In this document: positions 1 to 64,000 of the stretch, one piece after another
How positions within the stretch are numbered: the first letter of the stretch is position 1
Layout: the number at the start of each line of letters is the position of its first letter
Assembly (NCBI GenBank): GCA_964651115.1
Contig: CAZYXJ010000002.1
Span: 48,338-112,337, forward strand
Direction of reading: 5' to 3'
Length of the DNA: 64,000 nucleotides
Source: an uncultured Candidatus Saccharibacteria bacterium
GTDB lineage: Bacteria; Patescibacteriota; Minisyncoccia; Phycocordibacterales; JACOZG01
Made by a program: the position numbers and the translations under genes
Notes under the pieces: generated by a model
What the model was told of the DNA's origin: nothing
Seen by the model: the letters and a program-made list of their open reading frames with translations, nothing else
Databases searched by the model: none

Positions 1-41
1 TAGCTAGAACTAATTAGAGTCGGGGTGGTACAATAGAGCTC

Positions 42-992
42 ATGATCGAGCAGATTTTGGGTTTTACCGAACAGTTGCGTTGGCAACCAGTGATCGCCAA
101 CGGCGAGAGCTTGGCCCAAACCAATAAGTTTATTGTGGCGGGGATGGGCGGGTCGCATTTGGCCGCTGATTTGTTGCGGACTTATCGACCCGAGTTAGAT
201 CTATTAGTCCACCGAGATTATGGCCTGCCGCGAGTGCCGGCTTATTTTTTGCGAGAAAGTTTAATTGTGGTTTGTTCTCATTCGGGCGAGACGGCGGAGG
301 CGCTTGATGTTTTGCGGCAGAGTTTGGCCGCCGGCCTTAAAGTGGCCGTTTTGACGGCCGGCGGCCAGTTGCTACGTTTGGCGCAGGAGCAGGGACTCCC
401 TTACGTGCTCTATCCTGGCGAGGCGCTGGCGCCCCGCCAGGCACTTGGTTTTACTTTGGTGGGCTTGGCGGCGCTTTTTCGCCAAGTCGAACTGGGGGCG
501 GCTTTGGCGGCCACCGCGGGGGAGCTCAATCCGGCAAGTTTGCGGGAGCCGGCGGCGTTGATCGCGGATCGACTAGCTGGCCGGTTGCCCTTAATTTATA
601 GCGCCACTCAGCAGTGGTCTTTGGGCTATATTTGGAAGATTAAGCTAAACGAGACGGCCAAACTCCCGGCCTTTGCTAACGTCTTTCCGGAGCTTAATCA
701 TAATGAGCTTGAGGGTTTTGATCGGGCCGAAGCTTTGCGATATTACGCTCTGGTTTTGCTAAGTGACCCGGACTCAGATCCGCGGATCAAAGAGCGTCAA
801 GCGATCACCACCGACATCTATCGTTCGCGCGGTGCCGAGGTGGTCGAGGTGCCCTTGACTGGTAGAGGGTGGGCCAAGTTGTTAGCTAGTGTGTTGCTGG
901 CCGATTGGGTGAGTTGGCACTTAGCCGATCGAGCGGGCTTGGATCCGGTGAGCGTGCCACTGATTACCGAGTTCAAAAAACGTTTAACCTAA
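42..992 (+). CDS. SIS-domain bifunctional phosphoglucose/phosphomannose isomerase-like protein
   Basis: The translation has SIS-type motifs (GMGGSHLAADLL and CSHSGET). The ~316 aa length is typical of archaeal-type PGI/PMI. Confidence 0.55.
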   Translation: MIEQILGFTEQLRWQPVIANGESLAQTNKFIVAGMGGSHLAADLLRTYRPELDLLVHRDYGLPRVPAYFLRESLIVVCSHSGETAEALDVLRQSLAAGLKVAVLTAGGQLLRLAQEQGLPYVLYPGEALAPRQALGFTLVGLAALFRQVELGAALAATAGELNPASLREPAALIADRLAGRLPLIYSATQQWSLGYIWKIKLNETAKLPAFANVFPELNHNELEGFDRAEALRYYALVLLSDPDSDPRIKERQAITTDIYRSRGAEVVEVPLTGRGWAKLLASVLLADWVSWHLADRAGLDPVSVPLITEFKKRLT

Positions 993-997
993 TCCCA

Positions 998-1762
998 ATG
1001 TATCTTTTATTTGATATTGGCGGTTCTAAGATGCGCTTAGCCCTTTCGGCTGACGGCCAAACTTATCGTGATCCCGTTTTGGTATCGACACCTTCGGATG
1101 CCGCTAGTTTGCTGGAAGTTTTTCGCGGCTTGGCTGACTCGTTGGTGGCGGGCCAGAAGCTGGCGGGCGTGGCCGGAGGGATTACTCGTAAGCGCCTCGA
1201 GAGTGTGCCCGACCTACAGTCTCTGTTTGATTGCCCGGTGGCGATCGAAAACGACACGGCCTTGGTGGGCTTGGGTGAGGCGGTGGCAGGCGCTGGCCAG
1301 CCAGAGGGCATTATGGCTTACGTGACGGTGAGTACTGGGGTTGGCGCGGTCCGGTTAGTCGACGGTCGGATCGATCGCTCGGCGCGAGGCTTTGAACCCG
1401 GCCACCAGATTATTGATTGGGAAAATAATCGCTCACTCGAGTCGCTGGTCTCGGGCAATGCCGTTTCGGCCGAACGCGGAGTGGAACCTCAGTTGGTGAC
1501 GGACGTTGATTATTGGCGTGCTAAGGCCAAAATTTTGGCCATCGGTTTACATAATTTGATTTTACATTGGTCGCCAGAGCTGGTGGTGCTCGGTGGCAGT
1601 ATGTTTAAGACACCTGGTTTGGATTTGGAGGAGGTGAGGGCGGCGCTGGGGGAGATTCCTAGTATTTTGGGCGAGCCACCAACTTTGCGTTTAGCTAAGC
1701 TCGGAGACTTTGGCGGTCTCGATGGCGCCTTAGCTTTAGCGCAAGAAAAATTCGGCGCTTAA
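998..1762 (+). CDS. ROK-family sugar kinase (glucokinase-like)
   Basis: An in-frame ATG at 998 gives the N-terminus MYLLFDIGGSKMRLAL, a ROK/BadF-type ATPase signature. The ORF-track start at 905 overlaps the upstream gene and is less likely. Confidence 0.55.
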   Translation: MYLLFDIGGSKMRLALSADGQTYRDPVLVSTPSDAASLLEVFRGLADSLVAGQKLAGVAGGITRKRLESVPDLQSLFDCPVAIENDTALVGLGEAVAGAGQPEGIMAYVTVSTGVGAVRLVDGRIDRSARGFEPGHQIIDWENNRSLESLVSGNAVSAERGVEPQLVTDVDYWRAKAKILAIGLHNLILHWSPELVVLGGSMFKTPGLDLEEVRAALGEIPSILGEPPTLRLAKLGDFGGLDGALALAQEKFGA

Positions 1763-1903
1763 AATCGGTTCCAATTGCACCCTTCGCTTGCGTCAGAGGA
1801 GCATTTATTTTCTAACCGTTATTTGATGCACTTATCCACTCGGTCGCCGAGGGCGAGTGGTTTACAATGACTCTGTTACTATTAATTAACTTCGACTTTC
1901 CCC

Positions 1904-4237
1904 ATGCCTAAAGTTGCCAAACGCTCACCTAAGATCGAAAAGAAGAAGCCCGTTTACGTGGTAAAAAAGGTGCGCAAGCGCGACGGCTCCGTAGTCTCGT
2001 TTGATGAGGGGCGGATTGCTTTGGCTGTGGGCAAGGCCATGAAGGCGACGGGCGAGGGTGGGGAGAAGGAGGCTTTGGCGGTGGCCGCCTCAGTGACGCG
2101 CGACCTCAATAAGGGTGCTCGGCAAGCCGAGGGCAAATTTGTCCCGACGGTTGAGGGGGTGCAAGACATTGTTGAGGCCCAGTTGATTCTCCATGGTTTT
2201 GTTAAGACGTCTAAGGCTTATATTTTGTATCGCCAGCGTCGGGCAGAAGTGCGCCAAGAGAAGGGCGAAGTGCCAAAGGAGGTTAAAGAATTGGCCGCGG
2301 AGAGCAAAAAATATTTCCGCAATCAGTTGTCGGAGTTCGTCTACTACACCACTTATTCCAAATGGATCCCCGACAAGAATCGTCGCGAGACTTGGGTGGA
2401 GACGATTGATCGTTACGTCGATTTTATGCGCGAGAATTTGGGCGACAAGTTGACGACTAAGGAATATGCCGAAGTTCGAGAGTATATGTTGTCGATGAAG
2501 GCGATGGGCTCAATGCGTTTGCTCTGGGGAGCGGGCAAGGCCGCTCGAGCGACCAACGTTTGTGCTTATAATTGTTCGTTTATCGCGCCCAGTCAGTGGC
2601 AAGATTTCGCGGAGATTATGTATGTGTTGATGTGCGGGACGGGCTGTGGTTACTCGGTTGAGAGTCAGACTGTCGAGATGTTACCGGTAATCCAAAAACA
2701 GCGCGGTGAAAAAGTTTTGCATCACAAAATTGCCGATAGCAAAGAGGGTTGGGCCGACGCCTTCTCTTTGGGTCTTCGGACCTGGGCCGAAGGTCGTGAC
2801 ATCATCTTTGATTATTCGTTAATTCGACCACAAGGGGCTCGCTTATCGACGATGGGTGGCCGCGCTTCTGGCCCCGCGCCCCTTCGTGCGCTTTTGGAGT
2901 TTAGTCGCGAACGGATGCTTAAGCGCCAAGGCCGTCGCCTGACTACCGTAGACGTTCATGACATTGTTTGTAAGACCGGGGAGGTGGTGGTGATGGGTGG
3001 CGTCCGGCGAAGCGCGTTAATCTCCCTCTCCGATTTAGATGATGAGTTAATGCGCACCGCCAAAAACGGTCAGTTCTGGATGACTAATCCTCAGCGGAGC
3101 ATGGCCAATAACTCAGCCGTTTATAATCAGAAGCCAACCTTGGATGTTTTCTTGGACGAATGGGTTAACTTAATGAAGGGTCAGTCTGGCGAGCGAGGCA
3201 TCTTTAATCGTGGCGGCTTAATTAATCAATTGCCGGCTCGACGCTGGCCAGTTTTTAAGCCCGATTCCGATACCTCGGGGACTAATCCTTGTGGTGAAAT
3301 CGTTCTCAAGTCTAAGCAGTTTTGTAACCTGTCCGAAGTTGTCGCGCGCGCCGACGACACTTACGAGACCCTGGCCGACAAGGTTCGGATCGCGACGATC
3401 TTGGGCACCTACCAGGCCACTTTGACTAATTTCCCCTATCTCTCTAAGGAGTGGAAGAAAAATTGCGATGAGGAGGCACTCTTAGGTGTGTCGATTACTG
3501 GTCAGTTCGATAGCCGAGTCGTACGCAATCCCAACACCCTACGCAAGCTCAAGGAGGTGGCGATCGAGACTAATCGTAAGTACGCCACTCGCTTTGGCAT
3601 TAACCAGTCAACTTGTATTACGACGGTTAAACCATCGGGTAACGGTTCGCAACTCTTCGATTCTTCTTCGGGAATGCATCCGCGTCATGCCCCCTTCTAC
3701 ATCCGGCGGGTTCGCATCGAGAGCCACAATCCACTCTTTATGATGTTGCGCGACATGGGTGTACCTCATCATCCGGAAGTTGGTCAGACTGCCGAGTCAG
3801 CCACCACTTATGTGCTCGAGTTTCCGATCAAGGCGCCCCGCGGTTCGATTTTTAAGAACGATTTGTCGGCCATTCAGCAGCTTGAGCACTGGCGAATGCT
3901 GAAAGAGAATTATACCGAGCACAATCCTTCCACGACGGTGTCGATTGGCGAGGAGGAATGGTTGCAAGTGGCAAACTGGGTCTACGAAAATTGGGACATC
4001 GTTGGTGGGCTATCCTTTTTACCTCGCAGTGATCACGTTTATCGTCTAGCGCCTTACGAGGAGGTTACCGAAGAACGCTACAACGAGATGGTTAAAAATT
4101 TCCCCAACATTGATTTCTCCAAAATTGTGCTTTATGAGTACGACGATCAGACGAAGGGTGCTAAGGAGCTGGCCTGTGTCTCGGGTACGTGCGAAGTAGA
4201 TATTCCTAGCCCGAGTGAGGAGGTCAACAAGAAGTAA
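1904..4237 (+). CDS. nrdJ: Class II (adenosylcobalamin-dependent) ribonucleotide reductase with N-terminal ATP-cone
   Basis: The N-terminus carries an ATP-cone (VVKKVRKRDGSVVSFDEGRI...). The catalytic region has the NPCGEI motif and the 777 aa length is typical of monomeric class II RNR. Confidence 0.85.
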   Translation: MPKVAKRSPKIEKKKPVYVVKKVRKRDGSVVSFDEGRIALAVGKAMKATGEGGEKEALAVAASVTRDLNKGARQAEGKFVPTVEGVQDIVEAQLILHGFVKTSKAYILYRQRRAEVRQEKGEVPKEVKELAAESKKYFRNQLSEFVYYTTYSKWIPDKNRRETWVETIDRYVDFMRENLGDKLTTKEYAEVREYMLSMKAMGSMRLLWGAGKAARATNVCAYNCSFIAPSQWQDFAEIMYVLMCGTGCGYSVESQTVEMLPVIQKQRGEKVLHHKIADSKEGWADAFSLGLRTWAEGRDIIFDYSLIRPQGARLSTMGGRASGPAPLRALLEFSRERMLKRQGRRLTTVDVHDIVCKTGEVVVMGGVRRSALISLSDLDDELMRTAKNGQFWMTNPQRSMANNSAVYNQKPTLDVFLDEWVNLMKGQSGERGIFNRGGLINQLPARRWPVFKPDSDTSGTNPCGEIVLKSKQFCNLSEVVARADDTYETLADKVRIATILGTYQATLTNFPYLSKEWKKNCDEEALLGVSITGQFDSRVVRNPNTLRKLKEVAIETNRKYATRFGINQSTCITTVKPSGNGSQLFDSSSGMHPRHAPFYIRRVRIESHNPLFMMLRDMGVPHHPEVGQTAESATTYVLEFPIKAPRGSIFKNDLSAIQQLEHWRMLKENYTEHNPSTTVSIGEEEWLQVANWVYENWDIVGGLSFLPRSDHVYRLAPYEEVTEERYNEMVKNFPNIDFSKIVLYEYDDQTKGAKELACVSGTCEVDIPSPSEEVNKK

Positions 4238-4238
4238 C

Positions 4239-4266
4239 TTGCCTTATTGTTTGGTTATTGTATAAT
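4239..4266 (+). promoter_or_regulatory. Sigma70-like promoter (TTGCCT-N16-TATAAT) upstream of the RNase P RNA
   Basis: A -35-like TTGCCT at 4239-4244 and a perfect TATAAT at 4261-4266 sit ~7 nt before the predicted 5' end of the RNA. Confidence 0.45.
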
Positions 4267-4272
4267 GCTAGT

Positions 4273-4580
4273 GTGCGGTGTTGAGTAATCGCTCTCACTC
4301 TCGGCTTAGCCGGTAGTGGGGGAGGAAAGTCCGAACACTCAGCTGTCTTTTGGCAACAAGGGTAGTGGTTAACGGCCACCGGGAGCAATCCTCGAGGTGC
4401 GAACAGAGACGAGTCTTCTGTCTTCGGGCAGAAGGGTGAAACGGCTAAATCCTTACCTGAGTGCAAGGCCGGACTCTCAAGTCCTCACGGATTTAGAGAG
4501 GGTGCCGCTTGATCCGTACGGTAACGTACTGGACAGATAAATGATTACCTAAAACAGAATTCGGCTTACGGACACCGCAC
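4273..4580 (+). ncRNA. rnpB: RNase P RNA (bacterial type, reduced size ~308 nt)
   Basis: Conserved P4 elements are present: GGAGGAAAGTCCG near the 5' end and ACAGAATTCGGCTTAC near the 3' end. A GGGTGAAACGGC motif is also present. Helix P1 pairs 5' GTGCGGTGT with 3' ACACCGCAC. No ORF covers this interval. Confidence 0.7.
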
Positions 4581-4592
4581 GTTTGCATCAGA

Positions 4593-4624
4593 CGCCCCGC
4601 CTATTTCGGCGGGGCGTTTGCTCG
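4593..4624 (+). terminator. Rho-independent terminator after rnpB
   Basis: The hairpin CGCCCCGCC-tatttc-GGCGGGGCG is followed by TTTGCTCGTTTG. Confidence 0.6.
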
Positions 4625-4655
4625 TTTGCCCATTTTCTCTTATGATTACAACATT

Positions 4656-6842
4656 ATGGATTCATCCTTGGTGCGTTCGCGCCCCGGCCTCTCGTTTAAT
4701 ACTCTGGCGCCTTTGATTTTGTCGGCGTTAGTGTTGGTTGTCCCGCTCTTAATTATCCCGGGTTGGCGGGGTGATTTGGAGGCCTGGCGTCGCCTGGTCG
4801 TGGTGGGGTTAGTTTTGTTGTCTGGCGGCGCTTGGACGATTGCTCGATTTCAGCGTGGTCGTTTAAGTTTGCCGTGGCATCCTTTGCTGGCGGCAACCGT
4901 GGCTTTGGCCCTGGCTCAAGCTTTGGCGGCGGCGTCAGTCGGTCCTTGGTTGTATGCGTTATGGGGCGGAGCTTTAGGTCCGGGATCAATTTTAAGTTGG
5001 CTCGGCTTCGCGCTTTCGGTTGCGCTTGGAGCTTACTATTTTAGTACGGCCGAGCGCATCCGTCAGTTAGTCGGCTTGGCCAGTTGGGGATTTGGGGCCG
5101 TGCTCGTGGCCGACACTTTAGCGCCGCTTACGGGCTTTCCCTTTATTGCAACCTTCGATGACCGCTTGCTGGTGCTGGGGTGGTTTATTTTTCTTAGTTG
5201 GTGGCTGATCACGAGAGCGACCACGAGGCGAGCTCGCTTCTTTGCTTGGCTGTTGTTTAGTTTGTCCTTGCTTTGGTGGCTTCTGACGGCTCGAGCGGTG
5301 TGGTTCCCCCTCATTTTAACTTTGGTGGGTTTGGGTTGGTGGTTGGCCCCTTGGATTATCGGCCAGCGAGCCAGGCGAGAAATGCGGCAACCTTTTGGTG
5401 TTTTAAGTGGATTGATGGTGGCCGCTTACGCTTTTTACTACGCTTTGCCTTTTGTGTTTGGTCGATTAGTTGGTTTCGTCGCGTCTCTCGGCTTGCCGGT
5501 TACTGGTCCCTTGCCCTGGTTGTGGTCGGGGAGAGTAATTGATGCCGCTTGGCGTCTTAAGCCGCTTACTGGCGTTGGCCTTTCGGCCGTACCGTCTCTG
5601 GTGGCGAGCCAGGGCGTAGGGACGATTGGTTGGTGGGCGGCTTGGTTGGCCGCTGGTGGGCTGGTGGTGGCCGCCGCTGCCTTGGCCTTGATTTTCTTTT
5701 GGTTGAGAACTTGGTGGCAGAGTCGCGTGCGGCCCAGTGACTCGGCGGGCGAAGCTGGTGAAGTGGCCTGGTTATTGGGGGCGTTGGTGGCTTGGAGTTG
5801 GTGTTCTTTGTTGGTGATTGCTCCCGGACTGCCATTTTTGATCTTGATCGCTCTCTTGACTGGAGCGTGGATCGGCTTATTAACCGCCGAACGGCGCCTT
5901 AACGTTAAAACTTGGGCCTTGGTTGATTCCTCGGGTCGCTTCCATCGAGCGTTTGGTGGTTTGGTATTGTTGGGCATTGTTTTGCTGGCGACCTTGGTGA
6001 TTAGTTTGCGAGTGGGCAGTGGTTTAGTTTTGGTAGAACGAGGTTTGCGTCTGGCTCCCATTAAAGAATCTCAAGCCGTGACCATGGTTACTAATGGTTT
6101 GCGTTTGGCGCCGAGCGATGAGCTGGCGAGATTGCTGGTGGATTGGCGTTTGCGCGAACTGGCTACGATGTCGTCGGCCACGACCACGACGGAGGAATTA
6201 AAGTTCCGCTTTAAGACCACGGCCGAGGCGGCCGTCGCCGCCGCGCGTCAGGCGCTCGTTTGGGCGCCTGACGCGCCAGCCAATTGGCTGGCGGCCGCTC
6301 GAGTTTCTGATGCTCTTGATTATTACGGCGTTGGCGGTGCCAAAGCGGAGGCCGAGGGGGCTTATGGTCAAGCGATTCGTTTGGCACCATACGATCTTAG
6401 TCCGGTGTTGTCGTGGGCTACGATGTTGGTGCGTCACCAAGAATCAGCGTCGGCCTTTAAATTATTGGAAGAATTTTTGGATCGCGTGCCCACCTCGGCG
6501 GCCGGTTTAGCCGCCTTGACGGAGTTGGCGGAGCGCCAAAATAATTTAAAGGTCGTTCTGGAGCGTTACGACCAGGCTCTCTCTCAGTCACCCCAAAATC
6601 CGGAATTGTGGTTCCAACGAGGATACGTCCATTATCGGCGCGGTGAATATTCTTTGGCCGTGACGGATCTGAGTCGGGCGTTAGAACTTTCACCTGGTTA
6701 CGCTAATGCTCTTTATTTCCGAGGATTGGGTTACCGCGCGCTCGGCAATCGGGCGGCCGCTTTGGCCGACTGGCAGTTAGTCAATCAGCTTAATCCTGGT
6801 TCGGCCGAGATCGAGGCCGCGTTAAAATCGCTCGACTCTTAA
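4656..6842 (+). CDS. Polytopic membrane protein with C-terminal TPR repeats (possible O-antigen ligase/polymerase-like)
   Basis: There are many hydrophobic helices rich in W, L and G. The C-terminal ~150 aa show TPR-like repeats (ELWFQRGYVHYRRGEYSLAVTDLSRALELSP, ALYFRGLGYRALGNRAAALADWQ). The ORF-track start at 4626 is a TTG lying inside the rnpB terminator T-tract, so the ATG at 4656 is preferred. Confidence 0.5.
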   Translation: MDSSLVRSRPGLSFNTLAPLILSALVLVVPLLIIPGWRGDLEAWRRLVVVGLVLLSGGAWTIARFQRGRLSLPWHPLLAATVALALAQALAAASVGPWLYALWGGALGPGSILSWLGFALSVALGAYYFSTAERIRQLVGLASWGFGAVLVADTLAPLTGFPFIATFDDRLLVLGWFIFLSWWLITRATTRRARFFAWLLFSLSLLWWLLTARAVWFPLILTLVGLGWWLAPWIIGQRARREMRQPFGVLSGLMVAAYAFYYALPFVFGRLVGFVASLGLPVTGPLPWLWSGRVIDAAWRLKPLTGVGLSAVPSLVASQGVGTIGWWAAWLAAGGLVVAAAALALIFFWLRTWWQSRVRPSDSAGEAGEVAWLLGALVAWSWCSLLVIAPGLPFLILIALLTGAWIGLLTAERRLNVKTWALVDSSGRFHRAFGGLVLLGIVLLATLVISLRVGSGLVLVERGLRLAPIKESQAVTMVTNGLRLAPSDELARLLVDWRLRELATMSSATTTTEELKFRFKTTAEAAVAAARQALVWAPDAPANWLAAARVSDALDYYGVGGAKAEAEGAYGQAIRLAPYDLSPVLSWATMLVRHQESASAFKLLEEFLDRVPTSAAGLAALTELAERQNNLKVVLERYDQALSQSPQNPELWFQRGYVHYRRGEYSLAVTDLSRALELSPGYANALYFRGLGYRALGNRAAALADWQLVNQLNPGSAEIEAALKSLDS

Positions 6843-6845
6843 TTT

Positions 6846-8525
6846 ATGGTGGCTCGCGTCTGGCGTTGGTTTACTCGAGAGTTTTCTAATCTGCACGAAG
6901 CGGCGTTGCTCTTGGGAGTGGCCGCCTTCTCCTCTCAACTTTTGGCGCTGATCCGCGATCGCTTATTGGCCGCCAACTTTGGCGCCAGTGGACAGTTGGA
7001 CGTTTACTACACGGCTTTCCGTTTGCCCGATTTGGTCTATGCCACGATTGCCTCTTTTGTCTCGGTGACTGTTTTGATTCCCTACGTCGTGACGGCTTTG
7101 ACGGAGGGTGATCGTGAGCGCGCGCGACGACTGCTTTCTAGTGTTCTGACGGCCTTTATGGCGGTGATGGTGGTGGCGATGGCGACGGTGTGGTTTTTGT
7201 TACCGTGGTTAGCGCCACGAATCGCTCCCGGCTTTGATCAAGAACAGTTGGCCTTGTTGGTGACTTATTCGCGGATCTTATTGTTTTCGCCCCTCTTTTT
7301 GGGTTTGTCTAACGTGTTGGGGGCGGTGACTCAGTCGGTGAGGCAGTTTTTTGTTTATGCCGCCAGTCCTCTTTTATACAATCTAGGGATTATTATTGGC
7401 GTGGTTTGGCTTTATCCACGCGTGGGACCGACGGGTTTGGTTTGGGGAGTGGTAATCGGGGCTTTTCTCCACGTGGCGATTCAGATCCCGGTGGTGTGGC
7501 GCGCCGGTGTCGCGCCACGTCTCGTTTGGCGTTTGAGTTGGTCGGAACTAGTAACGATTATTCGGACGTCGCTACCCCGCACTCTGGCTTTGGGGGCGCA
7601 TCAATTTACGTTGTTGATTTTGGTGGCCTTGGCTTCGGCGATTGGCGCGGGGGCCGTGTCGGTGTTTAATTTCGCGCTAAATTTGCAGTCGGTGCCGCTC
7701 TCGATTATTGGCGTGAGTTATTCGGTCGCCGCCTTCCCAACTTTGGCGCGTCTGTTTTCTAGTGGTCAGCGGGAGGAATTTTTGAGTCACGTAACGGGCG
7801 CTTTGCGCCACGTGTTATTTTGGTCTTTGCCGGCGACGGTGATGTTTATTGTTTTGCGGGCTCAGATTGTGCGAGTGATTTTGGGCAGTGGATCTTTCGA
7901 TTGGACGGCGACGCGTCTGACGGCCGCCGCGCTGGCCCTCTTCGTCCTGTCGGTTGCCGGACAGAATTTGATCCAATTATTTATGAGGGGCTATTACGCC
8001 TGCGGTCGGACGCGGCGGCCATTTGTGCTCAATGTGGTGGGGCTCTTGGTGTCGGTGGCGGCCGCGCCAGTGTTGGTCTGGTGCTTCCGTACGGCTCCCG
8101 GCTTTCGGGCGGTGGTCGAGAGAATTTTGCGGGTTGATGCCGTCGAGACCACGGCTATTTTGATGTTGCCACTGGCCTTTAGTTTGGGCGTGGCGGTTAA
8201 CGTTAGTTTGTACTGGTATTTTTTCCAAAAAGATTTTGGGCGTTTTTCGCGAGTGGTGGATCGAGCCTTAGGGCAGTCGGCGCTCGGCTCGTTGGTGGCC
8301 GGAGTGGTGACTTACCAGGTGTTGGGTTGGCTGGCGCCGCTGGTTAATCAAAATACTTTTTCGGGGATTTTTGTTCAGGGGGTGGCGGCCGGATTGGCTG
8401 GATTGGTCACCCTCATTATTATCTTGCGAGGCTTTAATAACCGAGAAATTAATGAGATCGAAACTTCGTTACGGCATAAGTTTTGGCGGGCCAAGCCCAT
8501 TGCCCCCGACCCCGAAGGGTTGTAG
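6846..8525 (+). CDS. murJ: Lipid II flippase MurJ (MviN)
   Basis: The N-terminal motif LIRDRLLAANFGASGQLDVYYTAFRLPDL matches MurJ. The protein is ~559 aa with 14-TM-like hydrophobicity. Confidence 0.8.
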   Translation: MVARVWRWFTREFSNLHEAALLLGVAAFSSQLLALIRDRLLAANFGASGQLDVYYTAFRLPDLVYATIASFVSVTVLIPYVVTALTEGDRERARRLLSSVLTAFMAVMVVAMATVWFLLPWLAPRIAPGFDQEQLALLVTYSRILLFSPLFLGLSNVLGAVTQSVRQFFVYAASPLLYNLGIIIGVVWLYPRVGPTGLVWGVVIGAFLHVAIQIPVVWRAGVAPRLVWRLSWSELVTIIRTSLPRTLALGAHQFTLLILVALASAIGAGAVSVFNFALNLQSVPLSIIGVSYSVAAFPTLARLFSSGQREEFLSHVTGALRHVLFWSLPATVMFIVLRAQIVRVILGSGSFDWTATRLTAAALALFVLSVAGQNLIQLFMRGYYACGRTRRPFVLNVVGLLVSVAAAPVLVWCFRTAPGFRAVVERILRVDAVETTAILMLPLAFSLGVAVNVSLYWYFFQKDFGRFSRVVDRALGQSALGSLVAGVVTYQVLGWLAPLVNQNTFSGIFVQGVAAGLAGLVTLIIILRGFNNREINEIETSLRHKFWRAKPIAPDPEGL

Positions 8526-8536
8526 AATGCGCTTCT

Positions 8537-10348
8537 ATGGCTGAAGCCAAATTTATCCGAAATTTCTCGATTATTGCCCATATTGACCACGGTAAATCAA
8601 CCTTGGCCGATCGCTTGCTGGAGGCCACCGCCACCATCGAAAAGCGCAAAATGCGCGAACAGGTGCTGGATAGCATGGATCTGGAGCGCGAGCGGGGAAT
8701 TACGATCAAGATGCAACCGGTGCGCTTGCGCTATCATCGAGGGGCGGAGGAGTATCTTTTCCATCTAATTGATACGCCGGGGCACATTGATTTTTCTTAC
8801 GAAGTGTCGCGGGCCCTTAAGGCCGTTGAAGGGGTTCTGCTATTGGTTGATGCTACCCAGGGCGTCCAGGCTCAGACTTTTACGGTGTTGGCTATGGCTC
8901 AGGAGTTGGGATTGAAAATTATTCCGGTGGTGAACAAAATTGATTTGCCGGTTGCTCGGGTGGAGGAGACGAAGGCGGAGATTGTGAACTTGATTAAGTG
9001 TCGTCCAGAAGAGATTGTGGCCGTTTCGGGCAAGACTGGTGCTGGTGTGCCGGAGTTGTTGGAGGCGATTGTTGATCGTGTGCCACCGCCGACGAGCGAG
9101 TTTCCTACTACGGACGGCGCTCGCGCCTTGGTTTTTGATTTTTCTTATTCGATCCACCAGGGCGTGGTGGTCTATGCCCGAGTTTTTGATGGCGAAATTG
9201 TCACTGGTGATGAGTTGGTGTTTGCGGCCACGGGCGAGAAGTTTACCGCGTTAGAGGTGGGGACTTTCGCGCCGGAGAAGGTGGCGACTGGACGTTTGGC
9301 GGCCGGAGAGATTGGTTACGTGGTAACGGGCATTAAGCGCACGGGCAGTACTCGCGTGGGTGACACGCTGTTGCGGGCTAAAGTGCCATTGCCGCCCGAG
9401 CCAGGTTACGCCGAACCGCGTTCCGTCGTCTGGGCTTCTGTCTATCCGGAAAGCCAGGATGATTTGCCTACTTTGCGTCAGGCTCTGGGTCGCCTCAAGC
9501 TTGGCGATGCCGCTCTCTCGTTTGAAGAAGAGGCCTCCACGACCTTGGGCCGCGGTTTCCGTTGCGGTTTTTTGGGGTTGTTGCATCTAGAAATTATTAG
9601 CGAGCGACTCAAGCGCGAATTTAATTTATCGCTGATTATTGCGACGCCGTCAATTAGTTATACTGTAGAAAATTCTCGAACGGGCGAGCGCGAAGTGATC
9701 TACTCTCCGCACCTTTTTCCTGACGAGACCAAAAATTATCGGATTTGGGAGCCATGGGTCAGCGCGCGAGTGATCGTACCACCAAGTTACGTGGGTAATG
9801 TGATGAAAATTTTTAATGATCACGAAGTGGTGGTGCTGGCCGTCGAAACCTGGGGGACGGACCGAACGCTTTTAACTGTCGAATTGCCGCTGCGCGAACT
9901 GATGCGTAACTTTTTTGATGAACTGAAAAGCGTTTCTTCTGGTTATGCCTCTTTTTCTTATTCTCTTTTGCCCGAACGAGAGGCCGAGGTGATGAAGTTG
10001 GAGGTGCTGGTTAACGAGGAGGTGATCCCGGCTTTTACGCGGGTGGTGGCCCGGCGAAAATTGGATCACGAAGCGCAGGATGTAGCCGAACGGCTGAAAA
10101 ATTTATTACCGCGGCAGTTAATCGCGATCAAGATCCAGGCCCGCGGCGGTGGACGGATTGTGGCCGCCCGCAGTATTAGCGCCATGCGCAAAGACGTTAC
10201 CGACTATCTCTATGGTGGTGATATTACCCGCAAGATGAAATTGCGTGAGAAGCAGAAGAAAGGTAAAAAGAAAATGCAGTCCTTGGGCTCGGTTTCGATC
10301 CCCGAGGAGGTCTTCTTAAAGATGATTAGTGGCGGCGGGCAGAATTAA
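8537..10348 (+). CDS. lepA: Elongation factor 4 (LepA)
   Basis: The in-frame ATG at 8537 gives [29 protein letters not shown], the GTPase G1 motif, plus DTPGHIDF. The conserved LepA C-terminus ends ...EKQKKGKKKM. Confidence 0.9.
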   Translation: MAEAKFIRNFSIIAHIDHGKSTLADRLLEATATIEKRKMREQVLDSMDLERERGITIKMQPVRLRYHRGAEEYLFHLIDTPGHIDFSYEVSRALKAVEGVLLLVDATQGVQAQTFTVLAMAQELGLKIIPVVNKIDLPVARVEETKAEIVNLIKCRPEEIVAVSGKTGAGVPELLEAIVDRVPPPTSEFPTTDGARALVFDFSYSIHQGVVVYARVFDGEIVTGDELVFAATGEKFTALEVGTFAPEKVATGRLAAGEIGYVVTGIKRTGSTRVGDTLLRAKVPLPPEPGYAEPRSVVWASVYPESQDDLPTLRQALGRLKLGDAALSFEEEASTTLGRGFRCGFLGLLHLEIISERLKREFNLSLIIATPSISYTVENSRTGEREVIYSPHLFPDETKNYRIWEPWVSARVIVPPSYVGNVMKIFNDHEVVVLAVETWGTDRTLLTVELPLRELMRNFFDELKSVSSGYASFSYSLLPEREAEVMKLEVLVNEEVIPAFTRVVARRKLDHEAQDVAERLKNLLPRQLIAIKIQARGGGRIVAARSISAMRKDVTDYLYGGDITRKMKLREKQKKGKKKMQSLGSVSIPEEVFLKMISGGGQN

Positions 10349-10475
10349 CGGATCAGGGAGGGGATATAGAGCAAAATCATTCCGGCAATCACGATTAGAC
10401 TGACGATGGCGCTAATTAGATTGAGGGTGCGACGATGTCTTTTATTTAAAATCATAAGAGTATATTATACGAGGA

Positions 10476-10850
10476 ATGCGCGAGTTTCAAGGCAAACGCC
10501 GGCTAAAGCAATTTTTTTATTCTCGGGCAACCGTGGCCTTATTGATTTTGGCCGTTTTGCTCTTAGGGAAAGCGGCCGCCGGTGTTTGGTGGCGGTCGCG
10601 GGGTGTGGCTGAGGAACGTCAGGCAGTTGATCAGGAGTTGGCGGAGGCGGTATCGCGCCGTCAGGAACTGACAGCGTCGATTGCTCGCTTGGAAACGGCT
10701 CGGGGTGTCGAGGCGGAGTTGCGATCGAAGTTTTCGGTGGCACGGCCAGGCGAGCGAGTGATTTCGGTGATCTCGTCTGGGTCAGCCGAACCGGTGGCGC
10801 CACAAGATCGGGGCTGGTGGGAGTGGGTAAGGAATTTTTTGCGGGATTAG
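10476..10850 (+). CDS. Septum formation initiator-like protein (FtsB/DivIC family, putative)
   Basis: A single N-terminal TM helix is followed by a coiled-coil (QELAEAVSRRQELTASIARLETARGVEAELRSKF), an architecture typical of FtsB/FtsL. The last 10 nt overlap tRNA-Gly. Confidence 0.4.
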   Translation: MREFQGKRRLKQFFYSRATVALLILAVLLLGKAAAGVWWRSRGVAEERQAVDQELAEAVSRRQELTASIARLETARGVEAELRSKFSVARPGERVISVISSGSAEPVAPQDRGWWEWVRNFLRD

Positions 10851-10914
10851 TTTAGTGGTAGGACGATTGCTTCCCAAGCAATAGGCGGGGGTTCGATTCC
10901 CCCATCCCGCACCA
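10841..10914 (+). tRNA. tRNA-Gly (anticodon CCC), CCA encoded
   Basis: I folded a cloverleaf by eye. The anticodon loop TTCCCAA sits on stem TTGC/GCAA. The T-arm is GGGGGTTCGATTCCCCC and the acceptor is GCGGGAT/ATCCCGC. Confidence 0.85.
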
Positions 10915-11193
10915 ATGTTCATCAAGAAGCAGGAAAATTTTACGTGCGAGCGCTGTGGTGCGGTGGTGGAGGGCGATGGCTATACCAATCATTGCCCCGC
11001 TTGTTTGTGGTCCAAGCACGTGGATGTGGAGCCGGGTGATCGCGCCGCCGAGTGCGGGGGCTTGATGCGTCCGGTTGAGTATCAGGCCGCTGGCGGCGGC
11101 TTTGATCTGATCCACGAGTGCCTCAAGTGTGGTCACCGCAAGCGTAACAAGGTGGCGCCGGATGATGACCTTGCTCGGCTAGCGGCCCTCTGA
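10915..11193 (+). CDS. RNHCP-domain zinc-ribbon protein
   Basis: The translation contains CERCG...YTNHCPACLWSKHVD...CLKCGH, which matches the RNHCP domain signature. Confidence 0.5.
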   Translation: MFIKKQENFTCERCGAVVEGDGYTNHCPACLWSKHVDVEPGDRAAECGGLMRPVEYQAAGGGFDLIHECLKCGHRKRNKVAPDDDLARLAAL

Positions 11194-11205
11194 TAAACTG
11201 CAGTC

Positions 11206-11454
11206 ATGAAAAAAGTTGCCATTTACACGACTCCGACTTGTACTTATTGCCAGATGACTAAAGAGTTTTTTAAGCAGAATGGGGTAGAGTATTCCGAATA
11301 TGACGTGGCCGCCGACGTGGCCAGGCGTCAGGAGATGGTCGGTAAGACTGGGCAGATGGGCGTACCGGTAATCTCGGTGACGGAGGAGGATGGGGAGGAG
11401 CACTTGATTGTAGGCTTCGATAAGGGCGGTTTGTCGGCGGCGCTCGGCATCTAG
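11206..11454 (+). CDS. Glutaredoxin-like protein (NrdH/glutaredoxin family)
   Basis: A CTYC active-site motif (TPTCTYCQMTKEFF) sits near the N-terminus of an ~80 aa thioredoxin fold. Confidence 0.7.
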   Translation: MKKVAIYTTPTCTYCQMTKEFFKQNGVEYSEYDVAADVARRQEMVGKTGQMGVPVISVTEEDGEEHLIVGFDKGGLSAALGI

Positions 11455-11461
11455 TTCGCCG

Positions 11462-11535
11462 GCCTCTATAGTTCAATGGATAGAACAGTCCCGTCCTAAG
11501 GGATCGATCCCTGTTCGATTCGGGGTAGAGGCGCC
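11462..11535 (+). tRNA. tRNA-Arg (anticodon CCT)
   Basis: A cloverleaf folds with acceptor GCCTCTA/TAGAGGC and anticodon loop GTCCTAA. The T-loop is TTCGATT. Confidence 0.75.
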
Positions 11536-11558
11536 TTAAAAAATGTTATACTAGCACC

Positions 11559-11816
11559 GTGGATCAGCAAGACAAAATTTTACTTAAACAAGTCGCCGAG
11601 CTAACGGAAGAGAATAATCGGCTGGTCCGCAAACTCGTCACTTCCCAGCGGTGGAATCGGATCCTCTTTTTTGCCAAGTGGTTCGTGGTAATCGCCCTAA
11701 CTTTGGGAGCTTATTATTACATCCAGCCATTGGTGGACCAGGTGATCGAGACTTATCGTAATTTAGGAATAAAAATTCCCGAGACCAATAGTCTGGAGAA
11801 GTGGTTTAGCCAGTAA
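11559..11816 (+). CDS. Hypothetical small membrane protein with N-terminal coiled-coil
   Basis: An 85 aa ORF has one TM helix (ILFFAKWFVVIALTLGAYYYI). It lies between two tRNAs. No family was recognised. Confidence 0.35.
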   Translation: MDQQDKILLKQVAELTEENNRLVRKLVTSQRWNRILFFAKWFVVIALTLGAYYYIQPLVDQVIETYRNLGIKIPETNSLEKWFSQ

Positions 11817-11867
11817 GCCCTAGGGTTTACTTTTGAGCCTTTTTTCTCTAAAATAAGCCCACCCGAT

Positions 11868-11943
11868 GCTTGGATAGCTCAGTTGGTAGAGCATTCCCCT
11901 GAAGAGGGAAGGGTCGCCGGTTCGAGCCCGGCTCCAAGCACCT
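11868..11943 (+). tRNA. tRNA-Phe (anticodon GAA)
   Basis: The 5' end reads GCTTGGATAGCTCAGTTGGTAGAGC. The anticodon loop CTGAAGA sits on stem TTCCC/GGGAA. The T-arm is GCCGGTTCGAGCCCGGC. Confidence 0.85.
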
Positions 11944-11947
11944 TAGA

Positions 11948-12421
11948 TTAGAGCGACTTAACTTTGAGAGTTTGTTTCTTTCCCTTGTCGATTTTGGGCA
12001 GGCGGATCGTTAAGAGGCCGTGCTTTTCGAGGGCCTCAGCTTCTTCTACCTCCACTTCCGCAGGGAGGAGGATGGTCCGCGCGAAAGAGCCCCAGTAGAG
12101 CTCGCGCTGGAAGTAGTTATCCTCATTGATCTCTCGGACGCTCTCGCGCTTGCCCCGGATCGTGACCATGTCGCGAGTAATCCCCACCTCTAGATCTTCT
12201 GGCTTAACCCCAGAGACCATTGCTTTGATTACAATTTCTGAGGGTGTCTGGTAGACGTCGACGGCAAGCTCTCCTTCTTCGGCATCTTCGAGCCAGGCAC
12301 TACTTGAGGGGGCGGCGTGGCCGCGTTCGGGAGTTATTTCGGTTGGTCCCGATACCTCATCCTCATCTTGGATAGAAATACTGCCAGTCAAACGCTCAAG
12401 GAAAGATCGCTTTTTATTCAT
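11948..12421 (-). CDS. Hsp20/alpha-crystallin family small heat shock protein
   Basis: The alpha-crystallin domain is recognisable (VDVYQTPSEIVIKAMVSGVKPEDLEVGITRDMVTIRGKRE...GSFARTILLPAEV). Confidence 0.8.
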   Translation of the reverse strand: MNKKRSFLERLTGSISIQDEDEVSGPTEITPERGHAAPSSSAWLEDAEEGELAVDVYQTPSEIVIKAMVSGVKPEDLEVGITRDMVTIRGKRESVREINEDNYFQRELYWGSFARTILLPAEVEVEEAEALEKHGLLTIRLPKIDKGKKQTLKVKSL

Positions 12422-12425
12422 TGTT

Positions 12426-13166
12426 TTAAATAGTGTTTACTAAATCTCGAGTTCTCTGTGTCGCTTTAACTCGCTCGAACAAGAGAATGATCAGCAGAGC
12501 GGTTAGCCACAAGAGAGCAAAAATCTTCAGCACTCCCGAACCGTTACTCTGAATTATAGTGTAGTTAAACAGGGCATGCAACCCAACGGCCGTGCTTAGT
12601 CCGAGTAAAAAGTAAACGAGACGAGCGAGTGGTGATTTGTAAAAACCCAAACCAACAAAGCCACCGACTAAACCTGAGGCCACAATGTGGACCACTGAGG
12701 CGCCGATAAAGCGGAAGTTGCCGGTAATTAAAAAAGAGAGCGAGGATGAGCCGTCGGCGTTGATTGCGCCCAGCATAAAGAGCATATTTTCTAGCGCGGC
12801 AAAGCCGAGAGCGCCGGTAATCATATACATCATGGCGTCAACGGGCTCATCATAGTTGCGACCAGAGAGCGCGCCCACATAGACGGCCAAATACTTTAAA
12901 CCCTCCTCAATCAGCGACCAGAGAAAGACGACCAGGAGGAGGTTTTGGGCTAAGGGCCAAGTGTTGCCGACGGCGCGCTCGATAAAATAAGCCGGGATGA
13001 CGGCGAGTGCGCCGAGGACAAAGGTTTCGGCAATTTTGCCCCGCGGCTCAGGACTTTTTTGATCTTCGTGGAGCCAAAACCACAACCAAAAGAGCGCAGG
13101 CAGAACGCCACCCAAAAAAATAAAGGGGAAGATTTGCCAATTCTCGACTAGCGCGCTAGCGGCCAT
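12426..13166 (-). CDS. PrsW-family intramembrane metalloprotease
   Basis: It is a multi-TM protein carrying the EEGLKY and GFAALENMLF motifs characteristic of PrsW/YpdC proteases. Confidence 0.55.
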   Translation of the reverse strand: MAASALVENWQIFPFIFLGGVLPALFWLWFWLHEDQKSPEPRGKIAETFVLGALAVIPAYFIERAVGNTWPLAQNLLLVVFLWSLIEEGLKYLAVYVGALSGRNYDEPVDAMMYMITGALGFAALENMLFMLGAINADGSSSLSFLITGNFRFIGASVVHIVASGLVGGFVGLGFYKSPLARLVYFLLGLSTAVGLHALFNYTIIQSNGSGVLKIFALLWLTALLIILLFERVKATQRTRDLVNTI

Positions 13167-15307
13167 GGCGTGATGATGAGGGGAGTAGTTTCTTCATGGG
13201 GCAGGAGAGACCACAGTTCTTCGGTCACGGCGGGCATAAAGGGGTGGAGCAGTTTGAGCGAAGTAAGTAGAATCGTTGGTAAGACCGCGCAAACTTTTTT
13301 ATCTTGTTTGGCCTCCTCGATTATTTTATCAGCAACCGTGTGCCAAATATAGTGGTATAACTTTTCGCCGGCTAGATCGAAGCGGAAGTTCTCTAGGTCG
13401 TTAGTGATTTCTAGTTTAAATTTTTCTAATTCCTCGAGGTGGGGATGGTCGGGGGCGTTGGTCCAATCTTGGGCTTGAGCGTTGGTGGTAACGAAGCGAG
13501 CGATGTTCCACAGCTTGTTGGCGAAATGTTTGTAGGCTTTAACTTTGTTATCGCCAATTTTAGAATCATTGCCCGGACCGGTGCCGACGATGAGGGCCAT
13601 CCGGAGGGCGTCGGCGCCATATTTGGCGATAATCTCGAGCGGATCAATGGCGTTGCCAAGAGATTTGGAGAGCTTGCGACCCTGCTCATCGCGAACTAGG
13701 CCGTGGAGATAAACGGTGTGAAAGGGGATGTCGCCAAGCAGAAAGCCGCTCATTAAGATCATGCGTGCCACCCAAAAAAAGATGATGTCGTAACCGGTTT
13801 CGATCACATTAGTGGGATGGAAGGCGGCTAGATCAGCGGTTGGCTCGGGCCAACCAAGGGTCGAGAAGGTCCAAAGCCCGGAGGAGAACCAGGTATCGAG
13901 GGTGTCTTCGTCTTGCGTCCAGCCCTCGCCCGTGGGCTCTTCTGTGCCCACATAAATCTCCTCGCCGCGGTACCAAACAGGAATCCGATGGCCATACCAA
14001 ATTTGGCGGGAGATGCACCAGTCCCGGAGATTGTCGATCCAGTTAAAATAAATATTCTCAAACCGCTCGGGCAAAATTTTGATCTGGTCGTTTTTGACGA
14101 CGGCCTGCATCGCTTCTTTTAACGACACCATTTCACCTCTCTGGATACCGTTAATTTTATCGCTGGCGAAAGGGAATTTTTTGTTGACATCAATAAACCA
14201 CTGGCGCAAAATTTGTGGTTCAATTATCTCGTCACTTCGTTCGCTTGTGGCAATGTTGTGGACATAATTTTCTTCAATTTTCTCGACCAACCCCTTAGCC
14301 TTCAATTTTTCTATAATTGCTGGACGCGCCTTTTTGATGTGTTGGCCGGCAAATTCGCCGGAAATGGGCAGGAGTTTTCCCTTAAGATCGATTACCTGTT
14401 CTTTGGATAGATTGTGTTTTTGGGCTAGTTCAAAATCAGCCTGACTGTGCCATGGGGTGATGGTCATTACTCCCGTACCAAAATTCATGTCGATTGATTC
14501 GTCTTTAATTATCGTAGCGGTGATTGGCCCGTTAATCCACTCTAGGTCGATTTTCTGGCCATGATCATATTTATGGTAACGATGGTCGTCGGGGTGCATT
14601 ACTACGTACTTGTCTCCGAATTTTGTTTCTGGTCGGGCTGTGCCAATGATAAAGGGCCCATACTTTAAGTAGTAGAAATTAGTTTTTTCTTCTTTGTAAA
14701 CTATCTCATCGTCAGAAATGGTGGTTTGCAGCTTGGGATCCCAGTTAACGATCCGGTCGCCGCGGTAGATCAGTCCCGCTTCGTACATTTTTTTAAACGC
14801 GGTCCGGACGGCACGGGTCCGCGGCTCATCTAGCGTAAAGGCCTCGCGACTCCAATCCAGTGATGCCCCCATCTTTTTGCTCTGATTGATAATCGTGTCG
14901 TGGCTTTGCTGGGCAAATTCGTGCACGCGACGCAAAAATTCTTCGCGCCCGAGGTCGTGGCGATTTTTGTTTTCTTTTTTAACTAATTCTTTTTCTACTT
15001 TTGACTGCGTGGCGATAGCCGCGTGATCAGTGCCGGGCAACCAGAGTGTTCGGTCGCCGCGCATCCGATGGTAGCGGACCATAATATCTTCGATGGCGAG
15101 CGTCAAGGCGTGACCAAGATGGAGTTGGCCGGTGACGTTTGGTGGCGGCAGGACGATCGAAAAGTTTTGCCCACGATGATTGGGGCCATTTTCGGGTTTA
15201 AAATAGCCAGCTTCTTCCCAGGCACGATAAAGGCGATCTTCGGTGCTGGCCGGATCATAGGGTTTGAGCAATTTTTCGGGCACGTTGGGGGATGGGGGGG
15301 TGACCAT
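13148..15307 (-). CDS. valS: Valyl-tRNA synthetase (short form lacking the C-terminal coiled-coil)
   Basis: PPPNVTGQLHLGHAL is the HIGH motif in a ValRS-type context, and KLSKSLGN is the KMSKS motif. An editing domain is present. Confidence 0.8.
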   Translation of the reverse strand: MVTPPSPNVPEKLLKPYDPASTEDRLYRAWEEAGYFKPENGPNHRGQNFSIVLPPPNVTGQLHLGHALTLAIEDIMVRYHRMRGDRTLWLPGTDHAAIATQSKVEKELVKKENKNRHDLGREEFLRRVHEFAQQSHDTIINQSKKMGASLDWSREAFTLDEPRTRAVRTAFKKMYEAGLIYRGDRIVNWDPKLQTTISDDEIVYKEEKTNFYYLKYGPFIIGTARPETKFGDKYVVMHPDDHRYHKYDHGQKIDLEWINGPITATIIKDESIDMNFGTGVMTITPWHSQADFELAQKHNLSKEQVIDLKGKLLPISGEFAGQHIKKARPAIIEKLKAKGLVEKIEENYVHNIATSERSDEIIEPQILRQWFIDVNKKFPFASDKINGIQRGEMVSLKEAMQAVVKNDQIKILPERFENIYFNWIDNLRDWCISRQIWYGHRIPVWYRGEEIYVGTEEPTGEGWTQDEDTLDTWFSSGLWTFSTLGWPEPTADLAAFHPTNVIETGYDIIFFWVARMILMSGFLLGDIPFHTVYLHGLVRDEQGRKLSKSLGNAIDPLEIIAKYGADALRMALIVGTGPGNDSKIGDNKVKAYKHFANKLWNIARFVTTNAQAQDWTNAPDHPHLEELEKFKLEITNDLENFRFDLAGEKLYHYIWHTVADKIIEEAKQDKKVCAVLPTILLTSLKLLHPFMPAVTEELWSLLPHEETTPLIITPWPLAR

Positions 15308-15333
15308 GCGCCCAATAGTAGCAAAAACTAGCG

Positions 15334-16500
15334 TTAGGTTAAAGAGAGGTTGCCCTTGGCGGCCAGGGAGAAATCAGTCGTTAATTCTTTCTGTTCGAGG
15401 GCGCGGAAGTAAGCCGCCAGCCCAATCATGGTGGCATTGTCGGTAGTGAGAGCCGCCTCAGGAACGAGGAGTTTAATCTTGGGATATTCGTCGTCGAGGT
15501 ATTCTTTAAAAGCTTGTCGCAGACGCTGGTTGGCGATGACGCCACCGCCGATGATAAAAGTTTTAGGTTGATAAGCCTCGATTGCTTTGACGCTTTTGCG
15601 CAAGAGGACGTCGATGACTGCCTCTTGGAACTCGGTGGCGATCTCGACTTTGTCGATGTTTGAGAGGGGCTCTTTTTTGCGAGCCAAATAGAGGACAGCC
15701 GTTTTTAGGCCAGAGAACGAGAAGTCAAAATCGCCCGATTCCATCATGGGACGAGGGAGGCGGAAGTCGCGTTCACGTTCTGGTTCGGTCTCAGCCAGGC
15801 GGGAGATTTCTGGTCCGCCAGGATAAGGTAGTCCCAGAATTCTGGCCACCTTGTCGAAAGCTTCGCCGACGGCGTCGTCTCGTGTTTGCCCCAGAATTTT
15901 ATAATCATGCCAGTCGCGCACCAAGACTAGTTCGGTGTGGCCGCCACTAATTAACAAGGCGATGGCGGGGAAGTTGACCTTGCTCTCGGGTGAGGTGAGG
16001 ACGGAGACGATATGACCCTCCATATGATTGACGGGGATGACGGGCGCATTCCAACTTTTACTTAGGGCTTTGGCGCAGTTGATCCCCACCCAGAGGGCTG
16101 GTTCTAGGCCGGGACCTTGGGTGACGGCGATGGCATCAATATCGGGCACGGTCAGCGCCGGTACGGTGTCGAGAAAGAAGCTCAGTAATTCTGGTTCGCG
16201 CTCCAAAATTTCGCGGATCTCTTCGATCGTGGCCAGAGTTAGTTGATGGCCGGTTTTTTCGCGCGAGGCCACCGGCACCTTGGCGGTGCGGAGCGCTTCC
16301 ACCACGAGGGGGAGTAAGTTTTTAGAGTGTTCGCGTTTGGCTAGCGAGGGGACGACGCCGCCCCATTCGGCGTGGAGTTTGACTTGAGAGGAGACCAGGT
16401 GCGCGAGAACCGTAAAGTGCGGACGAGTAAAGCCACCAGTCGCTTCGATGACGCTGACAGCCGTCTCGTCACAGCTCGTTTCGATGGCCAGGATGCGCAT
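15334..16500 (-). CDS. tsaD: tRNA N6-adenosine threonylcarbamoyltransferase TsaD (Kae1/Gcp family)
   Basis: The N-terminus MRILAIETSCDETAVSVIE matches TsaD. An internal FDFSFSGLKTAV motif is also present. Confidence 0.85.
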   Translation of the reverse strand: MRILAIETSCDETAVSVIEATGGFTRPHFTVLAHLVSSQVKLHAEWGGVVPSLAKREHSKNLLPLVVEALRTAKVPVASREKTGHQLTLATIEEIREILEREPELLSFFLDTVPALTVPDIDAIAVTQGPGLEPALWVGINCAKALSKSWNAPVIPVNHMEGHIVSVLTSPESKVNFPAIALLISGGHTELVLVRDWHDYKILGQTRDDAVGEAFDKVARILGLPYPGGPEISRLAETEPERERDFRLPRPMMESGDFDFSFSGLKTAVLYLARKKEPLSNIDKVEIATEFQEAVIDVLLRKSVKAIEAYQPKTFIIGGGVIANQRLRQAFKEYLDDEYPKIKLLVPEAALTTDNATMIGLAAYFRALEQKELTTDFSLAAKGNLSLT

Positions 16501-16509
16501 TAAGATTAT

Positions 16510-17064
16510 TTACATCGACTGGATAACCTCCAGGAGTGGTCCGCGGCAATTGGCTGAGCCGTCAAAGATTCCCGTCATTAACGTTTGCGATGATTGCTGG
16601 AAGCTGGCGGAATTATTAATGACGCAGGTGAGCTCCTTGTTTTCCCAATCGGGGTTAGGGTTTTTGGTATATTTAAAGCTGATTTGGCAGCCACCACTGG
16701 CGGGTCCGATAATTTTGTACTCGACGGCCGCGATGCCTTCGGCGTCCACGTTAGTTGTGGCCGGCTGGCAAGCAGCAAATTTCTGCTCGAAGCAGTTTGC
16801 TCCCGAGCAGTTATTGGTGGTGGCAAGGTCGGTCGTGACCGAAACGTTAACGGTGCCAACTGGCGACGTGGCGCTGGTGGTGGCAGTGACGGTGGTTGTC
16901 GTGGGGGTGACAGCGGCTTCGGTCTCAAGTTGGGTCTCGGGCGCTTCTTCGACGGTGATGCCGGCGTTATTGACGCCGTACCAATAATAACCGCCGCCAG
17001 CGACGGCCAAAGCCACCACTATTACTAACACGATGCCAATAAATCCCGAATGGTAATTTTTCAT
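16510..17064 (-). CDS. Membrane-anchored secreted protein with Thr-rich linker and Cys-containing C-terminal domain (hypothetical)
   Basis: An N-terminal TM helix (FIGIVLVIVVALAVAG) is followed by a low-complexity TTTTVTATTSAT linker and a C-terminal domain with about 5 Cys. Confidence 0.45.
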   Translation of the reverse strand: MKNYHSGFIGIVLVIVVALAVAGGGYYWYGVNNAGITVEEAPETQLETEAAVTPTTTTVTATTSATSPVGTVNVSVTTDLATTNNCSGANCFEQKFAACQPATTNVDAEGIAAVEYKIIGPASGGCQISFKYTKNPNPDWENKELTCVINNSASFQQSSQTLMTGIFDGSANCRGPLLEVIQSM

Positions 17065-17091
17065 CAGATTAAAATTAAAATTATAAAAAGT

Positions 17092-17164
17092 GGGCGATAC
17101 AGGACTCGAACCTGTGACCTTTTCTACGTCAAAGAAACGCTCTAGCCAACTGAGCTAATCGCCC
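17092..17164 (-). tRNA. tRNA-Val (anticodon GAC)
   Basis: The reverse complement folds with acceptor GGGCGAT/ATCGCCC, anticodon loop TTGACGT and T-arm ACAGGTTCGAGTCCTGT. Confidence 0.85.
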
Positions 17165-17179
17165 ATTGCCGCGGGGGCG

Positions 17180-17268
17180 GGCGGAGGCGAGAGGATTTGA
17201 ACCTCTGAGGGGCTTTCGCCCCTGCCGCGTTTCGAATGCGGTGCCTTCAACCACTCAGCCACGCCTCC
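17180..17268 (-). tRNA. tRNA-Ser (anticodon CGA), long variable arm
   Basis: The reverse complement reads GGAGGCGTGGCTGAGTGGTTGAAGGCA... with anticodon loop TTCGAAA. The long extra arm (GGCAGGGGCGAAAGCCCCTC) and the T-arm GAGGTTCAAATCCTC fit a serine tRNA. Confidence 0.8.
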
Positions 17269-17433
17269 AGGGTTACGGCTGTAATCCTATCATCTTTTTG
17301 CCAAAAGCTCAAAAGATGCTATATTTTAGGCGCACGAGCCAGATAGCGGCCCTATCGTCCCTGCCTGCGCAGGCAGGTAATGGCTAGTGACATTCCGGAT
17401 AAAACAAAAAGAACTGTTTCGTAAATAATATAA

Positions 17434-17505
17434 GGCCCTATCGTCTAATGGCTAGGACATCACCCTCTCACGGTGGTAATCGGGGTTCGACTCCCCGTAG
17501 GGTCA
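17434..17505 (+). tRNA. tRNA-Glu (anticodon CTC)
   Basis: The 5' end reads GGCCCTATCGTCTAATGGCTAGGACA. The anticodon loop CTCTCAC sits on stem TCACC/GGTGG, and the T-arm is CGGGGTTCGACTCCCCG. Confidence 0.8.
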
Positions 17506-17672
17506 CAGGATCAAAAAAGATGTAGCCGGAGGTTACGTCTTTTTGCATCCCTAGTGATCTCTTGGCCGAGAGAGTTGAAAGTCACAGTCCGCCAGGGGGC
17601 GGACGAGGCGGGGTCGAGCAATCCGCCAGCGGGGCGGATATGCGTGACCACAGATTTTGATATAGTTATAAA

Positions 17673-18329
17673 ATGAAATTATTACTCACTTCAGCCGGAA
17701 TAACCAATAAATCTCTGGCAAATGCCCTGCTTGAGCTTACGGGTAAACCTTTCGAGGAAACCTCAATTGTTTTCATTCCTACCGCTTCAAATGTTGAAAA
17801 AGGTGATAAAGGCTGGCTGATTGATAACTTAGTTCAGCTTCAAAACCTAAACTTTAAACAAATTGAAATTGTCGATATTTCTGCTGTTCCCGACAGGGTT
17901 TGGAGGCCCAAGCTCGAAGAGGCCGATGTGCTTTTCTTTGGAGGCGGTAACACTTATTACTTAATGGAATGGTTGAATAAGTCCGGCCTTACTAAGCTTC
18001 TGCCCGAACTTCTCAAAACCCGTGTGTATTTAGGTGTGAGTGCGGGAAGTATGGTTACAAACCCTGATTTAGCTCTCAAGCTTTCTCAGGTGGTATATGG
18101 AGAAGATTTGGATAAGATGGAAGATGTGGATGGCTTAGGGTATGTAGATTTTTACTTCTTGCCCCATCTTAACTCTGAGTACTTTGTAAATCTTAGGAAA
18201 AAGAATATCGAAGAAGTTTCTACTGGAATGACCGCAAAGATTTATGCGATGGATGATGCTTCTGGTTTGAAAATCGTTGATGGAAACATAGAAATTGTCA
18301 GCGAAGGTGAATATCTAGAATTTAATTAA
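17673..18329 (+). CDS. Peptidase E-like (S51 family dipeptidase)
   Basis: The GGGNTYYL and GVSAGSMV motifs and the overall colinearity match PepE. The local GC (~40%) is well below the window average. Confidence 0.7.
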   Translation: MKLLLTSAGITNKSLANALLELTGKPFEETSIVFIPTASNVEKGDKGWLIDNLVQLQNLNFKQIEIVDISAVPDRVWRPKLEEADVLFFGGGNTYYLMEWLNKSGLTKLLPELLKTRVYLGVSAGSMVTNPDLALKLSQVVYGEDLDKMEDVDGLGYVDFYFLPHLNSEYFVNLRKKNIEEVSTGMTAKIYAMDDASGLKIVDGNIEIVSEGEYLEFN

Positions 18330-18355
18330 TAGACGAGGTCTGGAAAAATTAGAAG

Positions 18356-18745
18356 ATGATAAATCCTTCACGTGGGCTTAAAATAATCATCTTAGCTACT
18401 TTGTTTATTGTGGCTGGATTTCTCTTAAGCGGTAAATCAAGCGCCGTTACTCCTTCCGTGGCCAATGTTGAAGTAAATAATACTCCCCTGATAATAGATC
18501 ACGGGCAATCTATTCCCGATTATTATCCAACGAAGAAAACGGTCAGCGGTAATAATTACTCAAATGCTGAACCTCAGAAATCTGTTATGGGCCCAAGTAC
18601 GAATGGCGATAAAGACTGCAAAGACTTTAGTACTCAGCTTGAGGCGCAGACCTATTTTGACTTTAATGGTGGCAGTCTTGTCAACAACGTGGACAAATTA
18701 GATGGTCCAGATCGCGATGGGAAGGTTTGCGAAAGCTTACCGTAA
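18356..18745 (+). CDS. Excalibur calcium-binding domain protein (secreted)
   Basis: The N-terminal signal/TM is followed by a C-terminal DKDCKDFSTQLEAQTYFDFNGG...DGPDRDGKVCESLP segment, a close match to the Excalibur signature (DxDxDGxxCE). Confidence 0.7.
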   Translation: MINPSRGLKIIILATLFIVAGFLLSGKSSAVTPSVANVEVNNTPLIIDHGQSIPDYYPTKKTVSGNNYSNAEPQKSVMGPSTNGDKDCKDFSTQLEAQTYFDFNGGSLVNNVDKLDGPDRDGKVCESLP

Positions 18746-18761
18746 ATTTTAGAATATTTTC

Positions 18762-18986
18762 ATGATCAAGCCGGGAATCTATCGACACTTTAAGGGCGAG
18801 GATAAGAAATATGAGGTCATTGGCACCGCGATGCACTCCGAGACGGGCGAGTCGCTGGTGGTCTATCGCGCCCTCTATGGTGAGGGTGGTCTCTTTGTTC
18901 GGCCGGAAGCAATGTTTCTGGAGGAGGTGGACAAGCCCGAGTACAATTACCGCGGCCCGCGATTTATTTTTGTGTCAGAAATTTGA
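18762..18986 (+). CDS. DUF1653 domain protein
   Basis: The GIYRHFKG...AMHSETGESLVVYRALYG pattern is typical of DUF1653. Confidence 0.6.
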   Translation: MIKPGIYRHFKGEDKKYEVIGTAMHSETGESLVVYRALYGEGGLFVRPEAMFLEEVDKPEYNYRGPRFIFVSEI

Positions 18987-19136
18987 CAATCTTGTTGGTG
19001 GGTTTATGATTAAGGGTATGCAGTGGTTAAGTTCTATCACGAAGTTCGTCCGCGTCTACCTTGCGCTTATTGCGCCGGGGAGATTGGCGTTGGTACGGAT
19101 CGCGCGCTAGCACTTGATCACTCGTACCTCTCCAAA

Positions 19137-19163
19137 CTCCCCGCATGTCGCGGGGAGTTTTTG
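19137..19163 (+). terminator. Rho-independent terminator
   Basis: The hairpin CTCCCCGCATGTCGCGGGGAG is followed by TTTTT. Confidence 0.5.
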
Positions 19164-19200
19164 GTGGAGGTGGGTGCTAAAATCAGTGGAGGTTGTTGTG

Positions 19201-19398
19201 ATGGAAGAACGGAGTCAGTCGGAGCGTCCTCTTGGTCAAACAACGCCGAGTCAAAAGTTTGTTGCTGGTCGGCTGGGCCGAACCCAGCGCGTGGCGCCGG
19301 CGCGTTCGCGTCGTCCAGAGGAGTATCTGCCGGCCGAAGATCGGCGGCACAGCGCCTGCGGCATCGAGTATGAGCCAGAGGGGGAAGCGAGTTGATTT
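19201..19398 (+). CDS. Small Arg-rich hypothetical protein (65 aa), weak call
   Basis: The ATG is preceded by GGAGG 9 nt upstream, and the ORF lies between two terminators. ORFs are open in several frames here, so it could be non-coding. Confidence 0.2.
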
Positions 19399-19418
19399 GC
19401 CTGCCGCTTTTACCCCTT

Positions 19419-19448
19419 CCCGCCGAGCTTGGGCTCGGCGGTTTTTTT
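19419..19448. terminator. Bidirectional terminator between the small ORF and murA
   Basis: The hairpin CCCGCCGAGCttggGCTCGGCGG is followed by TTTTTTT, and has an A/G-rich run on the other side. It overlaps the murA stop codon. Confidence 0.55.
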
Positions 19449-20742
19449 ATTTGACGACTTGGATATCCGCTCCTAGTTTGGCGAGACGCGCGGCCAAGTC
19501 TTCGTAGCCGCGATTGATGGAGTAGACGTTACGTAGGAGCGAGGTGCCCGGGGCCGCGAGCATGCCAATCAAGATAATCGCCGCCGGCCGCAGAGCGGGT
19601 GGGCAGATGATTTCCGCGGCTTTGAGTGGCGTTGGACCGTTAATTATTACTCGATGAGGATCAGCCAAAATAATTTCCGCGCCTAATTTGGTCATTTCGA
19701 GATAATAAATGGCGCGATTTTCGTAAACCCAGTCGTGGATGAGGGTCGTGCCTTTGGCTTGGGTGGCGATAGGCACAAAAAAGGGCAAGTTGTCGATGTT
19801 TAAGCCGGGGTAGGGCAGGGGGTGGATTTTTTCTTCCAAGGCCTTGAGCTTGCTTGGTCGGGTGGTCAGGTCCACCAGTTTGGTGTGGCCGTTGTCGCTC
19901 AGATAAATTTTTGAGCGCGAATATTTAAAGCCCATTTTTTCTAATTTCAAGAGTTCGAGTTCCAAGAAGTCGATGGGCGCGCGCTTGATCGTGATGGTCG
20001 ACTTAGTCACGGCGGCAATGGCCAGAAAGAGCATGGCTTCGATCGGATCTTCGCCCAGGCTGTAGCTGACGTCACGATTAATTTCTTTGACGCCGCGGAC
20101 GGTCAGGGTGTTGGAACCGATGCCGTCGATTTCCACGCCGAGAGCTACGAGATAGTGGCACAGATCTTGGACCATGTAGTTGGCCGAAGCGTATTTAATT
20201 GTGGTGGTGCCGGGCACGAGCGCGGCGGCGATGAGGGCATTTTCCGTCACGGTATCGCCGGTTTCGTAGAGGACAATTTCGGCCGGTTTTAATTTGGGTG
20301 CGCGGACGAGATAGTCGTCGTGCCGCGAGGTCACCGAGACGCCCAATTTTTCTAGCGCGTAGAGATGTGGTCGGACGCTCCGCGCGCCGAGCTTGCAACC
20401 ACCCGGATGCGGGAGGGTAAAGTTTTGTTCGTGATGGATGAGCGCGCCCAGCATCATTAGCACGCTTCGCGTCCGGATGGCCGCCGCGCGGTCTAATTTT
20501 TTAAGACTTAGCTTGGCTGGCGGGGTAATGATCAGATCTTCGCCTCGCCAAACGCTTTTCACTCCCAGACTGGCCAAGACTTCGGTAATCCGATTAACCT
20601 CTTCGATCTTGGGGACGCGCTTAAGCGTGGTGGTGCCGCGATTGATTAGCGAGGCGCAGAGGAGGGCGACGGCGGAGTTTTTGGCTGAGAGCGTTGTAAT
20701 ACTGCCGGAGAGGGTTTTGCCTCCCTTGATCTGGAAGTTCAT
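19447..20742 (-). CDS. murA: UDP-N-acetylglucosamine 1-carboxyvinyltransferase
   Basis: The N-terminus MNFQIKGGKTLSGSITTLSAKNSAVALLCASL matches MurA. The 431 aa length fits. Confidence 0.9.
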   Translation of the reverse strand: MNFQIKGGKTLSGSITTLSAKNSAVALLCASLINRGTTTLKRVPKIEEVNRITEVLASLGVKSVWRGEDLIITPPAKLSLKKLDRAAAIRTRSVLMMLGALIHHEQNFTLPHPGGCKLGARSVRPHLYALEKLGVSVTSRHDDYLVRAPKLKPAEIVLYETGDTVTENALIAAALVPGTTTIKYASANYMVQDLCHYLVALGVEIDGIGSNTLTVRGVKEINRDVSYSLGEDPIEAMLFLAIAAVTKSTITIKRAPIDFLELELLKLEKMGFKYSRSKIYLSDNGHTKLVDLTTRPSKLKALEEKIHPLPYPGLNIDNLPFFVPIATQAKGTTLIHDWVYENRAIYYLEMTKLGAEIILADPHRVIINGPTPLKAAEIICPPALRPAAIILIGMLAAPGTSLLRNVYSINRGYEDLAARLAKLGADIQVVK

Positions 20743-20752
20743 GACCGAAAGT

Positions 20753-21679
20753 CTATTGTTTGGTTAGGTACGAATAAATATCTTCAATTGCCTTGACGGC
20801 ATCACCCGCGGCGATATTGTTTTGATGATAGAGACCGTCGGTACAATCGCCCGCCGACCAGATGCCAATGCGGCTGGTGCGTTGAGTACGAGGATCAACT
20901 CTGACGGCGCCATGTTCGGTAGTCTCAACCAGAGGTTTAACAAAGTCGGTGCTCGGCAAAAAGCCAATTTCCACAAAGACGCCCGTGACGTCCAACTCGT
21001 GGCTAGTGCCCGTGGTCGTGTCGCGGTAAACTAATTTTTTGACGAAGCGCTCACCCTTAAACTCGGTGGTTTCGGCGTTGGTGATGATTTTTACTTTGGG
21101 ATTGGCCTTAACTTTCTCGAGCGTGATTGCGTCGGCACGCCAAACATCACTGCGATGGATTAGCGTGACCGTCTTGCAGTAGGCGACGAGCTGGAGCACG
21201 GTTTCGAGAGCGGCATTGCCCCCACCGATGACGGCGACGTCTTGGTCGGCAAAGAGTGGGCCATCACAGGTGGCGCAATAAGTGATGCCCTTTTGTTCGA
21301 ATTCGGCCGCGCCAGGCACGGTTAGTTTGCGACGGTGGGCGCCAGTAGCCACCAGCACAGTTCGGCCCTCCTGAGTGCTCCCATCGCTGGTGGTGACGAT
21401 AAAGCCGCGAGGACTGGGCTCGACGGCTGTCACGCGGAAGCCCTCCTTGGTTTGCAAGGTTTGACCTTGGTAGCTTAAGAGGTGGTCGCGCAGATTTTTG
21501 GCTAGCTCTTCGCCCGAAATATTTTTGGTGCCGATCCAGTTTTGGATATCAGCCGAGACGATTGATTGACCGCCCCAGCTCTCAGCGATGACGAGGGTGG
21601 TTAAGCGTTTGCGGGCGGCGTAGACGCCGGCCGAAATGGCGGCGGGTCCGCCGCCGATAATGATCACATCATGAGTCAT
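20753..21679 (-). CDS. trxB: Thioredoxin reductase
   Basis: It has the IIIGGGPAAISAG FAD-binding motif and the CATCDG redox-active motif. The start was moved to the internal Met (MTHDVIIIGG), which matches TrxB N-termini. The ORF-track start at 21745 would add 22 aa and overlap ftsZ. Confidence 0.85.
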   Translation of the reverse strand: MTHDVIIIGGGPAAISAGVYAARKRLTTLVIAESWGGQSIVSADIQNWIGTKNISGEELAKNLRDHLLSYQGQTLQTKEGFRVTAVEPSPRGFIVTTSDGSTQEGRTVLVATGAHRRKLTVPGAAEFEQKGITYCATCDGPLFADQDVAVIGGGNAALETVLQLVAYCKTVTLIHRSDVWRADAITLEKVKANPKVKIITNAETTEFKGERFVKKLVYRDTTTGTSHELDVTGVFVEIGFLPSTDFVKPLVETTEHGAVRVDPRTQRTSRIGIWSAGDCTDGLYHQNNIAAGDAVKAIEDIYSYLTKQ

Positions 21680-21692
21680 GGCGTACAGTATA

Positions 21693-22874
21693 CTACTTCT
21701 TGGGTCGGCGGAGAAAGGCGGGGATTGATGACCAGTCGTCGTCATCTTCTACTTCGGCGGTGACCGTCTTGGCCGGGGTCATTTTGGGGGTCACGGGCTC
21801 GGGTTTTTTAATATTTTTTAGATCAAGTGGAGCCGGTTCGTGTTCTTTCATGATCGGAGTTTCGTCCACGATTTTTAGATCAGCGCTTGAGCCCATGGAG
21901 AGAGGTTTACGTTTAAGATTTTCCGGGAAGCCGGAGGCGATGACGGTAATCTTGATTTCGTTCTTATTAAGATTGTCGCTGTAGAAGGCGCCGAAGATAA
22001 TTTTAGCGTTTGGATCAATGGCCTCGATAATAACCTTGGCTGCTTCTTGGATCTCAAACATCGTCATATTCTGATCACCGGCGATGGCAAAGAGGACACC
22101 CTTGGCGCCATCGATCGAAATGTCGAGTAGGGGCGAGTTGATGGCGGCGCGAGCGGCTTCGGTGGCGCGATTGTCGCCCGCTGACCGGCCGATGCCCATG
22201 AGAGCGGGACCAGCATTCGACATAATCGCTCGGATGTCGGCAAAGTCGACGTTAACCACACCGTTGGTAGTGATGAGCTCCGAGATGCCCTCAACGGCTT
22301 GGCGGAGGATCTCGTCACACATCGCGAAGGCGGTGGAAAAGCTGGTATTTTTATCAATCAGGTTAAGTAGTCGATCGTTGGGGATCACGATAATCGCGTC
22401 AACTTCTTTGCGAATTTCTTCGATGGCGCGATCGGCAATCTGACTGCGCTGATTGCCTTCAAAAAAGAACGGACGAGTGACGACGGCGACGGTGAGGATG
22501 CCTTGATCCTTGGCGGCTTTGGCAATTGGGGCCATCGCGCCCGAGCCCGTACCACCACCCATGCCGCTGGCCAAGAAAACCATGTCGGCGCCCTTTAAGA
22601 CATTTTGGACTTCTTCCAAACTTTCTTCCGCGGCTTTGCGACCGACTTCCGGATTCATGCCCGCGCCCAACCCTCGCGTGAGATTTTTACCGATGTGGAC
22701 TTTCTTCTTCGCGAGCGAGTGATGCAGATCTTGAGCGTCGGTGTTGATGGCGATAAAGTCCACGCCCTTAACATTCGATCGGACCATGTGATTAATCGCA
22801 TTACAACCAGAGCCGCCAACTCCAACAACTTTCAATCGGGCAAAGGCTTCAATTTCTGGTTCAATTTTGGGCAT
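21693..22874 (-). CDS. ftsZ: Cell division protein FtsZ
   Basis: The GGGTGSG tubulin signature, KVVGVGGSGCNAINHM and a C-terminal linker plus conserved tail (SIPAFLRR) are all present. Confidence 0.9.
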   Translation of the reverse strand: MPKIEPEIEAFARLKVVGVGGSGCNAINHMVRSNVKGVDFIAINTDAQDLHHSLAKKKVHIGKNLTRGLGAGMNPEVGRKAAEESLEEVQNVLKGADMVFLASGMGGGTGSGAMAPIAKAAKDQGILTVAVVTRPFFFEGNQRSQIADRAIEEIRKEVDAIIVIPNDRLLNLIDKNTSFSTAFAMCDEILRQAVEGISELITTNGVVNVDFADIRAIMSNAGPALMGIGRSAGDNRATEAARAAINSPLLDISIDGAKGVLFAIAGDQNMTMFEIQEAAKVIIEAIDPNAKIIFGAFYSDNLNKNEIKITVIASGFPENLKRKPLSMGSSADLKIVDETPIMKEHEPAPLDLKNIKKPEPVTPKMTPAKTVTAEVEDDDDWSSIPAFLRRPKK

Positions 22875-22948
22875 AGGAATAGTCGGGCGTAGTAATTTTC
22901 TAATACGCTAAGGTTAACAGTTATAAGAGAAAATGCAAACCCTTATTT

Positions 22949-24109
22949 TTAGGGCCAGAATTCCTTAAACCAACGCAAAAGACGGCTTCCCGTGGCTTTA
23001 ATTCGGCTATGGATTGAGCCCCGGGTGTCGTGGTCTAGACCATAAAGGCAGAGGCCATAAGCGACGGTCCAGCCAGAATCTTTAAGACCGCTCCGGAAGG
23101 GTCCGTCGCGGCTGGGGTCAAAAATTTTGGCGGGCAAGCGCAGGGCGGACTTGGCCAGATTTTCTAAATTTTCTTCATGAGCGCCACCACCCACAATGAT
23201 GATGCCGGCCGGCAAGAGACCACCGCGACCAATTTTTTTCAAATGAGCGTCAATTAACTCGAGCGTGTCGGTTAGTCGAGCTTCGATAATCTCGTCGAGT
23301 TTCCGTCGTTGGTAATTAGAATTGTCGGGATTGAGTTTGACGCGCTCGGCCTCATCAAGGGGGATGCGGAGGCCGAGGGCAATATCGTTAGTCACATCGT
23401 TGGAACCGATGGGCAAAACTTGCAAAGAGATCGGCAGACCTTCTTCGAAGGTGACGAGCGAGGTGGTTTGTGACCCGATGTTGACGAGCAGGCAGCCGGC
23501 GGCTTTTTGGGTGGCGGTGAGAGTGGGCAGGCTGGCCGCGATGGGCGCGGCGACAACGTCGTCGATCGAGAGGCCCGCCGCCTCAACTACGCGGATAAAA
23601 TCATGGAGATGTTGGCCGAGACTGTGAATGAACAAAGTTTTGACTTCTAACTTTTGGCCCCGCAGTCCGCGTGGCTGACCAAGAACTTTGTGGCCATCAA
23701 TTTTGTAATTGATGGGTAGGGCGTGGATGATTTTTCGATTGGCAAAGTCGGTGAGATTGCGTTCACTGGCTTCGCCCGCCCGCTGGAGGTCGTTACTAGA
23801 AATTTCTAGATCCCCGGTCGAAACGAGGACGCTCCCTTCGGCGACGCGCGATTCTAAACTAATGCCGCCAATGCCCAAAAAAACGCTCCGCAGTTTAACG
23901 CGAGCGATTTTTTCGGCTTCGGCGATGGCCGCCCGGACGCTGTCTAAAGTTTCGTCAAAGTTAATGATGTAGCCCCGGCGGACGCCACTTGATTCTTTGC
24001 GAACCTGGGCTAAAATTTTCGGCGCTCGGTTATCGGGCCCGGCGAGAGCGACCACCACCCTGATGGCGGAGCTTCCGATGTCGAGGCCGGCGACGATGGG
24101 ACGAGGCAT
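22949..24109 (-). CDS. ftsA: Cell division protein FtsA
   Basis: The N-terminal actin-fold motif IVAGLDIGSSAIRVVVA matches FtsA, and the gene lies immediately upstream of ftsZ. Confidence 0.85.
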   Translation of the reverse strand: MPRPIVAGLDIGSSAIRVVVALAGPDNRAPKILAQVRKESSGVRRGYIINFDETLDSVRAAIAEAEKIARVKLRSVFLGIGGISLESRVAEGSVLVSTGDLEISSNDLQRAGEASERNLTDFANRKIIHALPINYKIDGHKVLGQPRGLRGQKLEVKTLFIHSLGQHLHDFIRVVEAAGLSIDDVVAAPIAASLPTLTATQKAAGCLLVNIGSQTTSLVTFEEGLPISLQVLPIGSNDVTNDIALGLRIPLDEAERVKLNPDNSNYQRRKLDEIIEARLTDTLELIDAHLKKIGRGGLLPAGIIIVGGGAHEENLENLAKSALRLPAKIFDPSRDGPFRSGLKDSGWTVAYGLCLYGLDHDTRGSIHSRIKATGSRLLRWFKEFWP

Positions 24110-24455
24110 GAGATAAAAAAAGCTGAAGTAATCTAGCTTCTTCGGCCTCCATTGTACTACCGTGGTCCAATCCTTTCAAATGAAGTAATCCGTGGATAAA
24201 TAAAAAGAGAAAATAATCGGCGTAATTTTTTTCAAATTCTGGCGCCTTTTTAGCAATCATCCCGCGATTAAAAATTAGCTCGCCCTCAGTGGTGGAGAGG
24301 GGGAAGGAGAGAACATCAGTCGGTTCGTCGAGTTGACGATAAGTTTTATTTAACTGCCGAATCGTCGCCCGGTTAACAAAGGCGACGGAAAGTTGATACT
24401 CGGGACCGAGAATCGTCTCTTTAATTTTGGTTTTAAGAGCGGCGGGCAGTGACAT
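24030..24455 (-). CDS. ybeY: Endoribonuclease YbeY (rRNA maturation factor)
   Basis: The TDVLSFP and HGLLHLKGLDH metal-binding motifs are present. The Arg-rich C-terminal tail overlaps the ftsA start by ~80 nt. Confidence 0.65.
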   Translation of the reverse strand: MSLPAALKTKIKETILGPEYQLSVAFVNRATIRQLNKTYRQLDEPTDVLSFPLSTTEGELIFNRGMIAKKAPEFEKNYADYFLFLFIHGLLHLKGLDHGSTMEAEEARLLQLFLSHASSHRRRPRHRKLRHQGGGRSRRAR

Positions 24456-24672
24456 CGACTTTGCCTAACTTCTTGAGTCGTTCGTAGGCGGTTCGGCGAG
24501 CCAGGCGGGTGAGGGCGGACTTTTTCTTTTTGTAGCTCGAAAGGGCGCGTTCCGAAAAGCGCATGCCCTTAAGGCGCTTAACAATGCCCGATCCTTGAAC
24601 TCTTTTAGAGAAACGGCGCAAGACACTAGAGTTGGACTCGTTCTGCTCGCGACTGACTTCGATCATAATCAT
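24433..24672 (-). CDS. rpsU: 30S ribosomal protein S21
   Basis: An ~79 aa basic protein with RRFSKRVQGSGIVKRLKGMRFSERALS is consistent with bS21. Confidence 0.65.
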   Translation of the reverse strand: MIMIEVSREQNESNSSVLRRFSKRVQGSGIVKRLKGMRFSERALSSYKKKKSALTRLARRTAYERLKKLGKVDVTARRS

Positions 24673-24714
24673 AGTGGCGCTAGTCTACCACAGCCATTTG
24701 GCCGTGGCAAGACG

Positions 24715-26031
24715 CTATTTAAGGTGTTTAACGTAGTCGGCTAACTTGGTCACCGCGACGATGTCTTGGGAGCGGGTGGTCATATTGCGGACGATGACGG
24801 TGCCTTCGAGGGCTTCTTTTTGGCCCAGGATCAAGGTGTAGGGGACGCCCATCTTTTCCGCGATGCCCAGCTGGATACCTAGCGAATCTTTGGAGAGTGA
24901 CTGAGCCATGGGGATCCGGGCCTTGCGCAAAATCTCGATGACCGGGATGCTTTTTAGTTTGGCATCAAAGGAGAGCTGGATAAAAAAGACTTTGGGTTTT
25001 TTGAGGATTCGTGGATCTTGGCGTTGGTAGTTGGGGGAGAGCATCATCCGATCGACACCGATGGCCCCACCAACGGCTGGCAAATCTTTTTTGCTACCCA
25101 GAGAGCGGGCCAGGTAATCGTAGCGACCACCACCAGCGATGGTGAGGGGTTGACCCGTTTCGTCGCCCGAGGGCTCGCTCGTCACCGCCGGATCGATAAT
25201 TTCGAAAACAGTTCGCGAGTAATAATCGAGTCCCCGGACCAGGCTGTGATTAATCTCGTAGGGGATGCCCATTTCCTCCAAGTATTCGAGAACTTCTTTA
25301 AAGTGGCTTTTACAACTGCCGCATAAGTAACTAATCGAGGTGGGGGCGGCCTGTTTGATTTCTTGGCACTTAGGATTTTTGCAATCGAGCAGACGCAAGG
25401 GGTTAGTCTTGAGTCGTTCGCGACAGTCGGGGCAGATTTGGCGCAGATTTTTTTTGTAATAGTTAACTAGCTCGCGCCGGTAAATCGGGCGGCACTCTTT
25501 GTCGCCAATGGAATTGAGTTGGACGGTCAGATTTTTTAATCCGGCTTCTTCAAGAATAGTGAGGAGGATCTTGATCGTCATGGCGTCGGCGATGCTTTTG
25601 CCGGTGCCAATGGCGTCAACGTTAAATTGATAAAATTGGCGATAGCGACCCTTTTGTGGTCGGTCGTGACGAAAGAGTGGTCCGTAGGAATAGAGGAGGA
25701 CGGGTTGCGGTTGTGATTGCATGCCCGTTTCAAAATAAGACCTCATAATTGCTGGCGTCAGTTCTGGTCGGAGAGAGACTTCGTCACCGCCACGAGTTTT
25801 AAAGCTATACATTTCTTTATCAACAATGTCGGTGGCTTGGCCGGTGCCGCGTTCGAAGAGGGCGGTTTTTTCGAGCATGGGCGTATCGATTGGCGTAAAG
25901 CCGTAGTAAAGGGCAATTTCTGACGCCTTTTCAAAAAAGCCTTGCAGGGCGTAAAAATCTTCGCCAATAATGTCGCGCATCCCCTTAACGGTGCTAAGGG
26001 GTTCGTTGGAATCTGTTTTTTTGGGCGTCAT
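24715..26031 (-). CDS. hisS: Histidyl-tRNA synthetase
   Basis: It has class II aaRS motifs (KGMRDIIGEDF, GGGRYD) and a C-terminal anticodon-binding domain. Confidence 0.9.
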   Translation of the reverse strand: MTPKKTDSNEPLSTVKGMRDIIGEDFYALQGFFEKASEIALYYGFTPIDTPMLEKTALFERGTGQATDIVDKEMYSFKTRGGDEVSLRPELTPAIMRSYFETGMQSQPQPVLLYSYGPLFRHDRPQKGRYRQFYQFNVDAIGTGKSIADAMTIKILLTILEEAGLKNLTVQLNSIGDKECRPIYRRELVNYYKKNLRQICPDCRERLKTNPLRLLDCKNPKCQEIKQAAPTSISYLCGSCKSHFKEVLEYLEEMGIPYEINHSLVRGLDYYSRTVFEIIDPAVTSEPSGDETGQPLTIAGGGRYDYLARSLGSKKDLPAVGGAIGVDRMMLSPNYQRQDPRILKKPKVFFIQLSFDAKLKSIPVIEILRKARIPMAQSLSKDSLGIQLGIAEKMGVPYTLILGQKEALEGTVIVRNMTTRSQDIVAVTKLADYVKHLK

Positions 26032-26041
26032 AAAATGGTGA

Positions 26042-26593
26042 CTAATTGGCTAATGTGGCGTCGACGGCTCCGGGCAGTAGGTTGATCCGGTCGAGCGGGA
26101 AGAGGCGCAGAAAGGCTCGGCCCTTAATATTTTCGCTAGGCAGGGCGCCCCAACTGCGAGAGTCGAGACTGACTAAGCGATTGTCGCCCATGACAAAATA
26201 TTCCTGATCGCCTAGCGTTTGTTCAACGTCAGCCCAAAAGCCGCCCGTGAGGTAGGGTTCTTGGAGGACGGTGGTTTGGCCGTTGGTGGTAATGCTGACT
26301 TCATTATTTTTGACGCGAACCGTTTCGCCGGGCAGGCCGATGATCCGCTTGATGAAATATTTTTTTGGATCGCGAGGATATTTAAAAATCACGACTTCAC
26401 CGCGAGCCGGCGAGCGCAGATGGTAAGATAGCTCGTCCACGATGAGATATTCGTTGTGGAGGAAGGTGGGAGACATCGAGGCCCCAGAGACGATAAAGGG
26501 TTGGGCGATAAAGTAGCGGATTGGCAAGACAATCACTAAGATCGTAATCACAAATTTGAGAATCTCCCATAGATTGCTTTGCAAATCCTTCAT
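26042..26593 (-). CDS. lepB: Signal peptidase I
   Basis: The SGASMSPTF (catalytic Ser) and GDNRLVSLDSR motifs are present behind an N-terminal TM helix. Confidence 0.8.
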   Translation of the reverse strand: MKDLQSNLWEILKFVITILVIVLPIRYFIAQPFIVSGASMSPTFLHNEYLIVDELSYHLRSPARGEVVIFKYPRDPKKYFIKRIIGLPGETVRVKNNEVSITTNGQTTVLQEPYLTGGFWADVEQTLGDQEYFVMGDNRLVSLDSRSWGALPSENIKGRAFLRLFPLDRINLLPGAVDATLAN

Positions 26594-26659
26594 GATTGCC
26601 TTGTAGTGTATCGTCTTTTTTAGTTTGACGCAAGAAAATTTTACTCTTATAATTCGGTA

Positions 26660-27229
26660 ATGAAATATCTGGTGGTGGGTTTAGGCAATGTTGGTCGCGA
26701 ATACGAATTAACTCGCCACAATCTCGGCCGCCGCGCCGTCGTCGCGGCGGCGCGCGCCGTAGGCGCGCCCGACTTCCGCTTGGAGCGGAGGTCGTCGAGC
26801 TTGGTCACCACGGGTCAGGTGGCTGGCCACGGAGTAGTTTTTATGTTACCTGAGACGATGATGAATAATTCTGGTGCCGCCGTGTCGTCCTACGTGGATT
26901 ACGAAGTGCCCCGGGAGCGGTTGGTGGTAGTCTATGACGATGTTGCTCTGCCTTTGGGCGTGACGCGAATCTCTTTTGATCGAGGTGATGGCGGTCATAA
27001 CGGAGTGGCCTCGATTGCCGAGCGAGCGGGGGGAGCCGATTTTATTCGAGTGCGCTTGGGGGTTGGTCCCGTCGCGCCTGGTCGTGATTTGTCCGAATTT
27101 GTTTTAGAGCGTTTTACGCCGACGGAAGAGGAGGCGCTCCCGGCTTTGATTGCACAGGCGGGGGCAGCGCTAGTATCGATTGTCGGTGACGGCCTGGCCG
27201 CCGCCATGAACGAGTGGAATTCGAGATAG
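26660..27229 (+). CDS. pth: Peptidyl-tRNA hydrolase
   Basis: The N-terminus MKYLVVGLGNVGREYELTRHNLG is the canonical Pth start. Confidence 0.85.
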   Translation: MKYLVVGLGNVGREYELTRHNLGRRAVVAAARAVGAPDFRLERRSSSLVTTGQVAGHGVVFMLPETMMNNSGAAVSSYVDYEVPRERLVVVYDDVALPLGVTRISFDRGDGGHNGVASIAERAGGADFIRVRLGVGPVAPGRDLSEFVLERFTPTEEEALPALIAQAGAALVSIVGDGLAAAMNEWNSR

Positions 27230-27243
27230 GGGCCAAAATTAAC

Positions 27244-27272
27244 TTGACTTTAGATATAAAAGTGATATAATT
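27244..27272 (+). promoter_or_regulatory. Consensus sigma70 promoter (TTGACT-N17-TATAAT)
   Basis: A perfect -35 and -10 with 17-nt spacing lie ~60 nt upstream of a GTG start that is preceded by AAAGGAG. Confidence 0.5.
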
Positions 27273-27331
27273 AAAAGAGTTCTTTAACACTGGGTTAAAG
27301 ACGATTTTCTGGTGAGAAAGGAGATGATAAG

Positions 27332-27985
27332 GTGGGACTTACTCTTCGAGAGTGGTCTGCCATTGTGTCGGCGACGCTGGTGATTGTGGGTACGTTTTGG
27401 TATGTGACCTTGGTCCTTCTGCGGATCAAGATTCGCCCAGTACTCGCAAGCTGGATCGTCCTGGCTGGCACAATGACCTTGTCATTTGCCACCTACTGGA
27501 CGTCGCCGCGCCACAGCCTTGTCAGTAATGCTTGCAATGCGGCAAGTGTTATCTCGACTCTGGCAATTCTCGGGGCGGTGATCTGGATACACTGGAAGAC
27601 GGGCGGAGAACTCCGTTTCTCCCTTTTCCAGAAGTGGTGTTTGGGAGTTTCCGCTAGTATCGCCGCGCTTTGGATAACGCTGGTGTGGGGTTTGCATCGC
27701 ACCGGCACGGTGCCCAACGTCATGACGCAGATTTTGATGCTTATCGGTTATTTGGTAACCGCCGAGAAATTATGGCGAGCGACCAAGAACACCGAGAGCT
27801 TCTTCACTTGGGGGTGTATCATGATCGCTAGCGCGATCGCGCTCTACACCGCCTGGGTGAGCCGGGATGTGCTCGCGGGACTCTATGCTACCCGAGCCAC
27901 CTTGGCCTCTGCGACAATCGTTGTTTTGATGTACCGCCTTGAGCGTAGGCAAAATGTGGTACTAGAAACAGTCACTACTCAGTAA
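27332..27985 (+). CDS. Hypothetical polytopic membrane protein
   Basis: About 6 hydrophobic helices are predicted. It has a GTG start with a good RBS and its own promoter. No family was recognised. Confidence 0.45.
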   Translation: MGLTLREWSAIVSATLVIVGTFWYVTLVLLRIKIRPVLASWIVLAGTMTLSFATYWTSPRHSLVSNACNAASVISTLAILGAVIWIHWKTGGELRFSLFQKWCLGVSASIAALWITLVWGLHRTGTVPNVMTQILMLIGYLVTAEKLWRATKNTESFFTWGCIMIASAIALYTAWVSRDVLAGLYATRATLASATIVVLMYRLERRQNVVLETVTTQ

Positions 27986-27991
27986 ACCAAA

Positions 27992-28030
27992 TGGCGCGTT
28001 CCTTCGGGAACGCGCCTCTTTGTTTTTATA
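27992..28030. terminator. Bidirectional terminator between the membrane protein gene and rpsA
   Basis: The hairpin GGCGCGTTCCttcgGGAACGCGCC is followed by TCTTTGTTTTT. Confidence 0.5.
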
Positions 28031-28037
28031 TTCCGGG

Positions 28038-29138
28038 CTACTTCTGGGCTGGCTTCTCGCCAAGCGAGAGAGTCATTTTTTGATCCTTGGCGTCAAAGAC
28101 GTTGATCGTAAAGGTGTAGGTTTTGCCTAATTCGAGGGCTTTCTTGAGCTCGTCGTCAGAACCGAATTCGGAGATGTGGACTAATCCCGCCACGCCTTCC
28201 TCGATGGCTACCAGGGCGCCGTGTTTGTTGTGTTTGATGACTACGCCCTTTACCACGTCGCCCTTTTTGTACTTATCACCAGCGTCCTGCCAGGGATTTT
28301 TCTTGAGGGCCTTGATGGAGAGAGAGATTTTGTCGTCCTTGATTTCGATGATCTTAGCCTTGACCTTGTCGCCAACCTTAAAGTGGTCGCGGGGGTTTTC
28401 TACCAAAGACCAGTCGATTTCCGAAATGTGGATCAGGCCTTCAAAGCCCTCTTCCATCTTAACGAAGACACCAAAGTCCACTACGCCCGTTACTTCGCCC
28501 GAGACGGTGTCGCCTAAATTGTACTTAGCGATAATCTCTTTGCGGCTCTTGGAGGCGAGGGCTTTTTCCGAAAAGATGAGTTTGCCTTCTTTGGGATCAG
28601 CGGTAATGAGATAGACTTCCAACTTCTGACCAACGAGCTTTTTGAGCTCTTCCATGATGCGGTCCTTGTTGCCGTCCTCAACTTTAGGATAATGCTCTGG
28701 TTTGAGCTGAGAGGCGGGGAGAAAGCCGTCGATGCCTTGCCATTCGATCATCAAACCGCCCTTGTTGGCGTTTTTGACCGGCAGTTCAAAGACGGAGTTC
28801 TGTTCGATGGCGCGCTTAGCATCAGCCCAGATAATGGCTTGTTTGGCTTCTTTGAGCGAGAGTTCGATGTAACCGTTTTCGCCTTCGGCCTCAACCACCT
28901 TAGCGGTAATCGTGTCGCCGACGTTAACTTCCTTAATGATGTCGCGAGCATTGAGATATTCGCGACCAAAAATAATGCCGGTGCCAAAGGGGGAGATGTC
29001 CACAAAAACGCCAGCTTTGGACTTGGCGATCACGGCGCCCTTAACGAGCGATTTTTCCCGCGGACGTTCGGGGGTAGTTTTATAGACCTCGTCCATGGGG
29101 GTCTCGGGCTTCGTGCTAATAATTTGTTCTATTTCCAT
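28038..29138 (-). CDS. rpsA: 30S ribosomal protein S1 (short, ~4 S1 domains)
   Basis: It contains repeated S1 domains (for example GDVVKGVVIKHNKHGALVAIEEGVAGLVHISE). Confidence 0.8.
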   Translation of the reverse strand: MEIEQIISTKPETPMDEVYKTTPERPREKSLVKGAVIAKSKAGVFVDISPFGTGIIFGREYLNARDIIKEVNVGDTITAKVVEAEGENGYIELSLKEAKQAIIWADAKRAIEQNSVFELPVKNANKGGLMIEWQGIDGFLPASQLKPEHYPKVEDGNKDRIMEELKKLVGQKLEVYLITADPKEGKLIFSEKALASKSRKEIIAKYNLGDTVSGEVTGVVDFGVFVKMEEGFEGLIHISEIDWSLVENPRDHFKVGDKVKAKIIEIKDDKISLSIKALKKNPWQDAGDKYKKGDVVKGVVIKHNKHGALVAIEEGVAGLVHISEFGSDDELKKALELGKTYTFTINVFDAKDQKMTLSLGEKPAQK

Positions 29139-29195
29139 AGGGTTTTAGTATATATATTTATTGATAAATGGCAAATTTTTTGCTAGAGTAGGGCA

Positions 29196-29813
29196 ATGGT
29201 ACTCAGCTATCACGGTCTCGGGATGATTAAGGCCTCAATTGGCGATACGACAGTGGTCTTTAACCCCATTGCCGAGGCGCCCGGTCTTCGGGCTTCTAAA
29301 TTTGGCGCCGATTTGGCCCTCGTTTCGCTTAACGACCCTGGTTATAACGGGATAACTCAGGCTTCTCGTGGCGACCGCGTACCCTTTGCGGTGACGGGGC
29401 CAGGAGAGTATGAGGTCGGAGGCATCTTTATTAAGGGTGTGGGGACGCCTGGACCAGGCGGTCGGATTAATACGATTTATTCGTTGATGTGGGACGGCAT
29501 TAAGTTAATCCATTTGGGGGTGCCAGCTACCACCGAAATTTCTCCTCGTGACAAGGAGGCGCTCGGAGCGGTGGATATTTTGTTTGTTCCCTTGGGCGCC
29601 GCCGGCGGCCTTGAGGCCAAGGCCGCCGCGAAATTCGTGACGGCCTTTTCGCCGCGCCTAGTAATTCCGGTTGATTATGATGAGCGGAGCTCGTTGCCCG
29701 TGTTTCTAAAAGAGGTTGGGGCCGAAGGTAAGTCACCTGTGCCCAGTTTGTCGCTTAAGCGTAAGGATTTACAAGATAAAGAGACGGAAGTGGCCGTGCT
29801 GGCCTTAAGTTAG
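29196..29813 (+). CDS. Metallo-beta-lactamase-fold hydrolase (UPF0173-like)
   Basis: An ~205 aa protein with an MBL-like topology (IDILFVPLG...VIPVDYD). Confidence 0.5.
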   Translation: MVLSYHGLGMIKASIGDTTVVFNPIAEAPGLRASKFGADLALVSLNDPGYNGITQASRGDRVPFAVTGPGEYEVGGIFIKGVGTPGPGGRINTIYSLMWDGIKLIHLGVPATTEISPRDKEALGAVDILFVPLGAAGGLEAKAAAKFVTAFSPRLVIPVDYDERSSLPVFLKEVGAEGKSPVPSLSLKRKDLQDKETEVAVLALS

Positions 29814-29826
29814 AGTTTAAAATATT

Positions 29827-30084
29827 ATGGGTATTTGGGAGTGGATCGAACAAGTGCGGCGCCGTGACGAGGCCTATCGCCGACGTTTGGTCCTGGGCGT
29901 GACGTTCGGAGTTACTTTTATAATTGTGATAGTATGGGCAAGCTCGCTCCGACTAACATGGAACGAGCCGGCCATTAGTGGACCGGCCTCCAAGCCCGAG
30001 GTTCAGGGGCCCGTGGGACGTTTTTGGGACGAGAGTAAGCTAAGAATTATTACAGGATGGCACAAGATCACGAAGCAGAAGTAA
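29827..30084 (+). CDS. Small hypothetical membrane protein
   Basis: An 85 aa ORF has one TM helix (LVLGVTFGVTFIIVIVWA). Its last 28 nt overlap the gyrA start. Confidence 0.3.
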   Translation: MGIWEWIEQVRRRDEAYRRRLVLGVTFGVTFIIVIVWASSLRLTWNEPAISGPASKPEVQGPVGRFWDESKLRIITGWHKITKQK

Positions 30085-32513
30085 AAGCTGGACGCATCGT
30101 CCCCACCGATATTATCGGGGAGATGAAGGAGTCCTACATCAACTACGCGATGTCGGTGATTGTTTCGCGTGCCTTGCCCGACGTCCGCGACGGCCTTAAA
30201 CCTGTTCAGCGACGAATTTTATACACCATGCACGAGCTGGGCCTCTCGCCGGGAGCCAAGTTCCGCAAATGCGCCAAGATTACCGGTGACACGACCGGCA
30301 ACTATCACCCGCACGGGACGGCTTCGGTTTATGATGCGTTGGCGCGCTTGGCTCAAGATTTTAGCTTGCTCCACCCGCTGATTTGGGGTCAGGGTAACTT
30401 TGGTTCGATTGACGGTGACCCGCCGGCGGCCGAGCGTTATACCGAAGCTAAATTAATGCCCCTGTCGCTTGAGTTGTTGCGTGATATCGAAAAGGATACT
30501 GTTGATTTTAGCCCCAACTACGAAAATACCCGCAAAGAGCCAGTCGTCTTGCCTTCTCGTTTCCCTAATCTTTTGGTTAACGGCACGCTCGGCATCGCGG
30601 TCGGCATGGCCACGCGCGTGCCGCCGCACAATTTAGGCGAGGTGATGGAGGCCTTGATCCATTTAATCGATAACCCCGAGGCCACCACGGAGGATCTGTT
30701 GCAGTTTGTGCAGGGTCCCGACTTTCCGACGGGTGGTTTAATTTTTAATGCTAAGGATATTGCCCACGCCGCGGCGACGGGTCGGGGAGGCGTGCTGTGT
30801 CGCGGCGAAGCGGAAATCGTTGAGCCCAAAAATGGTTCGTTCCAGATCGTCATCAGCTCGATTCCTTTTCAGGTTAACAAGCAGGATTTAATCACCAAGA
30901 TTGCCGATTTGGTTCGCGAGAAAAAGATCGAAGGGATTCGCGACATTCGCGACGAGTCAACGACGCTTGATGACATTCGGATTGTGATTGAGCTCAAAAA
31001 TGGCGCTTTCCCGCAAAAGATATTAAACGCTCTTTATAAACACACCGAGCTGGAGACTGTTTTCCATTACAACATGTTGGCGATTGTTGATGGCGTACCA
31101 AAGCTTTTGTCGCTGAAGGGAGTTATCGAAGAGTTTATTGATTATCGTCGTGAGGTGGTGACGCGGCGCACCAAGTTTGATTTGGCGCGCGCCGAAGAGC
31201 GTGAGCATATTTTGGAGGGTCTCAAAAAGGCCGTTGATATTATCGACGCGATTATCGCGACGATCCGGAAGTCGGCTGACGGTCCGGAGGCCCACGCTAA
31301 TTTGATGAAGAAGTTTGATTTTACGGATCGTCAGGCGACAGCCATTTTGGAAATGCGCTTGCAGAAACTGGCCGGCCTCGAAATCAAAAAAATTATTGAT
31401 GAGTTGGAGGAGAAGCGCGCCTTAATTAAAGAGCTCAAGTCTTTGCTGGCTGATGTAAAGAAGATGATGGCCGTCATTAAGAACGAATTTGTGGAAGTTA
31501 AATCCAAATATGCCGTGGCGCGTCGAACTAAGATTGTTAAGGGCGGCGTCAAAGAAATTAGTACCGAAGATTTAATTCCGGAAAAAGAGAATGTATTGGT
31601 GATCACGGCCGGGGGCTACATCAAGCGGACGGATCCGATCGAGTATCGCGCTCAGCGTCGCGGTGGTGTGGGCGTCATTGATTTGGATGTGAAGGAAGAA
31701 GATTTTGTGACCATGTTTTTGACGGCCAACACCCACTCTGATTTATTGTTCTTTACCAACAAGGGCAAGGCTTATCAGATTAAGATGTACGATATTCCCG
31801 AGGGCAAGCGGGCGACTCGCGGCAAGTCGATTATGAACTTTTTGCCACTCTCGGAGGACGAGAAAATCAATTCGGTCTTGGCTAGACCAAAGGAGGATAA
31901 GGGTAAGCAGGCGTCATTAATGTTGGTCACGCGTCGTGGTACGGCGAAAAAAATGGGTATCAAGAGTTTTGAGGATGTGCGGCGCAGTGGGATTATTGCC
32001 ATTCGCTTGGATGCCGGCGACGCTCTCCACTCGGCGTTGTTGGTGGAGAAGGGCGACGAAGTAATTGTTGCCTCACGCGCGGGCCAGTCGATTCGTTTTA
32101 AGGAAGGCGATATCCGCGAGATGGGTCGCACGGCGGGCGGCGTGCGGGCGATGAAGTTGGGCGCGAGCGACCACATCGTGGGCGCGAGCGTGATCCGACC
32201 CGTCGACAAAACCGCTCAATTTTTAATTATGACGGAGCATGGTTACGGCAAAAAGACCAAACTCCCAGAATATAAGACGCAAAAGCGTGGCGGCTCGGGT
32301 ATCAAGACGGCCAAAGTCACCAGCAAGACCGGAGCGGTGATTGATAGCAAAATTATTTACGAAGATGAGTCGGAGATCATCGCGGTTTCCAAAATGGGTC
32401 AAGTCATTCGCACTAAGTTGGACGAGATTCCTTCGCTGGGCCGACAGACGCAGGGTGTTCGCATTATGAAGTTGCGCACAGGCGACTCCCTCGCTTCGCT
32501 TACTTTCTTGTAA
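30057..32513 (+). CDS. gyrA: DNA gyrase subunit A
   Basis: The MSVIVSRALPDVRDGLKPVQRRILY motif is present together with C-terminal beta-pinwheel repeats. Confidence 0.9.
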   Translation: MAQDHEAEVKAGRIVPTDIIGEMKESYINYAMSVIVSRALPDVRDGLKPVQRRILYTMHELGLSPGAKFRKCAKITGDTTGNYHPHGTASVYDALARLAQDFSLLHPLIWGQGNFGSIDGDPPAAERYTEAKLMPLSLELLRDIEKDTVDFSPNYENTRKEPVVLPSRFPNLLVNGTLGIAVGMATRVPPHNLGEVMEALIHLIDNPEATTEDLLQFVQGPDFPTGGLIFNAKDIAHAAATGRGGVLCRGEAEIVEPKNGSFQIVISSIPFQVNKQDLITKIADLVREKKIEGIRDIRDESTTLDDIRIVIELKNGAFPQKILNALYKHTELETVFHYNMLAIVDGVPKLLSLKGVIEEFIDYRREVVTRRTKFDLARAEEREHILEGLKKAVDIIDAIIATIRKSADGPEAHANLMKKFDFTDRQATAILEMRLQKLAGLEIKKIIDELEEKRALIKELKSLLADVKKMMAVIKNEFVEVKSKYAVARRTKIVKGGVKEISTEDLIPEKENVLVITAGGYIKRTDPIEYRAQRRGGVGVIDLDVKEEDFVTMFLTANTHSDLLFFTNKGKAYQIKMYDIPEGKRATRGKSIMNFLPLSEDEKINSVLARPKEDKGKQASLMLVTRRGTAKKMGIKSFEDVRRSGIIAIRLDAGDALHSALLVEKGDEVIVASRAGQSIRFKEGDIREMGRTAGGVRAMKLGASDHIVGASVIRPVDKTAQFLIMTEHGYGKKTKLPEYKTQKRGGSGIKTAKVTSKTGAVIDSKIIYEDESEIIAVSKMGQVIRTKLDEIPSLGRQTQGVRIMKLRTGDSLASLTFL

Positions 32514-32525
32514 TACAATAGAAGA

Positions 32526-33050
32526 ATGTTTTCTGACCCTGTTCAGAATGTCGCCGCTCTCGGTCTAACTGAGGGGATGCGGGTGGCTGATTTTGGCGCC
32601 GGTACCGGCGACCACACTTTAGCTTTGGGTAAACGGGTCGGCGCTCACGGCAAGGTTTACGCGATTGACGTAAACAAAAATTTGCTTGATCGCTTGCAGT
32701 CAGAAGCCAAGCGTCAAGGTATTTTAAATTTAGAGATTATTTGGGGTGATCTCGAAAAGCGCGGCGGCTCGACGCTTAAAGAGGACGCGGTGGATCTGGT
32801 TTTGCTGGCCAATGTCCTCTTTCAATCTGAGGCGCGATATTCGATGCTGTTGGAGGCTCGGCGGATCGTCCGTCCAGGCGGTCGGGTGGCGGTGATCGAG
32901 TGGAGTGATTCGTTTGCTGGTTTGGGGCCAGCGCCCGAGAGCGTGGTCCAGCCGATGGCGCTAAACGACATTGCTATCCAAGCTGGCCTCCGCCCCGAGA
33001 GAGAGTTTGCCGCTGGCGCGCACCATTATGGTCGGCTTTTTGTAAAATAA
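32526..33050 (+). CDS. Class I SAM-dependent methyltransferase
   Basis: The VADFGAGTGDHT SAM-binding motif I is present. Confidence 0.6.
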   Translation: MFSDPVQNVAALGLTEGMRVADFGAGTGDHTLALGKRVGAHGKVYAIDVNKNLLDRLQSEAKRQGILNLEIIWGDLEKRGGSTLKEDAVDLVLLANVLFQSEARYSMLLEARRIVRPGGRVAVIEWSDSFAGLGPAPESVVQPMALNDIAIQAGLRPEREFAAGAHHYGRLFVK

Positions 33051-33054
33051 TTTT

Positions 33055-34356
33055 ATGAATAATCTTAGTACTTTCCAGATCATCCTGCTCCTCGGCTTTG
33101 TCTTTGTGGTTTTTGTTGGCGTCCTGGTTTTCGCGGGCATTATTCCCGGTTTTCGAGCGCCAGAAGGAGGTTCGGGTGGTCAGGTGACGATCTGGGGCAC
33201 GATCCCATCGGAAACGATGAATCAGTTCTTTTCTGACTTTCAGGATGCCCACGAGTCGGAGTTTACGGTTAATTATAATTACGTCGATCCGCGCCGGATT
33301 GAAAACGAATTTGTTAACGCCCTCGCCGCTGGTCGGGGTCCGGATCTAGTCATTTGGCCGCATTCGTATTTACTTAAGCATCGAGATAAGTTGGCCGCGA
33401 TCCCTTACGAGCAATTGGCCGTGCGCAATTTCCGAGAAAATTTTGTTCGGTCGGCGAACGTCTATCTCTTCCCGCAAGGAATTTTGGGCCTGCCCCTAAC
33501 CGTTGATCCTCTCGTCCTTTATTACAATCAAGATTTGTTGACCACTGCGCGTTTGGTGGCGCCACCGCGCGCCTGGTCGCAGATCCAAGAGACGGTTAAG
33601 GCGTTAACCAAAGTTGATGATCGGGGGAGTTTGACGCAATCGGCCATCGCGATGGGGACCTTTAATAATAACGCCAATGCTCGAGACATTTACGCTCTGC
33701 TAACTTTGCAGGCGGGCAATCCCATTTTTGAATTTGGCGCCGAGGGAGGGAAGATCGTGCTTCAAGAGAGTCGAGGTTACGCGCAGAGTCCGGCGATCGA
33801 AGCTCTGAACTTTTTTGTGCGCTTTATTGATCCGGCTAATTCTCTCTATAGTTGGAACGCCGCTCAGATTGACGCACGGCAAGCTTTTGTGCGCGGAACG
33901 CTTGGGCTGTATCTTGGCTATGCTAGTGAGTACAATACTTTGCGACGTCAAAACCCCCAGCTATCAATTGGGGCTGCTCCGGTTCCACAACTGGGTGCCG
34001 CTGGCGACGCGACGATTGCTCAATTAACTGGCGTGTCGCTGGTTAAAAATTCCGCCAACTTAAATACTGCCGCCACCGTGGCCTACTATCTCTCGGCCGA
34101 AGCTTTTGCTGGTCCGTTGGCTCAAGCTTCGGGCCTGCCACCGGCGGCGGTTGATCTGGTGCGGGTGGATCCGCCAGATCCGGTGGCTAGTGTGGCTTAT
34201 GAGTCGGCGATTATTGCTCGCGCCTGGCTGGATCCTGATCCAGTGGCTTCGCGGGCCATCTTCCAGCGCCTGGTCGAGACGTATACCAGCGGCCGCGAAG
34301 AGGTTGGCTCGGCCATCAATCGCGCCCAGCTCGAACTGCAAGCCTTAGTCCGATAA
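33055..34356 (+). CDS. Extracellular solute-binding protein-like (membrane-anchored)
   Basis: An N-terminal TM anchor is followed by a ~400 aa periplasmic-type domain, and the composition resembles ABC sugar-binding proteins. The assignment is tentative. Confidence 0.4.
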   Translation: MNNLSTFQIILLLGFVFVVFVGVLVFAGIIPGFRAPEGGSGGQVTIWGTIPSETMNQFFSDFQDAHESEFTVNYNYVDPRRIENEFVNALAAGRGPDLVIWPHSYLLKHRDKLAAIPYEQLAVRNFRENFVRSANVYLFPQGILGLPLTVDPLVLYYNQDLLTTARLVAPPRAWSQIQETVKALTKVDDRGSLTQSAIAMGTFNNNANARDIYALLTLQAGNPIFEFGAEGGKIVLQESRGYAQSPAIEALNFFVRFIDPANSLYSWNAAQIDARQAFVRGTLGLYLGYASEYNTLRRQNPQLSIGAAPVPQLGAAGDATIAQLTGVSLVKNSANLNTAATVAYYLSAEAFAGPLAQASGLPPAAVDLVRVDPPDPVASVAYESAIIARAWLDPDPVASRAIFQRLVETYTSGREEVGSAINRAQLELQALVR

Positions 34357-34366
34357 TTTTTAACCT

Positions 34367-34756
34367 ATGATGTGGCGACAAAAATTTTTTGTTCATCTCG
34401 TGGCGGCGGCGCTTGTGCTGTTGGGTGGCGCGGGGGTAGTTTGGGCGCAAACGCAAACTTCGGGTTTGGTGCCCTGCGAGGGGTTAGAAGATTGCAATTG
34501 GGATAAATTTTTAAAGCTTTTGGGTAATATTTATGGTTGGTTGGTGCGCTTGGCCTTGCCGCTGGCGACGATTATGATCATGGTGTCTGGAGGGATGTAT
34601 CTGGTCTATTCGACTAATCCCGGTAAGCGAGAGTTGGCGAAAAAATATCTTCTGGCCTCGGTGATTGGTTTGGTGGTTGTGCTAGGGTCTTATATAATAG
34701 TAGCAACGATTATCAGATTTATCGCCGACCCCAGCACGGTTAGAAAACTATTATGA
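34367..34756 (+). CDS. Small secreted 2-TM protein, paralog 1 of array (TrbC/VirB2-like T4SS pilin candidate)
   Basis: It has a signal peptide (LVLLGGAGVVWAQTQ). The mature part has two TM helices with the shared pattern ...MVSGGMYLVYSTNPGKRELAKKYLLASVIGLVVVLG... Confidence 0.4.
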   Translation: MMWRQKFFVHLVAAALVLLGGAGVVWAQTQTSGLVPCEGLEDCNWDKFLKLLGNIYGWLVRLALPLATIMIMVSGGMYLVYSTNPGKRELAKKYLLASVIGLVVVLGSYIIVATIIRFIADPSTVRKLL

Positions 34757-35136
34757 TTTTGAGCTTATTGTTTAAAGTACTTCATGCCGCCGAAGAGGGT
34801 TATACCGGTTTTGGTGGCGAGGAGGGTTATAGCGGCGGCGGTGATTTTGGAGATTCTGCTGGGGGCATCCTCCAGAATTATTTAAAGTCTGGCATTGATA
34901 GTATCCCTCAGTTGATTTCTTACATCCTTAAATTAGCCGCCATGATTGGCTTGCCGATCGTGGTGCTATTTATTATGTGGGCTGGTTTTATGTATGTGAC
35001 GGCGCGTGGCGATCAGGCCAAGATCAGCCGAGCCCATGACGCCTTTCTTTACAGCGTCATTGGTGCGGCTCTGGTCTTGGGCGCGGCGGTGATTGCGGCG
35101 GCCATCCAGGGGACGATTAGTAATTTAAGCGTTTAA
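34753..35136 (+). CDS. Small 2-TM protein, paralog 2 of array (Gly/Glu-rich N-terminus)
   Basis: The shared core is FIMWAGFMYVTARGDQAKISRAHDAFLYSVIGAALVLG. The start overlaps the preceding gene by 4 nt. Confidence 0.4.
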   Translation: MILSLLFKVLHAAEEGYTGFGGEEGYSGGGDFGDSAGGILQNYLKSGIDSIPQLISYILKLAAMIGLPIVVLFIMWAGFMYVTARGDQAKISRAHDAFLYSVIGAALVLGAAVIAAAIQGTISNLSV

Positions 35137-35139
35137 ATT

Positions 35140-35550
35140 ATGCGTTACAAATGGTTATTAGCTTTGGTGTTGGTCTTGCCTCTCGTGACCTTGGCTCAAG
35201 TGACTGGTCCGGGCGGGGTTAGCGGGCCGTGGTCGCCCGATGTCGCGGCGGCCAACGACACCTCCACCTTCGCGGGGATGGTTAACTACGTGATTATCAA
35301 TATTGGTGGGCCGATCAGGAATTTGATTGTGGCCGGAGCCCTGATTTACTTTTTGTGGGGCCTGTTCCAGTACATCAATTCTGGCGGTGATCCGGCGACG
35401 AGGAAGAAGGCCACCGGTACAATGACTTGGGGAATAATTATTTTAGCGGTGATGGTTTCGGTTTGGGGATTGGTCAATCTCTTACTAGACACCTTCCCGC
35501 TGGATAGTAAAACAACACCAAAACCTCCCCAACTTCTCCTGTCTAACTAG
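35140..35550 (+). CDS. Small secreted 2-TM protein, paralog 3 of array
   Basis: It has a signal peptide (LLALVLVLPLVTLAQV). The core is IYFLWGLFQYINSGGDPATRKKATGTMTWGIIILAVMVSVWGLVNLL. Confidence 0.45.
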   Translation: MRYKWLLALVLVLPLVTLAQVTGPGGVSGPWSPDVAAANDTSTFAGMVNYVIINIGGPIRNLIVAGALIYFLWGLFQYINSGGDPATRKKATGTMTWGIIILAVMVSVWGLVNLLLDTFPLDSKTTPKPPQLLLSN

Positions 35551-35605
35551 TGGAGCTGTGGTATACTGTAGAGCATTATAAAGATTATTAAGTTAAGTTT
35601 ATTTT

Positions 35606-35992
35606 ATGGTTCAGAAAATTAAAGGCTTAGTTTTGGGTTTGGCTGCCTTTTTGCCACTGGCAACTTTCGCTCAAAGCGCTTTTCGTAGCATTGGCGGTGC
35701 TTTCAAAGAAGTAATTGCCATTCTCAACACATATGTCATCCCGTTTATTATCGGTTTAGGGGTGATCTATTTCTTGTGGGGCTTGCTCGGTTATATTCGT
35801 AAGGCAGGAGATGAGAAGGAACGAGAAGCCGCTAAACATCAAATGATCTATGGAATCATTATCTTGTTTGTAATGACAGCAGTTTGGGGGCTAGTCAACG
35901 TGCTTACTGATACGCTTGATCTCAAAAAGGCGATTCCTAACCTGCCTGATGTTCCCACAATTAACGTCGGGGATGATACTGTTAATCGCTAA
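35606..35992 (+). CDS. Small secreted 2-TM protein, paralog 4 of array
   Basis: It has a signal peptide (GLAAFLPLATFAQSA). The core IYFLWGLLGYIRKAGDEKEREAAKHQMIYGIIILFVMTAVWGLVNVL is near-identical in pattern to paralog 3. Confidence 0.45.
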   Translation: MVQKIKGLVLGLAAFLPLATFAQSAFRSIGGAFKEVIAILNTYVIPFIIGLGVIYFLWGLLGYIRKAGDEKEREAAKHQMIYGIIILFVMTAVWGLVNVLTDTLDLKKAIPNLPDVPTINVGDDTVNR

Positions 35993-35998
35993 TCTGCA

Positions 35999-36262
35999 AT
36001 GATTGCTTACGCCGCTGAGACTTTCCCTCTGCTCAATCAGATCCAGACCAGTATTATCAATCCTTTGATCTTACTTGGTTTGGCGGCGGCTGTGCTGGTG
36101 TTCTTGTACGGCTTGTTTGAGATGTTGCGGGGGATTAATCAGCCCGCCCAGGTAGAGAAGGGTACCAAACATATTATCTGGGGGGTGATCGGACTGACAA
36201 TTATGGTTTCTGCCTTTGGGCTGATTAACTTGATTTGTTCGACGATTGGGGCGCAGTGTTAA
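35999..36262 (+). CDS. Small 2-TM protein, paralog 5 of array
   Basis: The core is VFLYGLFEMLRGINQPAQVEKGTKHIIWGVIGLTIMVSAFGLINLI. Confidence 0.4.
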   Translation: MIAYAAETFPLLNQIQTSIINPLILLGLAAAVLVFLYGLFEMLRGINQPAQVEKGTKHIIWGVIGLTIMVSAFGLINLICSTIGAQC

Positions 36263-36280
36263 AAGTTTATTTCGGATAGG

Positions 36281-36317
36281 AAAAAGGCCGTCGCGCAAGC
36301 GACGGCCTAGTTGTTTT
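36281..36317. terminator. Bidirectional terminator between the pilin-like array and the convergent membrane protein gene
   Basis: The hairpin GGCCGTCGCgcaaGCGACGGCC is flanked by AAAAA on one side and TTGTTTT on the other. Confidence 0.55.
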
Positions 36318-37230
36318 AGGGGAGAGGAAGACCTTTTTTTAGGTTCTCCCTCTCTTCCCTTGAGAGCGGTTGAATTGTTAATTTGGCGGTCGTTGGAAAA
36401 ATCCCCAACGACTGCAGGCGAAACTTTTTGTCGTTTTCGCCTATTTTCCCCACCTTTCTTTCGACTTCTGGTGAAATTTCCCGTTCCTTCCCCGAGGCGT
36501 TTTGGCAGAGAGTTCTGCCGCTTACCTCAAGTTTGAATCTTACCAGGGGAGGGATTTCGATCCATCTGCTCCACCTCTCTACCGGAACCTCGATCAACTC
36601 GGTCACAGTGGAGGTTGGCGTGGCGATGGACGTATTCTCCACGGGAGCGGGTTGTTTGGCGTAGGCGCGCTCCCGCCCCAGATCGTTGAGGGACAATTTC
36701 CCCATCCCCCAGGTGTCGGCGTAAGCCAACGCCACGAAGGCGATCGATCCAACGAGGATCCATCGCCGAGCGCTGACGGATAGATTTGTGGCCGTCAGCA
36801 GTCCCGCAATCATGGTTGTAATGATCGCAGTGACGAGCAACTTGGGGGCCCAGGTTGGCACTTGACCGATCTGGAGGTCTCTCCATTCTTCCCATTCCCG
36901 CCAAGAGATGAGCAGAACGCAAAGACCAAAGGTCAAGACCAGCGCCAGGCTGATCTTGATCACGTCGCGGACGGTGTTGGCCGTACCGGACATGGCGCCA
37001 CTGGTGAACCGCCAAATTTTTTTAGCGACCCACACCCCGCCGAGCACGCCAGCGATGCTTAAAACGATCAGCCCATTTAATCGCTCACCTGACATCTCCG
37101 AGATTGGCGGGGGAGAGAGGTCTTTTTCTGGTGAAGGGTCAGAAAACAAGACCCAGGTCACGCAGAGCGCCAGGCCCACCACCGACAGGGTGATCAAGGC
37201 CATCCAATGGCGACGGATGAATTCCTTCAT
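36316..37230 (-). CDS. Hypothetical membrane protein (4-5 TM) with soluble C-terminal domain
   Basis: A 304 aa ORF with hydrophobic helices in the N-terminal two thirds. It is separated from the SPFH gene by a terminator. Confidence 0.4.
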   Translation of the reverse strand: MKEFIRRHWMALITLSVVGLALCVTWVLFSDPSPEKDLSPPPISEMSGERLNGLIVLSIAGVLGGVWVAKKIWRFTSGAMSGTANTVRDVIKISLALVLTFGLCVLLISWREWEEWRDLQIGQVPTWAPKLLVTAIITTMIAGLLTATNLSVSARRWILVGSIAFVALAYADTWGMGKLSLNDLGRERAYAKQPAPVENTSIATPTSTVTELIEVPVERWSRWIEIPPLVRFKLEVSGRTLCQNASGKEREISPEVERKVGKIGENDKKFRLQSLGIFPTTAKLTIQPLSREERENLKKGLPLP

Positions 37231-37381
37231 GATTATTCTCCTACTATTGTAATTGTTTGTGAAAGTCCTAAAAGGTCACTTAAATAATATATCATTAAAC
37301 GCAATTAGTCAAGGGCTAGAAATTTGGGTATAAAAAAGCCGTTCGCGTGGCCGGGGCCAGCGAACGGCAGATGGGAACTTG

Positions 37382-38680
37382 TTAGGAGTTTGACGAGTTG
37401 GGAGGTAAGAGTGTCTTGGTGGGCGGGAGAACGGCCTGGGCGGTGCCCAGTAATTCTCGGAATCCCTCCAGACCCAAGAGCACCACCTTTCCCTCGCCCT
37501 GGGCGATGGCTTTGGCCACTTCAGCCCCTTGTATTTGCTCGGGCGACAAGCCGCTTTCTTCCGCTGACTCTCTGAGGCCTTTGCCTATTTCCGCAATCAG
37601 CCGTCTTTGGTTTTCCGCTGCCGCTTGGCCCTCAGCGATTTTCTTTAACCGTTCTTGCTCTGCTTTGGCGGCAGCCGCCTGAATCCCCACTTGCTCGGCC
37701 ATGGCGGTAGCTTGGGCCTTACTTACCCCCCTCTGAATACCCGGGCCCTTAATCGAGACTGAAAGAAGGTTTATTCCCCAGCTATGATTGGGATTGATGT
37801 CTCCCGAGTGGGCGAGTTCCGAGGGGCTACCCTTTTCGCTCTCTGGTCGTTTGGCCCCCTCTTCACCTATTGCCCACTCCAAAGCATTTTTGATTTTGGC
37901 TTCGAGGTGAGAAAGGAGAAGAAGGTAAACCGCTGGGTTCATCCTGGGTACTAGGGCTTGTAACTGGGAGATGACTATGTCTTCCAGTTGAGTGGCCGCA
38001 GCTTCAATAGTGCCAATTCGCGGAATAAATTCCACCGTATTGGCTACCTGGCCCCGGAAGACGATTCGGGGATCCCACGTCTGACCCTCTATAACGTTGA
38101 GAGGGTCAGTCTTGGACTTTGCGGTCAGCATGACTTTTTCCCACAGTCTTTCAGCTTGCTGGACCTGGGCTGGGTCAGCCGGATTAAATACCAGCCAATC
38201 TTCCATTTTTTCGGTGCCGTCTTTGAATCCGACGCCGCTGCCGAAGACGACCCGGAAGTCCCGGGTATGACCTCTTATAAGTAAAGTATTTTCATCTACT
38301 TGTTCGGCCCTGGCGATGCCGACATTACTTGAGTCTACTTCTCGGTCCGAGGCAATTTCGACTTGAAAATCAAGCCCAGAAATTGTTGTGACCGTACAAA
38401 ATCCTCGAGGGGCGTAGTATAGGCCCGAACCGAGGTGCTGAATCGGCTTGCCGAAAAATAATTTGGCACCGATAAGGGGAGCTGTGATTTCTCCCAAACT
38501 GGTAACGTTGTACCAGGCGAGGGCCGCGATCACCAGCAGAATTGCCGGTATTTTGATCACGAAGAGGTCAATACGGCCGAGCCCAAGGCCAACCCCTAGA
38601 ACGGCCAGGTGGGCCACGATGACCCAGAACCAAAATCTATTATTGTATTCAGAGATTTTGGCTTGCCACTTGTCTTCCAT
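37382..38680 (-). CDS. SPFH/Band 7 (flotillin/YqiK-like) membrane protein
   Basis: An N-terminal TM hairpin is followed by a C-terminal region (WGINLLSVSIKGPGIQRGVSKAQATAMAEQ...AEQERLKKIAEGQAAAENQRRLIAEIG...KVVLLG) that resembles SPFH C-terminal Ala/Glu-rich helices. An intrinsic terminator lies downstream (37335-37375). Confidence 0.5.
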   Translation of the reverse strand: MEDKWQAKISEYNNRFWFWVIVAHLAVLGVGLGLGRIDLFVIKIPAILLVIAALAWYNVTSLGEITAPLIGAKLFFGKPIQHLGSGLYYAPRGFCTVTTISGLDFQVEIASDREVDSSNVGIARAEQVDENTLLIRGHTRDFRVVFGSGVGFKDGTEKMEDWLVFNPADPAQVQQAERLWEKVMLTAKSKTDPLNVIEGQTWDPRIVFRGQVANTVEFIPRIGTIEAAATQLEDIVISQLQALVPRMNPAVYLLLLSHLEAKIKNALEWAIGEEGAKRPESEKGSPSELAHSGDINPNHSWGINLLSVSIKGPGIQRGVSKAQATAMAEQVGIQAAAAKAEQERLKKIAEGQAAAENQRRLIAEIGKGLRESAEESGLSPEQIQGAEVAKAIAQGEGKVVLLGLEGFRELLGTAQAVLPPTKTLLPPNSSNS

Positions 38681-38874
38681 AGTCCCTAACTCCTTATTTT
38701 AAGGTTCTGTGCTTAATTTTCGAACACCGTCCCTAATAATACATATTTTAAATATTGTGTCAATGTCAAATATTTTAATCTATTGACGAAAATAACTTTT
38801 AGTGCTAGTAGTTAGAGCTGGTAGTTCATCGTCAAGAGTGGAAGATTTAATCACAAAAGAGAAAGGAGGGTTCT

Positions 38875-39630
38875 ATGAACCCCAGTAACCCTGCACCCGC
38901 ACCAACGCCGACGACCCCAAATCCAGCTCCCCCGGCTGTTGCGGCCCCAAATTGGAAGGAATCTTGGGAAACAGCCAAGGTTCCAGTCGTAGTCATCGTC
39001 ATGGCGACCTCGCTGTTTTTTGCGATAATGATGTTTTCCTCGGAGGGGTGCCGTCAGTCGGTGCGCAATTTGCGCTTAAGTGCGCAGGAGCGCGACCGCG
39101 AGGTGGCGGCTTCGCCCGTGATTCAAGAGAAGATGCGCGGCCTCGCGAGGGACGAGATTCGCACGGCCACTCAGCCGGGCGGTACCTTGGAGGAGGTTCG
39201 TGGTCGTTACCACGTTACCACCTCCAGCCCCGCAGTTCGACCCCCGCTCGAGAGCGGCATCCTCGTCCAGAACTACTGGATGAAAATGCGCGATGGTAGT
39301 GAGGGCTCGTGTTATGCAGGGGATTCACTCCAGGTGGTGGATCGAGTGGGCGATGCCTCCTGCATCGTCACGTGCGTTCATCTTCGTAATGAGGATTCTT
39401 CTCGTCGGCATGAGGTTGCGGAGGGTCGAGGGGAGAATGCGACAGCGATTATTCCCTACCAGGAGTATCGAAAACTGGTGGGAGAGTCGTCGATTGCTTC
39501 TCGCCCCACCGCCGCGAAGCCGCGGGTGGAGTTCTCCGGACCGCGAGAGATCAAGATCCCTCAGCGGATCGAGGTGGAAGTAAAGTATTTACCTCCACCG
39601 TGTCCCGGCCCGCCTTGCGGCGGCAAGTAG
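38875..39630 (+). CDS. Hypothetical membrane-anchored protein with Pro-rich N-terminus and Cys-containing C-terminus
   Basis: It has a strong RBS (GAAAGGAGGG). The N-terminus is PAPAPTPTTPNPAPPAVAAP followed by a TM helix, and the C-terminus is PPPCPGPPCGG. A terminator follows (39640-39665). Confidence 0.45.
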   Translation: MNPSNPAPAPTPTTPNPAPPAVAAPNWKESWETAKVPVVVIVMATSLFFAIMMFSSEGCRQSVRNLRLSAQERDREVAASPVIQEKMRGLARDEIRTATQPGGTLEEVRGRYHVTTSSPAVRPPLESGILVQNYWMKMRDGSEGSCYAGDSLQVVDRVGDASCIVTCVHLRNEDSSRRHEVAEGRGENATAIIPYQEYRKLVGESSIASRPTAAKPRVEFSGPREIKIPQRIEVEVKYLPPPCPGPPCGGK

Positions 39631-39721
39631 TTTTTGGCCAATCCCCGGCGCCGCGGGGTTGGCTCCAGCAGGCGCGCGTTCCCTTTGGGGTTCGCGCGCC
39701 TTTTTCTTTGTCCCATTATTC

Positions 39722-39805
39722 GGTGGGCGGGAGAGGACTTGAACCTCCACGGATTGCTCCACTAGCTCCTAAGGCTAGCGCGTCTGCCAATTTCGCCACC
39801 CGCCC
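39722..39805 (-). tRNA. tRNA-Leu (anticodon TAG), long variable arm
   Basis: The reverse complement reads GGGCGGGTGGCGAAATTGGCAGACGCGCTAGCCTTAGGAGCTAG..., with anticodon loop CTTAGGA and a long extra arm. Confidence 0.75.
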
Positions 39806-39825
39806 CTTTTAAATTTTACCGAGTG

Positions 39826-39898
39826 CCCCGTGAGGGATTCGAACCCCCGACCGTTCGCTTAAGAGGCGACTGCTCTACCAACTGAGCTAACGAGGCGC
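39826..39898 (-). tRNA. tRNA-Lys (anticodon CTT)
   Basis: The reverse complement reads GCCTCGTTAGCTCAGTTGGTAGAGCAGTCGCCTCTTAAGCGAC..., with anticodon loop CTCTTAA and T-loop TTCGAAT. Confidence 0.8.
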
Positions 39899-39936
39899 AC
39901 GCTTTTTATACCACAGAAAATCTTTTTCCGAAACGG

Positions 39937-40018
39937 TGCCCGGGGTGGGGGTCGAACCCACACGCCTTACGGCGATCGATCTTAAGTCGATTGCGTCTGC
40001 CAATTCCGCCACCCGGGC
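39937..40018 (-). tRNA. tRNA-Leu (anticodon TAA), long variable arm
   Basis: The reverse complement reads GCCCGGGTGGCGGAATTGGCAGACGCAATCGACTTAAGATCGAT..., with anticodon loop CTTAAGA. Confidence 0.75.
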
Positions 40019-40061
40019 AATTTTATGGGATGATCTTAAGGTTCTCTTTTGCTCCACTCCC

Positions 40062-40135
40062 GGAGGCCTGGGCGGGAATTGAACCCGCGCATAAGGGTTT
40101 TGCAGACCCTTGCCTTACCACTTGGCTACCAGGCC
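40062..40135 (-). tRNA. tRNA-Cys (anticodon GCA)
   Basis: The reverse complement reads GGCCTGGTAGCCAAGTGGTAAGGCAAGGGTCTGCAAAACCCTT..., with anticodon loop CTGCAAA. Confidence 0.75.
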
Positions 40136-40146
40136 ATCTTCTATTA

Positions 40147-40434
40147 TTACTGTTTTTGACCAGAGAGCACAACCTCGAGCCAGGGGATGTGCCGCGCGCG
40201 CAAGTTTTCCATCATGTAACCGCGCAAGCCCGAAAGTTGCCGGTGAGCAAAGTCGAGGGCCGCGGCCGCTTTGTCATCGGGTAAAACGGAGATGGCAATG
40301 ATGGCTGTTCGTCCCTCGTCTTTTAATGTGACGCTAGTAACAGTGATTAGCGATTGACGATTAGTCTCGCGATTAAAATATTCGGCGGCGAGCTCGTGGA
40401 GGGCGCTGGTTAATTTGGCTCGACGATCAAGCAT
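40147..40434 (-). CDS. rbfA: Ribosome-binding factor A
   Basis: An ~95 aa KH-like protein (RAKLTSALHELAAEYFNRE...) lying immediately downstream of infB, the canonical infB-rbfA order. Confidence 0.8.
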   Translation of the reverse strand: MLDRRAKLTSALHELAAEYFNRETNRQSLITVTSVTLKDEGRTAIIAISVLPDDKAAAALDFAHRQLSGLRGYMMENLRARHIPWLEVVLSGQKQ

Positions 40435-40437
40435 AAA

Positions 40438-41952
40438 TTATTTTGTAACCATTTCTACTACTTGGATGAGGTCGCCCGGAGCGATCGTGACCTTGGCGTC
40501 AATCATTGCCCCGAATTGGTTACCTTCGCTAACTTCTTTGACCGCGGTTTTGAGTTGCTGGAGTTCGACGATTTTGCCGCGACCGATTTCGGCCTCGCGA
40601 CGAATAATTTTTACAGCTCGTCCGAGGCCGATGGTGCCGCTGGTTACTGCGCCACCGATTACTTGTTTGGTGCGCGCCGCGCTAAAGAATTTTAAGATTT
40701 TTGCTTGACCGGTAACCTCTTCGGCGGTCACGCGCGGCGTGCGACTGGCTACTTCGAGCGCTAGCCATTCGGAAAGTTTGTAAATGATGTCAAAGGTTTT
40801 AACGGTAATTCCATTGATCTCGGCTAACTCTAGGGCGCTCGGCTGGATGCTAACGTTAAAGCCCAAAACGAGACTGCGATTGGAGCCGCTGGCTAGCTTA
40901 ATGTCGTTTTCAGTAATTTGTCCGACACCACTACCGATGACGGCGATGGCAACGTTTGGGGTGGCTTGATTTTTAACCTCGCGACTCACCGCCTCGACCG
41001 CGCCCGCGACGTCGGCTTTGATCAGGACGGGGATAATGGCTTTGAGGGGATCGTCGGTGGTGGTGAGGGGGCGAGTGGGATTAGTTGGGGCCGCCGCCTC
41101 GGGCTTTTTGGCTAGTGCTTCGGCTTCCGATTTGGCGGTGGCGGTTGTAAAGTTGGCGCCAACTAGTGGCAATTCTGGTAGCCCCAAAACTTGCGCCGGG
41201 GCGGAGGCCACCAAACTTTCCACTGCTTGGCCCATAAAATTGTTAAGTCGTTTGATCTTGGCGACTAGTTGATTGATGATGAGAAAGTCTCCCACTCGCA
41301 CGGTGCCGTTTTTAATAATTAACGTCGCCGTCACGCCCTGACGCGGATCGCGGTTGGTTTCTAAAATGTAGCCACTGCCCGCGGCGGCGGCGTCAGTTTT
41401 TAGTTCACTGATTTCCGCGACCAAGAGGACGAGGTCGAGAAGTTCGTCGATGCCGGCGCCGGTTTTGGCCGAGATCGCGGCGGCGGGGATGGTGCCGCCG
41501 TACTCTTCGATCAAGATATTATTTTCGGCGAGCGATTGTTTGGTGCGTTCGGGACTCGCGTTGGGCCGGTCAATTTTATTGATGGCGACGATGTAGGGCA
41601 GACCAGCTTCGGTAATGGCCGTAAGGGCTTCGAGCGTTTGCGGTTTAACGCCTTCTTCGGCCGAGACGACCAAGATGGCGATGTCGGCAATCTGGGCGCC
41701 GCGCTGACGCATGGTTTGGAAGGCGGCGTGTCCGGGCGTGTCGATAAAGGTGATGGTGTGGGGCTGACCATTTTTTTCGCGGACGACTTCGTAAGCCGAA
41801 ATACTTTGAGTGATGCCACCGGCCTCGGAGGCCACGACGTTAGATTGTCGAATAAAGTCGAGCAGAGTTGATTTGCCGTGGTCGATGTGACCCATCACCG
41901 CGACGATGGGCGGCCGGACGTTAGGGGTAGAAGGTGAGGAATTTTTCATCAT
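40438..41952 (-). CDS. infB: Translation initiation factor IF-2 (short form, 504 aa)
   Basis: [16 protein letters not shown] (G1) and DTPGHAAF (G3) are present. The domain order matches IF-2 domains G2-C2 without the long N-terminal region. Confidence 0.9.
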
Positions 41953-41959
41953 GAAAAAA

Positions 41960-42415
41960 TTAACGACCGAGAGCTTCGCGTTCTTCGGTAGTGAGTTCGA
42001 AATCGGATTGACCGCTAGCGATTGGTTTGGCGTAGACGCTTACGCGATCGCGAGTGTACAGTCCGGTGATCACCGCCCCCGAACCCTCTTCGTTGAGAAA
42101 GGCGGTGGCAAAGCTATGATTGCCACCTTGCCCAGCGCCCTGGAAGGGGTTAAAGCGGATTGTTTTGACGTGTTGAATGCTTTTGCGCAATCGACCCTCG
42201 ACCGAAATTAAATGCTTTTTAATTTCTTCGTTAATGGTGTCGGTGCTATCAATTCGCTTCAAAATCGAGATCAAGGTATCTTCTAGACTCGCGGCGCTTC
42301 GACCACTCATAAAACGAGCTAGCTTCCGCTCTAGCCAGGCGACCCAACCAGCCAAAAAAACGATGACCAGTCCGAGGCCAATAATAACCAAAGTGATGGG
42401 ATCAAGCGCGGGCAT
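41960..42415 (-). CDS. Hypothetical membrane-anchored protein (possibly DUF4446-like)
   Basis: An N-terminal TM helix is followed by a soluble domain with an RFNPFQGAGQGGNHSF segment. The family assignment is uncertain. Confidence 0.35.
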   Translation of the reverse strand: MPALDPITLVIIGLGLVIVFLAGWVAWLERKLARFMSGRSAASLEDTLISILKRIDSTDTINEEIKKHLISVEGRLRKSIQHVKTIRFNPFQGAGQGGNHSFATAFLNEEGSGAVITGLYTRDRVSVYAKPIASGQSDFELTTEEREALGR

Positions 42416-42483
42416 AGTGACCGGAATTATAGCGTATCAAAGCCATCTTTGCAAAGTTGGCGTTCAATCAGTAGAATGCGGAG

Positions 42484-43665
42484 ATGAGACGAATCTATCT
42501 CGATACGGCGGCGGCCACACCCTTGGATCGGCGGGTGGCGCGGGCGATGTGGCGAGCCGGAGCGTTGGTGGGCAACCCCGCTAGCTTGCATGAGGAGGGA
42601 GTTGTGGCATCTCGAGCACTGGCGCGGGCTCGAGCGGTGGTGGCCGGCTGTTTGGAGGCTCGACCGGAAGAAATTGTTTTTACCAGCGGTGGAACGGAAT
42701 CAAACAACTTAGCTCTGCGTGGGGTTGGCGGCGATGGCTCAATCATCACGACGATGATTGAGCATGCTTCGGTTAAACATCCGGCCCAAGAATTAGCCGC
42801 TCGGGGCACGGAGGTGGTTTGGCTCGGGGTTGATAAAAACGGTTTGATTGATTTGGCGGAGCTGGCTCGGTCCTTGCGTCCTTCCACCAAATTAATTTCT
42901 TTAATTTACGCTCATCACGAATTTGGCGTGATTCAACCAGTGCGCGAGATCATGAAGGTGGTGCGCGATCATCGAGCTAAGCATGGTGTGGCGACGCCGT
43001 ACGTTCATCTGGATGCTAGCCAGGCCGCGCGGCATTTGGATTTGTCGGTGGCGCGATTGGGGGTGGATCTAATGACTTTGGGCGCGGGCAAATTTTACGG
43101 TCCGCGCGGCATTGGTTTGCTTTATGTTCGACGTGGCGTGCCGGTGGTGGCGGAGCAGCTGGGTGGTGGACAGGAGGCAGGCCGTCGGTCGGGGACGGAG
43201 CCAGTGGCTTTGGCGGTGGGTTTGGCGCGCGCGCTAGAATTAGCGCGCGCGAGCCGCGCCGGCGAGGCGGCGCGGCTCGAAAAATTGGGAACAATTTTTG
43301 CGCGCGAAGTGACGTCACTGCCCGGCGTGGAACTAGTGGCCGCCACGGCGCCGCGCGTGCCGCACATTTTAAATTTTTTAGTCGACGGGGTGCTGGCCGA
43401 ACAGCTCGTGCTGGAGCTGGATGCTCGGGGGATTGCCGCCTCAACGGGCAGTGCTTGTGCCATCCGTACGGCCGAAGAGTCGTATGCTATAATGGCTCTC
43501 GGGCACTCGAGCGAAGCGGCCAAAACGGCCATCCGTTTTTCGCTTGATCGCACTACCACGGCTCGACAGTTGCGAGTAGTCTCTCGTCACTTGGCCGCGG
43601 TCATTAGTCGCTTAAGAAAATATCAACCCCAAGCTTATGCACGAGATTCCTTCCCTGTCTTATAA
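42484..43665 (+). CDS. Cysteine desulfurase (class V aminotransferase, IscS/NifS-like)
   Basis: The N-terminus MRRIYLDTAAATPLD matches. A PLP-lysine region and a C-terminal SGSAC active-site Cys motif are present. Confidence 0.8.
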   Translation: MRRIYLDTAAATPLDRRVARAMWRAGALVGNPASLHEEGVVASRALARARAVVAGCLEARPEEIVFTSGGTESNNLALRGVGGDGSIITTMIEHASVKHPAQELAARGTEVVWLGVDKNGLIDLAELARSLRPSTKLISLIYAHHEFGVIQPVREIMKVVRDHRAKHGVATPYVHLDASQAARHLDLSVARLGVDLMTLGAGKFYGPRGIGLLYVRRGVPVVAEQLGGGQEAGRRSGTEPVALAVGLARALELARASRAGEAARLEKLGTIFAREVTSLPGVELVAATAPRVPHILNFLVDGVLAEQLVLELDARGIAASTGSACAIRTAEESYAIMALGHSSEAAKTAIRFSLDRTTTARQLRVVSRHLAAVISRLRKYQPQAYARDSFPVL

Positions 43666-44236
43666 GTACGGAGATTTGGAGCCGTTCTTCGATGAGGAGA
43701 CGATGCGATTGCACCACACTAAGCACCATCAAACTTACGTTGATAAACTTAACGCGGCTTTGGAACCTTATCCGGATTTGGCCAAGCTAGCGGTGGCCGA
43801 TTTGGTTGCTAATTTGGAAGCGGTGCCTGAGGCCATTCGTCCAATTGTCCGGAATCATGGTGGAGGACACTTTAATCACTCTTTGTGGTGGGAGATGATT
43901 GGTTTGCCAGGCAGTTCGCCTCGCGAAGAGACGATTACTCGTCTTGATCAGACTTTTGGCGGCGTAGAACAATTTAAGGCCGCCTTTAAAGAGGCGGCTT
44001 TGGGGCGATTTGGTTCGGGCTGGGCCTGGTTGGTATTGGGAGGGGAAAATAATTTGCAAATTACTACCACCGCTAATCAGGATACCCCTTGGAGTGAGGG
44101 TAAAAAACCACTGCTGGGTATCGACGTTTGGGAGCACGCTTATTATTTAAAATATCAAAATCGGCGAGCTGATTATTTTGAAGCTTTCTGGTCAGTTATC
44201 AATTGGGCGACGGTTGAGAAAAATCTTGCCGTTTAA
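43637..44236 (+). CDS. sodA: Fe/Mn superoxide dismutase
   Basis: It contains LPSLSYKYGDLEPFFDEETMRLHHTKHHQTYV and DVWEHAYYLKYQNRRADY, the canonical SOD motifs. Confidence 0.85.
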   Translation: MHEIPSLSYKYGDLEPFFDEETMRLHHTKHHQTYVDKLNAALEPYPDLAKLAVADLVANLEAVPEAIRPIVRNHGGGHFNHSLWWEMIGLPGSSPREETITRLDQTFGGVEQFKAAFKEAALGRFGSGWAWLVLGGENNLQITTTANQDTPWSEGKKPLLGIDVWEHAYYLKYQNRRADYFEAFWSVINWATVEKNLAV

Positions 44237-44262
44237 CGTTAAATGTTGTAAAGTCATAAACA

Positions 44263-45102
44263 ATGGAGGACCTGAATAAAAATCAAATTGTTCTCTTGGT
44301 TTTGCTGGTCAGTTTTGTCACCTCGATCGCCACGGGGATTGTGACGGTGACCCTAATGGATCAGGCGCCGGCGGGAGTTACGCAGACGGTCAATCGGATC
44401 GTGGAACGGACCGTGGAGAGAGTTGTTCCGGGCGAGCCGACCGAGCGGACGGTAATCCGCGAGGTGCCGGTGCTCGTTAGCCAGGAGGAGGTGATTCTTG
44501 ATATCGTACGCAACGCCGAACTCTCGGTGGTGCGGCTGGCTGATGCTCGCGGCGATGTGGCTTATGGCAGTGGTTTTGTGATTGATAGTCAGGGGACAGT
44601 CGTGACCGCGGCTCACCTTTTGCCTCAAGATCGTCGGACTCGTGGATTGAGCATCTTTTTTCGCAATGGCGAGCGAGTGGAAATGAGCTTGGTAAAAATT
44701 TCATCTGAACGTGATATTGCTATCATGAAGCCGGCAGACCCCGCTCGTTTTACGGCCGCCGTGACTTCGCTCATGGCCGCGGTCTCACAGGCCACTTCTA
44801 CTGCGCCCGCACCGGTGTGGCGACCCTTGGAGCTCGCTCTTGATACCAACATTATTTCTGGTCAAACGGTAGTCGCTTTGGGGATGAGTGAGAATGATCC
44901 GATTGTTTCTGGTGGCTTGGTCTCGGCCGTCACCAGCGTACCGGACTTGCCTTCGGCGAAGTTCATCAAAACTAACGCAATTAATACGAGTAATATCGGC
45001 GGCCCCTTGCTCAATACTAAAGGTTTAGTTGTGGGTTTGGGCGTGGAGGTGGGGAGCGCGCTCGCGGCTAATGCTTTAGCCACCTTCGCGAACGCTAATT
45101 AA
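44263..45102 (+). CDS. Trypsin-like serine protease (S1 family, membrane-anchored, no PDZ)
   Basis: An N-terminal TM helix is followed by a His-box (VVTAAHLL), an Asp-box (DIAIMK) and a Gly-rich C-terminus consistent with the catalytic Ser region. Confidence 0.55.
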   Translation: MEDLNKNQIVLLVLLVSFVTSIATGIVTVTLMDQAPAGVTQTVNRIVERTVERVVPGEPTERTVIREVPVLVSQEEVILDIVRNAELSVVRLADARGDVAYGSGFVIDSQGTVVTAAHLLPQDRRTRGLSIFFRNGERVEMSLVKISSERDIAIMKPADPARFTAAVTSLMAAVSQATSTAPAPVWRPLELALDTNIISGQTVVALGMSENDPIVSGGLVSAVTSVPDLPSAKFIKTNAINTSNIGGPLLNTKGLVVGLGVEVGSALAANALATFANAN

Positions 45103-45132
45103 GGACTTGACGCGTCGTGTATACTAAAAAAT

Positions 45133-47838
45133 ATGTTACCACCATTTTCTAATTTCACATCCAAAGCCAAAGAGGTCATTCGTAAGACACACGAATTGGC
45201 GATTGAGCGGGGTCAGAATCAAGTGACGCCAGTTCATTTATTGGCGGGCTTACTCTTGCAAGAAGAGGGTATTTTGACTTCGATTCTCGATAAGGTTGAG
45301 GTGGATACGATTATGCTCACGGATCACGTGATCGAGCAGATTGATGGCGGAGAATCGAGTCCCGTCGTTTCCCCTTCCTACCAAATTTATTTGACGCCAG
45401 AGTTGGTCCGAATTTTGGATAGTTCGGTTAAGGTGGCCAATACGATGGGGGATGAATTTGTTTCAGTTGAGCATTTGCTCTTGGCTCTTTTGGAGACCCC
45501 CAATCAGGCCCACGAAATTTTGAATCGCTTTCGCGTTAACCGTGATCGCGTTTTAAAGGTGGTGCAAGAGATGCGCACTAAGCGGACTGAGACAACGGGT
45601 GGTGAGAAGCGCTTTAAGGCGATTGAAAAGTTTACTAAGAATCTCACCGAGCTAGCGCGCCATGACAAACTTGACCCAGTAATTGGTCGCGAGGAGGAGG
45701 TCCAGCGGATTATGGAAATTTTGTCTCGTCGGACGAAAAATAATCCGATCTTGATCGGTGAGGCCGGTGTTGGTAAGACGGCGATTGCCGAGGGATTGGC
45801 CAATAAGATTGCTAAGGGTGATGTGCCCGAGTCTTTGCGTGATAAAGAACTTGTTTCGCTTGATCTTGGTTTGTTGGTGGCGGGGACTAAATATCGAGGC
45901 GAATTCGAAGAGCGCCTCAAGAATGTGATCAAAGAGATTGAGCGTTCGGCCAACAAAATCATTTTGTTTATTGACGAGATCCACACCATCGTCGGAGCCG
46001 GGGCCGCCGAGGGAGCCATTGATGCTTCTAATATGCTCAAACCAGCTTTGGCGCGCGGCGAACTGCGGGCCATCGGAGCCACTACTTTTAAGGAATATCA
46101 AAAGCATATTGAAAAGGATCAGGCCCTAACGCGTCGCTTTCAGCCCGTCCACGTCGAGGAGCCGAGCGTTGAAGATGCTGTGACCATTTTGCGCGGCTTG
46201 AAAGATAAGTATGAGTATCATCACGGTATCCACATTACTGATGGCGCGATCGTGGCGGCAGTAACGCTCTCGAGTCGGTACATCACTGACCGCTTTTTGC
46301 CCGACAAGGCGATTGACTTGGTTGACGAAGCGTCTTCGGCCCTACGCTTGCAGTTAGAAAACAAGCCGGTTGCTCTAGAGCAGGCCGACACTAAGATCCG
46401 TCGTTTGGAGGTGGAGAAGGAGGCCCTCAAAAAAGAGGTGGAATTGAATGATGATAAAAAAGCCAAAGCTCGGATCAAGAAGATTGATAAGGAGGTTGGC
46501 GATTTGCGTGAGGGGGTGGGCGAGTTGGAGCTCCGTTGGCGCAACGAGAAGGAGACTATCGCTGAGATTAAGCAGGGCAAGGGCGAACTAGAGCGCTTGC
46601 GTTTGGAAGCCGAGCAGGCCGAACTGCGCGGCGACCTTTCTCGCGCCGCCGAGATTCGCTATGGGCGAATTCCGGAAACCGAAAAGCATCTCCGCACGCG
46701 CGAGACCAAATTAAAAAAGTTGCAGGGGACGCGTCGGATTTTGAAAGAAGAAATTACTGAGGAAGATATTGCCAAAGTGGTGGCTCGCTGGACGCACATT
46801 CCGGTCACTAAGATGCTTGAGGGTGAGGCCGACAAATTGTTGCGAATGGAAGATGAATTGCGAGCGCGCGTTCGCGGTCAGGATGAGGCCCTCCGCAAAA
46901 TCAGCGAAGCGGTTAAGCGCTCACGCGCCGGCATTTCTGATCCCGATCGGCCGATTGGCTCCTTTATGTTGCTTGGGCCAACCGGCGTAGGTAAAACGGA
47001 GCTGGCCAAGGCGCTCTCGTCATTTATGTTTAATGATGAAAAATCTCTCGTGCGCGTCGACATGAGCGAGTACATGGAAAAATATTCGGTTTCTAAAATG
47101 ATTGGTTCGCCGCCGGGTTACGTGGGACACGACGAGGGTGGGGCGCTAACGGAGACGGTTCGTCATCGGCCTTATTCGGTTTTGCTTTTTGATGAGATCG
47201 AAAAGGCCCATCCCGAAGTCTTTAATATCTTGTTGCAAGTGTTAGATAATGGTCGCCTCACGGACGCCAAGGGGCGGGTGGTTAACTTTAAGAACACGAT
47301 TATCTTGCTGACCTCAAATATTGGCAGTGAGTTTATGAATCGTTTGCAAAAAATTGGCTTTGCCGGCGAGGATGCTTCCACGATGTTGGGAGAGTTTGAG
47401 GAGACTAAGTCGCGCATTATGGATAGTCTCAAGAATCATTTCCGACCAGAATTTTTGAATCGCTTGGACGATATTATTATCTTTAATCCGCTTCGAGCGG
47501 AGGTGATCCGCGAGATTGTGGACATTCAATTGGGTCTAGTCCGGACGCGTTTAGCGGCGAAGCAGATCCAATTAGAAGTTTCGGCCGAAGCGATGGATTG
47601 GTTGGCGCGGGAAGGCTACAGTCAGGAGTACGGCGTGCGACCGCTTAAGCGCTTGATCCAAAACAAAATTCTTAACCCGGTGGCCGAGTTTATTATCTCC
47701 CGCAAGCTCGATCGCGGTGGCGTCTTGGTGGTGGAGATTAAAAACGGTCAACCCGCAATCGAGATCCGTAAGGGCGGGCGATCGCGCAAGTCCTCACTGC
47801 GCAATCTTAACGAGACACTCTCGGCTGGCAGTAAATAG
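45133..47838 (+). CDS. clpB: ATP-dependent chaperone ClpB
   Basis: It has two AAA+ modules ([15 protein letters not shown] and [16 protein letters not shown]), a middle coiled-coil domain and a ~900 aa length. Confidence 0.9.
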
Positions 47839-47882
47839 TGGGTGACATTTGAGCTGGTTTTTGCTATTCTACGAGCGTATTT

Positions 47883-47968
47883 GCGTCGGTGGTAGAGTGG
47901 TCAATTACAACAGACTGTAAATCTGTCGCCCTTTGGGCTACGTAGGTTCGAATCCTACCCGGCGCACC
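47883..47968 (+). tRNA. tRNA-Tyr (anticodon GTA), long variable arm
   Basis: It folds with acceptor GCGTCGG/CCGGCGC, anticodon loop CTGTAAA on stem ACAGA/TCTGT and T-arm GTAGGTTCGAATCCTAC. CC is encoded. Confidence 0.7.
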
Positions 47969-48060
47969 GCTTGATTGACTTTTCGTGTTTGGGGTGGTAA
48001 TATTGTTCGCAGATTGACTGCCACGGTGGCAGTTAAAAACTAGATAAAGGAGGGAGAGCA

Positions 48061-48477
48061 ATGGAGAAGGGAGAACTTAAGGCCAGGCTCGAGAGAGCTC
48101 TTCGTCGCACGGAGAAAGTGCCCCGGCAGCTCGTGGTCATGTTTCCGGATCATCCTCAACTTAACGAAATGATGAGGGTGTTGTCTGGCGACGAGCAGAA
48201 GGAATTTCTGCAGCTCTTTGTGAGAGCTTGGCGGCTGGGGGCGAGGGAGGTATTTGTGGAAATCTTGCCCTGGCTCAATAGCCACAAGTTCAAGTGGAGC
48301 ATGGTAGAGGCTTCCGGTAACGAGCTCCACTTCCATTCCTGCGCTGACGACGGCTTGGTCGTCTGTGAGTGTTCACTAAGTTCGTCGAGTTCTTTGGCGG
48401 GGCTCGACGCTCGGGTTCCTCTTAGGAAGACCCTTTTCTGGGTGGCGGGTCGCTCCCAAGACCTACCCATTTTCTAG
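48061..48477 (+). CDS. Hypothetical protein (138 aa), foreign-looking codon usage
   Basis: It has a strong RBS (AAAGGAGGGAGAGCAATGG). Codon usage is rich in CTC/AGG/AGA, unlike the core genes. No family was recognised. Confidence 0.4.
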   Translation: MEKGELKARLERALRRTEKVPRQLVVMFPDHPQLNEMMRVLSGDEQKEFLQLFVRAWRLGAREVFVEILPWLNSHKFKWSMVEASGNELHFHSCADDGLVVCECSLSSSSSLAGLDARVPLRKTLFWVAGRSQDLPIF

Positions 48478-48568
48478 TTTAGGTTCTGGGTCGCAACCTC
48501 GTTGGTACCTGTTTTTAAGCCAGGGCCGCGGGGTTGCTTTTTTATCCGGATGTGCTATTCTGGCCGGC

Positions 48569-48727
48569 ATGTCGCAAGACCAACTCATCAAGCTCGCCTG
48601 CCAGAAGTGCAAGCGAATCAATTACTGGAGCCGCAAGAACCGCAAGACGGTGGAGCGGAAGATTGAGCTTAAAAAGTATTGCCGCTGGTGCAAGGCTCAT
48701 AAACCCCATAAAGAGATTAAAAAATAA
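48569..48727 (+). CDS. rpmG: 50S ribosomal protein L33 (52 aa, below the ORF-track size cutoff)
   Basis: The translation MSQDQLIKLACQKCKRINYWSRKNRKTVERKIELKKYCRWCKAHKPHKEIKK has the two CxxC zinc-ribbon pairs and the NY..KN...+ELKKYC motif of bL33. Confidence 0.7.
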   Translation: MSQDQLIKLACQKCKRINYWSRKNRKTVERKIELKKYCRWCKAHKPHKEIKK

Positions 48728-48733
48728 TTTCAG

Positions 48734-48764
48734 AAAAAGTCCCCGCTCGGGGACTTTTGTTTTA
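48734..48764 (+). terminator. Rho-independent terminator after rpmG
   Basis: The hairpin AAAAAGTCCCCGctcGGGGACTTTT is followed by GTTTT. Confidence 0.6.
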
Positions 48765-48794
48765 GCGCAAAATCGGCTACTATGGGGCCAATCA

Positions 48795-48868
48795 GGGCCT
48801 GTAGTTTCAATGGTAAAACATCGGTCTCCAAAACCGAGGTTCTCGGTTCGAATCCGAGCGGGCCCGCC
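48795..48868 (+). tRNA. tRNA-Trp (anticodon CCA)
   Basis: It folds with acceptor GGGCCTG/CGGGCCC, anticodon loop CTCCAAA on stem TCGGT/ACCGA and T-arm CTCGGTTCGAATCCGAG. Confidence 0.8.
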
Positions 48869-49031
48869 CCAAATATCTGTTATTGGCAGATCTGAGTGCC
48901 TTGGGGCACTTGTTTGTTGAAAACGATCAGATGGCATCTACTCAACATGTAAATACTGAGCAGATGTCATGCCCATGTTGGTAGCATCTCCTTGCAAAAA
49001 AGTACACCGCGGCTTATACTCATTTATACCT

Positions 49032-49667
49032 ATGCTTGATCACCTGAACGAGAACGACAAGAAGGCCTACGCCCTAATCCGCAACCGTCTCGTGCACGGC
49101 ATGGAGGCCCCCACCCTCAGGGAGATAAATGAGGTGACCGGGAAAGCTTCGCCGCGGTCGGCCGTGCTGGCGCTTGAGCGCCTTGAGCGCGCCGGGCTTA
49201 TCCGCCGCGCCGGAAGAAAGATCCGCCTGACCAGACCGAGCCTCGCATCGAACGCCTCGGTATCGACCGTGAATGTTCCGCTCGTCGGCAGCATCGCGGC
49301 TGGCGCACCGATCCTCGCAGAGGAGAACGTCGAGGCGGTGATTCCGGTTTCGACCGCGCTCGCTCGGCCGGGATCGAAGTACTTCCTGCTCCGCGTTTCC
49401 GGAACGTCGATGAACGAAGCAAAGATTGATGGTTCGAAGATAGAGGGCGGCAGCATCGTGCTCGTGCGCCAGCAGAATTCCGCTGACGACGGACAGGTGG
49501 TTGTCGCGCTCATCAACGACGAAGCAACGGTGAAGATACTCGAACGCAAGAACGGCGTCGTCATCCTCCGCCCGAAGTCGTCTGACCAGCATTCGCCGAT
49601 CGTATTAACAGATAACTGCGCTATTCAGGGCGTGGTGGTGGGAGTCCTGCCGCCCGGCCTGCTCTAA
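49032..49667 (+). CDS. lexA: LexA-like S24-family transcriptional repressor (island-borne)
   Basis: An N-terminal wHTH is followed by an S24 peptidase domain with GSIAAGAP (cleavage-site region), VSGTSM (catalytic Ser) and KIL (catalytic Lys). The start was moved to the ATG at 49032. The ORF-track start is 48969. Confidence 0.7.
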   Translation: MLDHLNENDKKAYALIRNRLVHGMEAPTLREINEVTGKASPRSAVLALERLERAGLIRRAGRKIRLTRPSLASNASVSTVNVPLVGSIAAGAPILAEENVEAVIPVSTALARPGSKYFLLRVSGTSMNEAKIDGSKIEGGSIVLVRQQNSADDGQVVVALINDEATVKILERKNGVVILRPKSSDQHSPIVLTDNCAIQGVVVGVLPPGLL

Positions 49668-49671
49668 ACAT

Positions 49672-49899
49672 ATGGCAAAGAACATCCACACCGTATTCAA
49701 CTCCGACAAGCACCGCTGGGAGAACAAGTCCGAGGGAAGCGCGAAGCCCCTCTCGTGGCACCGCACCAAGGATAACGCGGAAGACCGCGCCCAGGACATC
49801 GCGGAGAACAAGAAGGTCGAGCATTTTATCCATGGTAAAGACGGAAAGATCCAGGAGCGCAACAGCTACGGGAACGATCCATTCCCGCCTCGCGGCTAA
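49672..49899 (+). CDS. DUF2188 domain protein
   Basis: The W.HRTKDNAEDRAQDIAENKKVEHFIHGKDGKIQE pattern is typical of DUF2188. It sits 5 nt after lexA. Confidence 0.5.
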   Translation: MAKNIHTVFNSDKHRWENKSEGSAKPLSWHRTKDNAEDRAQDIAENKKVEHFIHGKDGKIQERNSYGNDPFPPRG

Positions 49900-49904
49900 C
49901 ACCC

Positions 49905-50327
49905 ATGGAATCGAAATTGAAACACCTTGAATTCATTCAGGACGCCATCAAACGGATGGCGGGCAACTCATTCCTGCTCAGGGGGTGGAGTATCACCTTG
50001 GTGATTGCGATCTTCACTCTTGCCAGCCAGACCTACCGGCCGATCTACGTTTGGATCGCCCTTTTTATAACGGTGGTGTTCTGGCTTCTCGACTCGTACT
50101 ACCTCCGTCAGGAACGCCGCTTCCGCTGCCTCTACGAGATAGTCCGGGTGAAAGACCCTGGGAGCATCGACTTCTCGATGTCGCTCCCGAAGAAACACTG
50201 CAGCAACTGCAGCTGGTTCTCGGCAGCCAGATCCCCCATCTTTACCGTGTTCTACGGATTAATAACCATGATCTTGATCGCGATCCTGCTCGGGATCTAC
50301 CTCAATATCTCAATAACCCTAAAATAA
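49905..50327 (+). CDS. Small 2-3 TM membrane protein (hypothetical)
   Basis: A 140 aa ORF has hydrophobic helices GWSITLVIAIFTLA, IYVWIALFITVVFWLL and FTVFYGLITMILIAILLGIYL. It is tightly packed in the cassette. Confidence 0.45.
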   Translation: MESKLKHLEFIQDAIKRMAGNSFLLRGWSITLVIAIFTLASQTYRPIYVWIALFITVVFWLLDSYYLRQERRFRCLYEIVRVKDPGSIDFSMSLPKKHCSNCSWFSAARSPIFTVFYGLITMILIAILLGIYLNISITLK

Positions 50328-50330
50328 TTT

Positions 50331-50975
50331 ATGGCCCGAAAAATATTCTTCAGTTTCCATTATGAGCGCGATGCTTGGCGAGCCGGCCAGGTTCGCAACA
50401 GCGACTTGCTCCCTAACGAGGATGAACGCGGATTCATCGACGCAGCGGCATGGGAGGAAATAAAGCGCAAAGGCGATGCGGCGATTCAGAACTGGATCAA
50501 CGAGCAGCTTGAAGGCACCTCGGTCACAGTCGTTCTAATTGGAGCAGAAACCTCGCAACGCCCGTGGGTTGATTACGAAATCCGCACCAGCTGGGAGCGA
50601 GGCAATGCCATCATCGGCCTCTACATCCACGGCGTGAAAGATCAGGAGAGCAAGACTGACACGAAGGGCGCAAATCCTCTCGACGGCATCTATCTCGCTG
50701 ACGGGCAGCCACTCTCAAGCGCATGCAAGACTTATGACTGGGTTCTCAACGACGGGCGCAACAATCTCGGCGGCTGGGCAGATCTCGCTGCAAAGGAACG
50801 CGCAGAGTACAAGGGCGAAACTAAGCTCAAGGTCGGAGCGGTAAAGGGCTTGGTGCCGCCTCCAACCCGCCCGACAACTCCGGGACTTATTAATCCGACC
50901 ATGCCACGAACCGCGCCCAACACAGGCTTCGTGCCTCATTCTCCGCATTCGGACTATGCTGACGGAGAGCGATAA
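50331..50975 (+). CDS. TIR-like domain protein (ThsB-like / DUF1863-type)
   Basis: The N-terminus MARKIFFSFHYERDAWRAGQVRN, then GTSVTVVLIGAETSQRPWVDYEIRTSWERGNAIIGLYIHG, matches my recollection of the conserved blocks of the MTH538/ThsB TIR-like family. A Pro-rich C-terminal tail follows. Confidence 0.6.
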   Translation: MARKIFFSFHYERDAWRAGQVRNSDLLPNEDERGFIDAAAWEEIKRKGDAAIQNWINEQLEGTSVTVVLIGAETSQRPWVDYEIRTSWERGNAIIGLYIHGVKDQESKTDTKGANPLDGIYLADGQPLSSACKTYDWVLNDGRNNLGGWADLAAKERAEYKGETKLKVGAVKGLVPPPTRPTTPGLINPTMPRTAPNTGFVPHSPHSDYADGER

Positions 50976-51660
50976 GCAGTGGCTGGCGGAAAACTATCCG
51001 AATCTTTCGGTCGAATCAGATAACCGGGTTTTTGGCGAGGTGCCGTTCGTTGCGACCTACAACGCTGAGACTGGACGGTTTTTGCAGATTACTCCTGACG
51101 TCGTAGACGGCGTGGGAGGATTGCGACTGTCCGGAACATTTTGTATCGCCATAGCAGAGCGAACTACGACGCCTAACTCGCGCCTGCCGGCGCTCACCGT
51201 CGAAGGAGTTGATACGCTGCCGGATCGCCACTTCAACCAGTCTGACCTCAGCGCCTGCATGTGCAATCCTCTCGAGGAAGACGAATATCTAGAGCCTGCG
51301 TTCGATTTTCAGAGATACTTCAAGGAGTTGGTGATCCCGTTTCTTTACGGCCAGCTGTGCTATTCACAAGAGACGCGATGGCCTTGGTTCGACTACGCAC
51401 ATGGTGGCGTAGGGACAATTGAGGCGTTCTCCAAAAATCCCACACCAGCCAAAGCGGAGGAATGTATCGGAATCATCTCGCGCGAAATCCGTCTGTGGCC
51501 GCTAGTTAAACGGTTGCTGCTACAGACGGGTGACATAAAGGGACACGCTCCATGCCTGTGTCCGAAGCGCGATCATTTACGGCGATGCCATCCTGTAGCG
51601 CTTACAGGTTTGAGGCTTCTAAGGGACGCGGTGAAAACGCACAAGATCCAGCTCCCGTAA
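50956..51660 (+). CDS. Hypothetical Cys-rich protein, translationally coupled to the TIR-like gene (candidate effector/sensor partner)
   Basis: A 234 aa ORF overlaps the TIR gene by 20 nt. Its Cys/His clusters (CMCNP, CYSQ, HAPCLCPKRDHLRRCHP) suggest metal binding. No family was recognised. Confidence 0.4.
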   Translation: MLTESDKQWLAENYPNLSVESDNRVFGEVPFVATYNAETGRFLQITPDVVDGVGGLRLSGTFCIAIAERTTTPNSRLPALTVEGVDTLPDRHFNQSDLSACMCNPLEEDEYLEPAFDFQRYFKELVIPFLYGQLCYSQETRWPWFDYAHGGVGTIEAFSKNPTPAKAEECIGIISREIRLWPLVKRLLLQTGDIKGHAPCLCPKRDHLRRCHPVALTGLRLLRDAVKTHKIQLP

Positions 51661-51710
51661 AAGTGACACATGAATGTCCCGTTTCAGTGTCACTTTTGTA
51701 ACTTTTCAAA
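51661..51710 (+). terminator. Rho-independent terminator ending the cassette
   Basis: The 10-bp stem AAAGTGACAC...GTGTCACTTT is followed by TGTAACTTTTCAAAAAA. Confidence 0.55.
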
Positions 51711-51830
51711 AAACCAGCTAGCGACCCGGGTGCCTCGGCAAACCCCAGGTGGATGCGCTAGAATACCCTTGTAAACACTCACCTCACGGGTACTAATCCC
51801 GAATGGCCCGCCAAGAAGTGTTAAATTTTA

Positions 51831-51873
51831 AAAAAGATTTCCCCCAGGCAGTTATCTGCGCTGGGGGATGGGG
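51831..51873 (-). terminator. Repeat copy A: hairpin terminator abutting the stop of the 51875-52450 gene
   Basis: On the minus strand the sequence reads CCCCATCCCCCAGCGCAGATAACTGCCTGGGGG followed by AAATCTTTTTT. It is near-identical to copy B at 52537-52587. Confidence 0.5.
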
Positions 51874-51874
51874 C

Positions 51875-52450
51875 TTATGGATGGTCGCGGAGGGAGTTGA
51901 GAAAGGCGGTCATTTCATTCATCGTTCTTTGTTGGAAGTCTTTTGTTCCGGTCAAGTTGATTACCTCTTCGGGAAGCTCGTGCCAACTTTCGGCTCCAGC
52001 ATCGCAGAGGGTAATAATGTGATCAAAAATCTCAAAATTCCCCACGGCCGAGCAGGTTTCTATTCCTGCCCGGGTAAGTCCTTGCCACCGAGGGCGACCC
52101 ACGATCACTGTTAGATTTGGGAACTTTTGACGGTTCGTCGAATTTTGTATCAGTGCCCTAAGCCTTTCTGCTTCCATAAAAGCGTTTTTAGCAGTCCACT
52201 GAGATTCCACTTCATCCACTTCAGCTTTAGCCACAACAAGCCTAGCTGGGGCGAGCTGGATAAAGGGGAAGTATTTCCGCCAATTTTTTGACTCCTGGTC
52301 CGTTTCTTCGTGAGTTACATAACGGCAATTTTTGATGTGGAATCCGTGTTGGCAGAGGGGGGTGAGCAGATCAATTAGGGGTTTGCTAAATCCTTTTTCC
52401 CTCAGCCATTTTTGGCTCGCTTTCTCGGGCAGAAGCGCCTTTGTGTTCAT
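51875..52450 (-). CDS. Hypothetical protein, paralog A (191 aa)
   Basis: It shares a W(K/R)(H/K)(Y/F)FPFI.L block and the N-terminal pattern with the 52588-53121 product. Its lower GC and AAA/AGG codons look foreign. Confidence 0.4.
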   Translation of the reverse strand: MNTKALLPEKASQKWLREKGFSKPLIDLLTPLCQHGFHIKNCRYVTHEETDQESKNWRKYFPFIQLAPARLVVAKAEVDEVESQWTAKNAFMEAERLRALIQNSTNRQKFPNLTVIVGRPRWQGLTRAGIETCSAVGNFEIFDHIITLCDAGAESWHELPEEVINLTGTKDFQQRTMNEMTAFLNSLRDHP

Positions 52451-52536
52451 TTCAATGTTCTCCTTGGGTAAGGTTTGGAATTTTGCTCCTGGCTTCTAAA
52501 CTATTCTTTTAAAAACATTTGTCAATTTTATTTTTT

Positions 52537-52587
52537 TAAAAAAGATTTCCCCCAGAGCAGTTTTCTGCGCTGGGGGATGGGGGGGGG
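52537..52587 (-). terminator. Repeat copy B: hairpin terminator abutting the stop of the 52588-53121 gene
   Basis: The core is the same as copy A (AAAAAGATTTCCCCCAGAGCAGTTTTCTGCGCTGGGGGATGGGG) with an extended G-run. Confidence 0.5.
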
Positions 52588-53121
52588 TTACTTGGTCGGG
52601 AGATTGTCCATGAGCCACTTGCCGAAGGCCACCAATTCTTTACGGCCCCGCTCTTGGAATCTTTTCCGTTTGGTTGGATTGTTATATTCGCGCGGAATTT
52701 TGGCCACCCAGGGTCCGCCCCGGTCACAGAGGGTCAGGTACCAGGCCAGATGTTCTGGAGAAGGTGTTGGCCGTTGACCGTAGATTTTTCCTCGGTGAAC
52801 CTCAAGATCCTTTTTGAATTTGTGGTTAAAGCGGTCCACCAGGTCTGACAGCCGATGGAACTGTCTTTCGTCATTGTCGTCGATGCGTGGCAGTGAGGTG
52901 AAGGTTATGACCGACCCTCGATATGTACCCTCGACTGGCTCGTTGGTTGTCAGGGTTATGAAAGGGAAATGTTTCCAACGTGCGCCCAGCACCGTAAATC
53001 GATGGTAGAAAAGAGCTTCCACCGCATCCCTTAGTGGGTGAGTGGAGCCCATTTTTTGCAACAGGGGGTTTTGGGGCAGATAGCATTTCATCCTTTCGAT
53101 GAAAAGTTCTTGAGGAGACAA
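52588..53121 (-). CDS. Hypothetical protein, paralog B (177 aa)
   Basis: See paralog A. It is divergent, but the shared blocks and the duplicated 3' hairpin indicate a tandem duplication. Confidence 0.4.
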   Translation of the reverse strand: MSPQELFIERMKCYLPQNPLLQKMGSTHPLRDAVEALFYHRFTVLGARWKHFPFITLTTNEPVEGTYRGSVITFTSLPRIDDNDERQFHRLSDLVDRFNHKFKKDLEVHRGKIYGQRPTPSPEHLAWYLTLCDRGGPWVAKIPREYNNPTKRKRFQERGRKELVAFGKWLMDNLPTK

Positions 53122-53232
53122 GTTTATTCCCTTTCAGTAAGAGTTTGATGGTTCAGTTCTGGTTTTTAAATTACTACTTATTAAAATAATGTCAAGTGCC
53201 GGCTGGGGTGAGGCTTTGGTATACTACACTCC

Positions 53233-53916
53233 ATGGCAACTACCGAAGTAAAAAAATTATGGGCCATTATGGCTCTCGTTTTGTTGGCGATCGTCGCCTT
53301 ATTGATTGTGGCGGTAACCTCGGGCAATCGACGGGGGCCCTCTATTTTGGAGCCCCTCACTCTTAGTCAGCCGGTAGTGGCTGGTGAGTGGACGGCCGGT
53401 CTGGCCTCAAGTTCGGTGGCGGTGGTTGAGTACAGCGACTTCCAGTGTCCGGCCTGTGCCACTTATGCTCCGGTGGTTAAGCAGTTGATTGCGGATTATG
53501 GTGATCGAATTTCGGTTACTTACCGCCATTTCCCACTCGCCATTCATCCCAACGCGACCGCGGCGGCGGCGGCGAGTGAGGCGGCCGGGTTGCAGGGCAA
53601 GTTTTGGGAAATGGCCGACGTCTTGTTTGAACGTCAGGCGGACTGGTCCGCCACGCGCGCGCCCGAAGAACTTTTCCTTTCTTATGCCCAGACTTTGGGT
53701 CTAAGCGTCGAGCGTTTTGCGGCCGATCTTAATTCCACCGCGGTCAAGCAAGCGGTGGCTGATGATCTGGCTTCGGCTAACGCCACCGGTCTTAGTCATA
53801 CCCCAACCTTCTTTATTAACGGCCAAGAAATCGATAATCCAAAATCTTATGACGAATTTTCTGCCTTGGCGGAAGCGGCCCTTGGCTCTACCAGCGCCAC
53901 GACGACTGCCCGATAG
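53233..53916 (+). CDS. DsbA-family thiol:disulfide oxidoreductase (membrane-anchored)
   Basis: An N-terminal TM helix is followed by a thioredoxin fold with CPAC (SDFQCPACATYAPVVKQL). Confidence 0.7.
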   Translation: MATTEVKKLWAIMALVLLAIVALLIVAVTSGNRRGPSILEPLTLSQPVVAGEWTAGLASSSVAVVEYSDFQCPACATYAPVVKQLIADYGDRISVTYRHFPLAIHPNATAAAAASEAAGLQGKFWEMADVLFERQADWSATRAPEELFLSYAQTLGLSVERFAADLNSTAVKQAVADDLASANATGLSHTPTFFINGQEIDNPKSYDEFSALAEAALGSTSATTTAR

Positions 53917-53947
53917 GCGCCCGTTGATCCTAACTCTTGTTTTGGCG

Positions 53948-54325
53948 ATGATCGGTTTTATTGATGCCGCCTATTTGGCGGTCTATCATTTTCTCGGTGA
54001 GGTGGTCCCCTGTGCTTTGACGAGTGGCTGTGAGGCCGTTACGACGAGTCGTTTTGCCACCATCGGTCCGGTACCGGTGGCGATCCTGGGAGTGATTTAT
54101 TATGGTTTGATTTTGTTTCTTGGGGCTCATCTTTTGCACTCACGATCTCGGGCCGTGGCTTCGTGGCTGGCGCTGGTCACCGCTCTTGGTTTTGCGTTCT
54201 CGCTCTACCTAATTTTCTTGCAGGCGACGATCATTAATGCTTTTTGTTTTTATTGTTTGGTCTCCGCGACTGTAAGCATTTGTTTGTTTGTGGTGTCGTT
54301 TTTCTTAAAACGCGCTACACTGTAG
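53948..54325 (+). CDS. Vitamin K epoxide reductase (VKOR) family protein
   Basis: A CxxC appears in the first loop (VPCALTSGCEAV) and a TxxxSRxA-like segment is present. A C-terminal CFYC lies in a TM helix. The start may instead be the TTG at 53924. The ORF-track start at 53717 overlaps dsbA and was rejected. Confidence 0.55.
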   Translation: MIGFIDAAYLAVYHFLGEVVPCALTSGCEAVTTSRFATIGPVPVAILGVIYYGLILFLGAHLLHSRSRAVASWLALVTALGFAFSLYLIFLQATIINAFCFYCLVSATVSICLFVVSFFLKRATL

Positions 54326-54334
54326 TTACTAACC

Positions 54335-55570
54335 ATGTCTATTTTGGCTAAAAATCCTGAGACGATTGTGGTAGTCGGGGGAGGATTTGGCGGAGTGGCG
54401 ACCGCTCTTGATCTGGCGCGACGTTCGCGTCGCGGTCAGTACGAAATTATTTTAATTAGCGATAAGCCGCACTTTGAATATACGCCAACCCTGTATCGCG
54501 TAGTGACGGGAGGTTCCGCGCTCGAAGTGTGTGTCCCCTTGGCTAAGATTTTTGCCGGCACTAACGTCCGCCTAATTGAGGCCAAGGTGACGGGGATTGA
54601 TTTGGCTCATCGGACCATCTCGTGCGCCGGCGGTTACGGTACCGCCTTTGACCGCCTGGTCTTGGCGCTGGGGAGCGAGACCGCCTACTTTAACATTCCA
54701 GGTTTGGCCGAGCTCTCTTACGGTTTTAAATCGACTTACGAAGCTTTAATTTTAAAAAAGCATCTGGAGGGCGTGATGTCGGTGGTGGCGACGGCGTCAG
54801 CTCAGGAAGAGAAGGTGGCTCTCGCCCACGTGGCGATCGTGGGCGCTGGAGCGAGTGGCACGGAGTTGGCCGCTGAGTTGGCCATTTATCTCCAGGACTT
54901 AGCTCGACGACATGGCATCGACGCTGGATTGGTGACGATTGATTTGTTTGAGGGCGCGCCGCGCGTGGTGCCGCTCGTCGCGCCAGAAATTTCGGCTCGG
55001 ATCAAATCTCGCTTGCATGCTTTGGGGGTGAACGTTTTTCTTAATCGCACGCTCTTAAAAGAAGAGATTGACGGCGTCTATCTCAAAGATATGCAGATGA
55101 AGGCCAAGACGGTGATCTGGACGGCGGGAGTTAAGCCGCATCACTTGCTGGCTAGCGTGGCCGGCCTCTCGTTTGATAAGCGGGGCAAGGTCATCGTTAA
55201 TGAGTCATTGCAAGTCCCGGGTTGCGAGCAAGTTTACGTGGTTGGCGATGGGGCTTCAACGGAGTTTAGTGGCATGGCTCAGACGGCTATCGCCGGCGGG
55301 CAATACGTGGCGCGAAAAATTTTAGGTCAAGCTCCTGGTCCTTTTAAGCCGCGTCAACCAGTCTATGCTATTCCGGTTGGGCCAGGTTGGGCGGCTGTCG
55401 CTTTGGGGCCCGTTCATCTTTATGGCCGATTAGGTTGGTGGCTGAGACGCTTCGCCGACTGGCGCTATCTCTTGTCGATTTTGTCTTGGGCCGATGCTTG
55501 GCGCGCTTTTCGAGCGGGACGGCGGCTAGCCACTCACTGCTCAATTTGTGGGCCTGGGGAAAAGTGCTAA
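54335..55570 (+). CDS. Type II NADH dehydrogenase (NDH-2) / FAD-dependent pyridine nucleotide-disulfide oxidoreductase
   Basis: It has two dinucleotide-binding motifs (IVVVGGGFGGVATALDL and IVGAGASGTELAAELA). Confidence 0.75.
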   Translation: MSILAKNPETIVVVGGGFGGVATALDLARRSRRGQYEIILISDKPHFEYTPTLYRVVTGGSALEVCVPLAKIFAGTNVRLIEAKVTGIDLAHRTISCAGGYGTAFDRLVLALGSETAYFNIPGLAELSYGFKSTYEALILKKHLEGVMSVVATASAQEEKVALAHVAIVGAGASGTELAAELAIYLQDLARRHGIDAGLVTIDLFEGAPRVVPLVAPEISARIKSRLHALGVNVFLNRTLLKEEIDGVYLKDMQMKAKTVIWTAGVKPHHLLASVAGLSFDKRGKVIVNESLQVPGCEQVYVVGDGASTEFSGMAQTAIAGGQYVARKILGQAPGPFKPRQPVYAIPVGPGWAAVALGPVHLYGRLGWWLRRFADWRYLLSILSWADAWRAFRAGRRLATHCSICGPGEKC

Positions 55571-56423
55571 GCCACTTGATTCGATTGTCTCGACGGAACC
55601 ACGTTAACTGGCGTTTAGCGTATTGTTCGATGGCTCGGGTTAGTTGCTCAACCATTTCCTGGCGAGTTAATTTTTTTTGCAAATACTGAGCCACAAAATA
55701 ATATTCGAGACCAAAGCTTTCTAGTCGCTTCCAGCTTAAGCCCGTGTCGTGCAGGTCGGACACTTCTTTAACCAGTCCGGCTCGCAGGCGCTCTTTTAAA
55801 CGATGGTTGATTTTTTGTTTGAGTTGAGACTCGGGTAGAGAAATTCCTAATTGCAAAAATCGATAGGGCGGCGGATTTTTTTTAAGGGGTGGGACGTGGC
55901 CGAGGGCGCGGGCAATTTCGATGGCGCGGATCAATCGATGGGGATTGTGGCGATCAATCTTTTCCGCTCGGTGAGGATCAAGCTGCTGGAGTTCGTGGAA
56001 CAATTCCTTGGTACTTAGTTGGGCGAGAGAACGTCGTAGCTCGCGGTTGGGTTTAACGGTGGGCAGAATCAAGCCATCAACAATAGCTTGAATATAGAAA
56101 CCTGTTCCGCCCACAATAATGGGGAGTTTGCCGCGACGCAAAATTTCCTGAATTTTCTGGTTAGCTAGTTTTTGATAACGAGCGACGCTAAAAACGCGAC
56201 GGGGTTCAGCGACGTCGAGGAGGTGATGGGGGACGCCAGCCATCTCGCGGCGCGTAATTTTGCCACTACCCAAATTTAGGCCGCGATAGACTTGGCGCGA
56301 ATCGGCGGACACAATTTCGCTCCCGCCTCCTTTGGCGGATAATTTTTTGGCCAGGCGAACAGCCAGGGCCGATTTGCCGCTGGCCGTGGGACCGACGATC
56401 ACTAAGACTGGCGCCAACTCCAT
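55368..56423 (-). CDS. miaA: tRNA dimethylallyltransferase
   Basis: The N-terminus has the VIVGPTASGKSALAV P-loop, the conserved MiaA start. The 3' ~200 nt overlap the convergent NDH-2 gene, so the true C-terminus may be shorter. Confidence 0.75.
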   Translation of the reverse strand: MELAPVLVIVGPTASGKSALAVRLAKKLSAKGGGSEIVSADSRQVYRGLNLGSGKITRREMAGVPHHLLDVAEPRRVFSVARYQKLANQKIQEILRRGKLPIIVGGTGFYIQAIVDGLILPTVKPNRELRRSLAQLSTKELFHELQQLDPHRAEKIDRHNPHRLIRAIEIARALGHVPPLKKNPPPYRFLQLGISLPESQLKQKINHRLKERLRAGLVKEVSDLHDTGLSWKRLESFGLEYYFVAQYLQKKLTRQEMVEQLTRAIEQYAKRQLTWFRRDNRIKWLSTFPQAHKLSSEWLAAVPLEKRAKHRPKTKSTRDSASRRSVSATNLIGHKDERAPKRQPPNLAQPE

Positions 56424-56424
56424 G

Positions 56425-56499
56425 TGGTGTCCCCGGCAGGAATCGAACCTGCATCTCGAGCTTCGGAGGCCCGTGTTCTATCCATTGGACTACGGGGAC
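56425..56499 (-). tRNA. tRNA-Arg (anticodon CCG), CCA encoded
   Basis: The reverse complement reads GTCCCCGTAGTCCAATGGATAGAACACGGGCCTCCGAAGCTCG..., with anticodon loop CTCCGAA and T-arm GCAGGTTCGATTCCTGC. Confidence 0.7.
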
Positions 56500-56780
56500 C
56501 TGTCTGGTGCAGTATTCTTGAATTAGTCCGAACGCATTTCGCCGCCTGCGGCGGCGAGGAAGTCCCCCCGCGAAAATTCGGAAAGGCGGCGGAGCCGCAC
56601 CGCTGACAATTTCTTCAAGTTTTTCTTTGGCGGCATTCAATCCAAGAATTCGCAAAGCGAATACAAATGTATTATATGAAAAATTTAGAAATAAATCAAA
56701 AAGTAAGAAAAAAGAAAGGCCAGCCGTTGATGTTATCGCAAGCTGGCCTGAATGGGTGGCCTGCACATGAACCCCGCCGA

Positions 56781-57128
56781 TTACAGGCCAAGAACTTCGA
56801 GAACCTTCATGGGCATGGCATCTTTCGTGGATTCGTGGTCGCATCCCGCGCTGACGAGCTTGGCACGATATTCTGGCAAGCTCGAGATTGCGATGATTGG
56901 ACCCGTGAAGGTTTCCCTGAACTTCCGCACGAGAGGCGGCGTGGTCGGCGAATCCCCCGGCACGCACGCATCCATGACGATAGCATCAATGTCGGGGCTG
57001 GCAGTGAACTGTTCCTCGGCCTCCTCGATGGAGGGCGCGAAAATCAGCTCCACTTTGTTGTCGAATTCTCGACGCCACCTGTCGTACTTGCACTCCTCGT
57101 CTTCGACAATGAGCACTTTCTTACTCAT
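56781..57128 (-). CDS. Stand-alone response-regulator receiver (CheY-like) domain protein
   Basis: MSKKVLIVEDEE...DIDAIVMDACVPG...PIIAISS gives the acidic pocket, phospho-Asp and conserved T/S positions. A strong RBS (AGGAGG) lies 7 nt upstream of the ATG at 57128. Confidence 0.5.
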   Translation of the reverse strand: MSKKVLIVEDEECKYDRWRREFDNKVELIFAPSIEEAEEQFTASPDIDAIVMDACVPGDSPTTPPLVRKFRETFTGPIIAISSLPEYRAKLVSAGCDHESTKDAMPMKVLEVLGL

Positions 57129-57396
57129 TTGCTGTCCTCCTTTCAAAGGGCTTTCGGTTTGATTTCATCTGGACGGGGTGCCCAGATTTCATTTCAAGTT
57201 ATCACAAATTACCTCGGACGTCAAGAGCGACAAAAAATCCGCAATATTGAGGTTTCTAAATTCTTGACTCTTAGGATTAAAAAATTTTCTTCCCCAAAAA
57301 TGCGAAATCGGGAATTCGTTTTTACCCCCAAAATTGAATACAAATTAGTCGCCGAGCGAAGCGAGGCGAACCAAAACTCTTTGACTTTTCCTACGT

Positions 57397-57480
57397 GGTG
57401 CCGAAGGTGGGAATCGAACCCACACTCCTTGCGGAACACGATTTTGAGTCGTGCGCGTCTGCCAATTCCGCCACTTCGGC
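57397..57480 (-). tRNA. tRNA-Leu (anticodon CAA), long variable arm
   Basis: The reverse complement reads GCCGAAGTGGCGGAATTGGCAGACGCGCACGACTCAAAATCGTG..., with anticodon loop CTCAAAA and T-arm GTGGGTTCGATTCCCAC. Confidence 0.75.
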
Positions 57481-57495
57481 TTATAGTCTTTTAAC

Positions 57496-57518
57496 TGCCA
57501 ATTCCGCCACTTCGGCCT
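57496..57518 (-). repeat. Partial duplicate of the tRNA-Leu(CAA) 5' segment (acceptor plus D-arm, 22 nt)
   Basis: TGCCAATTCCGCCACTTCGGC at 57459-57480 is repeated at 57496-57518, 15 nt away. Confidence 0.6.
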
Positions 57519-57577
57519 TGCCGTCTATCGTACCGAATGTGCGGTCTAAAATCAATTTATGATACAATTTTAAGCAA

Positions 57578-58573
57578 ATGAGCGAGCAATACCATAATTC
57601 GATTTTTTGGATCGAGGTCGATAAAATTCGCCCCAATCCTTACCAGCCGCGACTAGAATTTGATCAGGATAAACTGCAAGCCTTGTCTGATTCTATTCGT
57701 CAATATGGCGTACTCCAGCCGCTGGTCGTGACGCGGCGAGAAGTTACTCGCGAGGACGGAGGAATTGCCGTGGAGTACGAATTGATTGCCGGCGAGCGTC
57801 GCTGGCGCGCCTCCAAGCTCGCCGGAGTTTTGCAGGTGCCAGCCATAATTCGGCAGGGTGAGGGGTCCGACAAGCTCAAGTTAGAGATGGCGATTATTGA
57901 AAATCTCCAGCGCGAAGATCTTAACCCCGTGGAGCGCGCCAAGGCTTTTCAAAAGTTGGCTCAAGAGTTTAGTCTTAAGCACGCGGAGATTGCTCGTCGG
58001 GTGGGCAAGAGTCGTGAGTATGTGTCTAACTCGATTCGCATTATGGCCCTACCGCCAGCGGCGCTGGAACTTTTGTCGGCGGGCAAAATTACTGAGGGTC
58101 ACACCCGTCCGATTTTGATGTTGTCTGATCGCCCCGAGGAACAGTTAACTTTAATGCAAGAGATTTTGGTTAAACATTTGTCGGTTCGTGATACCGAGGC
58201 CATCGCTCGACGGATTGCTTACGATAAGGTGCGGAAGAAGGAGTACTTGTTAGATCCGCGGATCGCTGAGGTTGAGCAAGAGCTAACGCAAAAGTTGGGG
58301 ACGCGCGTGACGATCGACCGCAAGCAGGTCGGCGGCAAAGTGATTATCGACTTTATTTCTAACGACGACCTGCATCTCATTCTCGATTTGTTGTCTAAGC
58401 GTGAGCAGCAGGCCGCGCCAGCGCCGCGGGCCAATCATGGTCGCGAGCAAGAGAGCTTGGAAGCCGAGATTCCCGTGGCCCTGGCGGCGGAGGTGGCGGA
58501 GACGCCCGCGGCGCCAGTTGAGGAGCCGGCGCCGGACGATGACCTTTATAATATTAAGAATTTTTCTCTCTAA
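57578..58573 (+). CDS. parB: ParB/Spo0J chromosome partitioning protein
   Basis: The ParB box ELIAGERRWRASKLAG and an HTH are present, with a C-terminal acidic/Ala-rich tail. Confidence 0.85.
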   Translation: MSEQYHNSIFWIEVDKIRPNPYQPRLEFDQDKLQALSDSIRQYGVLQPLVVTRREVTREDGGIAVEYELIAGERRWRASKLAGVLQVPAIIRQGEGSDKLKLEMAIIENLQREDLNPVERAKAFQKLAQEFSLKHAEIARRVGKSREYVSNSIRIMALPPAALELLSAGKITEGHTRPILMLSDRPEEQLTLMQEILVKHLSVRDTEAIARRIAYDKVRKKEYLLDPRIAEVEQELTQKLGTRVTIDRKQVGGKVIIDFISNDDLHLILDLLSKREQQAAPAPRANHGREQESLEAEIPVALAAEVAETPAAPVEEPAPDDDLYNIKNFSL

Positions 58574-60762
58574 CTTTTTGCTGGAGCGTTTAGTTTATGG
58601 GGATTATGATTCGGACAAGTCTTGTCACTACATCTTTCGGGTATCGTTTTGGTGCCTTCCATCATTAGGGCGCCGCACATTGGGCAGAGTTTGCCGGTGG
58701 GTTTGGTTTTGATGATGTTCTTGCACTTGGGGTAATTGGAACAGCCGTAAAAGGGCCCAAAGCGTCCGCGCTTTTCGATCATGTTACCCTGACGACATTT
58801 TGGGCACTCGACGCCAGTATCACTTAAGCCGCCCTTGCCCCCGCTTTCGTCTTTTTTAATATACTTACATTTGGGGTAGTTGGAGCAAGCCACAAATTTG
58901 CCATAGCGACCTTCGCGCTCCATTAGTTGATGGTCGCAGTCTGGGCATTTTTCTTCCAACAATTTCGGACCCTCCATTTCTTTACCTTCTAGGGTGCGTG
59001 CCCCCTGGCAGTCGGGAAACTTGGCACAGCTGTAGAAGCGGCCACTCTTTCCTAGTTTAATAATCATTGGGCCAGCACAGGTAGGGCACTTCATCTGGCT
59101 GGGGGCCTCACCGAGATTAGAAATTTTTTCTAAATCTTTCTTTGATTTGATTGCTTTGACAAAGGGGCCGTAGAAGTTTTCTAGCATCTTGACGTACTCT
59201 TCTTTGCCGGCGGCAATGTTGTCGAGTTTGTCTTCCATTTCGCGGGTAAAGTCGTCACTGATGTAGTGAGCAAAATATTTGTCGAGAAAGTCGCTGACTA
59301 CTTCGCCGGTATCGGTGGGACGGAGACTGCGCTGTTCTTTCTCCACGTAACCTCGATCAATAATGGTTTTAATAATTGAGGCGTAGGTGCTCGGTCGGCC
59401 GATACCGCGCTTTTCTAATTCTTTAACTAAGCCGGCTTCCGAATAGCGGTTGGGTGGCGTGGTCTCTTTGCCGGTCGCTTCGATGGTGACTAATTCGAGT
59501 GGTGAGTTAACTTGGAGGGCGGGTAGTTCGTTCTCCTCACCGCGAGCCGCTGGATCAGCTTTAAGCCAGCCGTCAAAGGTGACGACTGAGCCGTTAGCGT
59601 GGAAGTCGGGCAAATTTTTAGCTTCGGCCGTGACTTTAGTCTTAAGTAGGCCGGCGTCACTCATCTGACTGGCAATGGTTCGAGACCAGATTAGACGATA
59701 AAGTTTTTGTTCTTGAGGTGAGTGGCCCGCGCCCAGCACGTCGGCATGGGTGGGCCGGATCGCTTCGTGGGCTTCTTGGGCATTTTTTGATTTGGTAGCG
59801 TAGGTCTGACGTTGGTGATAGTTGGCGCCAAATTTTTGCTTGATCACGGTTTCGATTTCTCCCAGCGCGATGGGGCTGAGATTGGTACTGTCGGTGCGCA
59901 TGTAAGTAATGTGACCGGCTTCATAGAGTTTTTGCGCCAGGCGCATGGTGATCGATGGCGAATAGCCCAAGCGCGATGAAGCGAATTGTTGCAGGGTTGA
60001 GGTGGTAAATGGCGGCCGAGCGCGCCGCTTGGTCTCGGTTTGTTTAATGTCGGAGATTTTCCAGTTGGCCTGACGAGCCGAGTCAACAATTTGATCGGCT
60101 TCGGCTTGAGTCGTCGGCTCTACACTGCACCCAAAGGGGATGGTGCCGCCGGTCGTGGTTTTAAATTGCGCCTCAATCACCCAGTAAGCTACTGGGACGA
60201 AAGAGCGAATTTCTTTTTCCCGCTCGACGAGGATGCGGAGGGCGGGCGATTGGACTCGCCCCGCCGAGAGCCCGTAGCGGAGCTTTTTCCAAATGAGGCC
60301 GGAGAGATCGTAGCCAAACAAGCGATCCAAAACTCGACGCGCTTCTTGGGCGGTCTTGAGATTTTCGTCAATGCCGCGGGGGTGTTTGATGGCTTCTTGG
60401 ACCGCCGGTTTGGTGATCTCGTGAAAGACGATGCGCTTGGGATTTTTTAAGCCAATCGCCTCTTGGAGATGCCAAGCGATGGCCTCACCTTCGCGGTCGG
60501 GGTCAGTGGCGAGTAGAACTTCGCTCGCTTTTTTGGCCAAGCTCTTTAGTTCGCTGACAACTTTTTCTTTACCTTTAGAAATTTCGTAATGAGGAACAAA
60601 GCCGCCGCTAATGTCGATGGCGTTCTTGCTCGACTTTGGCAGGTCGCGAATATGACCGATCGACGCGCGAACGGTGTACTCGTTGTCGAGGTATTTAGAA
60701 ATAGTTTTGGCTTTGGCGGGGGACTCAACAATCAGGAGTTTTTTGGAAGAACTCGTACTCAT
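58570..60762 (-). CDS. topA: DNA topoisomerase I
   Basis: The Toprim N-terminus KKLLIVESPAKAKTISKYL and a catalytic Tyr region are present. Multiple C-terminal CxxC zinc ribbons follow. Confidence 0.9.
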   Translation of the reverse strand: MSTSSSKKLLIVESPAKAKTISKYLDNEYTVRASIGHIRDLPKSSKNAIDISGGFVPHYEISKGKEKVVSELKSLAKKASEVLLATDPDREGEAIAWHLQEAIGLKNPKRIVFHEITKPAVQEAIKHPRGIDENLKTAQEARRVLDRLFGYDLSGLIWKKLRYGLSAGRVQSPALRILVEREKEIRSFVPVAYWVIEAQFKTTTGGTIPFGCSVEPTTQAEADQIVDSARQANWKISDIKQTETKRRARPPFTTSTLQQFASSRLGYSPSITMRLAQKLYEAGHITYMRTDSTNLSPIALGEIETVIKQKFGANYHQRQTYATKSKNAQEAHEAIRPTHADVLGAGHSPQEQKLYRLIWSRTIASQMSDAGLLKTKVTAEAKNLPDFHANGSVVTFDGWLKADPAARGEENELPALQVNSPLELVTIEATGKETTPPNRYSEAGLVKELEKRGIGRPSTYASIIKTIIDRGYVEKEQRSLRPTDTGEVVSDFLDKYFAHYISDDFTREMEDKLDNIAAGKEEYVKMLENFYGPFVKAIKSKKDLEKISNLGEAPSQMKCPTCAGPMIIKLGKSGRFYSCAKFPDCQGARTLEGKEMEGPKLLEEKCPDCDHQLMEREGRYGKFVACSNYPKCKYIKKDESGGKGGLSDTGVECPKCRQGNMIEKRGRFGPFYGCSNYPKCKNIIKTKPTGKLCPMCGALMMEGTKTIPERCSDKTCPNHNPHKLNAPAKS

Positions 60763-60827
60763 TGAGCTACATTAGTACTACACGGTCGAAAATTTTGCAA
60801 ACCTAACTGATAATAACTCACCCCAAA

Positions 60828-60852
60828 CCCCTCTCTTACTTTAAGAGAGGGG
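60828..60852. repeat. Palindromic hairpin repeat, upstream copy (CCCCTCTCTTA-ctt-TAAGAGAGGGG)
   Basis: An 11-bp perfect stem. Its partner at 61223-61247 differs by a compensatory pair. Confidence 0.6.
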
Positions 60853-60873
60853 TGGAGTATAATTATATTACTG

Positions 60874-61239
60874 ATGAGTCCGAAAAAGTTTATCTACAAT
60901 AATCAAAAGTTTAAAGAACGCCGAAGGGAACTTAGAAAAAATCAGACTAGGGTTGAGGGGATTTTATGGCAACACATTCGCGGTGGTAAGTTAAATGGAT
61001 TCAAGTTTTATCGTCAATACAGCGTTGGACCATATATCTTAGATTTTTATTGTCCTAAAATTAGACTAACCATAGAGCTTGATGGTAAATCCCACGAGTC
61101 CAAGGATGCAGAGAATTACGATCAAGAACGTACGGATTACTTGTACAATAACGATATCAAAGAAATTAGGTTTAAAAATGTTGAGGTGTTAGAAAACGTC
61201 CGGGGCGTTATCGAGAAAATTTCCCTTCTCTTAAGGTAA
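60874..61239 (+). CDS. DUF559 endonuclease-domain protein (Vsr/restriction-endonuclease-like fold)
   Basis: RRELRKNQTRVEGILWQHIRGGKLNGFKFYRQYSVGPYILDFYCPKIRLTIELDGKSH matches the DUF559 signature. The gene is ~37% GC against ~57% for the window. Confidence 0.7.
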   Translation: MSPKKFIYNNQKFKERRRELRKNQTRVEGILWQHIRGGKLNGFKFYRQYSVGPYILDFYCPKIRLTIELDGKSHESKDAENYDQERTDYLYNNDIKEIRFKNVEVLENVRGVIEKISLLLR

Positions 61240-61247
61240 GAGAAGGG
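61223..61247. repeat. Palindromic hairpin repeat, downstream copy (CCCTTCTCTTA-agg-TAAGAGAAGGG)
   Basis: An 11-bp perfect stem that overlaps the DUF559 stop codon. The C>T change in the 5' arm is compensated by G>A in the 3' arm relative to the upstream copy. Confidence 0.6.
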
Positions 61248-61263
61248 CGAGGGATGAGTTATG

Positions 61264-62136
61264 TCAATATAAACGAATTTCCCCGCCAACTTCTTTGATT
61301 AATCCTTTAAGCTCTAGCAGTCCGAGTAGAGAATTAGCTTCGCTCGTTGAGAGGGCCAGCGCGCGGATTAACTCATCGCGCGGGAGAGCTTCGAGGGCTA
61401 GGCAGTCGACTACGCGACGTTCGCTGGGCGAGAGTTGAGAAAATTCGAAGGAGCGTTGATGTTCGTTGGCTTCGTCGGAACTTAGGCCGAAAACTTCTAA
61501 AATATCGTGGGACGAAGTGATGGGTGTGGCGCCTTGGCGGATCAGGCGATTGGTGCCGACGGACCCACCATTGAAGATTGAGCCAGGCACGGCCAGGACC
61601 TCGCGATTGTAATCTAGGGCCAGTCGGGCCGTGATTAGGGTGCCAGACTTTTCGCCGGCCTCAATAATTAATACCGCTTCGGCGACGCCCGCCATGAGTC
61701 GGTTGCGTTTGGGGAAGGTGTGGAGACCGGCGGGATAAGTGAGCGGAAATTCGGAGACCAGAGCGCCGCCGGCGGCGACAATTTCTTCCGCCAGGCGGCG
61801 ATTCGACGGCGGATGCAAAACACTTGGGTCCAGACCAGAGCCAGGGAAGGCGATCGTGGGTAAGCGGGCAGTTAAGGCGGATTGATGGGCGACAGTGTCG
61901 ACGCCGAGCGCCAGGCCAGAGATGATGGCGATGGGTTGGCCGGTTAACCCGCTGATTAGTGACTCGCAGACTTCTCGACCGTAATGAGAGAGGCGTCGCG
62001 ATCCTACGACGGTGAGGAGGTGGAAGGTGGGTTCGGGCCATTGGCCGGCCAGCCACAGCGTGGCTGGCGGCTCGGGGATCTCGGCTAAGGCCGGGGGCAA
62101 ATCAGCCAGGGCGATTAGTTGGGGCGAGCTCATCAC
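61264..62136 (-). CDS. dprA: DNA processing protein DprA (Smf)
   Basis: A Rossmann-like core (VVGSRRLSHYGREV...ISGLALGVDTVAHQSAL) is followed by a C-terminal winged helix. Confidence 0.8.
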   Translation of the reverse strand: MMSSPQLIALADLPPALAEIPEPPATLWLAGQWPEPTFHLLTVVGSRRLSHYGREVCESLISGLTGQPIAIISGLALGVDTVAHQSALTARLPTIAFPGSGLDPSVLHPPSNRRLAEEIVAAGGALVSEFPLTYPAGLHTFPKRNRLMAGVAEAVLIIEAGEKSGTLITARLALDYNREVLAVPGSIFNGGSVGTNRLIRQGATPITSSHDILEVFGLSSDEANEHQRSFEFSQLSPSERRVVDCLALEALPRDELIRALALSTSEANSLLGLLELKGLIKEVGGEIRLY

Positions 62137-62195
62137 TAATTATTGTAGCACAGCCCGGTTCTCTTTTTTGAGGTTTTTTGTTATTGTAGAGAGCA

Positions 62196-63464
62196 ATGCT
62201 CGATATTAAATTTATTCGGGAAAATCCCGAACTCATCCAAGTGGCAGCAGCCAAGAAGCGCTCTGATTTTAAGGTTGAAGAATTAATCGAAGTAGACACT
62301 AAGCGCTTGGGGCTATTGGCGGCCGTCGAAGCTTTGCGACGCCAGCAGAATGAGGCTAGCCAAAAAATCGCGACGATTACCGATCACGATGTGCGCAATC
62401 AATTAATTGTGTCGATGAAGGCGGTTAAGGATAAGTTGAGCGCGGAGGAGGCGGCGTTGGCGGAAGTGATGAAGTCTTGGCAGCGTTTGATGTTGGCCGT
62501 GCCGAACTTGCCGGATATTTCGGTTCCCGATGGAGCTAGTGACGCCGACAATCAGGAGATTCGCACTTGGGGCGAGAAAACGACTTTTGCGTTCCCGCCC
62601 CGCGATCACGTTGATCTCCTAACCTCTTTGGACCTGGCGGATTTTGAACGCGGCGCTAAGGTGTCGGGCTTCCGCGGCTACTTTCTTAAAAATGAAGGCG
62701 CACGGTTGGAGTGGGGTTTGTTCCAATACGCCTGGCAATTTTTCCAGTCTCGTGGTGGATTTATTCCGCTCTCCGCTCCCTCGCTGGTTAATCGCGAAGC
62801 TTTTTTGGGTACGGGCTATTTGCCGTCCGGCGAAGATGATTTGTACAAGACGCAGGACGATCAATTTTTGGCTGGCACGGCGGAGGTGGCGACCATGGCT
62901 TATTATGCTGACGAAGTTTTGTCGGCCGAATCTTTGCCCCAAAAGTTTTTAGCTTTTTCTCCTTGCTTCCGACGGGAGGCCGGCAGTCATGGTAAAGACA
63001 CCAAGGGACTTTTTCGAGTCCATGAATTTTTTAAGCTTGAGCAAGTGGTGTTGTGTGAGGCGTCTCACGAGACCAGTGTCCGTTTGCACGAAGAGTTAAC
63101 GGCTAATTCGGAGGCCTTTTTACAATCGCTTAATTTGCCTTATCGGGTGGTGGTAAATTGCGGCGCGGACTTAGGCCAAGGTCAGGTTAAGAAATATGAT
63201 TTAGAGGCGTGGATGCCCAGTGAGAATACTTATCGCGAAACTCACTCGTCGTCTTACTTTCATGATTTCCAAACTCGACGGCTTAATATTCGTTATCGCG
63301 ACGCGGAGGGCAAACTACGCTTCGTCCACTCCCTAAACAATACGGCGGTGGCGGCCCCGCGCATTTTGGCCCACTTGGTGGAAAATAATCAGCAAGCCGA
63401 TGGTAGCGTTAAGGTTCCAGAGGTCCTGATTCCCTTTGTGGGAACTGATATACTGAAGCGGTAA
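62196..63464 (+). CDS. serS: Seryl-tRNA synthetase
   Basis: An N-terminal coiled-coil (MLDIKFIRENPELI...) is followed by class II motifs (FRREAGSHGKDTKGLFRVHEF, GDL...E). Confidence 0.9.
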   Translation: MLDIKFIRENPELIQVAAAKKRSDFKVEELIEVDTKRLGLLAAVEALRRQQNEASQKIATITDHDVRNQLIVSMKAVKDKLSAEEAALAEVMKSWQRLMLAVPNLPDISVPDGASDADNQEIRTWGEKTTFAFPPRDHVDLLTSLDLADFERGAKVSGFRGYFLKNEGARLEWGLFQYAWQFFQSRGGFIPLSAPSLVNREAFLGTGYLPSGEDDLYKTQDDQFLAGTAEVATMAYYADEVLSAESLPQKFLAFSPCFRREAGSHGKDTKGLFRVHEFFKLEQVVLCEASHETSVRLHEELTANSEAFLQSLNLPYRVVVNCGADLGQGQVKKYDLEAWMPSENTYRETHSSSYFHDFQTRRLNIRYRDAEGKLRFVHSLNNTAVAAPRILAHLVENNQQADGSVKVPEVLIPFVGTDILKR

Positions 63465-64000
63465 TGGAGCGCGCGACGGATATTTTGAAACGTTCTCGGC
63501 AGCGTCAGGCCGCGAAGCAAATTCGTCGGGGTATTGTGGTGGTGATTACGCTGGGGGTGGTAGCTGGTTTTTCGGCCCTGGTGGCGCACTATCATTCGTT
63601 CCTCTTAACGGAGGTGGTGGTGAGTGGCAATCAGACGCTTTCGGCCGCCCCCGATTCGGCGGCGGCGGCCCACATTATTTTTCAGAAGTATTATTACTTG
63701 TGGCCCAAACGTAGTCGCTGGCTTTACCCGCGCGAAAGTTTGGCCGCCGCTTTAGCCAACGCTTTTCCTCGACTATCCGCGGTGGAGGTGGCCGCTGATC
63801 AGCAAAAATTACTGCTCCAGGTGACCGAACGGGAAGGCGTCGCCCTGTGGTGTCGCGGTGGCGAGTGTTATTTTGTTGATGATGTTGGTTATATTTTTGT
63901 GCGCGCGCCGCACTTTACGGGTAATCCTTATTTGATTATTTCTTCGCCGTTGGCCGGTGAGCCGATTGGTCAGCGACCATTGCCGGTGGGAGATTTTAAA
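63464..64000 (+). CDS. FtsQ/DivIB-like cell division protein (partial, runs off the window end)
   Basis: The ATG overlaps the serS stop (TAATGG). A basic N-terminus and TM helix (IVVVITLGVVAGFSALVA) are followed by a POTRA-like region. The frame is open to the window edge. Confidence 0.4.
   Translation, partial: MERATDILKRSRQRQAAKQIRRGIVVVITLGVVAGFSALVAHYHSFLLTEVVVSGNQTLSAAPDSAAAAHIIFQKYYYLWPKRSRWLYPRESLAAALANAFPRLSAVEVAADQQKLLLQVTEREGVALWCRGGECYFVDDVGYIFVRAPHFTGNPYLIISSPLAGEPIGQRPLPVGDFK

Follow-up and report, generated by a model that had tools for sequence, protein, structure and literature searches.

A DUF559 gene lies between two inverted repeat modules

Why does a single AT-rich nuclease gene stand between topA and dprA with a perfect hairpin at either end? 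We examined this question in the window, the whole 64-kb stretch of DNA that was analysed. The two hairpins (11–12 bp stems, 3-nt loops) and the DUF559 open reading frame (ORF) were found between topA and dprA where the original prediction had placed them, as parts of a longer unit with the following features.

58570-60762, minus strand: topA, flanking the DUF559 gene
60763-60812, minus strand: topA promoter region (host, outside the cassette), …GTTAGGTTTGCAAAATTTT…GTAGTACTAATG…
60814-61261, plus strand: whole cassette, 448 bp, from TAAC... to ...GTTA, made up of a minus-strand module, a promoter-like spacer, the DUF559 gene and a plus-strand module
60814-60824, minus strand: putative third (reverse-Hoogsteen) strand of the left module, GGGGTGAGTTA on the minus and TAACTCACCCC on the plus strand; an outer end of the cassette
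60825-60827: AAA spacer from hairpin A to the left third strand
60828-60852, no strand assigned: hairpin A, CCCCTCTCTTActtTAAGAGAGGGG, with Y arm CCCCTCTCTTA, loop ctt and R arm TAAGAGAGGGG
60858-60863, plus strand: candidate -10 element of the DUF559 gene, a perfect TATAAT 11 nt before the ATG and inside the cassette
60874-61239, plus strand: DUF559 gene, YcjD-like, predicted Vsr-like PD-(D/E)XK nuclease, 121 aa, Pfam PF04480
61223-61247, no strand assigned: hairpin B, CCCTTCTCTTAaggTAAGAGAAGGG, with arms CCCTTCTCTTA and TAAGAGAAGGG around loop agg
61248-61250: CGA spacer from hairpin B to the right third strand
61251-61261, plus strand: putative third strand of the right module, GGGATGAGTTA; an outer end of the cassette
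61264-62136, minus strand: dprA, flanking the DUF559 gene

The stem of hairpin A reaches 12 bp if the pair A60827-T60853 is counted. Folded as single-stranded DNA with a tool that considers Watson-Crick pairs only, hairpins A and B gave -11.7 and -9.5 kcal/mol (z about -5.4 to -5.5). They are the only two copies in the window, where none is expected by chance. Hairpin B codes for the C-terminal SLLLR of the DUF559 protein and for its TAA stop, which is the first triplet of the 3' arm; the overlap of the downstream hairpin with the stop codon was therefore correctly described. The inverted repeat extends outward to 40 nt (60813-60852 against 61223-61262, 83% complementary). The further suggestion that the copies are direct and inverted repeats of each other at the same time was abandoned, because with loops and flanks included they show 3 mismatches as inverted but 5 as direct copies. 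The DUF559 gene is the only ORF in the cassette, and a consensus scan placed a promoter-like site, TTAAGA-17-TATATT at 60841-60869, over the TATAAT.

The base composition of the cassette is foreign. The low GC content claimed for the gene was borne out (36.3%), whereas the figure of about 57% claimed for the genome was not, the window mean being 52.3%. On recount both neighbours were richer in GC than the DUF559 ORF (topA 51.3%, dprA 58.8%), and the lowest-GC 366-bp stretch of the window begins at 60830.

Each repeat has the anatomy of an intrastrand triplex motif

A plain hairpin had been taken as the functional repeat. We found instead that a further 11 nt outside each stem, 3 nt away from it, are a mirror copy of the purine arm, giving modules of the order Y-arm, 3-nt loop, R-arm, 3-nt loop and mirror purine/T strand ending in GTTA, a kind of repeat that has already been described (PMC4666352). 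Judged by its letters, each repeat appears to be a class II purine-motif intrastrand triplex motif, of which the hairpin makes up only two-thirds. Canonical purine-motif triads would form at 10 of 11 positions in each window module (GGGGTGAGTTA, GGGATGAGTTA). When the C-rich strand was taken for a parallel pyrimidine-motif triplex, a hand count gave only about 7 of 11 canonical triads, which makes the G-rich strand the better candidate.

Because the third strand mirrors the purine arm, the compensatory change between the two window modules is three-way: the C>T in the 5' arm and the matching G>A in the 3' arm, both noted originally, are joined by a G>A in the third strand. We then consider the same hairpin in other genomes, where exact matches number more than 133 against about 1 expected by chance, and where the stem of hairpin A has at least 118 exact matches. 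Although the search pattern permitted 16 arm combinations, 133 of 133 exact matches were Watson-Crick compensatory, which upholds the earlier argument that the structure is under selection. The third-strand base follows the arm: among hairpins with a recognisable flank, a G in the arm was accompanied by G in 105 of 106 cases (CCCC-type), the flank there being the word GGGGTGAGTTA, and an A by A in 10 of 10 (CCCT-type; Fisher p 1e-13). The rule holds across 92 distinct R arms in 339 modules, with G facing G in 1928 of 1944 instances and A facing A or T in 1206 of 1210. In these other genomes the mirror flank starts 2–5 nt (mode 3) after the stem, and 134 of 385 flanks reached at least 90% canonical triads, compared with 0.1% of background positions. 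Exact hairpins at L005, L042 (Oscillibacter), L046 (Pumilibacter) and L084 (Bacillus thuringiensis) were set aside; they have no third strand and look unrelated.

The encoded protein resembles E. coli YcjD

The small nucleases of DUF559/YcjD make up a very large family without a role known to us, and we are aware of no YcjD-like DUF559 protein for which a nuclease activity, a substrate or a phenotype has been described. The window ORF matched Pfam DUF559 (PF04480) with E 2.5e-31, its only other Pfam matches being MTES_1575 and PvuRts1I-like, and the protein is 42% identical to E. coli YcjD (b1289; BLASTP, E 1e-25). All family-invariant residues are kept, including D57, E68, D70 and H74. An AF2 model (pLDDT 86) matched the fold of the DUF559 structure 3hrl (Neisseria NGO0050; E 6e-8), with a further match to 3hrl at E 5e-27, and Foldseek aligned the model with 3r3p, the catalytic domain of I-Bth0305I (E 6e-4, probability 1.0, TM 0.54-0.71), at a sequence identity of only 18%. 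The fold match to 1vsr reached only E 0.13, and Pfam Vsr (PF03852) was not assigned. A score of 74.7 bits for NCBIfam PRK09767, the YcjD equivalog, lies below the cut-off of 218. By BLASTP the protein belongs to the YcjD subfamily, but it is not a YcjD equivalog.

A part in anti-phage defence was considered and rejected. PADLOC returned only weak nuclease-domain matches, to mREase_II (E 1e-5) and DpdF, so the DUF559 gene forms no recognisable defence system, and no defence genes lie beside the cassette, where the ORFs called are topA and dprA.

The whole unit is missing from a relative

The original prediction asked whether relatives have an empty site with one hairpin. The empty site exists, in L205/L206, but the L205 site lacks any module. 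Relative to this site the cassette is an insertion: the DNA missing from the dprA-topA spacer is exactly the 448-bp unit, and the junctions match the cassette ends exactly, although the relative is distant (DprA 67% identical). Since no module is present at the L205 site, gene and modules arrived together here. The topA promoter region is kept in relatives and directly adjoins the left end of the cassette (L204, L205 and L207, aligned by eye). In other relatives the dprA-topA spot is occupied by small genes of unrelated kinds.

DUF559 genes that are 80-92% identical in nucleotides also occur elsewhere in flanks unrelated on both sides (e.g., L193/L180 and L181/L192). Direct repeats outside the TAAC...GTTA ends, sought as target-site duplications, were absent from 46 of 59 module pairs, the window included, which makes classical cut-and-paste transposition unlikely; a cryptic TA could lie inside the ends. 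The 64-kb window holds the two cassette modules and no dispersed copies, and hence gives no sign of activity in this genome. A search of IMG/VR viral contigs with the hairpin pattern came back empty, giving no indication that phages carry it.

DUF559 genes and modules occur together

Among the 71 metagenomic homologues with both flanks available, 62 have modules within 400 bp of the gene, 36 of them on both sides. Module density was 2.65/kb within 300 bp of a DUF559 gene, compared with 0.123/kb elsewhere on the same contigs, a 21-fold enrichment. Of 79 genes, 21 have their stop codon within a module hairpin, and there is a subclass in which the last base of the third strand directly precedes the start codon (GAGTT-ATG) and the stop is in a hairpin. 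All four module orientations relative to the gene occur. Often the modules on the two sides of a gene are not alike in sequence; such pairing cannot be put down to a sequence-specific enzyme, and structure-specific recognition must be assumed.

It had been reasoned that hairpins common throughout the genome and unassociated with DUF559 would speak against a cassette. In other genomes the first half of this proved true and the second false. We counted 237 modules in 838 kb of other genomes and none in shuffles; modules outnumber genes about 10 to 1, and only about 1 in 10 exact hairpin copies stands beside a DUF559 gene, ~90% being elsewhere. They are depleted in ORFs, lying mostly outside long ones, with solitary copies also seen between unrelated genes. 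The repeats are a widespread dispersed family, not private to the window cassette. Given the 21-fold enrichment around DUF559 genes, the pattern is REP/RAYT-like and not the one that would have counted against the prediction.

We identified 59 outward module pairs with common TAAC...GTTA ends, whose gaps measure either 3-134 nt (gene-less) or 355-548 nt (most with a DUF559 gene). Gene-less pairs with these ends are dispersed in Patescibacteria, and an outward pair with a DUF559 gene recurs in at least eight other loci (L020, L068, L076, L123, L125, L130, L142 and L143). Together with the empty site, the foreign composition and the unrelated flanks, this recurrent layout strengthens the likeness to a selfish cassette that had been remarked on.

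Some enterobacterial ycjD homologues end inside TMECO motifs

The BoxC/PIT/TMECO triplex repeats of E. coli were already known in the 1990s; to our knowledge, they have been assigned no function, means of spread or associated gene. YcjD homologues of Enterobacter asburiae, Klebsiella oxytoca, Kluyvera and Franconibacter, at different chromosomal loci, end inside a type B TMECO. E. coli K-12 has one ycjD gene and 23 TMECOs, of which no. 9 lies 168 bp downstream of ycjD, and a decayed motif is present at the ycjD stop codon. The linkage of the YcjD-like subfamily with triplex-type modules is strong and phylogenetically wide. Reaching from Patescibacteria to Enterobacteriaceae, it is evidence that gene and repeat belong together, and the geometry, with the gene end inside the motif, is conserved.

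Of 5426 complete E. coli genomes, 3378 contain ycjD, nearly always as a single copy with at least 95% identity. The gene has been reported in phylogroups A, B1 and C, with the eef operon in its place elsewhere. Strains of A/B1/C carry 18-30 TMECOs and those of B2 carry 1-2, a correlation with ycjD that is confounded by phylogeny, and D, E and F strains have 6-15 TMECOs though most are reported to lack ycjD.

The BoxC/PIT/TMECO repeats form an intrastrand triplex in vitro, as established by CD, NMR and DMS for TMECO alone; in vivo DMS footprinting in E. coli saw no triplex protection (PMC4666352). According to that 2015 survey (Holder et al. 2015, PMC4666352), a mobility gene has never turned up near these repeats; ycjD appears in it only as a flanking gene in a supplementary table. 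Earlier work cited there reported that RNA does not adopt the purine motif, that PIT elements have no promoter, terminator or conjugation effect, and that triplex motifs block DNA polymerase in vitro (PMC4666352). In the literature on DUF559, ycjD, BoxC/TMECO and Patescibacteria repeats, we found no paper on the link between gene and repeat.

A nuclease that may act on its own structured ends

On balance, we favor the view that 60814-61261 is a horizontally acquired selfish cassette whose Vsr-like nuclease acts on the cassette's own structured ends. It would consist of a YcjD-like DUF559 gene with its own promoter-like -10 box, bracketed by two inverted triplex modules. Because each module ends in the mirror strand, the 3' cassette end of each strand could fold, as a hairpin whose major groove would be filled by the third strand via G*G-C, A*A-T and T*A-T triads. 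We infer that the nuclease would recognise the folded or extruded module by structure rather than sequence and would nick or cut at or near it, and that repair or copying of the break might spread the module pair, gene included or not, without target-site duplication. The relationship of nuclease to repeat would be REP/RAYT-like or IS200/IS605-like, with a Vsr-fold nuclease and a DNA triplex as its parts. Such activity could also be the source of the genome instability reported around E. coli TMECO repeats.

More tentatively, and with the balance of probability somewhat against so broad a claim, YcjD-like DUF559 proteins could be the missing partner enzymes of bacterial intrastrand-triplex repeats, both BoxC/PIT/TMECO in enterobacteria and the TAAC...GTTA modules in Patescibacteria. 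Enzyme and repeat together would then define a new class of mobile or selfish element: its ends would be recognised by their three-stranded fold, and its activity would give rise to the genome instability seen around the repeats. If the link is functional, it would give a role to two orphans, the triplex repeats and DUF559/YcjD, and would add a type of mobile element that pairs a Vsr-fold nuclease with a DNA triplex; the three-way covariation would be natural in-genome evidence of selection for DNA triplexes. The link is directly testable in E. coli K-12.

The most serious competitor, which we nevertheless consider unlikely, is that DUF559 is a free-standing homing endonuclease gene directed at the module pair, one that cuts gene-less pairs and is copied into them by repair; the modules would be an older, independent repeat family spread in some other way, with no part for the nuclease. 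The best characterised structural neighbour, I-Bth0305I, is a homing endonuclease, gene-less and gene-containing outward pairs have the same ends, and the gene fits precisely between the hairpins with its stop codon inside one of them. The missing target-site duplication, the roughly tenfold excess of modules over genes and the TMECOs that persist in E. coli strains reported to lack ycjD agree with such a parasite as well. However, one defined target would hardly come in variable orientations, the window offers no further module pair as a possible target, and the empty L205 site indicates that gene and modules came together; TMECO counts, too, peak in lineages with ycjD.

Less probable still is a host function: the modules would be structural or regulatory DNA elements (terminators, insulators or replication pause sites, for example), triplexes or hairpins would be resolved or processed by the DUF559 protein as a repair nuclease, and the linkage would result from co-selection. 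Two terminator-like sites were called in the region against 0.9 expected in shuffles. Hairpin B received a weak terminator-like score, on the minus strand only, after dprA (tail AAATTTTCTC), and could serve that gene, whereas hairpin A lacks a T tract and drew no terminator call on either strand; termination, moreover, needs no third strand, and PIT elements lacked terminator or promoter activity in published tests. The position of modules mostly outside long ORFs and the single-copy, highly conserved state of ycjD in E. coli would suit a host gene, and a nuclease dedicated to triplex motifs might have its use, as these block DNA polymerase in vitro. Against this stand the foreign GC content, the absence of the cassette from a relative, the patchy distribution, near-identical genes in unrelated contexts, and a stop codon inside the repeat, for which a housekeeping repair gene has no need.

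We regard it as very improbable that the modules act at the RNA level, through mRNA stabilisation, translational control by a purine-rich, SD-like third strand, or a small RNA, with the conserved flank a reflection of that role. The hairpins would also be stable as RNA, and the GAGTT-ATG subclass has the third strand at the start codon and the stop in a hairpin, but a module may lie on either strand relative to the gene, solitary copies stand between unrelated genes, mirror symmetry plays no part in RNA pairing, and purine-motif triplexes are reported not to form in RNA. An Rfam scan of 60700-61350 (E up to 10) returned only chance-level matches and no family, the best (E 0.06) being to an unrelated leader. 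Finally, coincidence, in the form of two ordinary, similar terminator hairpins flanking an ordinary gene, is refuted despite the weak T-rich tail of hairpin B on the minus strand, because chance predicts no match in the window and about one elsewhere, the flank is conserved and covaries with the arm, and modules concentrate at DUF559 genes.

Relation to known repeats and mobile elements

The window modules share their architecture with BoxC/PIT/TMECO (Hoyne and Maher 2000 as cited in Holder et al. 2015, PMC4666352), in which the loops are 3-6 nt and then 3 nt, and in both a T faces one purine-arm A. BoxC/PIT/TMECO repeats are likewise intergenic, multi-copy and often arranged as inverted pairs, their copy number varies among strains, and it is TMECO itself that overlaps enterobacterial YcjD-like genes at their 3' end. 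The sequences differ, however (CCCCTCTCTTA...TAAGAGAGGGG...GGGGTGAGTTA in the window, CCCTCNCCC...GGGNGAGGG...GGGNGAGGG in TMECO), as does the host phylum. The TMECO consensus, CCCTCNCCC N3-6 GGGNGAGGG N3 GGGNGAGGG, is not matched by the window modules, which argues for a separate sequence family of the same structural kind. Unlike published TMECOs, the window motif stands on both sides of a nuclease gene, where an inserted unit begins and ends. A Y/R hairpin, an antiparallel mirror third strand and multi-copy inverted pairs, the last seen in other genomes while the window holds two copies, would place the modules among class II triplex repeats.

As in REP/RAYT systems, one small nuclease-type gene lies between two inverted units of a short structured repeat, further copies of which are scattered through the genome, solitary and clustered, and the presumed recognition involves folded DNA plus a short adjacent conserved word. 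RAYT, however, is a relative of HUH Y1 transposases, whereas the window protein is predicted to be a Vsr-like PD-(D/E)XK nuclease, and REP is a plain imperfect palindrome with a GTAG-type head and no triplex motif. IS200/IS605 elements resemble the cassette in their hairpin subterminal ends, lack of target duplication, very small size and, by inference, reliance on single-stranded DNA folding, but the cassette has neither HUH TnpA nor TnpB, and its ends are inverted copies of each other. Vsr-like (EDxHD) homing endonucleases such as I-Bth0305I share the nuclease fold and are small, selfish-looking genes present or absent at a site; the cassette differs from homing endonuclease genes in lying not in an intron, intein or conserved target gene but in intergenic DNA, from the dprA stop to the topA promoter, and in carrying structured repeats at both ends.

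MITEs (Correia, RPE, Nezha) offer a parallel to the gene-less 80-110 bp units, which have inverted ends as in a longer gene-carrying unit, lie between genes or at gene ends and are able to donate stop codons. Terminal inverted repeats as in TIR transposons and MITEs are present in the window cassette (40 nt, 83%), but there is no DDE transposase and no target-site duplication, and the end is a triplex motif. E. coli YcjD and 3hrl are of the window protein's subfamily and of similar size (117-121 aa), with a link to triplex motifs on both sides of the comparison. The Vsr endonuclease differs in family (PF03852, not PF04480), and the neighbours here are topA and dprA, with no Dcm-type methyltransferase. 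Membership in the REP/RAYT, DDE-MITE, Vsr/Dcm or classical homing-endonuclease groups was rejected, as each fails on a defining feature.

Some gene-less pairs have ATTTATGGA in their spacers in common with the DUF559 start region. Gene-less pairs as clean internal deletions of the gene were considered and given up, their mini-ORFs being inconsistent and giving only a hint. L098 was likewise rejected as an orthologous gene-less site: its flank resembles the window topA promoter, but its neighbour genes are different. At L098 it can nevertheless be seen that modules can adjoin similar promoter-like sequences.

Paired hairpins around a low-GC DUF559 gene

The original prediction placed two perfect hairpins around a DUF559 gene lying between topA and dprA. 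Hairpin A (CCCCTCTCTTActtTAAGAGAGGGG) is found at 60828–60852 and hairpin B (CCCTTCTCTTAaggTAAGAGAAGGG) at 61223–61247; both stems are perfect and rank among the longest perfect hairpins of the window, and as single-stranded DNA they fold with −11.7 and −9.5 kcal/mol (z ~−5.4), far better than shuffled sequences. The hairpin sequence has only two copies in the 64-kb window, with 0 expected by chance. The ORF between them (60874–61239, 121 aa) matches Pfam DUF559 with E 2.5e-31, its neighbors were confirmed, and hairpin B overlaps the stop codon as claimed, TAA being the first triplet of its 3' arm. The gene is indeed low in GC (36.3%), and the lowest-GC 366-bp stretch of the window begins at 60830; the ~57% GC background assumed for the comparison was wrong, the window mean being 52.3%. 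Nor are the two copies, as had been proposed, direct and inverted repeats at once: the inverted match is better (3 mismatches vs 5), and the inverted repeat reaches outward to 40 nt (ATAACTCACCCCAAA plus hairpin vs hairpin plus CGAGGGATGAGTTAT).

The hairpin carries a covarying third strand

We searched one genome per species with the pattern CCYYTCTCTTAnnnTAAGAGARRGG, which allows 16 arm combinations, and obtained at least 133 matches in at least 120 loci, where our own estimate from the information content of the pattern predicts ~1. The matches listed come mostly from Patescibacteria (Saccharibacteria, Zambryski-, Ames-, Portnoy-, Peregrini- and Uhrbacteria, Paceibacterota) and some from Pseudomonadota and Nitrospirae MAGs; viral contigs gave 0 matches to the pattern. 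Watson-Crick compensation was present in 133/133 matches listed, in agreement with the proposal that the structure is under selection.

In 113 of the 133 matches listed, at least one side carries the flank GG[R][W]GAGTTA no more than 20 nt away. This flank mirrors the purine arm: after TAAGAGAGGGG come 2–5 nt (mode 3) and then GGGGTGAGTTA, and the variant arm TAAGAGAAGGG is followed by its own mirror, GGGATGAGTTA. Further arm/mirror pairs are TAAGAGGGAGA with AGAGGGAGTTA, TAAGAGGAGGG with GGGAGGAGTTA, and TAAAGGGAGGG with GGGAGGGATTA. At least 90% of allowed triads were found in 134/385 flanks, as compared to 0.1% of random positions. When third strand and arm were compared in 339 modules (hairpin, spacer and mirror third strand) with 92 different purine arms, pre-selected at ≥85%, G faced G in 1928/1944 cases and A faced A or T in 1206/1210. 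The exact-hairpin set provides a cleaner test of covariation, because the threshold would have admitted either outcome; here the G-arm was accompanied by G in 105/106 and the A-arm by A in 10/10 (Fisher p 1e-13, inflated by copies related by descent). The observed triads, G*G-C, A*A-T and T*A-T, and the antiparallel course of the third strand along the purine arm are those of a purine-motif triplex. In the window, hairpin B has C>T and G>A in its stem, accompanied by G>A in its third strand. The third strand changes along with the arms, and therefore the compensatory pair noticed originally is a compensatory triple.

Class II intrastrand triplex motifs were described by Holder et al. 2015 (PMC4666352). 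The E. coli motif TMECO, CCCTCNCCC N3-6 GGGNGAGGG N3 GGGNGAGGG, is identical to BoxC and Maher's PIT elements, folds into a triplex in vitro according to CD, NMR and DMS, has 23 intergenic copies in K-12, five as inverted pairs, and is associated with local genome variability (PMC4666352). In vivo footprinting of TMECO did not show triplex protection, and the authors never found transposase or integrase remnants nearby (PMC4666352). TMECO and the window modules have a common architecture but different sequences.

In a module subtype from five loci (L016, L027, L032, L066, L107) a conserved 16-nt insert, CCGAGCGNAGCGAGAG, separates the hairpin from the GGGGTGAGTTA word on one side, with a normal third strand on the other. 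In one 'Gammaproteobacteria' MAG, CAZLVV01, identical modules (loop AAC, spacer AAA) occur in arrays, at distances of 46 nt in some cases and ~109 nt in others. They are located around a DUF559 gene and on other contigs (L045 4380–5320, L012 6483–6553). This suggests recent amplification within the genome.

Modules accompany genes for a predicted nuclease

The window protein shares just 66% identity with its closest homologue, and its family is abundant in Patescibacteria. We fetched 80 metagenomic loci by protein alone, 71 of them with both flanks available. Modules lay within 400 bp of the gene on both sides in 36/71, upstream only in 15/71 and downstream only in 11/71; 9/71 had none within this distance. 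Close to the gene (within 300 bp) there were 2.65 modules per kb, vs 0.123 per kb elsewhere on the same contigs, a 21-fold difference. The stop codon falls inside the module hairpin in 21/79 DUF559 genes, and one subclass has a third strand that ends, as GAGTT-ATG, at the start codon. Module orientation relative to the gene is variable, and the two modules around one gene are often unlike in sequence.

The window protein keeps all family-invariant residues, including D57, E68, D70 and H74. Its AF2 model (pLDDT 86) matches the DUF559 structure 3hrl (E 6e-8), the catalytic domain of the homing endonuclease I-Bth0305I (E 6e-4, probability 1.0), PvuRts1I and AbaSI, and weakly Vsr (E 0.13). An active Vsr-fold nuclease is a plausible prediction for this protein.

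The module-gene-module unit is an insertion

The window host is a Paceibacteria-like organism, and the order serS-dprA-[variable]-topA-parB is kept in relatives. An empty site was found in L205/L206, where the dprA stop runs straight into the topA promoter region, attatcttagatttgcaaaag.... At this junction the window has tga-ca, then 448 bp beginning TAACTCATCCC and ending GGGGTGAGTTA, then ttatcagttaggtttgcaaaat; the extra DNA is exactly module-gene-module. The relationship to the empty-site organism is distant, with DprA 67% identical, and unrelated small ORFs occupy the dprA-topA spacer of other relatives, which makes it a variable spot. These ORFs (L203 2400–3029, 209 aa; L204 4447–4776, 109 aa; L207 4486–4941, 151 aa) are all different, have no Pfam hit on record, and are each followed by a terminator-like hairpin. 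A promoter-like block (TTTGCAAAA ... GTAGTACTAATG ... ATG) precedes topA at 60763–60812 of the window and is conserved in L204, L205 and L207; the cassette end coincides exactly with its upstream edge. At another locus, L098, a solitary module adjoins a closely similar GTTAGGTTGCGCAAAATTT, a possible hint that insertions favor sites beside such promoters.

TAAC...GTTA ends are common to 59 outward module pairs, whose gaps form two groups: 3–134 nt and gene-less (mode 20–21 nt), and 355–548 nt, the window included. A DUF559 gene lies inside the 355–548-nt pairs of L020, L068, L076, L123, L125, L130, L142, L143 and the window. Target-site duplication was absent at 46/59 outward pairs. Many DUF559 genes are 80–92% nucleotide-identical yet their surroundings on both sides are unrelated; flank homology is retained at true orthologous DUF559 loci. 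The 20–21-nt spacers of several gene-less or gene-adjacent pairs (L021, L058, L088, L043) share ATTTATGGA with the DUF559 start region. Such pairs could have arisen from gene-carrying cassettes by internal deletion; the mini-ORFs are inconsistent.

YcjD and TMECO in enterobacteria

E. coli YcjD and the window protein share 42% identity. In K-12, ycjD is followed after 168 bp by TMECO no. 9 (same strand). The ycjD stop codon is overlapped by a decayed triplex motif, and a diverged duplicate of the last ~60 nt of the gene (…ggagacggtgctggagaatattcggcaaggtctgaaccg…) sits between stop and TMECO no. 9 (L209, NC_000913.3, ~1351240–1351410). This 3' end looks like the scar of repeated rearrangement. 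The supplement of PMC4666352 names ycjD merely as a flanking gene. The YcjD homologues of Enterobacter asburiae, Klebsiella oxytoca, Kluyvera and Franconibacter occupy different chromosomal loci, and each terminates within a bona fide type B TMECO that lies on the opposite strand (...ACCCTCACCCCGGCCCTCTCCCTGA followed by aagggagaggg), with a type A TMECO 11–105 nt further on in 3/4.

Phylogroups A, B1 and C are reported to carry ycjD in place of the eefRABCD operon (2026 paper). The gene is present in 3378/5426 complete E. coli genomes. Published TMECO counts are 18–30, 1–2 and 6–15 in strains that we take to belong to phylogroups A, B1 and C, to B2, and to D, E and F, respectively. The correlation of TMECO copy number with ycjD presence by phylogroup is suggestive and confounded by phylogeny.

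A candidate selfish cassette

Our data demonstrate the cassette anatomy, the covariation, the cross-phylum linkage, the insertion and the related copies in different contexts. The minimal mobile or selfish cassette proposed originally is the best-supported reading, given the insertion and the related copies, with the window unit pairing a Vsr-fold nuclease with triplex-forming ends. The nuclease would recognize the folded module and nick there, and repair or copying would then spread the unit. RAYT with REP, which joins a nuclease gene to a structured repeat, and IS200/IS605 with its hairpin ends are analogous. In the main rival to the selfish cassette, the DUF559 gene parasitizes, in homing fashion, a repeat that already existed. 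A role of modules or gene in host repair or regulation and an RNA-level function of the repeats are weaker alternatives; according to earlier work cited in PMC4666352, RNA does not form the purine motif. Chance is excluded as an explanation of the hairpin-gene arrangement.

This kind of triplex repeat and the DUF559 family are each already known. The gene-repeat partnership, the three-way covariation across ~90 arm variants and the defined TAAC...GTTA cassette were not found in Rfam or the searchable literature; subscription journals lay outside this search, and an earlier report is possible.

Other compositional features of the window

A second low-GC island (17600–18800, 38–43% GC) adjoins tRNA-Glu (17434–17506) and has the appearance of another acquired patch, with 0 triplex modules found. 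The genes here are:

17673–18329, Peptidase_S51 protein, in the island
18356–18745, secreted-looking 129-aa protein with a weak Excalibur match, in the island
18762–18986, DUF1653 protein, after the 129-aa protein

At 4800–8400 a very strong AT skew (−0.4 to −0.5) makes the composition unusual relative to the rest of the window, over two long ORFs:

4626–6842, + strand, 738 aa
6846–8525, + strand, 559 aa

Two adjacent, very GC-rich perfect hairpins with 11-bp and 12-bp stems and a 2-base overlap occur at 43226–43279 and are unrelated to the triplex modules.
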